Part shown: positions 1 through 64,000 of the stretch, piece by piece | Layout: every line of letters begins with the position of its first letter | Numbering within the stretch: position 1 is the stretch's first letter | DNA from: Octopus vulgaris | Taxonomy: Eukaryota | Assembly: GCA_951406725.2 (NCBI GenBank) | Contig: OX597815.1 | Location: 132,680,001 to 132,744,000 of the forward strand | Reading direction: 5' to 3' | Length of the DNA: 64,000 nucleotides | Position numbers and translations under genes: made by a program | Notes under the pieces: model-generated | Told to the model about the DNA's origin: nothing | The model's input: only the letters and a program-made list of their open reading frames with translations | The model's database searches: none

Positions 1-789
1 CATATACATACACAGAGATACATATTGTCTCGTGGTTACAGGAAAGTATACATACGAATGAGTGGGCTAACGAAAGAAACATTTGGGAAGAATTACATGT
101 ATTATTTAACAAACGTTTCACCCTGCTCCATGCATCTAAAACTCATTAAGTACCTAGAGAAGTGTGTGTGTGTGTATTTGTGTCTGTATGTTTGGCTGTT
201 TGTCTCTTCGTTTCCTTGTGTTAATATCTGCTTTTGTAAATACAATTCTAAGAGTATCTTTTTAATTGTATGATTGGCATATTAAATGAAGAGTTGAATT
301 TAAAATTAGTCCGATAGATAATTAAAAATGTCGTGATAAATTGTAATTGATGTTGAAATATACAAAATAATTATTGTAAATTTTATATCAAATTGTAATA
401 AACATATTTAGAAAGCGAAGCGTAGGATGTTAATAATTGAAAGGGTGATGTAAAATATATTATGAATATCAGATGTGGCTATGAAGAAAAAGGAAGAAAA
501 ATATATGATACGAATAAAAAAAAGGAACTTCTAATAAATAAGACAGCAAGTATATTTGAAAATATTACTAATTTTGGTGCAAGACTAACAATTTCGAGGG
601 GTGGTGCTTCATCATTAACATCGACTTCAATGTACGAATCGAAATTTATTTTTATTTAGCCCGTCAGGATGAACGGCATTGACCAGTATGAAATTCGAAA
701 CCAGTGAGTAAAGTGTTTGAAAACTGGTCGCTGAGCATTTTGTCTGGTGCGCTAACAATTCTGCCCGTCATCACCAGAACAACAACAAC

Positions 790-849
<60 letters not shown>
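790..849. repeat. (AAT)n microsatellite (one of many; others at ~1502-1636, 2184-2232, 2391-2484, 4604-4690, 32126-32190, 54347-54587 mixed ATT/ATC, 55878-55941, 56892-56957, 59140-59216, 60769-60814)
   Basis: Direct trinucleotide runs; source of the poly-I/N/Y ORFs in the track. Confidence 0.98.
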
Positions 850-850
850 C

Positions 851-1049
851 CTTCCTACAATAGGCACAAGGCCTGAAATTTAGGAGGTAGAGAGTCGATT
901 ACATCAGCCCCAGTACTCAACTGGTACTTAATTCATCGACCTCGTAAGCATGTAAGAATAAAGTCGACTTCGGCAGAATTTGAACTCAGAACGTAGCGAT
1001 GGGCGAAATATCGCTAAGCATTTCACCCGGCGCGCTAGCTTGCCGCCTT
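851..1049 (-). mobile_element. tRNA-derived SINE family 1
   Basis: Reverse complement of the repeated unit AAGGCGGCGAGCTGGCAGAAACGTTAGC...GAGTTCAAATTCCGCCGAGGTCGACTTTGCCTTTCATCCTTTCGGGGTCGATAAATTAAGTACCAG, which carries Pol III A/B-box-like motifs; a more decayed copy lies at ~575-770. Confidence 0.85.
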
Positions 1050-1062
1050 AAATTATTTCAAA

Positions 1063-1268
1063 TTTTTGCCACAACGGCAGCTTGGGGAACGTGTGGATGA
1101 GTCGATTACATCGAGCCCAGTCTTTAACTGGTACTTATTTTATCGACCCCGAAAGGATGAAAGTCAAAGTCGACCTCAGCCGAATTTGATCTCAGAACCT
1201 AGCGATGGACAAAATACCGATAAGCATTTCGCCCGGAGCGCTAACGATTCTGCCAGGACACCGCTTTA
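1063..1268 (-). mobile_element. tRNA-derived SINE family 1
   Basis: ACTGGTACTTATTTTATCGACCCCGAAAGGATGAAAGTCAAAGTCGACCTCAGCCGAATTTGATCTCAGAAC matches the other copies. Confidence 0.85.
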
Positions 1269-1296
1269 ATCACGATGATATTAATTATTATTATTT

Positions 1297-1502
1297 TTTC
1301 TACTCTAGGCCTTGAAAATTTAAGGGGAAGGGGCTAGTCGATTATATCTGCTCCAGTGCGTGACTGGTACTTATTTCATCGACACCGAAAGGATGAAAGC
1401 AAAGTCGATCTCGGTAGAATTTGAACTCATCGCGTAGCGACGGGCGTTATACTGCTAAGCATTTCGCCCAGCGTGCTAGCGGTTCTGGCAGCTTACCGCT
1501 TT
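1297..1502 (-). mobile_element. tRNA-derived SINE family 1
   Basis: Same diagnostic body as the neighbouring copies. Confidence 0.85.
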
Positions 1503-1540
1503 AATAATAATAATTATTATTAATAATAATAATTATTATT

Positions 1541-1614
<74 letters not shown>

Positions 1615-1635
1615 TAATAATAATAATAATAATAA

Positions 1636-2182
1636 TGCAGTACCAGGCAGTGGCTCCCATGGCTTCTGATCTTAACTGATTGGAAGTGTTATCATGTACA
1701 TTGTTTTGTCTTGGTATAAAAGATGGGCTACAGCAAATATTCTGCTCAATACCACAGATTTGCTTGTCAGTTGTTTGACCTTAACCATTTGAGCATGTCC
1801 CTTAGTGGCTGACGATATGTGCATCTCTAATCACGAGCAGAAGTAGTGGGGAAGCATCATAGCCATGTGTTGAGAGGGATTCTTTGGGGTTTGAATAATT
1901 CACCTCTGGAAACATGGGTGGTTCTTTCAACATCCTTAACCAACCCTTATTCAGGGACGTTTTGAGCAGGATGGGCTACTCAACCTGAAGAATTTTCTAA
2001 CTGGGCCCCACCTGCAAGGTCATGTGCTGTTCATCTTGATATGAGATCACCATGTCGCGCACATATGGTTGTGATGCATGTGCCTGGTGTACCCTTATCA
2101 GACGGGTAGTCATGATGGGTATATTGGGCTTCGTATATTTTACCCCAGTGTCACTTTGATTGCATGAACTGCTCACTCACTC

Positions 2183-2183
<1 letters not shown>
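1636..2183. mobile_element. ~550-bp non-coding interspersed repeat embedded in (AAT)n
   Basis: Recurs at 59217-60022 and as an internally deleted copy at 2233-2389; always next to (AAT)n. Confidence 0.8.
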
Positions 2184-2232
<49 letters not shown>

Positions 2233-2234
<2 letters not shown>

Positions 2235-2387
2235 GCCCTGATATAGTACCAGGCAGTGGTTCTCATGGATGTCCTGATACAGTATGGCTATGATGCATAT
2301 GCCTGGTGTACCATTATCAGACGGGTATACTGGGCTTCGTATAATTTACCCCGCTGTCACTTTGATGGCATGCACTGCTCTCTCACT

Positions 2388-2389
<2 letters not shown>
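2233..2389. mobile_element. Internally deleted copy of the 1636-2183 repeat
   Basis: Keeps the left end AGTACCAGGCAGTGG and the right end GTCACTTTGATGGCATGCACTGCTCTCTCACTCA. Confidence 0.8.
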
Positions 2390-2466
<77 letters not shown>

Positions 2467-2486
2467 TATAATAATAATAATAATCG

Positions 2487-2790
2487 TTTCTACTATAGGC
2501 ACAAGGGCCTGAATTTTGAGGGAGGGGCAGTCGATTAGATCTACCACAGTATGCAACTGGTAATTAATTTATTGCCTCCGTTAGGAAGAAAACTAAAGTC
2601 AGCCTCGGCGGAATTTGAACTCAGAATGTAGCGCCGGGCGAAATATCGCTAAGCATTTCGTCTGGTGCGCGAACGATTCTTGACACTTGGCCAGCAATTT
2701 CGTGGGAAGAGATAAGTCGATTATACCGTCCCCAGTGTTCAAGTGGTACTTATTTTATCGACCCTTAAAAATGAAAGGCAATGTCGTTCG
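2487..2790 (-). mobile_element. SINE family 1 copy plus an adjacent partial copy
   Basis: GGCACAAGG...CTCGGCGGAATTTGAACTCAGAATGTAGCG...GAAATATCGCTAAGCATTTCG, then a second TGGTACTTATTTTATCGACCC. Confidence 0.8.
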
Positions 2791-3392
2791 ACGATGGTAT
2801 ATAATATTCCCCGGAATGATTAAAGGTGCCGTAAAAGAGTCACCGCTGCACCCATCCACATTTAATTTGTTTCATGAGAAATTGCTTTAAGCTGGTTGAA
2901 TAATTACCTGTATAAAAAAAGCACGCACATATATGCATATGAATTTATCTTATAAAATAAAAATACAAAACATGTCTAATGGTCTCATATCCATATTCCA
3001 TAATTTTATATAGATTTCTACACATATAGTTGTCCAATGGTTTTCGTATCATTGTCTATATAGATCGATCATAAATGAAAACATGATTTAGTAAAGACGG
3101 GTTACATAAACATTTTGGAAACCTTTCTCACAAAAACTGTTATAAAACAGTTCTAAAAAACACTAAATAACATTTATATTCAGCCAACACATTCTTTTTA
3201 AAATTATCGCTTATATGTATATACTATGTACATTATACATTATTACATATAAATATGTACACATGCACACACACACACACACACACATACACACATTATA
3301 TATATATATATATATACATACATATATAAGTGTGTGTGTGTGTATGTATATACATATTTATGTACATATGTATTTATGTATATATATGTATG

Positions 3393-3480
<88 letters not shown>

Positions 3481-4601
3481 TGTATATATATATATATATA
3501 TATAAGAATTTACATTTTGATATATATTAGCAATGGACATCGATCGGCAAAGAGTAAAATCGATGTTTTACTAGAATCAATAAATATATAAATATTTTAC
3601 AAAAATCAGGTCAATAAATGCTATAAAATATCTCTAATACCATAAACATAACGTTTATATACACTAGAGTTTTATTTCCAATTTTTTTTTTTTTTTTCCA
3701 TTATATCATTTTTAATTTTTGGGGTCGTGGAAGTGGTACGTTTCATAAACGTACGTATTTCATCTTTGCGGTACCGACTAATAGGCTTCCATAATGCAGT
3801 TTAATAAATGCACATATGTGAATATGTATCTTCAATTTCGTTCCATGCTTAAGCTTATATAAAGATCGAAACTTCAACTTTATAATATTAAAAATTTGTA
3901 GAGTCTCTGCTCTTTCATAAACAAGTTAAGTCTGTAAAAGCCTCAAACATATATTGTGACGAGTAGCATATGTTTGCGTGTATAAGTGTGCGTATGTGTG
4001 TATGTGTGCGTGCGCGCAAAATACCACCACGACTGTCACAATCATATCACGGCCATTGTCAATCTATTACCATCATAATACCACGACCCTCAATATACGA
4101 TACTTACACTTCATCATACACACAAGCACGAAATCATGATTCTATTTTGTAAAACTACATAGAAACCACTTCCACTTAACGAAATATAAATGTATATTTT
4201 GTATTTGCATCATATTGTGATTCTTCAGTGTAGCTGAAGAGAGAAGTAAGTAATTAAAACCACTTTAATATCGAAACGCATCTATGGCTAATCGAAGACG
4301 TGTTGATTCATTGTTTTTCTCTTTGCCTACGTAAAAAAGTGTGTTACTGCCGTGGAGATTCTTACAGTAGTAGAAAACGAATTTTGAACTCCTATTTCTA
4401 AATTCGTATGTGCTGAAGCAATTAGCTGCCCCCTAATTATAATTATGTTTATAATTATAGAATATTCGTATAATTTTACCTATAACCCTTATTTTAACGT
4501 ACCGAGCTACTTGTTAAAATTATAAATTAATTGATTGACTAATTAATTAATTTAATTAATTAATTTTACCCTTTTATTATTAATTTGAAATTATATATGA
4601 A

Positions 4602-4662
<61 letters not shown>

Positions 4663-4732
4663 CATTATTATTATTATTATTATTATTATTAATTTGAAGT
4701 TATATATAAATTTTACCCTTTAATTATTAATT

Positions 4733-4778
<46 letters not shown>

Positions 4779-4783
<5 letters not shown>

Positions 4784-6470
4784 GCAGGTATATATACCTT
4801 GCATGCATACGTACATTCACACATACACATATACACACATACACGCATAAACACACATACATATGCATGTGCCTGGATGCACATACACACGAATATAATT
4901 AGATGGTTATGATACTCGAGTATGAGTGAGGAATTAGATAGGGATTAGGAATTCAAGTGTATATTTTTAAGGTTATTAGGATTACCTAAGGGGATTTGTG
5001 GCAATGTACTGTATGTGGAAATGTACTGTATGGTCGCTTAGGCGTTTAGATTTGTGGTAGAATTTGAATGTGTGAAAAAGTCGGGGGTTGCATGTGCTTA
5101 GTGCCTCATTATGTTTATTTAGCAGTGCTGGAGAGTTGAGCTTTAATATGTGAAGTATCTCCTTCGAGTAAGGTTTGCAGGTTGAACGTTGACTTCGGCA
5201 TTAAGCACATGCAACCACCGCTTTTTTCATACATTCAAATTCTACCACAATCCAAATGTCTAAACGACTATACAGTACATTTCCACAATACCCCTTAGGT
5301 AATCCCAATAACCTTATAAATCTACACTTTAACTCCTAATCCTTATCTAATTCCTCACTCATTCTCGATTATCACAACCATCTAATTACATTCGTGTGTA
5401 TGTGCATCCATGCATATGTGCGTGTGAATGTATGTGTGTGTATGCGTGTATGTACATATGTGTTTCTGTGTGAATGTACGTATGCATGCAAGGTATATAT
5501 ACCTGCGTGTACAGGGGCGATAATACATGCAGATACACGTACATAAGAGTGTGCATGTGCGCATATACATACGAGTAAGCGCTGTATATGCAGATATTGA
5601 TATGTATAAACATCTGTATAAATATATATATATATACATGTCTAATATATATATGTATACATATTCACATATATTTTTTCTTCTACTACTAAACACTGAC
5701 CTGTCCAACCACACAAATTCCTAAATCCTTCATTCCATACTACTACCCCTCTCTCTGCCTCATCACTTAGACTCTGTCACTGCACAATTGACAAACCTTT
5801 AATTGTTATACCTCTCTCTCTCTCTTTCACCCCTCCCATTCCTTCTATCTTTTTATACTCTAATACCTTTCCCACTCTATTTCCCTTATCTTCCCATTCT
5901 TACTTTCAAATTATCTTGACAGACCACTTACTTGTTCCCTTACTTCATTCCTCTCTTCTTGTTCTTTCTTCTTTTCTTATTATTTTATTATTTTCTTCTT
6001 ATTTTCAATTCTTTCTTTTCTCTTTTTTTTCTCTTTCTTTATTCCTCTCTTCCACTTTTCGATTTGACCCTACGAATACATTCCCTACTTTTAGGTCACT
6101 TTAAATAAAACCCTTGATTCAGTAACACTGGGTATAAACTCAATACATGAAATAACCAATTTTAAATACTATAGGATTTTACTCATAAGGTATCGTAATC
6201 TTATATGTATACCATTCTGCCTAAATAATGGATATACAAATACAATATCCCTGCATATCTCACATCTATTTTCATTCCTCCACCTCACTCTCTATTTTGT
6301 ATCATATCTAAATTAACTATCACTTAACCGTCTTTTCACACCGTCTCCGATGAAGGGATATAATAAATATCCTAGAAACAGCTGTAAGATCTATTTATAA
6401 ATGTTCCAAAATCTACACACCCTTGGTTTTTTTAATCTCATTACGGAAAAAAATTATATACATATATATA
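4779..6470 (+). mobile_element. Penelope-like element 3' remnant with an inverted 5' copy and a 3' hammerhead
   Basis: ~320-bp inverted repeat (4779-5105 / 5197-5512). The minus strand of the spacer and left arm reads CKPYSKEILHILKLNSPALLNKHNEALSTCNPRLFHTFKFYH, resembling the PLE GIY-YIG C-terminus. Hammerhead at 6343-6390; flanked by (TA)n. Confidence 0.7.
6343..6390 (+). ncRNA. Minimal type-I hammerhead ribozyme motif (U4C variant)
   Basis: GTCT-CCGATGA-A-GGGATA taataaa TATCCT-A-GAA-ACAGCTGT-A-AGAT: stem I GTCT/AGAT, stem II 6 bp, palindromic stem III, GUA site. Confidence 0.65.
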
Positions 6471-6489
6471 TAATAAATGTGACCGCGTG

Positions 6490-6676
6490 CGTACCGTTGG
6501 CGATTTTTTTTTCCTCTGTCTTCCCTTCTCTGGATCTTTTCTTCTATGTTTCCGACGAAGAGCTCCGCTCGAAACGTTAAACCCTCTTTCTTTCTTTCTT
6601 TCCTGAGCGTCCAATAATACTATATTTGTTCCACGTCCTCGCGTTGTTGTGTTTTTTTGTGTTTTCTTGTTTGGAT

Positions 6677-6680
<4 letters not shown>
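6490..6680 (+). mobile_element. Short hammerhead-bearing repeat (PLE pseudo-LTR-like)
   Basis: Homologous to 14250-14430 on the minus strand; ends in (TA)n. Confidence 0.65.
6548..6582 (+). ncRNA. Minimal type-I hammerhead ribozyme motif (U4C variant)
   Basis: GTTT-CCGACGA-A-GAGC tcc GCTC-GAA-ACGT-T-AAAC: stem I 4 bp, stem II 4 bp, palindromic ACGT stem III. Confidence 0.7.
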
Positions 6681-6719
<39 letters not shown>

Positions 6720-7611
6720 GTAGTCGCCATGATAGACCGCTAACTTCAAAAGTTATTTTATTCTCTCTCAGTTTATTTCTTCGTGTTCCTTTCTGTTGAA
6801 GAGCGTATGCTTGAGACATAAACGACTTTCTCACCCTCCTGAGCGTCAAACTAATACACCTGCTTGTGTTTATACACCTGTCTTCGTCTTTTGTTTTTCT
6901 GTAAATTCCAACTATATATACATATGGGGGTGGGGTATATATGCATTTATATTCATATATATATGTATGTATGTATATATGTATGCATAAATGAAGAGAG
7001 ATTGGGAAATAGAAATTTGAGACATACATATCTGCCTATATATATATACAGACGCGCATATCACACTAACACGCACACACACACACGGACAGAAAACCAC
7101 ACGCACATACTCACATATACGCACACACATATATATACATACATAGATCGGCGTAAGATAGTATGGAGCAAGCATCACGCTACAATAAAAATCAATGAAT
7201 TTCTATAGATATAATACATGTTGACAAATCATGTAAATATTATATTAATATTAGTATACAGCAAGCAACGCAAAATAGTAAAAAATGTTGGATGTATTTT
7301 AATGTCATCTGACATTTCATGGAACAGCATAGATTACGTAGCAAGAATCAAAGTGAAATAAATCTAAAAGAAACAAAAAAAAATGAATAAATCATTTGCA
7401 TAAGTGTTCATTTATCATCAACAAGACCAAGGAAATCAATTACTTTTCTAAGTATCTGCCATATTGCCTGCAAACAATAAATCAAACGCAATACACTCAG
7501 AAGCCAATTTCTGAAACACAATATTCTAAAAATGCCTTCATTATATACATATCTGTATGCGTGTGTGCGCGCGCTCGTGTGTGTGTGTGATTGTGCATGT
7601 GTGTGCCTGTG

Positions 7612-7689
<78 letters not shown>

Positions 7690-10332
7690 TATGTATGTAT
7701 GTATACGTTTGAATGTCTTTTTATATCACGTTTTATACAAAGTCCCAAGAAGTTTTTATTGCAGTCCTGCACAATAACAGTTCGTGACTGCCTTTCTGTC
7801 TGACAAAAAGAAGGAATATGTCTAAATTTTAAGCCTTGATAAACAGCTTTTCATGAATTCTTTACAACTGACTGGTTAATCTGATATTACTGCTAACCGG
7901 ATCTCTAAGTTCTCAGCCCTCGTTTTACCTGCCTCGGTCTGTAGAGCCGCCTGAAACTGGTTTTAAAGTAATAAGAAACCTTAAACACTAGAATGGGCAT
8001 CTAACATCCACGAAGATTATTTTAATCTTGTTAGATATCATCATTTAAATCTTGAAGCAATGCATAGACATATCTTATAAGACACCTGGACTACATTTTA
8101 ATACCAATAACAATACCATTCCTTTCATGTAGAGGCAGCAATTTAAGTGGACAAGAACGTGAACTTCATTGGTTACTCTTACTTTTGATTATGTCTGTCT
8201 TTCAAACATTAAAAAATTCTAGCGGTTTTGCGACATCAATGCATGATACTAAAAGATCTGCGCTGCGTGTCATCTCAAGATCACATTTTATACATATTAA
8301 CAGTTACAGAGTTAGCTTCTTTAGACTTGGCTGTCGTTTTTATGGCATTTCACATTTCAAAAATAATTTCTTTCTTCTTTTCTGTAACTGGAAATTGAGA
8401 ATTATTTTCTTTTCTTACGTTAAGCACAGTCATGTGAAACTCGACGATTTTATCTTATATTCTAAGCATTATTTTCGCATTCATTTTTCTCGCATTGACG
8501 TCGATATTATTTCGGCACAAAAGTTTAAAGCACCATGATCCTCTAAAGCCTTCTTTATCTCTATGCGTTGTTTCAAGATTTGAATGACAAATATTAATCT
8601 TGGTGGATATTGAACCGCCAACAATAATTTTTTCCCTTGTGTTTCATTTTTCCACCTCGAAAATCAATTGTCATTTCGTTTAAAATGCGGCTACTGAAGT
8701 GAATACACTTGTAGAAATTTCGTATTATTTGCCTTTTCACGCGCTTGCTATCAAACCCCAATTTTTGGAAACGTTTTCGGCATTTCTATATTTCTTACAC
8801 GAATTTGGCTTAAACGATATTCTAAAATCATCATATAATAATTTACTATATTTTAATACTTTCATTTTTTTATTTATTATACATTAATGGAAAGAATGAT
8901 ACAATCGTGTCTTAAAATGCATACGTGGTCTACCGTATCATGTTTAGAATGTTGGAACTTATTCAGTTAACGTATCAGCTCTGTCTAGACTGTTGTGTCG
9001 CAGTGTATGCAGTGTTTGTTCTGTGTGCATGGCTAATTATTCCATATTTCGATGGCGTAATTATTCCATATTTTCTCTGTTTAGGAGTATGTTTATTGGG
9101 CTTTTTTTTCCTTCAGAAAATTGTACACCTTTTATGACTGCAAGGAATATTTCTGATAGTGAAAGGAATGGCACTCTTCAGAAAAAGTAATTGAAATCCA
9201 CATTCTATGAGAGAAAAGTTTGTAGCACCATGAAAACTTTCCTTCCTCGTTAGAAATGAGTAAAAGAAGCGAAATAAAGAGTATTGTAAGCTAGGGGCTT
9301 AAGACAGAGTAAATGGCATGAATATACAGACAGGTACTACATAAAAAAGACGCGAAAGAAGGAATATAATGAGCTAGGGGGTATGGATTTGAGGGTAGAA
9401 TCTCATGGATCGTATGGTGGTTATATACACTGTGTGTATGTATGTGCATGTGTGCGTGTGTACGCACACACATACACACACACAGTACACATAAACATCA
9501 CTCCAGCCATGCCATCTCACCTGCAAATCTGCACACGTTGCATATGAACATCCACGTGAGTATACATATGCACGCGAGCACAAAGAAGCGCGCGCACACA
9601 CCACACACGCTCGCACGCACACGCGCACTCACTAGCGCGCGCACAAGCACAAACACACTCAGACGCACACACAAACACACACACGCAAACACACACACGC
9701 GCAATCACACACACACGCAAAGACACACAAACGCAAACAACACACAAATATATACACGTACATACACACTGACGTACGCGAACTTACACACACATACAAC
9801 ACACATGCACATACATATTTACACACAATCGCGCATATGCGGACACAGGATCATATGCTCACAAGCCTCTCAGATTTCACGCCCAGATCCTCTGTCACCA
9901 CCAATTTCCTGTCCAACCACGGTGCCAAAGAAAATATGCTTTTCTCATGTAACTGATGTCCTTAGGAAACAATACTATCTACTGTGACATCAGGTGACCC
10001 TCCTTGACTAATTGTAGCTATTCAACTTGGACTTCTTCTGCAATTTTGTTCACTTGAACTTTCTGCCAGCCTGAATTGACAGGTTCCGTAAAGGGCCAAC
10101 AAAATGTTTTATCATTCAAACTGTTTTGAATAATACCTGTGGCTCCCAATGAATGTGTTGCCTGCCCTTACTTTTGTTTGACTACACACTCATATATATG
10201 TGTGTATATATGTATATATATATATATATATATATTTATTTATTTATTTATATAATAAAATATTAGGGAATAAATCCAAACTTACAGGGAAAAATCAGAT
10301 TTAGGATTAAATCCAATTTTATAGTAAAATAT

Positions 10333-10579
10333 TATATTATATTAAATTAGAGATAAAACCACTATTAGGCAAATCAAACAATGAAAAACATAAGCCAATA
10401 CATAAAATTAATTAATTTATATTATTTCAAATATATATCAAAAGTATAAAAAGTTTAATAAAACTTTTAATACTTTTGATATATACTTAAAATAATATAA
10501 ATTAATTAATTTTATGTATTGACTTATGTTTTTCATTGTTTGATTTGCCTAATAGTGGTTTTATCTCTAATTTAATATA

Positions 10580-10584
<5 letters not shown>
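10333..10584. repeat. Near-perfect AT-rich palindrome with ~124-bp arms
   Basis: TATATTAAATTAGAGATAAAACCACTATTAGGCAAATCAAACAATG... mirrored by ...CATTGTTTGATTTGCCTAATAGTGGTTTTATCTCTAATTTAATATA; centre at ~10458. Confidence 0.95.
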
Positions 10585-11010
<426 letters not shown>

Positions 11011-11331
11011 CACTTATTTGATAAACGTAAATTTAGACTGTAATAGTATGCATGTGTATGTATTAACATTTCTGTGAGTGGTAAATTATCACCGATAAAT
11101 ATTAAACGAAACATAAAACTGATCTGACTCATTCTCATTCCAGAACCACCAGGCTTCAATCATTTGTCAACGAGACCGACATTTTCAGTAATGCTAAATA
11201 CATATTAATGTGACCGGGTATATATCTGAAATATTTCGAATTACATACATGAAAAGTATTACATACATGCAGAGTGACAGTGAGACACAGAGAGTTACAT
11301 ACATACATACCAACACTGTGTGAGTGTGTGC

Positions 11332-11397
<66 letters not shown>

Positions 11398-11410
11398 CCA
11401 TATATACATA

Positions 11411-11448
<38 letters not shown>

Positions 11449-11491
11449 CGTGCGTGAGTGCGTGTGTGTATATGTGTATGTATATAATGTG

Positions 11492-11526
<35 letters not shown>

Positions 11527-11638
11527 ATATTTATTTACGTATGTATATGTGTGTATATATATATATCTGTATGTATGTGTGTGTGTGTGTGCTTATGTGT
11601 ATGTATTTTTGTATGAGATTCGTTGTAAATGCTGCAAT

Positions 11639-11780
11639 ATTTGCATGGCACTGTAAAGTAATCGATTCCATGAATAGCGTTATGTCAACCAATGAGTCAA
11701 GTATTTCGTTTCAAAGACATCAACGTGTTGCCTTGGGAACGACACGGAAGCAGACGTCCTCTTAGTGACTGCGACGTCAG
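11639..11780. promoter_or_regulatory. Candidate enhancer/promoter motif cluster
   Basis: Octamer ATTTGCAT, CCAAT overlapping AP-1 TGAGTCA, RFX X-box-like GTTGCCTTGGGAAC, ETS-like CGGAAG and CRE-like CGACGTCA within 140 bp of non-repeat DNA. Confidence 0.3.
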
Positions 11781-12091
11781 AATGGTCCCACTTTTGACCA
11801 AATAAACAGTTTACAGACATATTAAACTCTTAGCTGAAATGTCTTGAATGTGCCTTTATAGACGCACAAATTATATTATTCATCTCCCCGTGTAAGCAAT
11901 TTCTCTTCAACAAAGTACCGTTTAAAATACCACTAAACGTATTGCTTCACGATACACACACACACACGCACAAACACACAAACACATTCACACATGCACA
12001 GTCGCGCATACACATACGTATATAGATACATATATACATACATACATACACACACACATTTATAACTTTCTTATCTATATATATATATATA

Positions 12092-12492
12092 GGCGCAGGA
12101 GTGGCTGTGTGGTAAGTAGCCTGCTAACCAACCACATGGTTCCGGGTTCAGTCCCACTGCGTGGCATCTTGGGCAAGTGTCTTCTACTATAGCCTCGGGC
12201 CGACCAAAGCCTTGTGAGTGGATTTGGTAGACAGAAACTGAAAGAAGCCTGTCGTATATATGTATATATATGTATGTTTGTGTTTGTGTGTCTGTGTTTA
12301 TCCCCGTAGCATTGCTTGACAACCGATGCTGGTGTGTTTACGTCCCCGTCACTTAGCGGTTCGGCAAAAGAGACCGATAGAATAAGTACTGGGCTTACAA
12401 AGAATAAGTCCCAGGGTCGAGTTGCTCGACTAAAGGCGGTGCTCCAGCATGGCTGCAGTCAAATGACTGAAACAAGTAAAAGAGTAAAAGAG
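12092..12492 (+). mobile_element. tRNA-derived SINE family 2 (CORE-like domain), full length
   Basis: GGCGCAGGAGTGGCTGTGTGGTAAG (A box) ...GGGTTCAGTCCC (B box), CORE-like GGCATCTTGGGCAAGTGTCTT, internal (TA)/(TG) linker, tail ending AAGAGTAAAAGAG. Confidence 0.88.
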
Positions 12493-12510
12493 TATATATA
12501 TATATATATA

Positions 12511-13862
12511 TTAAGGTATGTAGAAAAATACAACATGGACAAGAACGTATAACTCTTAGAAGACGATACAATAAACACGGACAGGACATTCGAAACCCTC
12601 AGTCTTCAGTCAAGAACCGGATCATCGTAGTAATTTCGGCTGATTAATCTTGAGATTACTAGATCACGGCCAGCCCTCCAAGAAAAACTAAGCAACGAGC
12701 ATTAGAAAAACTAAGCTGGAAGCGTAGATTTCCTGGAAGAAGGATCGAATGCATACGAACACCAGGACAGCAAAAGGGACAGATATAAAAAAACAAAAAA
12801 CAATAATGGAATACAGAAACATGAAATACAGAAGCATTAACGGTGAAAACAACAGTGTCTTACGACTGATAACAAGCAAACAAATTTTTTCTCTGGCGCA
12901 ATGGAAAAGCCTTTATAGCGGCGGACGAAAACAGCGATGTTAACAGGACGAGGTCAGGAGCTGAAAGGCAGATTTCGGCCAACAGTCACGTGACAGAGAA
13001 GAGGGAAAAGAAAAGAAAGAGAAGCAAAGGAAGAGAGAGAGAGAGGAGAGAGAGAGAGGAGGGACAAACGCAACAAAGAGAGAGAAGAGAGAGAAAGAAG
13101 GAATCAGAGAGGAGAAGGGATGGGTGTCGAAGAATGACCTGTGAGTGCAGAGCGAGACAAAGAAATAGGAGGGTAGTGGAAGACTAGACCAAAGAATCAG
13201 AGGAAAGAGAAGAGAAAAAGAGGATGAGTGGAGAGAAAAGAGAGAGAGGGGGACAGATCAAGTAAAAATGAGAGAGAGAGAGAGACAAACAGAGAGTCGT
13301 ACCAATTATTAAGAATATGTGCTCACATTAATGTTAAGGGGGGTACGGGGCGCCTGGAATATATGTTAAGGTATGTAGAAAAATACAACATGGACAAGAA
13401 CGTATAACTCTTAGAAGACGATACAATAAACACGGACAGGACATTCGAAACCCTCAGTCTTCAGTCAAGAACCGGATCATCGTAGTAATTTCGGCTGATT
13501 AATCTTGAGATTACTAGATCACGGCCAGCCCTCCAAGAAAAACTAAGCAACGAGCATTAGAAAAACTAAGCTGGAAGCGTAGATTTCCTGGAAGAAGGAT
13601 CGAATGCATACGAACACCAGGACAGCAAAAGGGACAGATATAAAAAAACAAAAAACAATAATGGAATACAGAAACATGAAATACAGAAGCATTAACGGTG
13701 AAAACAACAGTGTCTTACGACTGATAACAAGCAAACAAATTTTTTCTCTGGCGCAATGGAAAAGCCTTTATAGCGGCGGACGAAAACAGCGATGTTAACA
13801 GGACGAGGTCAGGAGCTGAAAGGCAGATTTCGGCCAACAGTCACGTGACAGAGAAGAGGGAA
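12511..13862 (-). mobile_element. Partial tandem repeat element: 855-bp unit with two 497-bp direct repeats (pseudo-LTR-like)
   Basis: 12511-13007 appears identical to 13366-13862 (offset 855; identical ORFs in the track); left end abuts (TA)n. Confidence 0.85.
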
Positions 13863-14061
13863 TTACGGAGATGTACTCGCATAGCAAGTAATTTGATCTG
13901 AGATTGTGTGCTGAAACGAAAACAATTGCAGCGTGGAAGGTGTTTATAAGCCATTTAAGAAACACACAAAAGCCGTTCGATTCACTCCAACATTTAAGTT
14001 TAATTTGTCAAAATATTTTCGTCGCTAAAATCCGCGACCTGTTCACTGACAAAGTCCGTGC

Positions 14062-14066
<5 letters not shown>
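13863..14066 (-). mobile_element. ~200-bp repeat carrying a variant hammerhead
   Basis: Contains the 14004-14053 motif; bounded by the preceding element and (TA)n. Confidence 0.55.
14004..14053 (-). ncRNA. Type-I hammerhead motif with a G3-C8 core swap
   Basis: Minus strand: TTTGTCA-GTGAACA-G-GTCGC ggatttta GCGAC-GAA-AATATT-T-TGACAAA; 7-bp stem I, 5-bp stem II, palindromic stem III. Confidence 0.7.
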
Positions 14067-14108
<42 letters not shown>

Positions 14109-14128
14109 AATCCAAACGGGAAACAAAA

Positions 14129-14181
<53 letters not shown>

Positions 14182-14190
14182 AAGTCCGTG

Positions 14191-14236
<46 letters not shown>

Positions 14237-14249
14237 AATCCAAACGGGA

Positions 14250-15940
14250 AACAAAAAAACAACAACAATGGAACAATTACAGTATTATTATTAATAGGCG
14301 CTCAGGAAATGGAAGCAGGGAGGTATGACGTTTCGAGCGGAGCTCTTCGTCGGAAACATAAAGAAGGAAGAGAGAGGAAAGAAAGATCCCGGAGCGGGCA
14401 ACGGAGATAGAGAAAAAAACGGCTGGTGTTAGGAGTAGCACGTGGTGAAAGGCGGATGTTTACGATAACAAGAGCAAAGTGGGTTTTTAAAGGCAAAAGA
14501 GTGGAGACAAGGTTGGTAACGCAACAGATGTGTGTGTATGTGTGAGTGTGTGCGTGTGCGTGTGTGTATGTGTGTGTGTGAGGCGAGGTAAAAAAACAAA
14601 AAATATATGTATGTGTTAGTGTGTGCGTCTGTGTGTAGGCGTGTGAGGTAGGGCGAGACGGTGGTCAGCATAGCAGCAGCATAGCAGACAAAGGTCAGTA
14701 GTAAGAAAAGGGAGGAAGGAGGAAGGGAGGGAGGGGAAGGGGTGGGGGCGTATGTAGCGTGCCAGCGTGTGTTGAGTAGTAGTGTGTGTGTGTGTCCAGT
14801 GTCGTGGTAGTATTAGTGGCGAGTAGATTGAATGTGTGTAAGAGTGATGTATATGTTTAAGCAATGTGTGTATATGTGTGCGCGTGTGTGTAACGAAAAA
14901 AAAGGGGGGTTAGGAAAAGGACTCCAGCGGAGGGGAAGATGGAAGAGTGGTCCCGCGGAGACGGGCGTGGGAAAACCCAACGACAAGCGACATCCCAGGA
15001 ACGGGCGGGAGGTCTCGTCGGGTCCAAGGGCGAGGTGCATGCGGGGCGCATGCGTGCGCGAACCGGCGCATATATATATATATATATAAAAGAAGTTTGA
15101 AAACGCCACTATATAAGATAAATTTTAATTTTCTTAGAAATTTTATGTTTCGGTTCTCCTTGAAAAAACGAACCTTATCAAAAATATTTTTAAAAGTTAA
15201 GTGTAATAAAAAAGTTCATAATTGTTTCTTACTAGTCTCAACAGATTCCACGTGGTGGGGTTTTTTGTGGGGTGGGCAGCATAATAGCTGTCTTGTGTGT
15301 TGACTAGATTCGTTGGGTGAAGTTGGAGAAATGACCAGCGGCCGAAATAGCAGTAGCTGCAGTGACTGTCGGTCGTAGTAGTAGTGACCGTGGTGGTGGT
15401 GGTTGGAGTTGCAGCAGTTCATATACTGGCGAATTTGCGTAGTGTTATAATCCAGTGGGTTTTTTTTTTTTTTTTACTGTTAGCTCTGTACCTCAAGAGT
15501 CACGCTTCCATTTGTTAGTTGAAGTCAATTTTTTGTCCGTTAGTTATTTTATCGCATCCATGTGCTATATATTTCTACATACACATACATACATGAGCAC
15601 ACACATACACCAACACACACCAACACCACGGTCTCTACTACTACGACCAACAGTCACTGCTACTACTGCTATTTCGGCCGCTGGTCATTTCTCCAACTTC
15701 AGCCAACGAATCTAGTCAATACATAAGACAGCTATTATGCTCTCTCCCATACTAAAACCACCACGTGGACTCTGTTGAGACTAGTAAGAAACAATTATGA
15801 ACTTTTTTATTACACTTGATTTTTTAAAATATCTTTGATAAGGTTCGTTTTTTCAAGGAGAACCGAAACATGTAATATTTCTAAGAAAATTAAAAGTTAT
15901 GCTATATAGTGTCGTATTCAAACTTCTTTATAAATATATA
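14250..15940 (-). mobile_element. PLE-like non-autonomous composite with a hammerhead and a ~320-bp inverted repeat
   Basis: Hammerhead at 14322-14358; inverted arms 15086-15405 / 15620-15940; (TA)n flanks. Confidence 0.55.
14322..14358 (-). ncRNA. Minimal hammerhead motif (same family as 6548-6582)
   Basis: Minus strand: GTTT-CCGACGA-A-GAGCTCCGCTC-GAAACGTC-ATAC; canonical GUC site, one stem I mismatch. Confidence 0.65.
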
Positions 15941-15975
15941 CCCACTCGTATACCACCTACACTTATTATAAATAC

Positions 15976-16011
<36 letters not shown>

Positions 16012-16510
16012 AAACACACTTGTACGCGTGCGCAGACACTCGTACACGCCCAGGCATCATATATGTGTTTTCCTTTGAATATACAGCAGTGTGTTCACAT
16101 TCACCATTTTGTTGGTATTAATTTTTCCATATTGTTTTGGAACAATGGAGTTCCCAAATACCTGTTCGTGTTTTCTATACCTTCGCAGCCCTATTTTCAA
16201 CAAGTGAATATATCTGGTGTTTTTATTGTTCTTTTTATACTGGCGAATTTGTGTAGTGTTATAATCCAGTGGTTTTTTTCACTGTTAGCTCTGTATCTCA
16301 AGAGTCACGCTTCTATTTATGAGTTGCAGCCAAATTTTTTATCTCATCCATGCGCTATATATTTCTACATACACATACACACGCGAGCACACACATACAC
16401 CAACTCACACCATCCCACACACACATATATGTATAAATATAACTATATATAGATGTATGTGTGTATATAATTATATATATATATATAAATGTGTGTATAT
16501 ATAATTGTAT

Positions 16511-16919
16511 ATTGCCCACAGGAGGTTAAACATAGATAGGACAAACAAGGACATACAAAGGGATTAAGCCGATTACATCGACTCCAATGCGTAACCGGTT
16601 TTCATTTAATCGACCCCAAAAGGATGAAAGGTAAGGTCGATATCGGCGTAATTTGAACTCAGAACCTAACGGCAGACGAAATACCTATTTCTTTACTACC
16701 CACAAGAGGCTAAACACAGAGAGGACAAACAAGGACAGATAAATGGATTAAGTCGATTACATCAACCCCAGTGCGTAATTGGTACTTAATTTATCGACCC
16801 CGAAAGGATGAAAGGCGGAGTCGACCTCAGCGGAATTTGAACTCAGAACGTAGCGACAGACGAAATACAGCTACGCATTTCGCCCGGCGTGCTCACGTTT
16901 CTGCCAGCTCGCCGCCTTA
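16511..16919 (-). mobile_element. Dimeric SINE family 1
   Basis: Full monomer (16690-16919) joined to a second, headless body (16511-16689). Confidence 0.85.
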
Positions 16920-17033
16920 GAATGTATGTATGTATGTCTATATGAATGTATGTAGGCAGCTAAGTATGATTCGGAAAAATCCGTGCAATGACATCGCTTT
17001 TACTAAATATCATCTTACTCTGTCTGTGTGTAT

Positions 17034-17139
<106 letters not shown>

Positions 17140-18142
17140 CTTTTACTACTGAGAATTTTCAAGTATTTATTTATATTTTACATCTGTATGAGCAAACTCG
17201 AAAAAACTTACCTCGCGCGAAATATATAATTATGAAAAAACAGTTTCCTATCGCTCCATAATTAATTTTGTTTAAAAGATTCTGTATGATTAATGGAAGT
17301 TTACAGGGAGGCATGAAATAAAAACTTGATCACATCTGAAATTTTGTTTTTCCTTAAATGTTCATTCTGGAGATAGAGAAAATTTCCCAAGGCTGGTCCA
17401 GAAAGTGCAGTTTAGGAGAGCAGATTATTGAGGACTAAAATCTCTATTATAGATTTATCACTGCTTCTTCTACCTTTAGGATTGTTATCTATCAATTTTA
17501 TCTGTACGCCAAGAGGAAAACGTACACTAGGAAAGAACGCCAGGTGGATGCAACTGCACCTGAAAAAAATAATGTTTCAAAAAAAAATAATGCAAATGTG
17601 TTGAACGTTCGTACTTGAAGCTTCTTAGAGTAATTAAAAACGCTAAAGGTAATAGGTATTGTAAATTAGCTCTCTACTCTACCCCTTTCTCTCTCTCTCT
17701 CTCTCCGTTTCTCTCTTTCTTTCGAAATTCAAACAGAAAATGTCACTACTTGCGTCGGGTTTGATCAGTGTAATTTAGAACTTTTAAGTTGATCTTGCAG
17801 TATCTAATCACCTCTGCCTCTAAATCGGCATCATGTTCTTTAGTAATCTTTATTCTTGCTCCAAAGCGTAATCCTAGCTGAAGGGATGCATTTCATAACA
17901 GCATAACAACTATTGCGCAACGTTTTAAATTTAATTTATGAAGTGGTATTTCAGATGAATTGTGTTCAAAAGTTCAGGGGAATAGTTAGGTTTGTCTTCA
18001 TAATGCACTTCTTTAATTTAATCAACACTTAGATATGAAGCTATTTCTTTTGGCAATGTCTTCAGTACTCCTTCATTAAGTGTTAATTAGTTCCTGCATC
18101 TTTAAGTTAATATCACAAGCAGAAACACCATCTCTGACGGGC

Positions 18143-18179
<37 letters not shown>

Positions 18180-18317
18180 ACACACACACACATACATATA
18201 TGTATATATATACATATATATATATATGTGTGTGTGTATGTATATAATCATATATATACGAATATTAAGACAACATCAGTAGCTAAGTAAGGCTGTTATT
18301 ATATGGGTATACATATG

Positions 18318-18436
<119 letters not shown>

Positions 18437-18457
18437 TATATATACATACATATATAT

Positions 18458-18520
<63 letters not shown>

Positions 18521-19316
18521 TATATAACTGGCTCTGAATTCTACACAAAACACAAAATCAATAGAGATAAACATAGAAGGACATAGTCAAGTAGAGAGAA
18601 ACTAACAGAAAGTGAACGCCAATGTGTCTTTTCTTAAATATTAAAGAAGGTCAAATTTCAGAAAATGATAAAATATTAAAAGGAAGCAGAAGGAAATAGT
18701 TTGAAAAATTAATATGAGAAGTATTAAGGTATAAAATAAAGAATTTGAAAGTGCATAATATTATAATAATTCTGCTTGTTCCTCCGTTACTTAGCCCGTC
18801 CGTAACACTTCCACGTTATTAGTTGAATGTGGCGGGGAAAGAGGACATGGGGCAGAGGAGAAAGTTGGAGGAGGGGGCAAAGAGGGCGGTTGAGGGGAGG
18901 GTGAGGGACAGGATGTGGTGGTGAGTGAAATATGTAATTTATTTTATTTTAACTAAGATGATTTTTTCCTCTGTTACTTAGCCCGTCTGTAACGCTTGCA
19001 TGTGATTAGATGAAGGGAAAGGTGAAGAGTGAAAGGAAAAGGAGAGAGAAAGAAGGAGAGTGGTGTGTATTAAGTATATAAAGTTGTGGATAAAGTATAT
19101 AATGTGTATAGATAAAGTGCATTAAGTAATCATCAATTCCAATTTCCTTCAACTTTTAATGATTAGCAGGCGAGCGACCATCTTTCAATACTGACACAAC
19201 ACAGGCTACGCTTTCAGGTTTTCCGGATAAAATTTTTAGAAATAATCCATTAACTTTACCATTAAGTCTGTGAAATATTCTTGAGTACCGCTAGTTTGTA
19301 ATATAGTGGTTGTTTA

Positions 19317-19760
19317 AAGGCGGCGAGCTGGCAGAAACGTTAGCATGCCAGGCGAAATGCTTAGCGGTATTTCGTCTGTCTTTACGTTCTGAGTTCAAAT
19401 TCTGCTGAGGTCGACTTCGCTTTCATCCTTTCGGGTGTTGATAAATTTAGTACCAGTTACGTACTGGGGTCGATCTAATCGATTGGCACCCCCACAAAAT
19501 TTCGGGCTTTGTGCCTAGAGTAGAAATGAATATAGCAGTTATTTAAAGGCGGCGAGCTGGCAGAAAAATTAGCAGGCCGGCCGAAAGCTTTGTGGTATTT
19601 CGTTTGTCTTTACGTTCTGAGTTCAAATTCCACCGAGGTCAACTTTGCCTTTCACCCTTTCGGGGTTCGATAAATTAAGTACCAATTGCGTACTGGGATC
19701 GATCTAATCGACTGGCTTCCTCTCCCAAAATTTCGAGCCTTGTGCCTAGAGTAGAAAAGA
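19317..19760 (+). mobile_element. Two tandem SINE family 1 copies
   Basis: 19317-19529 and 19546-19760, with three copies of a 16-bp target-like repeat. Confidence 0.9.
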
Positions 19761-19949
19761 ATAGCGGTTGTTTAAATGATATAGGTGACTGGTGGTTGTA
19801 ATGATTTAGTTCATTGGTGGTTGTAAGAATAACACATAAATTGATATTATGACAGCGTAGTTGTAACAGCACAGATCACTTGTTATATTGACACAGAACA
19901 GTTCGGTATTGGTTGTGCTAAAAGAACTAAAAAGTGTTTAAAATAATAG

Positions 19950-20900
19950 TAACCAGTATTAGTCGTGATGACGAATGACGTCCCCCGACGATGTAACGAC
20001 CGTTCAGCACAGTTGTATGGCCAGTGGGCTGTGAAAATATCTGGGCCTCAGCATTAGAAACGAATAGGTTAGCTTAATTGAGGCCCATTCTTGTTCTCAT
20101 CGCCATTCACAAGAACTGTTGATCGATCTCTCCTGCGTATTAAAGGCAATTTTAAGGGAAGACAAACGATTCAATCAACAGAGTCAAGGTAGGGGTACTA
20201 AGCTTGCAATTGGGACGAGCGTCTTGGAAAGGTTTGAGGGCGAGGAGGCCTTCAGTATGAAGGATCATGGAGGATAGGTACTTGATGACGAGGATAAACA
20301 AGAAAGCTCCAGGAGGAAAAGAGGATATCAAGTGACGAAAGATGTAAGTGATGTCGTGGATGTGGTAAGTGAGGGAAGCCATTAATAGTGCAAGAACGAG
20401 GTAGAGATATAGAAAGATAAATACCATGTGGCAATACCATGCAGACATAACTGGTAAACGGGGTTTGTTGGATTTGGGAAGTTCAGGGACGAAGTAATTG
20501 TACGTGGGTCCAGACAATGAAGCTGAAAGAGGGTGAGATAGGATGGAGGTGAAAGTGAGTTCGTGGATTGACACGATTTGTCGGTAGTGAGGTGTAGGTT
20601 TGGCGGACCCAAGACGATACAAAGAGGTGTATTGTACTTGCCAAAGCGCCTCAGCTTTGTAGACGTCTGCATGATGAACAATCACAGGACTCGCTTTGCC
20701 AGTTGATTTGAGGACGATCTCCTCTCAGAGCCTGAAGCAACGGAGGGCTCAGATTTCGGCTCAATGGAAGTTGAACCGGTCTTGGGCGCAGTGGTGAATG
20801 CCAGCGAAATTAGCTACATGGAACTAGCCAAAGGCTGGTGTTCACTGGGATGGTCTGCAGCCCAGGTCAGTTAGGTAGTCTTGTCCGTTAAATGCAGGTA
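19950..20900 (-). pseudogene. Penelope-like reverse transcriptase remnant
   Basis: LPKSNKPRLP..., LTYHIHDITYIFRHL...FLFILVIKYLSSMILHTEGLLALKPF (like the PLE motif LFTxDVKSLYTxIPHxEGLxAL), then MAMRTRMGLN*ANLFV and GRYIVG (decayed RYIDD). A very decayed GIY-YIG-like stretch probably continues at ~19100-19920, around the SINE pair. Confidence 0.8.
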
Positions 20901-21041
20901 GAACATTATGAGAGGGCATGCAGCCTGGTTTTGAAACTCGTTCCTGGAGTGAAGGGTTTAAAACGAAAACTCCATACCAAGGAGAGAACAGTATGCTTTA
21001 GATACAGACTAAGAGAGAGAGGGAGAGAGAGAGAGAGACAG

Positions 21042-21078
<37 letters not shown>

Positions 21079-21409
21079 AGAAGGAAAGATTCAAAAAGCG
21101 TGAAGTAGGAGAGGAGGAAGTTAAGGCAGTTGGGGAACGGGTGGAGTTGGTGGTGGTAGACTCCAACTCAGGAAAGTTGGGAGGAGGCGGTTGTAGGTTG
21201 AAGGATGTTGGCGATAGGGGTTCAGGACGAGAAAGCTGTGGTGGCATGGATGGAGCGACAGATGTAGGCATGTGCGGCGTTGTGGTAAGGGGTGGATGTA
21301 ATGGCGTTGCATGGCACAGGATGGAAGAGTGTTTGTTGTTTGTGGAATAGGCGGTTGAGATGCAATATGCAAAGGAGGATGCATGTATGTATGTATGTAT
21401 GTATGTATG

Positions 21410-21441
<32 letters not shown>

Positions 21442-22407
21442 GAGCTACATAGTTCTATGCGCTTAAACATGTGGAGTTATTTAGTAACCAATTCGAAGAA
21501 TAACATGTTGTAGGCCAATAGTCTGGTATTCGAGTTGTCTTGGTATAAACAGGGTTGTACACATATTCACATTGAATGATGTGTCTGAACGGTTCTACGC
21601 CTGTTCTTCAAATAAATGTTGGTCCTATGCATTTAACAGGTGCCTTAAAATGTGTAAATGCACTTTCATATACACTGAGGTTATATCATTTTATAGTTAT
21701 GTATTACACACGGGGCAATTTCTGTAAAAATAAAGTTCTCTTTAAAAATGCAATTAGATTTGTCGGTAAAGTGATATATTCATTCATATACATACATAAA
21801 TGCATATGTGTGTGTGTGAGTGTGTTGTGTGTGTATGTGTTTATGGTTGGATGTATATATGTATGTATATGTACGTATGTACGTGTATATGTATATATAT
21901 TATATGCATATATTATGCATCCATATATATATATATATATATATGTACATATAGACCTGTGTGTGCGTGTGTATGTACATGTGTGTATGTGTGTGTGTGT
22001 GAGTGTGTGTGTGTGTATGTGTGTGTGTGTGTGTGTAATATCAGTTTCCATTGTGAAGCGAAATTTTTCCATGCAGTTTTTTCCGAGCGACATTTTCTTT
22101 TTTTTATTTCTTTTTTTTTTTCATTTATTTAATTTGCTGTGTTTTATTATTCTTCAGCGTCTGAAGATTCGAGTATTAAAAAAATCAGTTCGATGAAATT
22201 CAAAGACAGCTAGAATTCTCAAAGCAAACAGTTATAAAACATTTTGGTATTGCATCGTCCTTACAGCGTTCATATTAATCGTTGGTGTTAGTCTACATAT
22301 CTCTGTCTCACTGTGGTGTCATCACCACAAATTTAACAATATCGGTGTCAACAACGATCTCACATCAGGAATCTTGCAAAACAAATACATAAGCGTGTAT
22401 ATTTGTG

Positions 22408-22462
<55 letters not shown>

Positions 22463-22491
22463 GTGCGTGTGTGTGTGTATGTGTATGTACG

Positions 22492-22552
<61 letters not shown>

Positions 22553-22557
<5 letters not shown>

Positions 22558-23150
22558 TTGCATTTATAAATGTCTCCGAGAGACTTATACAGTAGCAGTA
22601 TGATAAAGTGATGGTTTGTTGCCAACTTACTGTGGCAGTCCCAGGAAAGGGAAAAATGCTACTGCTATTTAGCCCCAACAAACACCGTACGATACATTTG
22701 AGTCACATAGCCAACTGGAAACGGTGTTCCCTGAGGCTAAATAGCAGAAGCATTCTTCCCTTTCCTGGGACTGTCATATTAAGTTGGCAGCAAACTATCA
22801 ACTTATCGCGCTGCTACTGTATAAGTCTCTCTGAGGGATTTAGAAATGCAATATTTCTAATTTTGTAGTGAATTTATTTCATTTGAAATTCTATGTTTTC
22901 AAATGTGAATAGGCATCGACAGCTAACAAGCCAAGCTACTCCAGACTGATGAAAAGCAATGACTTTGAAACTGATCCCTGGATGTTCGCTTTGCTATGTG
23001 AAGGTGCTTATTTCTCCTGTTTGAAAACATAAGGACACAGTATCCTTGTGTCACACAGCCAACTGGAAACGGTGTTTCTTGGGGCTAAATAGCAGTAGCA
23101 TTTTTTTCCTTTCCTGGGACTGCCATATTTAGCTGGTAACAAACCATCAC
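22553..23150 (+). mobile_element. Retrozyme-like element: 348-nt monomer x1.3 with a 5' inverted segment
   Basis: GTCACA.AGCCAACTGGAAACGGTG at 22702 and 23050; inverted arms 22553-22688 / 22721-22856; hammerhead at 22940-22982; (TA)n on both sides. Confidence 0.8.
22940..22982 (+). ncRNA. Hammerhead motif (slightly decayed)
   Basis: TCCAGA-CTGATGA-AAAGcaatgaCTTT-GAAACTGATC-CCTGGA. Confidence 0.65.
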
Positions 23151-23218
<68 letters not shown>

Positions 23219-23307
23219 TGTGTGTATGTATGTATATACATACATATATATGTATAAATATATATGTATATATATATCTATATATATGTGTGTGTGTGTG
23301 TATATAA

Positions 23308-23343
<36 letters not shown>

Positions 23344-23348
<5 letters not shown>

Positions 23349-23460
23349 AAGGGCTTAAAACCACTATGTGGACAGCCATATGCTAGAAATAAATCATCTA
23401 CGATCAAACTACTATTTCTAGCATATGGCTGTCCACATAGTGGTTTTTAGCTCTTAATAT
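23344..23460. repeat. Palindrome with 48-bp arms and a 21-nt loop, next to (TA)n
   Basis: AAAACCACTATGTGGACAGCCATATGCTAGAAATA / TATTTCTAGCATATGGCTGTCCACATAGTGGTTTT. Confidence 0.95.
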
Positions 23461-23537
23461 ACACATGTATTAGAATTTTCTCTGATTTTTCAGATTTTTG
23501 TATGCTAAGCTACGGGTTTAAAATTGATATTAATTAA

Positions 23538-23583
<46 letters not shown>

Positions 23584-23585
23584 AA

Positions 23586-23644
<59 letters not shown>

Positions 23645-23854
23645 GTTTATTCTTTTACTTCTTTCAGTCGTTTGACTGCGATCATGCTAGATCATCGCCT
23701 TTTAGTCAAACGAATCGACCCCAGGACTTATTCTTTGTAAGGCTAGTACTTATTCTATCGGTTTCTTTTGCCGAATCGCTATGTAAACGGGGACGTAAAC
23801 ACAACAACATCGGTTGCCAAACGACGGCTGGGGGACAAACACAGTCACAGAAAC

Positions 23855-23903
<49 letters not shown>

Positions 23904-24398
23904 TATCATACGGATGTCTTATAAAACTATTTCGCACGTGCAATAACAGCAATACAACAACCAACACAACTCCATCATCAGCTGCTCCACGGATATCGCT
24001 ATGGTTTCGACATCTGGGCAGTAACATTCAATCCGGTGGTTTCACCAGCACTAAAATAAGTGTAGTTTGGGAACAACCATACCTTAGATATCACCACATT
24101 CATTCAATCTTAATTCTAGGAAGAATTAAATACAAACATTAATAATTAAACTACAGCAAAGAAAACACATTTACCCTATGTACGAAAACAGTATCGGTAA
24201 ATTAATAATTCTATAAGTAAACTTATAACTATATAAGATGGGCTTCTTTCAGTTTTCGTCTACCAAATCCACTCACAATGCTTTGATCGACCCGAGGCTA
24301 TAGTAGATGACACTTGCCCAAGGTGCCATGCAGCGGGACTGAACCCGGCACCATGTGGTCGGGAAGCAAGCTTCTTACCACACTGCCACTTCTGCGCC
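23645..24398 (-). mobile_element. SINE family 2, split at its (TA)n linker by an unrelated ~330-bp insert
   Basis: Tail part 23645-23850 and head part 24238-24398 match 12092-12492. Confidence 0.8.
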
Positions 24399-24418
24399 TA
24401 TATACATACATACATACA

Positions 24419-24454
<36 letters not shown>

Positions 24455-25904
24455 CATACATTTCGTGATTGTGCCACACTTCAGTTTACCTGGAAGTGGA
24501 TAACTCTAATTTTAGTTTCAGTCATTTTTCTAATTAAAATGGAACAATTACAACTGAGTTTGAAATGCGTCACCATATTAGGATACCTTATATGTATCCT
24601 TAGATCTTTAGAAAGATACATGCACATCTTCGTTGCTTTCGTTCTGGCCAATAATTCTAATGTATGCACACAATTAGTTGTATAGAATTGTATGAACATG
24701 AATATCGCGCAAAAGTCTAAAGAACAAATTAAATCAGAGATATATTCCTAATGTTGCCTGTTCCAAGATAACTGCTGTAATTTCATAACAAAGTCATTGC
24801 TTAATAGACTTAACAGCATAGAATGTGTGCTATGAGGAATGATTAAGTATTTGTACTTAATTACATACAAGAAAGACATTCTTTGAGATAGATGTGACTA
24901 CAGAAACGAAAGTTTTAATAGGAATGTGTATATCACGAAAGCAACTTATCGCTGTATTTTCTGAGCATGCTAATAGAATGGGAAATAGCTGTATAAACAT
25001 GTAGTGTGTGTGTGTGTGTGTGTGTGTGTACAGAACTGCAACCGACCGAAATTTACTTGGTAGTAAGCGGAGTGACTACATAAGAGCTGATGATTTGCAT
25101 CACGCCACCAATTACATTTAGTCAAGAGAGTTAATTCTGAATCTACCTCATATTTATATGTTTAAGTTAGATTGCATCCTGTTAAAATATCATGGCTTGA
25201 TAAACTTTAACTCTTTCATCAATCTAAACATTTAATAGCAAAGAGTTTGGTAGATTTATTTCGAACTTTGCTTTAGGTATGAACAGATGTAATTTAGAGC
25301 AGAATAACCTCCGTCACGCTAGATCATTCTATAAAGAATTTCGTTGCATTCGCAGTAATGGTTCTCATTTTGGGCGCACCTACATGCATTAAATACAAAA
25401 TAACACAGCCCGCCCTAATTCATGGAAATGAATTTTATAGAATTCATTTTTTGCCTTCTAAAAAGTGTTACTGGAGTTGTAGTTTATCGAGATAACATAC
25501 AGATCAAATAATTGTCACGATTTCAGCCAGAGTGATATTCATACACAGCTTTGGTACAGTAATATAGTGCACACTCTATCAATCAAACTGTTTATATGCT
25601 AGTATATTATGTAAGTGTTTATAACTTCAAAACTTTATACATTCTTTCAAGAACGGTCATAAAGTATATCTACCTCTCCATGCGTAATATACACAAACTG
25701 AGTGGAAATTTCTCGATAGTTTCAATGTAGTTGACTTTTTTATTTGCTTCAAATGTTATACACGTTCATTACCAAGACCTGTAATGAGGATACCAGTTAT
25801 AGTAGATAGCTCTTAATATTATTCTAAAGAGAGGTAACATCTACATTTCAAAACTATCATTAATATATTCATTTCTACATTTCAAAAATATCATTCATAT
25901 ATCC

Positions 25905-26111
25905 TTTTTGGGCACAAGGCCTGAAATTTTGGGGAGAGGGCCAGTTGATTAGATCGACCCAAGTTTTTAACTGGTACTTAGTTTATCGACCCCGAAAGGA
26001 AGAAAGGTAAAGTCGACCTCGGCGAAAATTGAACTCACAACGTAAAGACAGTGGAAATACCGCTAAGCATTTTGCCCGGCGGGCTAACGTTTCTGCCAGC
26101 TCACTGCCTTA
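25905..26111 (-). mobile_element. SINE family 1 with TSD
   Basis: Family body; flanking repeat AAA.TATCATTCATATAT. Confidence 0.88.
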
Positions 26112-27659
26112 AACTATCATTCATATATTACAAGCAGAAATATAATTATAGAAATAATCTTATAGATATGTAAACTTCATTTCACAGCAAACTTCAAGAG
26201 AAACAATCACTGCTGGTAGGTCTACGGAGCCCGCTTTTACATACGTTTAGATGATGTCTTCTTACCTTTCGGCTTAGAAGTGACAGTCTTGAAAATAAAT
26301 GGATATCGATATATTCGAATGATAACTAGTATTTCTTAAGAAAAATATGAATTACTAGTTGATCTTAAAAAATAACGCACAAATTTTGGCATATGGCAGA
26401 GTTAGAATTGCAAATGAGCATTTAAAATGTAATAAAGTAAACCAAATACGCACGCATAAGTACTTATACAACTGGTGATAAACAGAATATAAAAAGGTAA
26501 CTACTGACTGGAAATGAGCAGTTTGCATATAACTACATAAAATGAAAACAGTGTTATGAAAAACGAAAACACAAATAATTTTCAGTGTTCTTAAGAACTA
26601 AAGTTACAGAAGTGAAAGGTTAAGGAACAAATTAATAGACACATTTATCTTGCAACAGCAATAAAATTATGGAGAAATGAAAGACAGAAATACAAAAAGA
26701 TTCCTGTTATTGGTAATAGAGCTTTTCTGAATATCAATGAGCTGCGATCGATCGGCTGTACTCGAATGAGTTTCAGTGAACTTTTCTGAAACAAATTATT
26801 AATGAAGAGTTAATGATACATTAATGAACTTTAAACGAACTCTTTGAACGTGCGAATGTACGAACTAATATTTATCTTTGTAATTTCCATCTTCCATATT
26901 ATATTTCAGTCGTTTGATCTTCAATCGTATTCAGATGTGCTTCTAAACCTATAAGAAATATATACATGCATATATGTTATTTGTGTGTGTGTGTGTGTGT
27001 GTGTTTGTGTGTGTGTGTGCGTCTGTGAGTGTGTCTGTGTGCGCGCGAGGTTATGTGTATATATATAAGGTAGAGATTTTATTTCAAACGTTATATCGAA
27101 AACACGAGTATGATCTATGTGCGTGTGAGTGTTTGCGTACGTCGGCGTGTGTGTATATGTATGTAAATATCTATACATATGCACAAACACCTACACACAC
27201 ATATACACACATATATATGTATGTATTTCAGTGCATAAGGATATATAGATGTATGCATGTATGCGAATACGTATTTGTAGATATGAGGATCATAATTTGC
27301 TTATATTCCTAATTGATGTGGCAAGGTGACCCACCAAGTAATTTATAAGATATGTTTTTGCGATGCAACTTTTTGAAACTTCTATGATTTTAAAACTAAA
27401 ATGATACCCGACATGTTCTTCCCCACCCAAAAATTGTCCATAGCATATTACACAGAATAATCACCGCAGCAATACATGCTTTCTGGAACTACCAATTATG
27501 GGGAATCTATGACTGTCGCCATTTGAAAAACATTCGCAGTGAGGAATTAGATAAACTTCTGACCCACTATGAACCTTCCTAACATCGAGTTCTATCCGGG
27601 ATACAACTCCACGTGGCCTGGCCAACAGCCCGTTTACGCGAACAAATTGCTCTATCCTT

Positions 27660-27960
27660 GACACAAGCATATCTCTTCATACATATGTAATGTAAGAGGT
27701 GAAATGCAATAAATGTGGGCTTCGCTATATCAGCCGTACAATCCTGAAACTGCGGAACCCGATTAAAGTACACCAGCAGAAATACGCTTCTTCATTTATG
27801 AAACACGTCCAAAACTACCACCGCAGTGAGGTACATATATCCATTCTAAATGCTGACTGCAATGTTGGTAACTTGAGATTCAAGAAGCCTATTTTCATCA
27901 AACAACTTAAACAAGAAATTAACAACGGACGCATATTTAATGCCTCGAACTGGATTTGAT
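27660..27960 (+). pseudogene. Penelope-like GIY-YIG endonuclease remnant
   Basis: EVKCNKCGLRYISRTILKLRNPIKVH...F.KH...E.IFIKQLKQEIN follows the pattern CxxC-YIGxT-R-R-EH...E...I...P.LN. Confidence 0.75.
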
Positions 27961-28594
27961 GATTAGCGGATACTGTCTGAACGACGTCATACAGCATTGA
28001 AAGACTGTCTGTGTTGATCTTCAGCCTCTTCCTCGCACTTTCCTTCTGAAATAGAGCCCATCAGAGTCACTGTTTGTATGGAAGCACCGAGGTGATGGGA
28101 TATCAAGTGATGCAAAAGCTACAATTTCGGGACATAATGTTTCTGCTTTCGGATGTTAAATATGAACTATCTTTTGATCAAAACCCACTACTATATCAAC
28201 AGAAAATGTATTACTAAATCGAGCTGTTTTGGACTACAACACACATACACTGAATTTTCATAATAGTAATGACAGTGAATTTATATCCAAAATAAACAGT
28301 AGCACAGACAGAATGTCACGTTGGAACATCGTTTTGGAATATTTATAAAATCGGAGATAATAATTCCGCTTTCAGTCACAAGTGTGAGGATTGTAGGCCA
28401 AAACGTTGTTAGCTTTCCAATAACCCAAATTAAGGCAGATAATTTTTCCAGATGTAGTCATTTCAATGGCCAATACAGGGGAATAGAATCCAATGTTGTT
28501 TTTTTAATCAAGTTTCACAATTACACGGTTTCGTGCCGAAATTTGGTTTCGTGCCGAAATTTGAAACCAATACTAAGGAACATTTTAAGATGAC

Positions 28595-28780
28595 AAACTA
28601 GCAGAATGGTTAGCATGCTGGGCAGAATGCTTTGAGTTCAAATTCCGCCTAGGTCGACTTTACCCATCGTCCTTTCGATAGCCATAAAATAGGCAGGAGT
28701 TGAACACTGAGGTCGATGTAATTAATTGACTTACCACATCCCCTGGAGTTGCTGGCCTTGTGCCAAACATTGAAACCAAT
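28595..28780 (+). mobile_element. SINE family 1, decayed
   Basis: GAGTTCAAATTCCGCCTAGGTCGACTTT...GGCCTTGTGCCAAACATTGAAACC. Confidence 0.75.
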
Positions 28781-29101
28781 ATTTTGTCATTTCATGTATC
28801 TTGTGAAAAATTACATTTACGTCATTACCTGATCTATTTAAAGGTTATGTGTACTCTACAACTAAATGCTTTGACCAATTTCAAAAGTCATGTTGAAACA
28901 AGCTTTCTGCTTAAAGCATTTGTACATCAGAATTAATAATTTAATCAGTTTCATTCATATGAATATTAAGATATATTTATATGAACCACACACACAGTAG
29001 CACACACACACGCACACACACATCATTTATGCCTCCCTTTTGTTTCTAAAATATACAAGTATATATGGTATATATGAGTGTGTGAGCGTGTGTGCACGTC
29101 T

Positions 29102-29230
<129 letters not shown>

Positions 29231-29284
29231 ATATAGAAATATTAATATTTCTAAATCCCTCTCTCTCCCTCTCTCTCTCTATAT

Positions 29285-29346
<62 letters not shown>

Positions 29347-29358
29347 GTATATATATCT

Positions 29359-29417
<59 letters not shown>

Positions 29418-29618
29418 TCAAATTAGAAATATTACATTTCTAAATCTCTCAGAGAGATTTATACAGTAGTAGCACGATAAAGTGAAGATTTATTGCCAAC
29501 TTAATGTGCCAGTCCCAGGAAAGGGGAAAATGCTACTGCTAATTATGACACAAGCGTTCTGTGTCCTTATGTTTTCAAAGAAGGGAGATGGGCACCTCCA
29601 CCCAGCAAAGCCAGCATG

Positions 29619-29657
29619 CAGAGACTAGTTTCAGAGTCATTGTTCATCATCAGTCTG
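29619..29657 (-). ncRNA. Hammerhead motif
   Basis: Minus strand: CAGA-CTGATGA-TGAACAATGACTCT-GAA-ACTAGT-C-TCTG; canonical core, GUC site, palindromic stem III; stem II is weak in this copy. Confidence 0.72.
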
Positions 29658-29678
29658 GAGTAGCGTGACTTCCTAGCT

Positions 29679-31458
29679 TAATTCTTTATTATCGGCACAA
29701 GGCCTAATTATAGAGGGGACATACAAAGACATGCGGGAACATAAAACATATGAAGGATGATTCGCTCCCGCTGCGAGATGAAACCGTGTATTCCTTTAGT
29801 ATAACTATTACACAACGCCTAGCCTCGCTCCGAGGCGAAACTTCCCCTTTTCGCTTTCGCCCTATAATTACACCTTTAAACAAATGTTCAAACAGAATTT
29901 ACTTCTTATTTTTCCTTCTTTTTTTTTTAAACTAAAGTCAACCAAATGTATATCGCATTATTTTTTTAGAAACATTTTGGAAACCTATTCATTCGACACT
30001 TGCAAAATGACTTGATTTTCCTTTTTTTTTTCTTTTTTCAAATAAATATTTTCTGAGTTAAAGTCTTTTCAAAATGTATCGACTTACCTCTTGTCTCTCA
30101 CAATGTCTTTCATTCTTACACTCATTTACGTTGGGGTATCCTATCTCACTACGATTTTCCTTTTGTTTGTGTTTTGCCTATTGTCTCTTTTTGTTTCTAT
30201 TTTCCTGCTGCTTTGTGAGTTCTTGTATATTCGTCTCTAAGTCTGTGTGTTCGCGTTTTTGTGTGCCTTTGTGTTCGTTTGACTGTAACTCTACGTGTTT
30301 CGTCTGTGTGTCTATGTTTTTAGGCTTCATTACTTCTGAGTTGTCTTGTTTCTGGCCTGCATGACTCTGTCCTTTTAATTCCTTTGCTGGTACTTCCTCT
30401 GGTAAATTTTCTCCATTTCTCGTCGTGGGGTTGAGTTTCTTCTATTCCTTTACATTTCTTCACTTCCACTATCGTCGGTGACTTTCTTCTTTCTCTTTTC
30501 CGTGGTTTTACCTCCGCCAAATTGCCATCATATTCTGTTCTCTGCTTCTGCTTTTTCCCACCACTGTATCTCCCTGCACACTCTCTTCCACCATTTCTAC
30601 TGCTGATCTAGGGCATTTCCTTCTCAGGTGCCCTCTTTCACCGCATCCGTAACATTTTGGGGATCTCCCCTCCAACATTACTCCCAGTTTTTCACCGTTT
30701 GGTAATTCCACAGTATCCGCCATTTCCTCGTAATACTCTGGGCTTACCGCACAAATTACTTCAATTCCATATCCCCAGCAATTCAATTGTTGAGTTCTGC
30801 TTATTATTCAAATCTCCAGGTTTTCACTTCCATTCACCAGCTCTGAATTAAACATTGCGACTATTACTCATTCTTGGTATGTCGACGGTGGGATTCTTCC
30901 CGCCCTGAGCCTGACGATTCTTTTGCCTAAACAGTTCGGCATTAACGTCCATTTTTCTAGAATTATCAGCCTGTTGTCGTTTACTTTTGCCTCCTCTTCT
31001 GTTGCAAAGGTAACTATTACTGTCGTATATTCCCTTCCTCTTGTAAAGAAAGTTATCACTTCACCTATTTATTCCTTCAATATTTCCTCTATCTCTTCCT
31101 GCGGCGCGTGTTCTATTCTCCTATTTTCATTCGCAAATTTCTGAATATCACCGTCCTACTTTCCAATTTTCTTTTTTCCTCCATTAGCAGGGTCCTTTTT
31201 ATGTTTAATCCTTCTTTCTTTTACATGCAATAATGTTTTGAAAGCTTCTCCTCATCCCACTCCTTCCACTTCGGCTTCAGCACACGTGGGTCTATAGCAT
31301 CTCGACCTCCAGTTGCTTCAGCACACGTGGGTCTATAGCATCTCGACCACCAGTGACTTCCGCGTGACATTTCATTTCCATTATTCACTTCCACCCAACG
31401 ATGGACAGAAATCTCGCACAAAAATCTCGCTTCGAATTTTCCACAAAACAACAAAAAG
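29679..31458 (-). mobile_element. ORF1/gag-only non-LTR-like element (decayed)
   Basis: Fragmented ORF with the CCHC knuckle CYGCGERGHLRRKC (30508-30786), AATAAA at the 3' end, degenerate TSD, no RT; 41-bp tandem duplication at 31274-31355. Confidence 0.75.
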
Positions 31459-31896
31459 GTGAGGCTTGGTAGCTGTCGATGCTTATTCAACTTAGAAAAC
31501 ATATAGATTTCAAGTGAAATACATTCACTGATCTGCAAAATTAGAAATATTACATTTCTAAATCCCTCAGAGAGATTCATTCAGTAGCAAACCATCACAT
31601 TATCGTGCTGTGTGTGAGTATATGTTTCCGATATACATATATGTTTTGTTTGCGTGTGTTGAGTTCGTACGTGTGTCTGTGCGAGCATAAGTGATCCATC
31701 ATATAATACACTGAATGGCATTATACTTTGTGTCACAATACCATTACACCAATGATTACTTAACCATTTAAAACTATGGATCGGAGGAATAAATCATCAC
31801 GTGACAGTACCAGAAATTTTGCGTCACGTGAGTCGGCCACTAAAATTTTCTTAAAGACAACTCATTTTCAGTAGAAAGCTAATATAATGTTGATTA

Positions 31897-32124
31897 ATTA
31901 CATCATTTACATTATTTACATTTGATGGATATTTATCCTCATCATTGTTGTTAACAAAACGTTTCGGCTGATATACCCTCCAGCCTTCATCAGGTGTCTT
32001 GGGAAAATTTCGAACTTGGGTTCTCATTCCTAAGGTATTTTTCGATGTTTCGGGCATATGGCGTAGTGGTAAAGAGCGCGGCCTACTAACACCAAGATTT
32101 CGAATTCGATTCCAGGCAGTGACC

Positions 32125-32194
<70 letters not shown>

Positions 32195-32234
32195 CATCGA
32201 CAAATACCTTAGGAATGAGAACCCAGGTCCGAAA
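31897..32234. mobile_element. tRNA-headed, hammerhead-bearing SINE-like element in an inverted arrangement
   Basis: + strand: tRNA-like head 32052-32125, (AAT)n, 42-nt segment 32193-32234. - strand: the same segment 32049-32008, then the hammerhead and an AATGTAAAT-repeat tail. Confidence 0.7.
31953..31998 (-). ncRNA. Minimal type-I hammerhead ribozyme motif
   Basis: Minus strand: GACAC-CTGATGA-A-GGCTG gagggtatat CAGCC-GAA-ACGT-T-TTGTT; canonical core, 5-bp stem II. Confidence 0.75.
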
Positions 32235-32361
32235 CTTATAAAAGATTAAAAGGACATACTAATGTTGTTTTAATGTTTTATAATTTCAAACTGGTCTCCG
32301 TGTTGTAACTTGTAAATTTACATACATATATATTTGTTCATGCATACATGTATACACGCCT

Positions 32362-32402
<41 letters not shown>

Positions 32403-33274
32403 CGCACACACATATATGTATATATATGTGTGTGTGTGTATGTATGTATATTACGATACAAAGATCCTGGTGTCGGAATTTCGGAAATTTCAAGCATGTC
32501 TACAGATTTTATAGATGACAACAGTTGGACAATATTCAATAAAGAGACTATATTAACCATTGTAGGTCTTACATTGCATTCCATATTTAAATCAATCGAA
32601 ATTTCGTTAAGCTGATAGTCATCATGCAAACCACGGTTTAAGACCTAAAGCTGTTATAGATGCGAATGAAAATCCGAAAATATAAGTAATGGAATAGCTA
32701 AATAGAACTACTCCGTTTCATAACGAAAGCCATGTATGTTACATAGACACATGAATACACACATACACACATACACATATGTATATACGCGCCTGTACAC
32801 ACACACAGATGCGCTCTCTCATGCACAAATGCACGTGTGCACATACACACCCCACACACACGCACAAACACGCAAATACACAATTTTATTTGTCACTGTC
32901 GACTGTCCATTGCTGCAGTACTGAATTATCCGTTTATCGAATGGATAATTTGTAATTGGTGTTAAGAAATTTTACATGCAAGAATTTAACATTAAGGAAC
33001 ATTTTCACACGGTGTACAGCTATTCTTAATTAGAATTGATCATTACGTTAATGATCACTTCTTCTCATCACTGATGTCATTTTAATTCATTCACAAATTG
33101 ATCTTCAAGCTGAGCTTGTCCTTGGTTATATTCCCCAAATACATATGGGTGTATAAGTACAAATATGACTGTATGCGTACATATACATACATAAAATACA
33201 TATATGCATATATATACATGTACGCATATGTATGCTACAGACATACACAAACACACATTTTCCTTATTTCTGAA

Positions 33275-33425
33275 ATAAGGCTACCGTTGGTTTCATGTTA
33301 AGAAGATTAGGTGGATATCCAAGTATCTTAACAATTGTTCAAGTCGATCACATGGCTTGAAAAATTGTTAATATACTTGGATATCCTCCTACTCTTCTTA
33401 ATATGAAACCAATGGTAGGCTTAAT
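33275..33425. repeat. Hairpin with ~71-bp arms and an 8-nt loop
   Basis: CTACCGTTGGTTTCATGTTAAGAAGATTAGGTGGATATCCAAGTAT... / ...ATACTTGGATATCCTCCTACTCTTCTTAATATGAAACCAATGGTAG. Confidence 0.93.
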
Positions 33426-33538
33426 CTACAATTAAAGGAATTATTTATCCACCAATACCATGTTGACCATCCATTCCAACGTTCTACATTTACACATACA
33501 CGTATATATGTATACTTATATATATATATTTATACTTT

Positions 33539-33607
<69 letters not shown>

Positions 33608-33609
<2 letters not shown>

Positions 33610-34007
33610 CACCAGCACTGTCCGAATGATGTTGGCATCACCTTCAAAATGCATCCAAGGCTAGGACCACGTGCCATCCGTCCACAACAAAAATCTAAAT
33701 CGCATCACATAACGACAATACGGCACAACTATTTCACCTCAATTGGACCTGCTCTCTTCAACATTACACCAGGGCACGTCAAAAAAGAAACTGACCACAC
33801 AAAATTCAAGAAGTCTTTGGACAAATTCCTTCAAACAGTACCGGACAAACCACTCACACCCGGATATGTCTCCGCAAACAACAATTCTCTGCTCGAATGG
33901 GCCTTGGTGCCCAAATCCTGAACTGAAAGACTTCGCCAGGTGGTGCTATTAAGTTAGACATGGCCTGGGCCAATACTGGCCAAAACGTTTCTAAGTTATT
34001 CTAAGTT
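33608..34007 (+). mobile_element. CR1-like LINE 3' fragment
   Basis: GPALFNITP...[22 protein letters not shown]-terminus; tail TTCTAAGTT repeats; inside (TA)n; same family as 52462-54345. Confidence 0.8.
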
Positions 34008-34183
34008 ATATATATATATATACAAATATTTTATAATTAAATACATAATCATAATAAGGTCTTGGCTTGTGCCTCACCACGCACTGAAAAATAGACATAA
34101 ATTCTCCGATAGAAACACACTACATAATAGGCTAGCAGAAGAAAAAGAAAGAAAATGGATTAAAAGACCTTATTATAATTATG

Positions 34184-34245
<62 letters not shown>

Positions 34246-34299
34246 AATTAAAAAAAGAAAATACACACACTTTACATAGTTTTAATATAATTTTTAATG

Positions 34300-34332
34300 T
34301 ATCGACCGATTTCGCTTTCGCTATTCGTGATA
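34300..34332 (-). ncRNA. Hammerhead-like motif with an A3-U8 core
   Basis: Minus strand: TATC-ACGAATA-GC gaaa GC-GAA-ATCGGT-C-GATA; 4-bp stem I, 2-bp stem II with a GNRA loop, GUC site. Confidence 0.5.
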
Positions 34333-34486
34333 TTATGGTATACTTATTTGAATATGTATTTTATTAAGAAGAAATGTCCATGTATTTGATGATATTTACG
34401 AGTGAATGACTTCACACGTAGAAAAATAAGGAGAGGTAATTGGTTATCGTTATTATTGTTATTGTTGTGGGCAAGGAAGATTTATA

Positions 34487-34815
34487 GATAAGGGAGCACT
34501 CCGTCGGTTACGACGACGAGGGTCCCAGCATTTTACGATCAACGGAACAGCTTGCTCGTGAAATTAACGTGCAAGTGACTGAGCAATCCACATACACGCG
34601 TACCCCTAACGTAGTTCTCAGGGAGATTGAGCGTGACACAGAGTGTGACAAGGCTGATCATTTGAAATACAGATACAACTCAATTTTGCCAGCTGAGTGG
34701 ACTGGAGCAACGTGAAATAAAGTGTCTTGCTGAAGAACACAACGCGTCGCCGGGAATTGAACTCACGACCTTACAATCGTGAGCCGAATGCCCTAACCCC
34801 TAAGCCACGCGCCTT
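34487..34815 (-). mobile_element. tRNA-derived SINE family 3
   Basis: Minus strand GGCGCGTGGCTTAGGGGTTAGG...GAGTTCAATTCCC head and CORE-like TGTGTTCTTCAGCAAGACACTT; other copies at 47843-47980 (+) and 49835-50075 (-). Confidence 0.85.
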
Positions 34816-34847
34816 CACGCGCGCGCGCACACACACACACACACAAA

Positions 34848-34903
<56 letters not shown>

Positions 34904-36880
34904 CATATACATACATAGTCGTGTGTATGCCTGCGCGTGCATTTATGTATATGTGCGTGTATACATGTGTATGTATATGCATGTATATATGTGCATATAT
35001 ATATATGAATATATGTATGTATATGCATATATATATATGATATATATATATATCTAAGTATGTATACATACGTGCATCTATGTATATATATACATATACA
35101 GAGAGAGAGAGAGATACATATACATATACATGCATAGACATATAGACATATATATACAGATATATACAGATATATGTGTGTGTGTAGGTGTGTAACGAAT
35201 ATACTAATGAGAAGCGTAAAGAATGCGACTTCCTGATTCGTATAAAAGGAGTCTTTGTCAGTTGTTCAAACCGCTGACAATTCTTTGTTTGCATTTGGTG
35301 AGAAACACGAAGGAAATCTTCAGTGAAAAATCAATTTTACATTGTCTACAATATATTCATTTCATAGGGAAATTTACTCAGTGAATTAGACTAGTTTTAT
35401 TTTGTGACCTCTTCCAAATTTGGTATTGGTTAGTAATCGGAACTGTAATCAGAATTTTAATTTCGACAGCATTTCTCCTAAACTTCCGTTTCTATTTTCA
35501 TTACACGTGAAGTGAACCGTTCAGAAATAGTGCGTCAAATCTTTATTCTTATTCCTATAGAAGCAGCAGATGACTAGTCAGATGCATAAAATTCATATAC
35601 AAGTGCAAATATGTGTGCGTGCGTTTGTGTATTATTCATCTTAAATCATATACGTCTTGCGCGTACACCCCAGTGTGGGTGTATGCCATACATGTATTAA
35701 GACCTTTCTCTAAGTGGCTCAAATTATTTTTATTGCTGAATTATTTTTTGCAGGTTAATCTCTGCGTTGTTTAATAGCTTTTTCTTTCCTTTGTGTGCGT
35801 GTGTATGTGTGTGTGTGTGTATGTGCGTGCGTGCGTGCGTGTATGTGTGTGCGCGCGCATGTGTGTGTGTCTACTATTATTTACTGTGTTTTTATTACTA
35901 ATTGGACACATTTTAAAAATATATCTGCAGGGTTCGCCAAAAAACTGTATGCAAACTTCATAAAAGGAAATGCCTGTATAGTACCTCTATGAATATAGAT
36001 CCCTCTTTCGATGATTTATCAAACCTCGATAACATTGAACAAATTGCAATAACACCACATTAAAATATTTATGCAGAATTCTTTCCCTGAAGAGTGTGTA
36101 TATATTGTTCTGGCGGATTCTGTATTCCGTCTGAAACTCATCTTTTTATATGATTCGTTCTTCTTATCCACTCTGGAATTCGATCATATTTCCCCAACTG
36201 AATAAATATATTTTTCATGTCATGTTATGTAATTTATTACGATGAATGACATACAATAGATTGCACTATGTATTAATGACTATCTTATATTACATATTTT
36301 TTCTTTACGTTCCAAATGTATGGTCAAAAGGATGTGTCTCCTTTTTGTGAGACTGCATGGGGCGTATGAATCTATAGTTATATTCTCTCCTTGTTCACTA
36401 CATGCATGAATATATAAATTCATATGTATATATATTTATTTCTGTGTGATTATGTGATTATGAAAGCACTGTGTATGTGTGTGTGTGCGTGTGTGCGTGT
36501 GTTTGTATATGTTTGCGTGAGTGTGCCAACATATTTCAAAAGAAATGAGATTAAAATATGTTGTTCCTTCTTTACTCATGTAAAGGAGGAACATTTCCAT
36601 AAAAGGGAACCAACGCTGTGATACTTATAAACAAAAAGCAACTATGAGAAAACGATGATATCTACGCTTTATCCTTCATTCTGTGCAAAACTGGCAGACT
36701 CTGAAAATTTTCTGTTAAGAATTTTAATATAACATGAATAACAGTTAAATATTTACAGATATTTTCGTATCTTGCATCAGAAATCCCTGGTATATAATAT
36801 GCAATGTCAAAGAATTATTATAAAGTATGGTTTTAACAAGTAGTGTTACAATCGGTATACTTATGTATACACACACACGC

Positions 36881-36927
<47 letters not shown>

Positions 36928-36942
36928 TATACAAATGTGTGC

Positions 36943-36993
<51 letters not shown>

Positions 36994-39049
36994 AAAGTAG
37001 ATACATACGCACGTACGTACAACGTATGAAGTAGTTCACGATCTAGACCTGTAACCATAACTTTATGGAACCAATATCAGTAACACAATCTATCCATCTC
37101 TCTCCCCTTTTTCTCTTTCATTGTCCCACTGTGTCTCTCTGTCTGTCTATCTCTCTTTCTCTCTGTCTTTCTCTCTCTCTCTCTCTATCTCTCTATCAAT
37201 CTAACTATCTATCTCTCTGATGTTCTCTCTACTTATGACACTATCTCTTATTCTCTAATGGCTTATCATTAATTTTACTATGATCAACGAACAAACATAT
37301 CGCAATAAAACTCAAAAGCACTGATGCAATCATGCATGTAAAATGTAACTGGCAATTAGATTTGATCATAACGAAAAGAATGAAAATTTAATTAACGAAG
37401 AAGTAGCTGTGTTTTGGGTTTTTTTTTTCTTTTGTGAAATACATGACTCTTCAGTGATACTAAAATAAAAATTATTGATTGTTGAACCATTGATAAATGA
37501 GGCGAATGCTGAGGTCTGTTGACTGATAGATGAAAACTCGGTAAATGTAGCAGATGTTTTGTTTAAGATTATAACGCGTGTAGAGAACATTTTTTTTTAA
37601 TCACTATTAATTACTGACGAAAAAGCTAAACTGATTCGAGGGAAGAGTTTTATGCTGATGCTTGTAGTTTAGAATTTTAGAGGAAACTTAAATATTTTAG
37701 CGCTTTGCTGTTTTTGTGCCTGCAACAGAAAATTCGGTTGGAACAATATATTTCAAGGGGAATTTATAGATAGAAACACTGCTAGGTGTGTTTCCGTAAT
37801 TATATCTCTCGTCGTGAAAGACAGATGAGGATTCAGCAAAATAAAGCAGTAATCATGTTCTATGGACATGAGTATGTCTCTCGAGGCCTGCTGGTGCCTT
37901 GCAAACCATTTTATCAAATGAAACAAGTTGTGAACTCAGTTTGCTTGAGTCCTTGTAGACCATTTGGTACGTGTTTTCTTGATCGAGCTGCAAGGCCTAC
38001 TTTGCTTCGTGTCACAAAACCACGATCACAGATAAGGTTTTCGTTCAGAAGAGCAGCGTCTTGCCAGCATGCCTTCCTGATTACACGAATTTCGTCCCGC
38101 TATGGCTGCAACGTAGGTGAACACACAAACACAGAGGGTTACAAGAACTGTACAAAATGTCGGGTTCAAGGGCAGCAGAAACGGCAACGGGATAGGGGTT
38201 GGGGCTGAGGGTAGAGTCGTAGTGCTAATAAGAACAATGACATACACACACATGTACAAACACACTCAAGCACAGTCGCATGCGCATATGTATCAGAGTA
38301 GAACAGAATGGTGTAAGCAGAGCAAGAACACACGCGAAGATGGAAAGTGCCACTGAGGAGGCGACAGATGTATGACGAAAGATTTCCGGAATAAAAGTAG
38401 AAATAAACGAGTGAAGAACGAATATATAGTGCGTGTGTTTAATTGACAAAAAAAAAGGAAGTAATTATATTCCCGAAATATACAACAATACAACCTTCGA
38501 TAAGTTCGTGCTTATTTCCGGATATTTACGCTATGAAGGCTATAATCATAAATGGATTTACATAGGATTACACATTAGGACATACGGAGTAACATCTTCG
38601 CTATTAAGAAGTTGAACTGTGAACATTTATAGTCCTTCTTTTTCTTCGTCTTCTTTTCTTTATTACTTTTCCCCAGTCCTCTATGTCAACATTTCCTTAA
38701 TCTACACCCTTCATATTTTCTCTATTTGTCACTGATGATGGAATATACAATATTTTTTGGATATCCCAGACTGTAGTTTTTAATTCCTGGATTCGTGTGT
38801 AACAGGTGTTTGTGTTTGGTACTATTGTGCCTATACTTTTGGCTAAACAAAAGGGGATATTCATCCTGGTGTGTCTCGGGTGATCATCGCCCCCCTCACA
38901 AATACTAATAGGATACAGAATGTGTGCCGTTAGCCAGATGGAAGAGATGCCTTTCTGGGGTTATACGACAGTAGCACTGTCCCGTATAGGTCGTTACACT
39001 TCATTAGCAATTATATGTATATATATGAGTATGTGTGTGTGTGTGTGTT

Positions 39050-40815
39050 TCCATAACAACCTGCTAACAACTCTACCTGTGTATATATAAACTGTGGGTA
39101 CAGGAGCATGACTACCTTCTACGTATATATCCTATTTAGTACTGGTGATGTTTCATTTATGGGGACGTACTCCTATATTTATCTTAGTGTTGGGTTTTTC
39201 GGGTGCTTGGATAAAATGCGGATGTCAAGTTGACCCAATGTGTCTCCATGTTCATCTTTGGCACATTGGTAGAGTATGGAGGACTGTTTTTGTCGTCATA
39301 TTGTCTCAAATGCCCATTTAGTTTCCCCGCAATGCTTGTAGATGCCACACTTATGTATATCATATACTTGTCTTTACAAGCACGCTCTATGCACTTTATG
39401 CTGTAGATTACATTTCTAGCTCTACAGTTAATGCCAGGGCAATATATATACCATGCAGTTATCATTGGTGCATGGTATTGTCAAAGGGGTACCTCCAACA
39501 TAGTTGTGATCTGATGGACGTCCCTGACATTTCAAGGATCTTAATGTTGAATTTCCTAAATCTTCGGAATAGTTCTTCTTGGTTTGTGACCTCTAACATC
39601 ACTCCTTGATATTTGTCACTCTTGTGTTCACTTTGTTGGATTTGTCACAAACTCTTTGTATCCTATTCCAGTCTTTACTTCTATATCTAGGTCAGGTACC
39701 ACTGGTTTCATTACATATAATATTATCTAACTTCTTTCTAGCTCCTCTGTATAACCGAACTCTATATTTCTGGTAAAATCCAGATAATTGCACGCGGTGC
39801 ATGAATTTCTGTACATGTTTCCTTTTTCATAGGGTTCGCATATTAGAGATTCGTTGTTCATTATCCTAAGTCTGCTATCAGTATGTTGAATTTCATGTTG
39901 TGTGACAAAGCTGAGTTCTTGTGCAAAACATATTTAGAAGCTATGGGTTTTATGTAATAGGAGTGGAGGAGCTGCGCTCTGTTGCTCACAGTCTCTAACC
40001 AAAGTTCAGTATCTAGGACAAACAGTCTATTGTTAGGGTTCCTAGTGAGGTAATCTATAATTACCATGATACAGCTAGATGCTGGATGCTCTCTATTATG
40101 CTCGTCTCGGTTTCTACAGTACACTTACTAGGGATTGTCCAAACAAGAATACTAATGTAATCTACATTACTACAGTAAAGCAAAAATATTGTAGATTATT
40201 TCGTTAAAGATTGTTTAAGTTTTCTGTCCCACCAGATCATGAAGAGGCTGGCCATATCTCCAGAACACCGACACCAATGGCTGCACCTTGAACCTGCATA
40301 TATAGTTTCCTGTTAAACCTTACTATGTGGTTCTTCAAGGTGGTTCTAATGCTAGCCCCTATTGCATGTGCAATCATTCTTTTCACCTGACTGTTGCTCT
40401 CAGGGTCCTCGATGGGTATGGTCCAGCCACTCGGGCACTCTGCAGTGCTTTTCTTCACTGCCGAGGTGATGGTGAGTGGTCTTTCCCTCTGTGACTTGGT
40501 GGGTCAAAATCTTCTAAGGTCACGACTGTCTAGGTAGTTACTGTCATAGATCAGTTTAAGAAGGAGGCTCAGTTCTCACGTGTTGACTTCGCGGAACTGT
40601 ATCTCACATTCACAGATAATCTCAATGCATTTTTCCACAGAAAAATGTATGTCTATAAATAGGTAGAGTGAAACTACATCCCTACTATCCACTACACAAC
40701 CTACGAGGTCGTTGGAGTGGCTGCACCTAATGACTCTACTCAGGAGATCCTCCGTGCTCACACAGATATCTAAAAAAATTTAAAGAGGGGTCGTAACAAC
40801 TGACAGAGGAATTAG
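39050..40815 (-). pseudogene. Penelope-like element remnant (RT + GIY-YIG)
   Basis: VDSRDVVSLY (RT motif A), NHIVRFNRKLYMQVQGAAIG (motif B), LFVLDTELW...YYIKPIASKYVLHKNSAL (thumb), NCRARNVIYSIKC...IYISVAS (GIY-YIG), in the correct order. Confidence 0.85.
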
Positions 40816-40825
40816 GATAGCTTAT

Positions 40826-41081
<256 letters not shown>

Positions 41082-41335
41082 GAGTGAGTGGACAAACGAA
41101 AGAAGAGCACTCAACCAATTTATTCGGAGTTACATGTATGGATCAAAACAATTAATGGATTTGAATCAAAATGTTTTGATCTATATATATATATTTACAT
41201 ATATATGTATAAATCTATGTATGCGCGTGTATATATATACTTACATATCGGCCTATATTATATAATACAAATATATATATGCAGCTGTATGTGCGTGCGT
41301 GTGTGTCTGTATGTGTGTGTGCGTGTGTGCGTGCA

Positions 41336-41369
<34 letters not shown>

Positions 41370-42015
41370 ACTGCGTGTGAGTGTGTGTTTCCGTAATTGC
41401 TTGCAGAATATCAGCTATTTACTTCCTTTTTTTTTGTATTTTCCTATACGTTTCCTTTCTACATATGTTTTTCAGGGGGTTGGGGTTCTTGAAATTCTCT
41501 CCAAGTCGTCTGGCAACATACATATTAGATGCTTAAACACTGCGCCTCTACAGATCATTATCCTTTATCGAGATTTGAGTCACACACACCCACCGTTATC
41601 AACATCATCGCCACCACCACCACCACATCCGCCTCAGCCGTTCGTGTCACATCAGTAATCAGTGAATCAATCAGGTGTTCAATATACGTAGGCGTTTTCT
41701 AAAGAATAACAAAATCAAGTAGATGCTTTCATGAATTATTATTGATGTTTCACTGATTCGATAACTTCACTATTAAACTAAAAGCTTATTTTCATTGTGG
41801 TATCTCTCTAATTTACTTTTATGTTTCTTTTAGTTTTGTTTCTTTATTACTTTCGTTTTATCTTGATATACGTTACAGGAGAAATGAATATTTTGGCTAC
41901 ATTACTCGATATACACTGCTATATTTACTATCGATTGGTTTCGTTTGCTTTCTGTTACTAATATCAGCGGACACGGACTGTGAGAAGTGGTGGGCGTATT
42001 ATGAACCAACAATGA

Positions 42016-42480
42016 TGACGTCAAACTCAGAATACACTACGTAGATATTTATAAAGAGGTAGATTCCTCACATGATGGAAAATCCCGTTAGCTACTTCTG
42101 ACGTCAATAGACTGCAACAAATAAAATGTTTCGATTTTTTTCTTTTATTCTTTCCCTCTAAATAGGACATTCAATTTTCCTACCACGTATGTTTCACAGG
42201 CTGTAGAAATTAATATTATGTATCAATAAGAGCTTGCGTGATATAATAACTAGTCACTGGCGTCATGTCACCGTATGATTTAGGACTTTCCAGGGATAAG
42301 ATGCAAGTTTCGATCTCAATAAACTGCAGTTTGTAAAATATTTGCTGATTTTCTTCTTTTTTTTGTCCATATCTTAGGTTACATTGAACTAAAACTACGA
42401 TGAAACACAGCGGATGGAATTACCCTGGTAGACATGGGTAGTAAACTTAATCAGTCACACAATTTAACATAATCACGTGG
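42016..42480. promoter_or_regulatory. Candidate inducible enhancer/promoter (CRE x2, kB-like x3, TATA-like, E-box)
   Basis: TGACGTCA at 42016 and 42099; GGAAAATCCC at 42077; AGGACTTTCC at 42282; GGAATTACCC at 42416; TATTTATAAAG at 42046; CACGTG at 42474. Confidence 0.35.
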
Positions 42481-42732
42481 TCGTAAGGCGGCTGTAGTGT
42501 TGAACTTATGTATATATTATATATATATATATATATACTTTACTTGTTTCAGTTATTTGATTGCGGTCACGCTGGAGCGCCGTCTGTGATCGAACAAATC
42601 GACCCCAGAACTAACTCTTTGTAAGCCTACTACTTATTGTAGATTCCTTTTTCCAAACCGCAAAGTTACGAAAACGTAAACACACTAACATCGTTTGTCA
42701 ACCGATGGTGGGGAACAATCACTGAAACACAA

Positions 42733-42767
<35 letters not shown>

Positions 42768-42908
42768 CGACGGGTTTCTTTCAGTTTCCATCTACTAAAT
42801 CCACTCACAAGGCTTTAGTCGGCCCGATGCTACAGCAGAAGACACTTACCGAAGGTGCCATACAGTGGGACTGAATCCGGAACCATCTGATTGGGAAGCA
42901 AGCTTCTT

Positions 42909-45003
42909 TATTTCATTAAATTAGCCATAAAGGCCTTACACAGAGAAAAATGAAGCTGCGGGCCGGACAAAGACATTAATGAGATGAGATGAATGATGAA
43001 CAGGATGGTATTAATTGGGGAAGGCAAAGGACGCGCCACCGATCACTGCTTCCTCAATCCATTGTTTTTTTTTCCTTTTTACAAAGCAAAAATCACAGAA
43101 ACGAGGTAATTAGCCTCTCATCTTAGTTCCATAATATTGCACAAACTAAAGCACTGAGCCTCTTACCAACAAAGAATACTTTACAAAAAGGAGGCATTAC
43201 GTCACTTACTTTGTAAAACAGAATAAGGTTTCAAACCCCTCATCAATTCATTACACTGAGTCTTTTCAACTTCTTATTCATATTCCTCCCCAGCATCGCT
43301 TGTGACCACATATTCCGCCATCACCCATGCCTGATTCAAACACAAAGCGGGTGATTGTCGGCGGCGTCTAGCCAAAAGCGATATTCCTCATTGAACCCCT
43401 CCAGCCAACGCAACACGCGCAACGTTTTGACCTCCACAGCTATCTGCAGATGCCATTCGGGATCCCGTGTGCATGTTAAAGTTACTCCCTTATGGTGCTA
43501 TTTCAGCACCTTCTACAACTGTCCGCCTCTGTAGAAGAAGACCAATAATTCATCTTTTTCCGGGGACAAGATAGTCACTTCTCAACTGAGAGAGGGTACG
43601 TCTCCTCTGTGACTGGGAGATTCGCCTGCCCTCCCTCATCCCTAGCACCCATTTTACTCACCTTCTTCCTCTGGCGGCCCTTTTGTGAGGAGTCTTCCGC
43701 CTCCTCGGCTGCCTTCGTTCCCTCTTTTACAGAGGTCTCAACCAACTGCTCCAGGACCTTACTTTGTTCCTAGAGACCGTTTCTCTTTATATGGCCAGGC
43801 TCCAGGCACCGATGAAACCTGGGGAGGGCACCCTCAAGAATCACCGAATACCTATAACCGACCATTTAAAAAAATCTGGAAATACCAGATTCTTGGCTGA
43901 TTGGATCCACAGAGTCAAAACCGCTTTTGATCCTATCCAATCAGCCGCAGGCAAAATTTTCACAATGAGGAGCTTGGCTCCGCTGCCACCCAGACCCCGG
44001 CGGATAGTCTCATCTATCCACTCGGGTTCTATCCCGGTTGGCAACCCGCAAACGTAAGCTCTCGTCAACTTCTTCCCGCAATACGTGGGAAGAAACAAAA
44101 TTTTATTGCCCTCCAGAGGCTGGCTCGCAAAAATGCGAGCCTTTTCCTGAGTGTCAAATAGCAACCAAAGGGTTACATATCTGACACCCCGTGCAATAAA
44201 TTTTACGTTTGATAAATGTTCTTTTAATTCTTTTTCAATTATTTCTTGGGAGAACACGACGATGGCGTCGCGAATCTTCGAATATGTTCTCAACACCACC
44301 ATCTTCTCCTTTTGCTGTGTAATCCATTCCTTGCGTGGGGCAATCTCCCACTCCAAGATATTTCCTTTCGCCATGCTTTTTTTAAAAACGTCCCCACAAC
44401 AGTTCAAAGTAAAAACGGAAGGCAAAAACATAAATAAAAACAAAAAAAAAACAGTCAGAAAGAAGACAAGGGAAAAAACAAAACAGAAAGGACAGGAAAA
44501 ACTGAAAAAAAAAACCAATTTAGCACGACTGCAGTTCTTCAGGTTATGCAAGTTCAAATCACAGCTCGTTTTACAAAATTGTTTTCGGCCAACCGGTACT
44601 GCAGGCCCTTGTATTTCCAAAAGGTACTCCAATAGAGTCAGGAACACGGTAGCAGTAAAGAATATTTTACCATGAAATGGTAACTGCACAAGAAGAAAAA
44701 AAATTTTCCACAAGAGAAAAAAATTCCACAATTTATGGCGCAGAGGATCCGCTCACCAAAACAATTCACTTAAAAGTGAACAAATTTTGCCCAACTGTAG
44801 GCAGACCAGAGTTCAGAATCCAGTGAGGACTTCTTATTTGTACAAAAAATAATTACAGTAATCCCCACTGGACCCCCCCCCAAAAAAGTCTTACCTTACA
44901 GCTGAGCTTCTGTTTTAATCAATATTTCGCCAGCTGCACACCAGCATGGCTACTTCTTTCAGTGCTACGAACAACACTGACAATACGCATGCGCGGTAGC
45001 ATA
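42909..45003 (-). mobile_element. ORF1/gag-only non-LTR-like element with a perfect 16-bp TSD
   Basis: TSD GGGAAGCAAGCTTCTT at 42893-42908 and 45004-45019; 2095 bp; ORF1-like protein; AATAAA at the 3' junction; no RT. Confidence 0.85.
43770..44374 (-). pseudogene. gag/ORF1-like protein, frameshifted before a decayed zinc knuckle
   Basis: MAKGNILEWE...QEIIEKELKE...FIARGVRYVT...LPTYCGKK..., then in another frame ILEGALPRFHRCLEPGHIKRNG; aligns by eye with the 30508-31130 protein. Confidence 0.7.
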
Positions 45004-45602
45004 GGGAAGCAAGCTTCTTACCACACAGCCATTGCAATTTGCAATATTTCACCAAAAAGGAGAATTACAAATGTCACTGAATGCGACCAGGATGTTAGGA
45101 AACATCAACGTTGCTAGAATTAAGACCGGCACTTTTCAGACGATTGTGGTCCTTGTTAGCGTATGTTTTCGTTCATGTACGTTAACTACACATTAAAGCG
45201 GTTTAGCAATTATTTCTAGAAATGTAGGTGTTTCCTAACACTCTGGTCGTATATAGCTTAGTGGTTAGGGAGAATCCATTGTTATTGTTGTTGTTGTTGT
45301 TGTTATTGTTACATGTGTAAAGAGAGAGGGGGGAAGAGAGAGAGAGAGAAGTAGCAACGTTATGCATAAAAACTATTGATTTAGCGGTTTCATTTCTTCT
45401 AGGAATTCGTCATGATTACTCCCCGGAAAGGGGTAAATAGATATGGTTTTGCCAAATTCTGAGCGCCATCTTTTACTTATTAAATCTTTACAACACTTCT
45501 GACAACCTATGCACACACACACACACACAAACAAACATATACACACACATACAAACATACACACACACACACACACAAACATACACACACACACACAAAC
45601 AT

Positions 45603-45635
<33 letters not shown>

Positions 45636-45667
45636 CATACATGTATCTAATATATATAACTGGGAAT

Positions 45668-45835
45668 GTGGCGATCTGGCTGAAACGTTAGCACAGTGGG
45701 AAAAATGCTTAGCGGTATTTCGTCTATCTTTACGTTCTAAGTTCAAATTCCGCCGAGGTCGAGTTTCCCTTTCATCCTTTCGGGGTCGATAAATTAGGTA
45801 CCAGTTGCGTACAAGGGTCGATCTAATCTACTGCG
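45668..45835 (+). mobile_element. SINE family 1
   Basis: Diagnostic head and body. Confidence 0.85.
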
Positions 45836-47087
45836 GCCTTTAGTCGAACAAGTCGACCTCTGGACTTATTCTTTGTACGCTTTGCATTTATTATATCGGT
45901 TTCTTTTGCCGAACCGCTAAGTTACTGGAACATAAACACACCAACATCGGCTTTAAAGCGATAGCAGGAGGACAAACATATAGACACAAATACACACATA
46001 TATTTTTTAATGGAAGTCTGTCGGGTTCGACAATGACGTCAGTGACGCCGGAGGTGGGAGCGGAACCCAAAGGCGAACGCGCAGACATGGCTGCATGTTG
46101 GGCACATAAAAGCAGAAGTAGGGTTGGAGATCCTCTCTTTTCGGGCTTGTGGTTTCTGATCCAGGCTCTTGAGGCGCTCTTCTTCGAACAGCCTAACACC
46201 CTTTTGGACAGCTGGACGCCAGGCGCCGCAGTCAGAGGCAAGCGATTCCCAGTCACGCCGCAAGCCTCAATGGAAGTTTTCAGGCTGTCCTTGTATCGCC
46301 TCAGTAGCCTTCCAGGTTTTCTTGCTCCAGAAGCCAGCTCAGAGAAGATCATCTTTGGTAGACGCGCGTCGTCTATTCGGACTACATGCCCGACCCACAG
46401 GAGCTAGGCCTTCATGATGTGGGCTTCGATCCCGGGCATTTCAGCTCTGCGAAGCACCTCAATGTTAGAGACTCTGTTCTCGCAGGAAATTCCCATGGTT
46501 TGTCGCAAGCAGCGGACGTGGAACTGGTCAAGTACTCGTATTTGCCTCCTATACAGCATCCACGTCCCACAGTCGTATAGCAGAGAGGTGATGACAACTG
46601 CCCTATAGACTGCAAGCTTGGTGGAAAGTCTGATGCCTCGTTCGGCCCACACACGTGTCCGAAGGCTTTTGCTGCTTCTGCGAGACAAGTGGCAAGTTCT
46701 TGCAGGTTTGGTTCATTCAATGCTGCACGCGCAATATCGTCTGCAAACAGGAAGTCTCATACTAGGGCGTCCAGGACTTTGGTTTTTGCTTTCAGACGTC
46801 TGAGGTCAAAGAATCGGTGTCACATATGTAGCGAATAGTGACACCAACAGCAGATTCTTGACAAGGCGTGGAAGAGCATGGTGAAAAACATGAGGTTGAA
46901 GAGTGGGGGAGCCATATATATATACACGACAGGATTCTTTCAGTTTCTGTGTACCAAATCCATACACAAGGCTTTGGTCGGCCCGAAGCTATAGTAGAGG
47001 ACACTTACACAAGGTGCCACGTAGTGGGACCGGACCCGGAACCATGTGGCTGCTAAGCAAGCTACTTACCACACAGCCACGCCTGCG
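45835..47087 (-). mobile_element. SINE family 2 split at its (TA)n linker by an RTE fragment
   Basis: Tail 45835-45995 and head 46925-47087. Confidence 0.8.
46005..46910 (-). mobile_element. RTE-clade LINE 3' fragment (pseudogenised)
   Basis: LRTRVWAERGIRLSTKLAVYRAVVITSLLY...WVGHVVR...RYKDSLK...CPTCSHVC...SHLRRH (C-terminal C2H2 finger). Confidence 0.92.
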
Positions 47088-47089
47088 GT

Positions 47090-47159
<70 letters not shown>

Positions 47160-47564
47160 CAAAGAGAATGGGATTTTTATTGCAATTATTTCCTTGAAAT
47201 TCGACTTCATGAACATAGAAGGCGAAGGTACCTAAAAGCAAAGGATTAAAAGCAATAGAAACACAACACTTCTCCATAACAACCAACATTAAAGCCTAGC
47301 TACCACCCTACTCAAACCCACCCACCAAAGAACGATTTTAACTGAACAGGGACTATATAAAACCAAGATTAACTTCAATGGTTCGCTTTCTGACGATGTG
47401 TTAACAGGGTCAAACTTTGAAGTCACTGTCAGTAATATTTCTTTTTACGAATAATATTTGTACACTACAAAAGTATTGAATAAGCCATCCGATAAATGTA
47501 TAATTGATTTTATCGTAAATAAACATAACAACAAACATCAAAATATATACATACACACACACAA

Positions 47565-47597
<33 letters not shown>

Positions 47598-47755
47598 CAT
47601 ACATACACATATATATGTATACATACACACATATATATATTTATACATACACACATATATATATATTTATATATATACATACATATATGTGCGTATTTTA
47701 TGTCTGTGTGAATATGTCTATATGTATGTGTATATATGCGTGGGTGTATGTATTT

Positions 47756-47811
<56 letters not shown>

Positions 47812-47842
47812 GTGTGTGTGTCTGTGTGTGTTGGGTGATGAA

Positions 47843-47980
47843 AGTACGTGGCCTGTTGCTTAGGCAGGCTGCACTCACGATCTCACGGTCGGGTATGCGA
47901 TTCTCAGACCGGCTTCGCGTGGTGTTTTCTTGAACAAAACACGTTGTTTTATGTTGTTTCAGTCTACTCAGCAGTAGATG
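47843..47980 (+). mobile_element. SINE family 3 head, decayed
   Basis: CGTGGCCTG...CACTCACGATC...GTGTTTTCTTGAACAAAACAC...CAGTCTACTCAGC. Confidence 0.6.
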
Positions 47981-48099
47981 CTTGGCCCTGGGAAGGACCG
48001 CCTTTCCAATCAGGGTGAATGTTGATCTCGTCACTGAACAGCGAGGTGGCAAAATTCGTAAGCTAAAAAAATGCAAAGTGCATTGTGGTCAATCATGTA

Positions 48100-48310
48100 C
48101 AGGGTGCGGCATATATACCTCCCACATTTTAAACTTTCACCTATGTGTTGCTAATGAACGTACGCAAGAGCCAATGATGTTTTTATTTAGCTAATGAACA
48201 AAAACTATAACCCTTTGTTTAAACAACAGTAATATTAATTTTTCATAAATTTTGTTTCTTTTTCCTTTTGTTCACCTCTCAAAAGTAGGAGGTATTTCTG
48301 CTGCACCCTG
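48100..48310. mobile_element. Tc1/mariner-type MITE
   Basis: TA-CAGGGTGCGGCATATATACCTCCCAC ... GTAGGAGGTATTTCTGCTGCACCCTG-TA: 26-bp imperfect TIRs, TA TSD, 211 bp. Confidence 0.85.
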
Positions 48311-48352
48311 TATATCAAAATCCGATAGCAAGATCGATCCCGTGGTCACGTA

Positions 48353-48420
<68 letters not shown>

Positions 48421-48421
48421 A

Positions 48422-48467
<46 letters not shown>

Positions 48468-48469
48468 CT

Positions 48470-48830
48470 AACAGATTAAAGTTCTTGTCCAGCAATTCCA
48501 AAATCAGAAATTCCATTTACCAGTGTAAAAATTCTTCCGGTACCGGTGTCTTCTTCTACATTGGGGCTACTACTTCTAAATTATCCCAGAGGATTTCCAA
48601 TCATTATTCAACTTTCCGAGATAAGAGAAAACAACAAAGCACAGGACTAAGTAAACTAGTTTGGCGTCTTAAGGACAGCAATATAACTTTCAAGCTGGAA
48701 GGGTCCATATTGTCTGTATCCTTTCCGTATGATAAGGGCAGAAAATTTTGTGGCGTAAATACAATAGTTGAAAAATTCTATAGGTGCATGCACTGGCAGA
48801 AACACACCTTTCACTCATATTAATGATGAT
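48470..48830 (+). pseudogene. Penelope-like GIY-YIG endonuclease remnant
   Basis: NSIYQC...FYIGATTSKLSQRISNHYSTFR...STGLSKLVWRLKD...ILS...PY...KFC; begins right after (TA)n. Confidence 0.85.
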
Positions 48831-49673
48831 TAATATAGATAACCTCCTTGAATTTAATAATTTGGTTCCACTTGTACAACACCACCATAGACACATTTTT
48901 TATACTCATGAAGGACTACTACCAAATTCGGGGTATGTTTTACCTTTGTCTCTCTACCTCTCCCTCCTCTCTCTCTCTCTCCCTCTCTATATCGTAAGCA
49001 CAATCAAACACACAGACACAAACCTGTCACTTCACTACTAGTTGTTTTGGCATCTACCCAACCACACACACAATCACGCACACATATACACACACATAGA
49101 CACGAATGCAGTTATATACATACACACACATAGGCACTCAATCTCATTAGCAAAGACAAAAAACAACACATCACCATTCATATGACTTGCACTCTGTCAC
49201 CTTCCTATTCTTAGATCTCTCCTCTTCCAACCTTGTTTGAACTCTTGAACTTTCTAGAATCTTCTACATTCAACCATTTTTGACGTCACTGCTTATAACG
49301 GAATATTTTAAAGAGACACTCATTATCGCTATGGACTCCGTGTGGGCAGTCATCTAAAAGTTTTTGTTCATCATGATGCTGACTTAAGTTCCTTGTCTTT
49401 CCTGATGAGAAGGCGGCATATTGCACGCCTTATTCCTTCGAAATTAGGAATATGCAGTCTTCGAAACATATGTCGAGAATAAAGGAATTTTGTTAAATCG
49501 TCGTTCAACTCCATTCTTTTATTTATTTGTATTAAAAAAACACACGAATTTCCACACGGAAGCACATGATCTCTGCCCTTGGCATGTAGCTTCAACCGTG
49601 TTTTTCTGACGTGAATTTGCTACCCGGGTATCGGTTAACCGAATTATCCATACTAGGATAATTCATTCAACTA

Positions 49674-49723
<50 letters not shown>

Positions 49724-49762
49724 TGCATATATATATATATATATACGTACATATATATATAT

Positions 49763-49832
<70 letters not shown>

Positions 49833-49834
49833 TG

Positions 49835-50075
49835 GCAGTCCATCGGTTACGGCGTCGAGAGTTCCAGTTGATCAATCAACAAATCAGCTTGCTCTCTAAA
49901 TTAACGTGTAGGTGCCTGAGCACTTCACAAACACGCGCATCCTTTATATATTTCTCAAAGAGATTCAGCGTGACAGAATATGAGCTGGCCCTTTGAAATT
50001 CAGGTACAAATCATTTTTCCAGCTCAATGCACTATAGCCACGTGAGATAAAGTACCTTGCTCAAGGACATCACGC
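49835..50075 (-). mobile_element. SINE family 3, headless
   Basis: Matches 34495-34745. Confidence 0.8.
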
Positions 50076-50084
50076 AGATACAAT

Positions 50085-51870
50085 AACAAAGGTTTATTGT
50101 GAGAATTTTTTCAAATGGCTGTATGTTAATGAGGCTCGCTTAGGAACCACCTGGTTTTTAAGAGTTGGTCTCTGCATTCATATGAGCCTCATCGGTACCC
50201 TTTTTGTTCAGTGGGAAAAATATCGTTCTAATCCATAAATTTGTGTTTTCTCCACGAGGATGGATGTTCAAATTTTATACGTGATAGATAGGTATGTTAT
50301 GGGAAGATAGTTTTGGGGAAATTTGGTTTCCTTAGTCTTCGGTAGTGGGTAAGTAATATCTCTTGCTAACCAATCGTGTTTTCGTAGGATCTCTCATAAT
50401 TCCCTTGAATAACAGAACGAACTTTTCGTGTGCGCACGGGAGCGATGCGAGCCAGAGATTTGGCATCCTGCCATTACCAGCGGATTTCCACTTATGAGTC
50501 TTCGTAAGTGTCATCCTTAGGTCTGTTATTGGATGTCTTCCCATGCTTGTTCCAGTAAGATTTTGTAGGATCCTTTTCTGCGTCTAAACCAGTCAGCATT
50601 TTCACTGTATATCTTTTCATCACTCCAGATATTTTCCCAAAGGTTTTCAACTTCTTCCAGGGGAATGAGATCTTAAACGGTTATTTTCTCCTTCCCTAAT
50701 TCCCTGTAGAATGTTTTCGCATTGGATTTGAACAGCTTATTTTGATTGCAAAACATTTTTCTCTTTTCAAATCTTATTCTTTTAACTTTCGCTTAAACAT
50801 TTTGTTGCAGTGTTTCTTTTGTTGTAAGCAATTCTTCTCTTGGTGAGAATTTATGCTTTCTTCTTCTCCTTTTTTTTTTTTGAGGATTTTACATTGTTTC
50901 CACAGATCAGTTCATTCAATAATGACGTTTCACCTCTCATTATTTCAGTCTCTTTTTCAATGTTAGTTTTCCAATTTGGAATCCTTCTCAAGTTTGTGTT
51001 TCTTTGTTTAATCAGAAATATACAACTGATTTCAGTTGTCTTTGCAGCTGCGTAAATAATTTCGTTTAACTCAGTGGGAACTCGTTCTTGTATGATTTCT
51101 TTTGTTAGTTTCCAATTTTAATTTGTTTTCTATTTTGGATTGTATTTGAGCGTTTATTAAGTGGTTCTCTATCATGCAGATTGGCGTAACTTACAGCTGC
51201 AAGCTTATTCAGGAGTTTCTGCTTCATTTCTATCATAGACTCTCTATGTTCTTCAGTAAAGGTGCAGTTTTCAAATATTGTTTCTTTACCACTTACCTCG
51301 CTATCTTTACCAGGTTCATTACAATTTATTTATTCAGATGTTTGCGTGTTTCCGTGACTTTCAATTGAGACTCGTAGAAAGTTGCTCTCGTCGTCTAGTT
51401 CCTTTTCCGCTGCGTGCTTGATAGCGGTTATTTCACTATCTGTGAGTCTTTTATTTCCTCTTAATATTTGCTAACTCGTTTTCGTCCAAATATTGTCTGC
51501 TGTCTTGATTTCGTGTTCTTCATATTTGATAAGAGTGTGCAGTGTGTTTCTCTTCAGATGGCCTGCATAATGCATCGTAATAGGCGTATAATACTTCTGT
51601 ATACTCTTCTCATGTCCATTTGATCCTCTTACATTTTCTCTCTGTGGTGGGTGTGATGGTGAACTTGGATGGTTCGAGTTGGGGCAGTTTCTTTTCAAGT
51701 GACCATCCAAGTACGTATTCAAAGAAGAGTTTGTGCCAGTGGATAACTTTTTGACCCGAGGCTGGCTCTCTCTCTCTCTCTCACTTGGGAGACGTTCTTC
51801 CAAATTAACCACAGGACAAGCGATTTGGTGTACTGTTGTAGTTTTCCTTTTCGTTTCGTAAGACATATTT
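50085..51870 (-). pseudogene. R4/Dong-like (RLE) LINE 5' half
   Basis: HKWKSAGNGRMPNLWL, LPKT...NYLPITYLSITYKI, EQKGY..GSYECRDQLL: RT domains 0-2 of RLE-clade elements. Confidence 0.8.
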
Positions 51871-52427
51871 TTGCAAGATTCAAATTGTTAGTATTAAGCC
51901 CTGTATTGTAGAGACGGTTATTGCCTCTGCCACTATTGTCAGCTCAGTCATTAATGTTACTTTAACTTTGCCACTATAGCATTGGTCGTCGTTAGTTACC
52001 ACCAGTAGTGCATTGTTCTGTATTACTGTGTTCAACCTTTGCAGCCATGGCGACAGTATAACCGCTGTTTAGTTAAGTCTGCCATCTTTGTTCTTATTGT
52101 GTGGTATTATTAATTGTCTTGTACTTGAGATAATCATAAATATGTGAGGGTTGGAGGGAATAGCAGGAGAAAGAGAAGCAGCTTAGTGAATAGACCAAAT
52201 TCCACAGGCTTGTACGGAGGATTCGACAGATGGTGAGAAGATCAACAATGGGACTTCGATTTCTTGTATGATCAGGAAACAAAAGAAGCGTCACACCCTT
52301 GCGGTCAGCAGAAGTCAAATGTGTTTACTACTACTAGCGATCAATGAGAGCGCTGACTTTGGCCTTAGAAAGAAACAAATCACCTTCTTCTATTTTTAAT
52401 TACTGATAGAAAAAATAAATATATATA

Positions 52428-52461
<34 letters not shown>

Positions 52462-52465
<4 letters not shown>

Positions 52466-54345
52466 TAGAACTTAGATAAAACTTAGAAATGTTTCGACCA
52501 AAGATTGGTCCAGGTCATGTCTAACTTAATAGCACCGCCTGATAGGATTATCTAAATCCTGTTTAAGTCAAGTTTTGTTTATGGTCCATTTAAATAGTGA
52601 GTTCTTGTTGAGTGAGTTGTATCCAGGTATGGGTGGCTTATCCGGTATTCCTTGAAGGAATCTGTCCAGACTCCGTTTAAAGGTGATGGGATCCTTTTCC
52701 TCTTTGAACTGTTTCGAGACAATGTTAAACAGGGCAGGGCATGTTGAGGAAAATAAATTATGTCGCAGTGTACCTATATGTTGTGATCCTGAATTGGGCA
52801 GGGGACGTATAGCCTGTCGTCCCAGCCTTGGATGAACCTTGAAACTAATGTTCAGGTCGGTTGGGCAATGCTAGCGGTATATTCTCCACAGCGTACAAAT
52901 GATGTACCGCTTGCGGCGGCGCTGGAGAGAATAGAGTTTCACGGCTTTAAGGCGGTCCCAATAATCGAGATCAGTCATGCCTTCATTTCGTTTAGTGAGT
53001 GTGCTCTGGGGTGATTCAATACTCGAGATGTTTTGTTTTGTATGGGGAGACCATAAGGGGCAGTACAAAGGGGGAGAAAAGTGGAATGATTTCACCTTTT
53101 CTCTGGACCAAAAGGTTCTTAAGATCCAGGAGCTCATCCTATGAGCTATATCGATCTTATTGAGATTGTTATGTACAATTACACCCAGGTCTCTGATACT
53201 ATTAGATGCCGTGAGCGGTTCACCTGAAGGAAGAAAATATGGTTGTTTTAGTATAGACTTCCAAAATACATCAGATCAAATTTTCCCTCGTTCAGTTGCA
53301 TTTTGCTTTAGTCTGCCCATTGACTCACAGTTGAGTTCGGTCTTCTTCATTGATGATTTGCTGGAGCATAGTGTCATCAGCAAATATTTTCTCTTTGCAG
53401 TGATTTACGACGCTGGAAAGGTCATTTATGTAAATTATAAAGAGGAGCGGGCCCAAGACATTCCCTTGAGGGACACCACAGGGGACTTTTGCTGGGCTTG
53501 AGTGGACTCCATCGACCACAACATGTTGCGTTCTAGTCACCAGGAAATATTTAATCCAGTGTAGAAGTTTTCCACAGATTCCAACATTTGCCAATTTTGA
53601 GAGTAGGATATTATGGTCAACCCTGTCGAACGCTTTACTGAAGTCAAGTTATATGACATCAGAGTTCGAACCTGTTCCCAAGGCTTTAAGTATATATTCG
53701 ATGTTGTGTAAGAGCTGTGTTAGACAGTCCCTTCCACAGCGAAAGCCATGCTGATTTGCATTTAGGAGATTGTGGGTCTCCAGGAAGTCAGCTATCCTTG
53801 ATCTTACCACTCTTTCAAACACATTAATGATGTGGGAGGTGAGTGAGACTGGACGAAATTTGAATGCGAGAGATCTTGTTTCCCTGTTTGAAAACCGGGG
53901 AGACAGACTGTTGTAGGAGCTGTTTCGGTATATAACCTGAGTCTAAAGAATTTCTCCAGAGGTTGGTCAGAGGGACTGCAAGTTTGTGTCTATATTCCTT
54001 CAGGAGACTAGCGGGGAATTTATCAGGCCCTACAGCAGAATAGTATTTGACCTCACTTATTGCTGCTATGATGTCAGAGGCAGTGAAGGTTATGTCCGAG
54101 ATTTTATGTTGGGAATCAACTTCGTTCGCTTCTCTTACGTCAATATCAGTGGGCTCACTAAAAACAGAGCAGTATTGTTTCTGCAGTATTTCTGCCATTT
54201 CTTTAGCATCGTGTTGGGGAATGCCGTTATCATCGATCAATGGCCCAATGGGTGATACAGCGGTTCTATGCTTATTTGCATAACAATAGAATACTTTCGT
54301 GTTCTGTTTGATATTTTGATTACCCACTGTTCCTCCGCAGCTCTT
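52462..54345 (-). mobile_element. CR1-like LINE, 5'-truncated, RT domain decayed
   Basis: AVGPDKFP...PVFKQG, DFSKAFDRVDH, GVPQGNVLGPLLFIIYINDL, FADDT, YWDRLKAVKLYSLQRRR; tail TTCTAAGTT repeats abutting (TA)n. Confidence 0.92.
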
Positions 54346-54352
54346 TATTATC

Positions 54353-54411
<59 letters not shown>

Positions 54412-54476
54412 CATCATCATCATCATCATTATTATCATTATCATCATCATCATCATCGTCATTATTATCATTATTA

Positions 54477-54537
<61 letters not shown>

Positions 54538-54588
54538 CATCATCATCATCATCATCATTATTATCATCATCATCATCATCATCATCAA

Positions 54589-54760
54589 TAAGGCGTTGAG
54601 AATCTTTTCCACTCCGGGCAAAATGCCTGTCTTTATATTCTGACTTCAAATTCCGCTGAGGTCGTTTTGCTTTTCCTCATTTCGGGGTTGATAAAAATAG
54701 GTATCATGAAATCGGGTAACCCCTACTCCGCATTTGCTGCCCTTGTGAAAAGCATGAAAC
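54589..54760 (+). mobile_element. SINE family 1, decayed
   Basis: TTCTGACTTCAAATTCCGCTGAGGTCG...TTTCGGGGTTGATAAA. Confidence 0.65.
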
Positions 54761-54769
54761 TATTATTTT

Positions 54770-55460
54770 CTTTGCTTAACTTCTAACACTGGAAATATAC
54801 TGCGGTGTCAGCTGGTCAATACCAACGAACTGAGGTATCACACTATATTTTCTGTGTACCCTCCGAAGTAGTCAAACTGTTCCAAGCAGTGCTGTTTTCT
54901 GTAAGCGCTCCGCCTGTATTTGTTTTATATACTTCAAAAGATCCTTTTTTACTGTTCCTAAGGCTCCGAAAGTTATTGGTATTACTATCACCTTTTTCAG
55001 CAACCATAACAATTTAGCCTCCGTAACTAACCTGTCATAACTATCGATTTTTTGCTTCTTAAATGCATACCTTGTTGTCAGCTGGGCATGCTATATCCAT
55101 TATCCAGCACTGTTTGATTTCTTTCTCAATTATCACAATATCTTGCATCCTATTCTGTGTCTCATCGACACACTGAATCATAAGGTCCCACAGGATTTTT
55201 GCATTATCATTTTCGATCATTTATATTTATACTACTTTTCTTCTCTCACAAGTCCATAGATGTTGCTAAGTTCTCAATGGACTATCCATGCTATGCTTTC
55301 ATGTCGCCTCTTATATTCTTTGTCGGCTAGTGCTGTACATTGTTAATAAGCTATATAGTTTTCCCAGCATCTCCACAAATTCTGCAATGTCTGTCCTGTG
55401 TTTGGCGTAATTAGCTCTTGACGAAATTAGCTCTTAATGTTTACTCTTGAGCCACACGGA
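54770..55460 (-). mobile_element. R4/Dong-like LINE 3' fragment (CCHC + RLE)
   Basis: Minus strand CRICGDAG..., YKRRHESIAWIVH, KILWDLMIQC...QDIVII...CWIMDIACP. Confidence 0.75.
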
Positions 55461-55877
55461 TTTATTATTATTATCATCATCATCATCATCATCATCATTA
55501 TTATTATTGTTATTGTTCCCATTTATCATAGGTTTTGTTGAAACTATTGGAGTAGCGGGTTTGCTACCTGCAGCCTGCGGTCCCATGCTATGCGTTCTTT
55601 TCAGCTATCAAATAATTTCGTGATTGTTCTGGCCAGTACAGCTGGTTGATGTCAGCTTTCGGAGACTCCATAATTCGTCAACAGATTTCTAGATTTCTGC
55701 CAAATTTTTCTAATTTGTTTTTGGTCTAGTAAACAATTCCAATTCCATATGCTCTTGCAATTATTCCTGCAATAACGTTTTTTCCAATTCAGCTTTGACT
55801 GCAATAATCTTATTACTCTCTTTGTATACTTTCTACTGATAATTTGTTTTATTTTTTATGTTTTATTTCATCTGCTG

Positions 55878-55941
<64 letters not shown>

Positions 55942-55942
<1 letters not shown>

Positions 55943-56885
55943 CATCACTTCAGTATAGAGCGGAAATGATAAAATGACAAAAGAGAGAAGTAAAGAAAAT
56001 GGAAGGCAAAACCAGAAAAATATTGATAGTACACGGAGCTTTCCACCCTAAGAGTGACACCGATAGGCTGTACTTGTCCAGAAGAAAGAATGGGAGAGGT
56101 TTGATCAGTTCCCAGAGGAAAATTGCTTAAGTGGGTATATAAAAATGCCATAGAGCCACAGTTGGAAGACACGAAGAAGGCCGGCGTCATCAAAACTGAA
56201 AATTGTGCAGCGAGAGAAAAATTTAAACATGAAATGAACAAAAAAAGTGAAAGGATGAAGGGAAAAATGTACGGTCAGTTTGCAAAAGTTGTGAACCGGA
56301 AGACAAATAGAGAGGACCGGTGGCTATGGATGATGAGGAGTGACCTGAAGATAGAGACAGAAGCACTCATATGACCAACTATATGAAGTGCGGAATAGAC
56401 AACACTACCGATAGCAACAAATGGAGAATGTGTGGTAAGAGGAGTGAAACGGTATGGCACATCGTTAGTGAATGACCGAAATTGGCACTAGGCAAATAGA
56501 AAAGACGCCATGACAATGTGCCAAGAATGATCCATTGGAAGATTTGTGGAAATCACGGCCTACAAAGAGCCAAGACGTGGTATGAGAAAAACTACAAAAG
56601 GAGTCACTGAGAATAGGAATTGCAAAATCTTGTGGAATGCAATGATCCAGTACGATCACCTGACCAAACATAGGGAATGGGACATTGTTGCAGTGAATAA
56701 AAAAAGCGAGAACATGTATGATAATCTTTATAGCATACCCCGGTGACGACAGGATCAATGTGAAAGAAGAAAAAGTAGACAACTATGACGACTTAAAGTG
56801 GGAACTACGAAGGTTGTGGTCAATGAAGGGAGTGGACGTGATACCAATAATAATTGGTGCATGTGGAAGTATCAGCACTTTGAGT
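55942..56885 (+). mobile_element. R4/Dong-like LINE 3' fragment between (AAT)n runs
   Basis: HPKSDTDRLYLSRRKNGRGL, KRRHDNV, KILWNAMIQYDH...DIV, PGDDRINVKEEKVDNYDDLKWELRRLW...VIPIIIGACG. Confidence 0.85.
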
Positions 56886-56889
56886 TTTC

Positions 56890-56989
<100 letters not shown>

Positions 56990-57249
56990 TACACACATAT
57001 ATATATACATATGTAACACAAATGATAAATATTGTAATACCATACAGCCAGACGGATGATATAACAAACAAGGAATCTTCTCCGGTGGCTATGGATGATG
57101 AGGAGTGACCTGAAGATAGAGACAGAAGCAATGTCCCGTTCCCTATGTCTGGTCAGGTGATCGTACTGGATCATTGCATTCCACAAGATTTTGCAATTCA
57201 TATTCTCAGGGACTCCTTTTGTAGTTTTCTCATACCACGTCTTGGCTCT

Positions 57250-59139
57250 ACTTGTTGAGGAGAAATTACAACTTAAGAGAACAAAAAGTGGTGGAGCAAA
57301 AGAACCACGGGGGAAACGACGCATTGAAAGGGACATAATGCAGGCTAGGCAAGATCTAGCAAAAATTGAGCAATGATTAAGAGGAAACTGGGAAAATGGG
57401 AAAAAGACCGACCGAGACAAATTAGGGAAATACGAAAAAACGGGTTTGATGCTGCAATAGAGCAATTAAAACAGAGAATCATGGCAAAAAGCCAGAAAAT
57501 CAGATTTGTGAACAGAAATAAGCAGTTCGCGGAGGACAGAGTGTTCAAAAGTAACCCGAAGAAATTCTTCCCAACGTTAGAAGGAGACAGTGGGGATAAA
57601 TGTTGCTCCTAAGCCAAGGAGTTATGAAGCGAATTATGGGGAAAGAGTGTGGTGCATAAAAGAGATGCAATGTGGGTAGGAACTATCAAGATAAAATTAC
57701 AAGGAGGAAAGAAACAAAGGAATATTGTCATAAGCACGGTTGATGTGAAAGAACAAGTGGGTAAAATGCCTAACTGGAAAGCCCCTGGACTAGAAGGAAT
57801 TCATGGCTTCTGGCTGAAGAGATACCACGCAGTGCATGAAAGACTAGCAGCCCAATTGAATGAATGTGTCAGAAAGCTACAGTCCCAGCGTGAATGGTGA
57901 CTGGGGGGACAACACTTGCAATGAAAAATAGATGAAAAGGGAATACTGTGGGAAACGACCGTCCCATAGCATGACTAAACATAATCTGGAAGATACTCAC
58001 TGGAATATGTGCGGCAAAGACATAGACTTTATTGGCACAGAAAGTAATACTACCAAGGGCACAAAAAGGATGTAGGAAGAGTTCTCAGCGTACCAAAGGA
58101 CATCTGGTCATCGATAAAAAAGTTTTGAGGCATTGTAAACAAGCGTCATACAGACATGTCTAGGGCTTGGATTGATTTTAAGAAGGCATATGATATGATG
58201 CCACATTCTTGGATCATTGAATGCCTGCAGATGTTTGGTGTTGTTGACAACATAAATACATAAATTTTCTGATGCATTGCATGAAAGAGTAGAAAACCAG
58301 AGTATTTGATAAATAGTGAAAAAGACCTGCAGCATTATGCCGCCAAAGATATGGGTGAAAATACAGATGACTTGATGGGTAAGGCAGAGTTTATCCAAAG
58401 AGCTGAGGAGAAGAGAAAAGAAGACCTTGAGATAAGGAATATACAGGACGTTAAGGATAATACAGCATCAAGGGAATGGCATGAGCGAGGTAATTTGAAG
58501 CGTACCACCGAAACCTGATCATTGCTGCACAAGACTAGATTCTCGCTATCAATTCAGTGAAGTATAACATCTATAAAACTTTTGACACCCAGAAAAGCAG
58601 ACTATGTGGAAAGAGTGTGGAAAATATGACCCACTTGGTAAGTGGATGTGAGAGCCTTGCTCAAAAAGAATACATGCGCCCCCACGATAAAATGTGTGTG
58701 CATTTTCATTGGCGTTTATGCCGTAAATACCAATATGAAGTAACAGAGAACTGCTATGAGCATGTACCAAGTAAAGTTATGCAGTAGCATGGAAAAGTAA
58801 CGATACTCTGAGATTATGATTTTCAGACGGATCGTGTAATCGAACGCCGTCGGACGGATATTGTCATATTGAATAAGAGAAACAAATAATGTCAGATTAT
58901 TGATGTAGCCATACCAAATGACATGAATGTTGCGAGTAAAGAGGTTGCAAAATGGAAATGGCAAGACTGTATGGAATGCGAGAAGGTAATGTAAAAGTGA
59001 TACCAGTGGTGTTCGGAACACTGGGTTTAACCCAATTGAAACTTCAAAACTTCTTAAGGCAACTGGAAATCCTATGCAAGATTGATGTCTTGCAAAAAGC
59101 AGCCTTATTGGGTACAGCGCACATCTTAAGGAAAGTATG

Positions 59140-59140
<1 letters not shown>
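57250..59140 (+). mobile_element. R4/Dong-like LINE, internally deleted
   Basis: MPNWKAPGLEGIHGFWLK, AWIDFKKAYDMMPHSWI, RLCGKSVENMTHLVSGC, VIPVVFGTLG...LQKAALLGTAHILRKV* followed directly by (TAA)n. Confidence 0.9.
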
Positions 59141-59216
<76 letters not shown>

Positions 59217-59218
<2 letters not shown>

Positions 59219-60022
59219 CTTCTGATCTTAGCTGATTGGAAGTGTTATGATGTATATATTTTGTCTTGGTATGCAAGATGGGCTACAACAAATATTCTGC
59301 TCAATATAGAGAATAGGAAACCAAGCATAGTGTTGAGAAAGAAAGCAAACGATGCTGGATCATAGATATATTATGCCCAGCTGACAAGGTATGCGATAAG
59401 GAAGAAAGAGAAGTCAATAGATATAACAGGTTAACTTGGGAGGTTAAGCAGCTGTAGTTGATGTAAATGGTGATAGCAGTACCAATGATTGTCGGAGTTC
59501 TGGGAACAATGAGAACAAATTTTGAGAAGTACATGGAACAAATAAGGGCTGCAATAAGGGTGGAGCACTTGCAGAGCAGCATTGCTTGAAATCGCTGGAA
59601 TACTTTGGATGGTGCTCGAGCTAATATTCTGCTCAATACCACAGATTTGCATGACATTTATTTGACCTTAAACAGTGGAGCATGTCCCTTAGTCGCTGAC
59701 GATATGTGTATCTCTGATCACGAACAGAAGTAGTGGGGGAGCATCATAGCCAGGTGTTGAGAGGAATTATTTGGGATTTGGATCATTCACCTTTGGAAAC
59801 ATGGGTGTTTTGTTCCTCATCCTTAAACAAGCCTTATTCGGGAACCATTTGAGAGTATGGGCTACTCACCTTGAAGAAAATTCTAAGTGGGTCCCACCTG
59901 CAAGGTCATGTGCTGTTTATATTGATATGAGATCACTATGTCGCGCACATATGGTTGTAATGCATGTGCGTGGTGTAACCTTATCAGACGGGTAGTCATG
60001 ATGGGTATACTGGGCTTCGTAT
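59217..60022. mobile_element. Copy of the 1636-2183 repeat, interrupted by a LINE fragment
   Basis: Collinear with 1666-2135 apart from the 59307-59622 insert. Confidence 0.85.
59307..59622 (+). mobile_element. 316-bp RLE-LINE 3' end with a perfect 16-bp TSD
   Basis: TSD AATATTCTGCTCAATA at 59291-59306 and 59623-59638; encodes VPMIVGVLGT...FEKYMEQI. Confidence 0.88.
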
Positions 60023-60053
60023 ATTATTACTATTGTTGTTGTTGTTGTTGTTG

Positions 60054-60088
<35 letters not shown>

Positions 60089-60112
60089 TTAATAATGATA
60101 ACTATTATTATT

Positions 60113-60767
60113 ATTGTTTTACTTCTCAGTGTACTCGATCTTGTTTGTTCTGGTAGATTCTGTGAGAGCGGACAGTAACCTGCCATCAGAGGTCTCAGAG
60201 GGTCTCTTTCTGGACATCATAAGCTTTGCTACTTGATTGTTAATTATTGTGAGAGACATTCAACATCCAATTACCAATCTCAAAATCCTAGCTGTCCTCA
60301 GAAGCAGTTTTTGGAGCCTACTCTGCTCGTACCATATCAATTCCAATTTCTCTGACATATTTTGCGAACTTGGTTGTTAGTACTCCGAGTGCCCCTACAA
60401 CTAGTGGAATGACACTTTTCTCATAGTCCACATTCTTGCGATTTCGTCTTTTAATAGTCTGTATTTTTCAATCTTTTCTAGTCCTTTGTCACTTATGAGT
60501 GCATCTCCAAGTATTAGAATATCTATAATCTTGGCTTCCATTTTCCCTTTATTTACCACAACAATATCTGGTCTCCGATCTTCGATTAGGGAGTCACATT
60601 GGATTATAAAATCCCACAGTATCTTACATTTCTCGTTTTCGGTGACTCCTTCTGATTCATGATCATATCGTTTTTGTGCCCTGTTCAGGCCGTACTTTTC
60701 ACAAAGCCTCCAATGTTTGAATTTAGCCACGTTATCGTGTCTCCTTTTGTAGTGCTTTTGGGCCGGC

Positions 60768-60768
<1 letters not shown>
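60113..60768 (-). mobile_element. R4/Dong-like LINE 3' fragment with 3' UTR, between (AAT)n runs
   Basis: HWRLCEKYGL...KILWDFIIQCDSLIEDRRPDIVVV...IIDI...EKIEKY (PD-D/ExK nuclease). Confidence 0.9.
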
Positions 60769-60814
<46 letters not shown>

Positions 60815-60815
60815 T

Positions 60816-61030
60816 AAGGCTGCGAGCCGGCAGAATCGTTAACACGCCATGGGAAATGCTTATCGGTATTTCGTCTGCAGCTACGTTCTGAGTTCAAATT
60901 CCGTCAAGGTCGACCTTGCTTTTCATCGTTTCGAGGTCGATAAATTAAGTACCAGTGAAGCACTGAGGTCGATGTAATCGATTAGCCCCCTCCCCCAAAA
61001 TTTCAGGCCTTGTGCCTATAGTAGAAAGGA
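60816..61030 (+). mobile_element. SINE family 1
   Basis: Full head, body and tail. Confidence 0.9.
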
Positions 61031-61051
61031 TTAATATTACTCTTCTTCTTC

Positions 61052-61085
<34 letters not shown>

Positions 61086-61124
61086 CAATAACCTATCTGT
61101 TCATTCTTAATATGTTCTGGCTCA

Positions 61125-61521
61125 AGGCGGCGAGCTGGCAGAAACGTTAGCACGCCGGGCGAAATGCTTTGCGGTATTTCGTCTGCCGCTACGTTCTGAG
61201 TTCAAATTCCATCAAGGTCGACTTTGCCTTTCATCCTTTCGGGGTCGATAAATTAAGTACCAGTTACGCACAGGGGTCGATGTAATCGACTTAATCCGTT
61301 TGTCTGTCCTTGCTTGTCCCCTCTATGTTTAGCCCCTTGTGGGTAATAAAGAAACAGGTATTTCATCTGTCTTTACGTTCTGAGTTCAAATTTTGCCGAG
61401 GTCGACTTTGCCTTTCATCCTTTCGGGGTCGATAAATTACGTATCATTTGTGTACTGGGGTTGTTCTAATGGACTGGCGCCCTCCCCCAAAATTTCCGGC
61501 CTTCTGCCTACAGTAGAAAAA
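61125..61521 (+). mobile_element. Dimeric SINE family 1 with a 16-bp TSD
   Basis: AATATGTTCTGGCTCA (61109-61124) / AATACGTTCTGACTCA (61522-61537) flank the whole dimer. Confidence 0.9.
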
Positions 61522-62967
61522 AATACGTTCTGACTCATTCGAACGTGAATGTCTCGTTGTTGCTTTCATCAACTAAGTACCATGCGGCGCGATCTAACGT
61601 TCTTAAGGGAAATTTGAGGTACAACACTGTTTTGACCATATTGGATAAAACTTCGATTAGAATAAACTTATTTGCTGATTCATGCTGATATCTGCAAAAC
61701 AGATATTAAATCATTAAGTGCACGCAGAACAGTGAGAATGCGAACAATAACGTATGTATGCATTCCTAATTCATTCTGGCTGACAGCCATGTTCGAATCT
61801 GCCAGAACATATTTAGAAGGCACATGCACGGATACACATGCACACATATTTTACATACATTTACGTTCAACACTTACTTTAAGTTTAGAGAATAATCAAT
61901 GAATAGAACTATGTAATACATATTTTATAGTTAAGAAAACGAATGAACAGCGTGGGCTCTCATTGCTTAATGCTCGCCTTCTTATGGAAACAAACAGAAA
62001 AGTTGACGACAAAATACAGATATTATAAAATGAGTGAAGAAAATTTGGGAAGCAAGAATACGAAAAAGGTATAGACAAAGAAATCTTAAGGGACTCTCAT
62101 ACTGCTGGAATAAGCGTTGCAAATATAATGTGTGTATGCCTTGCAAATTTCGGAAACATCGTTGGCTAATTAAGTAATAATCATTATGTTCTTCACTGTG
62201 TGAAGATAATGGCAATAGCAGTTCGAGAAATTCAGAAAACCATCTAAAATTCATGCTGAAAGGCTATGCTTGCCTAGTTTGGTTAATGCCGCAATGGGTA
62301 TTCTGTTCTTCATTGGTGTCAAGATAATTGTAATTACATTCCGTTAAAATTAAGAAAACACACCTTAAATGAGTGTTGAGAGGCAATTTTGGCGTGTTGA
62401 ACACTGAGTGGTGGTGATACTGAAACAAGAAAAAGTGTAAATACAGACATAATTACTATCACTCATTCAGTAAAGGTGGAGGCTCGGATGATTTCGTTGT
62501 CGAAAGAAGTGAAGGATTGCTTGTGGATTATTAAGAATGATTCTAATACGGAACGCATGGAACGCATCGTATTGCGATAAACATAAATCATTTCAGAACA
62601 ATCCTATAATATAAATGCCAACAGTTCTCGTCAATCCTTGAAAACCCATTACCTAAAAGCGGGCACACCTAGCAAACACAGATGATCAAATATTGGATTG
62701 AAATCTGAAATTTCACCTACACCTTCTCAAAATAAAAAGTTAAATATCCTATTAATGTCTAAATAGGACCAACATGTATATCACTATTCAGTTTAATTTC
62801 AAGATTTCTTGCCAATAGAGAAAGGACAGGTTTCTAACCTAGATCCAAGGATACTTCATTGTAATTTCAACACGGTATTTTTGTATGTAAGTACGTATGT
62901 ATGTATGTATGTATGTATGTATGTATGTATGTATGTATGTATGTATGTATGTATGTATGTATGTATA

Positions 62968-63530
62968 TTTGCACATTCGTATGTTTTGTTTTATATATGT
63001 ATTTTCATGCATATAGTTGCATATCTAGACGTGCTCATATATACTTACACGATAAACTTCTGGAAAGTTATACGAATTTTGTCGGTTCCAGCGATGGATT
63101 GGATTTGTAGTTTTCGAATCAGATTTCTCCTTTCTGATTTTGAGAAGGCAAATTTCTCAAGATTGGTATTTAGGCATTGTGTTGCGTATCCCAGTGTCCC
63201 AATAATTACAGGTATAAACCTAAACTTGTAATCTGGATAGAGTAATTGCAGATTCCTCAATAGTTCACAAAGTCTGCATCGCCTGTCACATTACTGCATC
63301 TCCTGCATCTCTATCCCTTTTGTGCATCAGGTATTTGGTTGATATTTCCTGTTTCTGGATTGCAAACACATACCCTTCAAAGTGGAAATTAGTAATCTGC
63401 TTGTTGATTCATGATAGACTGCTTTCATGATCACTATTACTGCTATCTAGGAGCTGTCTACTTACATATCCATGCATGGTCTTCTGCTGATATACACTCA
63501 TACTTTCACATACTGATATGTTACGGCAGA
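62968..63530 (-). mobile_element. RLE-type LINE 3' fragment flanked by (TATG)n
   Basis: MHGYV..., FEGYVFAIQ...EI.TKYL, LRNLQLLYPDYKFRFIPVIIGTLGY; large internal deletion. Confidence 0.75.
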
Positions 63531-63632
63531 GTTGTGTATGTATGCATGTCTGTCTGTCTGTCTGTATGTATGTATGTATGTATGTATGTATGTATGTATG
63601 TATGCATGCATGTATGCATGTAATGTATGTCA

Positions 63633-63710
63633 GGTCACTTTCTAGTGCTACTGGTAACATGTAACCCAGTACAACCTGTTGCATGGTCGGGTCTTCGGCG
63701 ACTAAACCGG
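63633..63710 (+). ncRNA. HDV-like ribozyme fold (partly decayed)
   Basis: P1 GGTCA/TGGTC, P2 CCAGT/ACCGG, P3 ACA/TGC, L3 ACCTGT with CC:GG P1.1, short P4, J4/2 C-TAA. Confidence 0.5.
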
Positions 63711-64000
63711 CAACCCCACCAAGCTTGCTTGGTGAGGAGGGTGTTTATTGGACACCCTGCGGGATGAAAAACAAAACCCGTCAAAGGGCGGAGGAACTCT
63801 TGAGAGTCAACGGCCATCCAATAAATGTCTTAAAGCTGTATCATGCGCGGGGACATAGAAATAATTGGACTGAATACCCGATCGCGTGGTTAAACCATTG
63901 GGAGTGAAGGACTCCTAGCCTCTGTTAGGGCATCCTTCTAGGAGAAGGTAACTCAGGTAACTGGGATAACTGATATAAAACCTGCGGATCAGTGGTTACC
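63633..64000 (+). mobile_element. Probable 5' UTR of a non-LTR retrotransposon, continuing beyond the window
   Basis: Abrupt GC-richer sequence starting after (TATG)n; 5' ribozyme-like fold; GGGCATCCTTCTAGGAGAAGGTAACTC hairpin resembling motifs I recall from RTE-type 5' UTRs. Confidence 0.55.

Follow-up and report, generated by a model that had tools for sequence, protein, structure and literature searches.

Two copies of a non-coding repeat with a unit of ~350 nt lie in a 64-kb stretch of the Octopus vulgaris genome (the window, i.e. all the DNA analysed here). We consider it probable that they belong to a non-autonomous retrozyme with a type I hammerhead, written into TA-rich microsatellites by an RT-endonuclease that it would borrow from a Penelope-like element (PLE). 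An original prediction had placed the repeat among hammerhead-bearing retrozymes and named a PLE as the likely enzyme; the length and non-coding nature of the unit, the type I hammerhead and insertion ends of PLE type all agree with this assignment.

Architecture of the two copies

Copy 1 has a period of 348 nt. Positions 22698-22800 match 23046-23149 at 85.6% over 104 nt (E 3e-28, BLAST against the window), in agreement with the period first read from 22702 and 23050. The GC content of the 348-nt unit is 39%. In the wider family the unit is ~353 nt long, copy 1 being without 5 nt (gap at 22866) that copy 2 and other copies have, and a shorter hairpin loop near 23040 is a variant among the family contigs. 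BLAST of copy 1 against the window picked up the internal repeat and an inverted arm, and aligned copy 1 with copy 2 in three pieces at 80-86% (E 2e-30 to 2e-37).

Both copies share one layout, a partial head-to-tail tandem (direct arm) with an adjoining inverted, truncated arm. In copy 1, which is flanked by (TA)n at 22492-22552 and 23153-23170, the direct arm (22698-23154, plus strand) comprises 1.31 units of 348 nt and the inverted arm spans 22550-22700 on the minus strand. The inverted match proper pairs 22550-22688 with 22721-22859 (85% complementary over 139 nt); the arm probably extends to 22700, thereby overlapping the direct arm by 3 nt. The direct arm of copy 2 runs on the minus strand in three parts: 31463-31589 (unit 22812-22932; 85% over 127 nt, E 2e-35), 29546-29678 (unit 22921-23053; 80% over 133 nt, E 2e-30) and 29419-29545 (unit 22738-22863), the last part lying behind a ~32-nt deletion. 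Its inverted arm is short (31586-31610 on the plus strand, starting at 31586 or 31588; unit ~22788-22813), and the copy totals ~1.15 units. A third piece of the unit, 28 nt long (29234-29261, minus strand; unit 22833-22859; E 0.003 and 2e-5), sits in the (TA)n tract of copy 2 and may not be independent of it. The copies had been described beforehand as 1.3 monomers with one hammerhead and an inverted 5' segment, and as a minus-strand copy longer than one unit with a small deletion and an inversion of its own; both descriptions are borne out.

Each copy contains more than one unit of the same loop: copy 2 passes the point at which copy 1 stops and continues as the first unit of copy 1. Per arm the window copies reach 1.15-1.31 units, 1.31 units being the longest stretch, and each copy carries one hammerhead, where Li et al. 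ask for two before they call a retrozyme active. The copies are 8-19% diverged from each other. Segments mismatch alike within and between copies (6-11 in ~65 nt; 4-9 in 48 nt), and because the mismatches within one copy equal those between copies, both insertions are old. Old and damaged as they are, the window copies make poor bench material.

The first two parts of the direct arm of copy 2 are separated by a later insert of 1.78 kb (29679-31462, minus strand), a decayed LINE-like element with a zinc-knuckle frame (PF00098, E 2e-4); 12 nt of the unit (22921-32) are duplicated on both sides of it. The zinc-knuckle frame is broken and matches proteins of O. vulgaris (75%) and O. bimaculoides (90%), and an RT was not seen in the insert. 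A 41-nt tandem lies near its start (31274-31354), and its 3' end is like two other repeats of the window (10642-10690 and 61305-61353). By its sequence the insert is possibly a non-autonomous LINE derivative. The zinc knuckle, the 12-nt duplication of its own and its absence from copy 1 exclude it as the coding body of the repeat.

Other repeats of the window include two-copy tandems with periods of 184 and 229 nt (16515-16868 and 19300-19763), which are probably SINE pairs. Broken frames resembling LINE-type reverse transcriptase/endonuclease, as judged by eye, occur at 45891-46756, 52568-54645, 56697-57900 and 60401-60838. A stop-free frame of 303 codons at 43841-44752 (minus strand), with no Pfam match at E 0.1, may be the first frame of another retroelement.

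The outer ends lie at two fixed sites

When the arms are aligned to the unit, the outer (3') ends of all five fall into two clusters (copy-1 coordinates), at 22803-22813 (short site) and, ~55 nt further, at 22856-22864 (long site). Each insertion has one arm at either site, with the roles swapped between the copies. The direct arm of copy 1 ends at 22803-06 and its inverted arm at 22856-59, and in copy 2 the direct arm ends at 22863-64 and the inverted arm at 22813, 8-10 nt off the main short end of the family; for the third piece the end is at 22859. Variation is confined to the inner (5') ends, giving inverted arms of ~150 nt in copy 1 and 23 nt in copy 2, and where two arms meet they have 2-4 bases in common. 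The direct arm of copy 2 stops within 2 nt of the point at which its inverted arm was primed. For ends spread uniformly over a 348-nt circle the chance of such clustering is 0.00055 (five ends) or 0.0095 (four ends), in a test that was set up post hoc and counts a third piece that is possibly not independent.

TA repeats lie beyond four of the five ends and continue the last letters of the unit; a GT repeat lies beyond the fifth. The setting in (TA)n that had been noted for copy 1 holds there; at 31611 the outer flank of copy 2 is GT-rich. The window as a whole is rich in microsatellites.

The ~55 nt between the two sites (22803-22864, plus strand), which we call the tail, are predicted to form two small hairpins, with the long site at the foot of the second, and the short site is preceded by an AC-rich run. 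Compared with shuffled sequences, the tail region folds with z -2.9 in copy 2, -2.6 in the inverted arm of copy 1 and -1.7 in the first unit of copy 1.

These ends are of a kind described for PLEs. Craig et al. (10.1101/2021.04.23.441226) report PLEs with a partial tandem, an adjacent inverted truncated copy and a tail of 30-40 nt at one end. For an anole PLE studied in vitro, Frangieh et al. (PMC11167929) describe the tail as the stretch between two internal RT starts; both target strands were cut and extended, the targets were AT-rich and synthesis began in an AC-rich stem-loop. Two end sites ~55 nt apart match this picture. A PLE enzyme thus produces fixed internal starts. The fixed outer ends therefore strengthen the PLE step, and permutation can no longer be used to argue for a circle. 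We take the two sites as likely marks of copying by a PLE enzyme from circular or multi-unit RNA. The original prediction had envisaged a circular or multimeric RNA, copied by a PLE RT from arbitrary points. The read-through junction and the PLE-type ends speak for the first part of this proposal; free circular permutation must be given up, given that all five outer ends lie at two sites and only inner ends vary. Fixed termini had been regarded in advance as evidence against a retrozyme, yet such internal starts are what a PLE enzyme produces according to the work on the anole element.

A type I hammerhead in a long predicted stem

The hammerhead core pattern occurs 13 times in the window, twice within the two copies, and our assignment of the motif combines this pattern scan with folding. 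The type I hammerhead of copy 1 (22940-22982, plus strand; core 22946-52 and 22967-70) has a predicted cut after 22976 and is broken at one pair of helix III and at the first pair of helix I, i.e. next to the cut site. In copy 2 (29617-29659, minus strand) helix III is intact, helix II contains two mispairs and helix I a single one; the GUC triplet expected on this strand was located and ends at 29623, after which the cut is predicted. Rfam gave no match in the window at the gathering threshold, and at E up to 10 it gave 16 matches near one copy and 6 near the other, none of them a hammerhead, the best being a generic hairpin on the inverted arms. Metagenome contigs (two scans) and viral contigs (one scan) contained no locus with an exact hammerhead pattern.

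Letters from the wider family repair the motif. Among the letters listed, the depth-weighted majority at 22954, 22965, 22973, 22974 and 22977 in all four sequencing runs restores helices I-III together with the GUC. The letter at 22953 is mostly a pyrimidine (depth-weighted), which leaves a mismatch at the base of helix II. The resulting family hammerhead has a helix I of 6 bp, a helix II of 3 bp plus the pyrimidine mismatch and a helix III of 2 bp with a palindromic loop. PMC4209133 defines the minimal hammerhead by a long helix II, a short helix I and no helix III, features that the motif of the unit does not show. By these definitions the family sequence reads as the canonical type of retrozymes, unlike the minimal type of coding PLEs. 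Across the two copies, 19 of 24 cells of the named structure are paired, with one compensatory change; with two sequences only, 227 of 500 shuffles scored as high for covariation.

A long stem is predicted that carries the hammerhead at its tip (22892-23031, plus strand; -49.8 kcal/mol, z -4.0, none of 200 shuffles as stable, folded as 22880-23055). Folded as a circle, the unit is 64-68% paired, with z -2.3 and -3.1 for the sense strand; the opposite strand gives z -1.3. The hammerhead is a predicted self-cutting RNA motif. RNA of the family is predicted to cut itself to unit length and would likely close into a circle.

Hammerhead-core patterns occur elsewhere in the window as well. One of different sequence at 31993 (minus strand) adjoins a (TAA)n tract and, inferred from its shape, is probably the end of a second PLE family.

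Coding potential and PLE remnants

That the unit holds no ORF, as had been noted at the outset, agrees with a tblastn search against 150 PLE-type endonuclease proteins, which gave no match (best E 0.01). A single frame with RT and GIY-YIG endonuclease, as in an autonomous EN+ PLE, is absent from the unit. Just before the hammerhead the translation of copy 1 contains SEFIS and, further on, RH; ten codons after RH comes a stop on the hammerhead core. This reading recalls the end motif of the PLE endonuclease in 47 of the 150 proteins. In a profile score over ~128,000 sites this frame relic ranked 33 (first half), 1138 (second half) and 1411 (whole), which is not significant, and the same segment pairs within the long predicted stem. 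Among the contig ends listed, 10 contigs of run X7 have other sequence before 22935, which can be read as a similar protein end (agreement 0.54) and may, from its sequence, be the end of a PLE-type protein.

PLE remnants are present in the same 64-kb window. The remnant of a PLE endonuclease frame at 48464-48820 (plus strand; Pfam GIY-YIG, E 7e-4) is 89% identical over 79 residues to an Octopus sinensis protein, and ~580 nt downstream of it, at 49402 (plus strand), lies a hammerhead-core pattern with a long helix II. When longer relatives of this GIY-YIG frame were sought, not one of 143 candidates scored, whereas a profile-library search gave 765 matches.

The repeat in other Octopus contigs

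The family was surveyed with 22700-23047 as reference, at 80% likeness, in the contigs of four among 24 listed runs; 20 of the 24 contain part of the repeat. Three DNA runs (three studies, two species labels) gave 1220, 907 and 1024 family contigs. Run X22, which is RNA by guess only and is not counted as expression, gave 93, in which the head-to-tail join and the short end are present; none of the runs carrying the repeat, among the 24 listed, is recorded as RNA. The family tables list 25 of 506 rows of loose ends, 40 of 99 of letters, 15 of 35 joints and 32 of 3365 pieces. The repeat is an abundant, old, non-coding octopus family.

Among the loose ends listed, the sequence before 22702 is the far end of the unit in at least 19, 21 and 20 contigs of the DNA runs and in 4 of X22, which makes the head-to-tail join general in the family. 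Behind 22800, again among the loose ends listed, come 4 further letters of the unit and then microsatellite in at least 19, 16, 18 and (X22) 2 contigs, with low agreement and a median of 151-224 unlike letters; the short end is therefore general too. Behind 22868 unit sequence goes on (at least 9 and 8 contigs among the loose ends listed), and records 16 and 26 bridge this point, so that the unit without an ORF is not peculiar to the window. Several of the pieces listed stop at 22863-67, where depth, a figure that does not equal copy number, drops (in X1 from 76,726 to 7,638). The long end is clear in the window only, as the 5-nt deletion of copy 1 at 22866 confounds contig ends there. Among the pieces listed no contig spans one whole unit, and arrays would not be visible in such contigs.

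At 22765 all window segments carry a letter that is the depth minority in all four runs, which suggests that a younger, more abundant subfamily exists elsewhere in the genome. The markers 22744 and 22765 do not separate the arms of copy 1. In the inverted arm of copy 1, 12 nt (22689-22700, minus strand) are identical to a variant join in one X1 contig and unlike both direct units, a hint in the sequence that the two arms may have come from different template variants.

Discussion

The probable history of the two copies can be set out as follows. A borrowed PLE RT-endonuclease would cut both target strands, as inferred from work on PLEs. Each DNA end would prime at a site of its own, long or short, the two sites lying 175 and ~230 nt downstream of the hammerhead cut; synthesis would then cross the cut site and continue for more than a full unit before stopping at variable points. 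The two cDNA arms would then be joined head to head over their 2-4 shared bases. Since then the ribozymes of both copies have been damaged and the LINE-like insertion has split copy 2.

Both direct arms extend across the hammerhead cut and contain more than one unit, which means that the template was either circular or an uncut multimer. The intact family ribozyme and the circles of the coral, mussel and axolotl retrozymes (PMC7229834) favour the circle; the use of unprocessed RNA in vitro and the stop of the copy 2 direct arm at the priming point of its inverted arm favour the linear multimer. On balance we lean, by a little, to the circle.

The alternative that deserves most attention regards the repeat as a miniature PLE, in which an internal deletion took out nearly the whole frame of a coding PLE and fused its two ends, and which was copied from uncut linear read-through RNA of partial tandems; the hammerhead would be inherited and no circle involved. 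Unprocessed RNA was indeed the main substrate of the anole PLE in vitro, which did not need hammerhead cleavage (PMC11167929), and in Xenopus retrozymes are placed as sisters of PLE terminal repeats (bioRxiv 10.64898/2026.07.22.740005). The SEFIS/RH relic upstream of the hammerhead and the other sequence of the X7 contigs before 22935 would fit such a deletion, and the coincidence of stop and priming point in copy 2 would fit twin priming on one linear RNA. The relic, however, is weak by rank and brought no tblastn hit, its segment also pairs within the long predicted stem, and the family majority has an intact, canonical hammerhead, unlike the minimal PLE type. We therefore hold this explanation to be unlikely, if well worth keeping in mind. 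Because an origin from a deleted PLE and the use of a circle are compatible, it differs from the retrozyme that we prefer only in the template.

Far less probable is that the copies are 5'-truncated ends (pseudo-LTRs) of a coding PLE, with the 348-nt period an accident of partial tandem formation. Their ends and inverted arms are as in coding PLEs, and the 10 X7 contigs, among the ends listed, possibly have coding-type sequence upstream; against this, going upstream from the hammerhead both copies re-enter the tail after 85 nt and not a reading frame, as do other copies among the rows listed, and there is no coding match. For the two window copies this reading is largely refuted. We give hardly any credence to a DNA-level repeat (MITE, fold-back element or satellite), whose arms would be terminal inverted repeats and whose hammerhead-like motif would be due to chance. 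Inverted sequence in (TA)n at both ends of copy 1 and the Rfam search without a hammerhead could be so explained. The arms, though, are of unlike length and end point in the two copies, their inner ends show the variation of 5' truncation, and all helices and the cut triplet are restored by the majority letters of the family; a MITE in particular is ruled out by the differing arms and the restored hammerhead. With type I topology and no LTR pair, the repeat also stands apart from LTR retrozymes, whose long terminal repeats carry type III hammerheads.

Of the systems we compared, Poseidon PAc of Anolis, as described in PMC11167929, is alike in its partial tandem, inverted truncated arm, tail at one end, AT-rich target, AC-rich start and hammerhead upstream of two RT starts. 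Unlike it, the octopus repeat has no RT-endonuclease frame, its hammerhead is canonical, its tail measures ~55 nt as against 30-40 nt, and its end sites lie 175-230 nt after the cut, compared with RT starts at an estimated ~85-125 nt. The metazoan non-LTR retrozymes of coral, mussel and axolotl, for which Cervera and de la Peña (PMC7229834) showed circles, share with it a non-coding unit of 150-450 nt, a GC content below 45%, a canonical type I hammerhead, a head-to-tail join and a predicted self-paired circle; HHR_Amex2, as described there, resembles the octopus motif in the mismatch at the base of helix II. The octopus family, known here from DNA, differs from them in one hammerhead per copy, two-armed insertions and two fixed ends.

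In the main text of PMC7229834, which mentions no octopus or cephalopods, PLEs are named only as strong candidates for mobilization. Li, Clavereau and Pollet (bioRxiv 10.64898/2026.07.22.740005) regard retrozymes as non-autonomous PLE derivatives and report many monomer-sized relics; in the available text of the preprint the evidence is co-occurrence and trees in 31 vertebrates, 3 insects and 1 coral, with no mollusc, and tandem growth is attributed to local amplification. The link between retrozymes and PLEs is thus already in print, drawn there from distribution and trees and here from insertion ends. In the literature searched, mostly open-access main texts, we found neither an octopus retrozyme, although the family could already be named in repeat libraries, nor insertion ends used as evidence for PLE copying of retrozymes, a point on which the model figure S9 of PMC7229834 may bear.

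How animal retrozymes enter genomes is an open question in this literature, with PLEs as candidates. Insertion ends that reproduce the two measured RT starts of a PLE provide a more direct, mechanistic link, and the two end sites supply RNA sites for the existing in vitro assay. We can also imagine, as a rather improbable extension, that a PLE has here been reduced to its two ends and has become a circular self-cutting RNA parasite; a dimeric PLE enzyme would start from each broken DNA end, at the two fixed sites, and go round the circle beyond the ribozyme cut, at times with a separate RNA as template for either arm. If this were true, both the birth of a retrozyme from a PLE and circle-templated, two-ended insertion would be readable from the genome and could be rebuilt in vitro.

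Follow-up and report, generated by a model that had tools for sequence, protein, structure and literature searches.

The window analysed here, a stretch of 64 kb from Octopus vulgaris, carries on its minus strand a 2,095-bp insert (42909-45003) bounded by an exact 16-bp target-site duplication (TSD), GGGAAGCAAGCTTCTT, which a motif search of the 64-kb window places at 42893-42908 and 45004-45019. The insert contains a leader, the broken remains of a LINE-type ORF1 and a 3' region, and it interrupts a SINE. These features, together with two other elements of the window that bear on its interpretation, are as follows.

45020-45031, minus: 5' end of the host SINE head, including the A-box-like motif; ~10 nt at its very beginning are absent or diverged (from alignment to the three intact copies)
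45004-45019, minus: TSD on the 5' side of the element (exact match)
44375-45003, minus: leader, 629 nt, T-rich (40% T) (composition and contig depth)
43844-44374, minus: N-terminal piece of ORF1, 177 aa, with two predicted RRM domains (homology and fold model)
43578-43874, minus: middle of ORF1 in a second frame, with a decayed CCHC knuckle (~43820-43775) and a charged linker (protein alignment)
43336-43497, minus: probable C-terminal piece of ORF1, 53 aa, in a third frame (well represented among paralogs)
42909-43335, minus: 3' region, 427 nt, ending AATA without poly(A) (sequence and contig depth)
42893-42908, minus: TSD on the 3' side of the element (exact match)
42769-42892, minus: 3' part of the host SINE with the B-box-like motif and body, to a (TA)n/(TG)n tract (alignment to intact copies)
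29470-31537, minus: second, distant ORF1-only unit of ~2.07 kb, 11 kb away (tblastn of homologs)
52500-54350, minus: 5'-truncated, decayed LINE with RVT_1 matches at 53328-53942 (Pfam)

An insertion inside a SINE head

The window holds four copies of the host SINE, three of them intact, and alignment to these three shows the fourth split at the TSD with the 16-mer doubled. Insert and host SINE have the same orientation, both on the minus strand. Since a third exact copy of the 16-mer lies within an uninterrupted SINE (24361-24376), the duplicated sequence is the SINE's own target sequence; with up to three mismatches allowed, the window contains five matches against 0.25 expected. In the interrupted copy (45020-45045) the head begins without the ~10 nt that open it in the three intact copies.

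A-like and B-like boxes are visible in the head when the window copies are aligned, and the TSD begins directly after the A-box-like motif. An earlier note on this DNA had placed the insertion in the anticodon arm of a tRNA-derived SINE. By our own placing of the boxes the TSD would span the 3' side of the D-arm to the anticodon loop. A tRNA was called neither by ARAGORN in the whole 64-kb window nor by Rfam in the SINE copy at 24.2 kb. The tRNA origin of the host SINE therefore rests on the A- and B-like boxes and on the literature, octopus SINEs being described in the accessible part of PMC8967140 as mainly tRNA-Core and tRNA-Deu.

The overall dimensions given in that note, an exact 16-bp TSD around 2,095 bp and a leader of ~630 nt (629 nt up to the ATG at 44374), were reproduced. 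At the 3' end it had the insert finish at AATAAA without a poly(A) tail: the tail is indeed absent, but the hexamer straddles the junction, AATA being the end of the insert and the last AA belonging to the TSD. Besides the TSD, no terminal direct or inverted repeat of the insert occurs among the 25 longest of 32 repeat pairs, and neither insert end has significant RNA structure (z 0.74 and -1.30). The insert thus has the marks of a non-LTR (TPRT) insertion, namely a TSD in the range of ~10-20 bp, no LTR or TIR, and 5'-truncated copies, which are described below.

A broken ORF1 and no pol

The ORF1 region covers 1,039 nt (44374-43336) and contains at least two frame changes as well as in-frame stops. 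After the 177-aa piece the frame switches near 43865-43875; the knuckle lies in the next frame and has lost two of its three Cys, and the final piece stops at 43336. The insert is a dead copy. Contigs from public sequencing runs show that most other copies have the Cys codons at 43816 and 43778 that the window copy lacks. The ORF1 differences of the window copy fall at codon positions 1, 2 and 3 in the ratio 9/8/5 (22 classified of 26 ORF1 rows, four of unsure frame being left out, within 40 of 649 difference rows), a pattern such as neutral decay would give.

A phmmer search of 1.84 billion representatives returned 17 matches to ORF1, one at 71% identity and 16 at 20-33%. The best, P0001 (O. 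sinensis XP_029652367, LOC115225585), is 71% identical to the N-terminal piece, and its alignment to the window runs in two frames with the switch near 43865-43875. Seven of the 17, whose names were examined, are gene models from Octopus species (O. sinensis, O. vulgaris, O. bimaculoides); nine are Logan records without a name, and P0014 makes up the named remainder. Three accessions annotate P0001 as a host gene, and some such elements are included among host genes annotated as 'uncharacterized'. Like the window copy, P0001 has Phe at the first knuckle Cys; it has no C-terminal piece.

Pfam gave nothing credible in the ORF1 pieces; zf-CCHC was found in one of the 17 homologs, and the knuckle is also visible in aligned full-length rows. 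In the ESM Atlas, ORF1 fell with unnamed eukaryotic clusters (0.90-0.93), with leads to RRM_1, DUF4780 and PRE_C2HC below 0.9. Structure prediction had been proposed in the earlier note as a check on its reading. The AlphaFold2 model, built from an 18-row alignment (A1) with P0001 (71% identical) as first row, has two tandem alpha/beta RRM-like domains at residues ~17-99 and ~104-185, within a block of pLDDT 71-97 over residues 11-190 that is followed by a low-confidence tail. The top Foldseek matches of this model are tandem-RRM proteins (hnRNP A1, E 3.4e-5), and VIA structure comparison returned RRMs for both domains at Z 7-8, a middling value when taken alone, including the La RRM (Z 8.0, rmsd 2.8, 79 aligned) and U2AF65 RRM1 (Z 7.9, rmsd 2.3, 72 aligned). 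No capsid fold is among the listed structure matches, and the confident part of the model is RRM-like. ORF1 is predicted to be a type I LINE ORF1p, with two RRMs and then a CCHC knuckle, and not a capsid; the decayed knuckle of the earlier note holds, and its 'gag' is, on this model, to be understood as a LINE ORF1. Type I ORF1p (RRM and CCHC) is linked to the Tx1 group in non-mammalian animals in the portion of PMC5203782 available to us. The insert shares this ORF1 type with the Tx1 clade, but other clades have it as well, hence it is not sufficient alone to place the element.

The 53-aa C-terminal piece ends DNHPLCV and is among the most covered parts in four of four public runs (61-83 contigs at 43448). 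It matched no Pfam family, gave no usable ESM Atlas match, and its single-sequence model is of low confidence (pLDDT 47.7). It is possibly an unnamed module of ORF1.

A CCHC knuckle is common to gag proteins, which together with the host-gene annotation of P0001 and the poly(A)-signal-like hexamer at the end of the insert might suggest a gag-only element of LTR origin or else a processed copy of an RNA-binding gene, whether a host gene or a domesticated one. We regard either as very improbable. The insert has neither the long terminal repeats nor the 4-6-bp TSD of LTR/ERV gag-only elements, the only long direct repeat at its ends being the 16-bp TSD. The model gives RRM folds, and the many paralogs at ~82-85% identity, along with distant subfamilies at 20-33%, fit a transposable element and not one gene.

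The insert contains no Pfam family in any of six frames, with stops read as X, and no YxDD or APE-type motif, which upholds the earlier statement that RT and endonuclease motifs are absent. Neither Pfam nor a motif scan found an ORF2 remnant in the 427-nt 3' region. A word-index search of longer proteins, weak by the tool's own note, gave no ORF1-ORF2 fused protein; a weak search for proteins of near length returned only two already known ones, and no loci related to the element were found in metagenome or viral contigs. Tx1 families are placed by their RT; the element has none and no partner ORF2 was recovered, so that we infer its clade.

Among the 64 of 197 window ORFs (at least 70 aa) that were scanned, Pfam RT matches occur only at 53328-53942. 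The LINE in question, which we take from its motifs to be CR1/L2-like, was set aside as a partner. Other decayed LINE remnants lie on the minus strand nearby: an ORF2 C-terminal fragment between two SINEs (45890-46900; no Pfam match), presumably RTE-like by its motifs, and two coding fragments at 54800-55700 and 50600-51800, whose motifs we take to resemble R4/Dong-type LINEs, in their C-terminal nuclease part and their N-terminal part.

A multi-copy family with a probable recurrent landing site

We aligned contigs from four of 13 listed public runs, one per organism code, at a likeness cut-off of 80%. ORF1 is clearly multi-copy: in run X1 the window copy's own contigs have depths of 55-76, and ORF1 bins reach summed depths of 900-61,600, although depth is not copy number. 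Outside ORF1 the depth is uneven. The first ~240 nt of the leader are multi-copy (summed depth 2,000-5,100 at 44768-44931 in X1), as are 43210-43335 and 42964-43045 in the 3' region (2,100-3,500 at 43210-43373 and 2,700 at 42964-43045), whereas the leader core (44358-44767) and 43046-43209 stay near single-copy depth (75-250). All four runs have the same depth shape. Among paralogous pieces, the longest diverge by ~15-20%. Single-depth contigs 96-99% identical to the window copy occur in runs X2 and X6, and one of them (X2 record 9) spans 42986-43457 gap-free with 8 differences in 472. These are likely the orthologous insertion and not independent copies; on that reading the ORF1-only layout is older than the split between those organisms, which provide no independent replicate of it.

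The depth profile bears on the main alternative, in which the family is an autonomous, SINE-preferring Tx1-type LINE with ORF1 and ORF2, and the window copy lost ORF2 once, through an internal deletion at the time of insertion or later, and never amplified in this form. The single-copy depth at 43046-43209 in four of four runs marks where a private deletion junction could lie, and no paralog bridges the ORF1 stop to the 3' tail among the listed contigs. O. vulgaris does have autonomous L1-Tx1 families, of 5.4 kb on average, and for this species the accessible part of PMC13282606 reports 13 recently active L1-Tx1 families with 421 copies in 2.29 Mb, also candidate partners, and 5'-truncated copies at the SINE site could stem from an autonomous element. 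However, the leader drops to single-copy depth as well (44358-44767), so the dip in the 3' region may be nothing more than non-coding sequence that has diverged past the 80% cut-off. The ~125 nt past the ORF1 stop remain multi-copy and contain no APE motif, the 427-nt 3' region yielded no ORF2 remnant and, more weakly, the protein search no fusion. Also weakly, as depth is not copy number, ORF1 and the 5' end are not depleted relative to the 3' end, unlike in a 5'-truncating LINE of 5-6 kb. Given also a second ORF1-only unit of the same size but an unrelated subfamily in the same 64 kb, we consider a single loss of ORF2 possible but the less likely account.

This second unit has its ORF1 at ~31381-30060, with 25-30% aa identity to that of the insert, in-frame stops and an intact CCHC knuckle; in its three sense frames Pfam matched neither RT nor endonuclease. 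It sits outside any SINE, between 50-bp direct repeats (29420-29469 and 31538-31587) that are 94% identical and 2,118 bp apart, an unusual length for a TSD. The unit speaks for an ORF1-only layout of ~2 kb that recurs. Contigs of 1,849-1,930 bp carry four members of the P0009 cluster (309-384 aa), a size that fits this layout, though weakly, since such contigs are short anyway. The second unit also has a 41-bp tandem duplication in the start of ORF1 (31274-31355) and two AATAAA-like ends ~200 bp apart, which might reflect 3' transduction. A 3' tail motif shared by the two units was considered and rejected, as 252 of 1,704 windows score as high.

The contigs of the public runs add at least four junctions at the SINE position that the window copy occupies, immediately 3' of the A box; two are of full-length type and two 5'-truncated. 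In one X1 joint (42991 to 45007) the 3' portion of the element passes straight to the SINE with four extra SINE-like letters; in the other (43015 to 45005) 39 letters intervene, 24 of which can be matched by eye to the following 40 nt of the element. With depths of 78 and 88 the two joints are single-copy, and we interpret them as copies of ~83 and ~145 nt truncated on the 5' side. One 5' end is paralogous, differing at 29 letters and having gaps at 17 positions; it reaches the TSD in X1 record 8 and continues 7 nt beyond it in X3 record 24. A variant 5' end shorter by 8 nt (at 44995) is found in four of four runs.

For 500-10,000 random insertions, and assuming four SINE sites per 64 kb, one exact position and strand would be expected to be hit 0.02-0.3 times. 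Only junctions with the SINE could appear as joints, insertions elsewhere appearing solely as loose ends, so the count has no denominator to set beside the published criterion for target preference in Tx1 elements, more than 20% of flanks in one repeat (accessible part of PMC4494074). Empty sites prevail among the SINE copies: at 42908, 710 loose ends of X1 continue as SINE. Because the further junctions sit at the same SINE site, it is likely that the element prefers this position in the SINE head.

A shared site could also reflect descent, if one chimera of SINE and element had been duplicated or retrocopied as a unit; all of the extra junctions were found through the SINE flank, with the outer flanks outside view. 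Against this, the junctions differ in offset (45005, 45007 with the four extra letters, and 45004), and differences in truncation point (~83 nt, ~145 nt and full length) and in SINE allele fit separate insertions. We therefore hold descent to be improbable.

A proposed mode of mobilisation and its known relatives

We consider the insert a probable member of a non-autonomous, HAL1-like and Tx1-derived ORF1-only family mobilised in trans. The earlier note's half-LINE family moved in trans is partly borne out, in its non-LTR origin, its ORF1, predicted as type I, the absence of pol from this copy, its multi-copy family and a repeated SINE site; an ORF1-only family is favoured by indirect evidence, and movement in trans itself is held as probable. 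The joint reading, an ORF1-only family mobilised in trans by a Tx1/L1-type partner and also preferring the SINE-head site, we favour with some reserve; it is rated no lower because its two parts are partly linked.

On this proposal, the leader would drive a ~2.1-kb transcript and ORF1p would coat its own RNA. Directly 3' of the A box, the partner endonuclease would nick the SINE at 5'-CTTCTT/ACC-3', where a run of pyrimidines meets a purine in a manner that we take to be like L1-type sites. The T-rich primer would then pair with the A-rich RNA end through at least 2 nt of junction microhomology, with poly(A) not kept, and a second nick 15-17 nt away would give the TSD. TPRT chemistry underlies these steps. 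Pairing of the primer with an A-rich RNA end would explain both the missing poly(A) and the shared AA. Insertion places 2.1 kb between the two promoter boxes, A and B, and would silence that SINE copy.

A broader and more tentative possibility, which we hold to be rather unlikely as a whole, is that Octopus hosts an old, diversified lineage of ~2-kb ORF1-only elements (subfamilies at 25-30%) without an ORF2 of its own, keeping a coding ORF1 and a conserved C-terminal module, one subfamily of which homes on the most abundant SINE of the genome, into the gap separating its A and B boxes. If true, a LINE parasite would use, and disable, another parasite as its landing pad.

Confirmation of the main reading, an ORF1-only family with a preferred SINE site, would widen the range of ORF1-only LINE parasites, which includes HAL1 in mammals and HeT-A in flies, by a Tx1-type lineage of molluscs, add the SINE head to the list of sequence-specific targets, and point to a natural endonuclease reading a defined 16-bp site. 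The question why a non-autonomous element keeps ORF1 could then be put to the test by comparing dN/dS between distant subfamilies. Having no RT, such elements would escape repeat classifiers that rely on it.

Each ingredient of the main reading is known, and the combination was not found in the literature searched. Full-text searches gave no ORF1-only Tx1 family or SINE-head-targeted LINE in cephalopods, of which repeat libraries may hold a consensus, and the accessible parts of PMC8967140, PMC9115989 and PMC4758252 describe none. Target-preferring LINEs of the Tx1 clade include Tx1L in Tx1D, Keno in U2, Tx1-Mar in Mariner-N4_AMi and Tx1-9_AMi in Harbingers, and SINEU, a SINE passenger with an snRNA-derived head, shares the Tx1 target preference (PMC4494074, as far as accessible). 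As in these cases, the octopus element, a probable non-autonomous passenger, likely prefers a fixed position in another repeat, and it has, by prediction, the type I ORF1 of Tx1 families. Unlike SINEU, the putative octopus passenger keeps ORF1, and it lies in a tRNA-type SINE head, a kind of target absent from those described for Tx1 elements in the accessible part of PMC4494074.

HeT-A and other telomeric elements of the Jockey clade likewise belong to families that lost ORF2 and kept ORF1, as did ~40% of drosophilid telomeric TE families according to the portion of PMC13534243 available. However, elements of the HeT-A type form head-to-tail telomeric arrays without TSD, whereas the octopus copy is single and interstitial and has a TSD. 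HAL1, described in the accessible part of PMC5753468 as a mammalian non-autonomous LINE derivative that encodes only ORF1p and arose several times, shares with the window copy the presence of ORF1 and the absence of ORF2. Its ORF1 is that of mammalian L1, type II, with a coiled coil, one RRM and a CTD, in contrast to the type I ORF1 predicted in octopus with two RRMs and a CCHC knuckle, and it has a poly(A) tail where the octopus insert has none. The hosts also differ, mammals for HAL1 and a cephalopod here, and the octopus element appears to prefer a specific site. The octopus element works like HAL1 but stands outside it by its ORF1 type and its tail.
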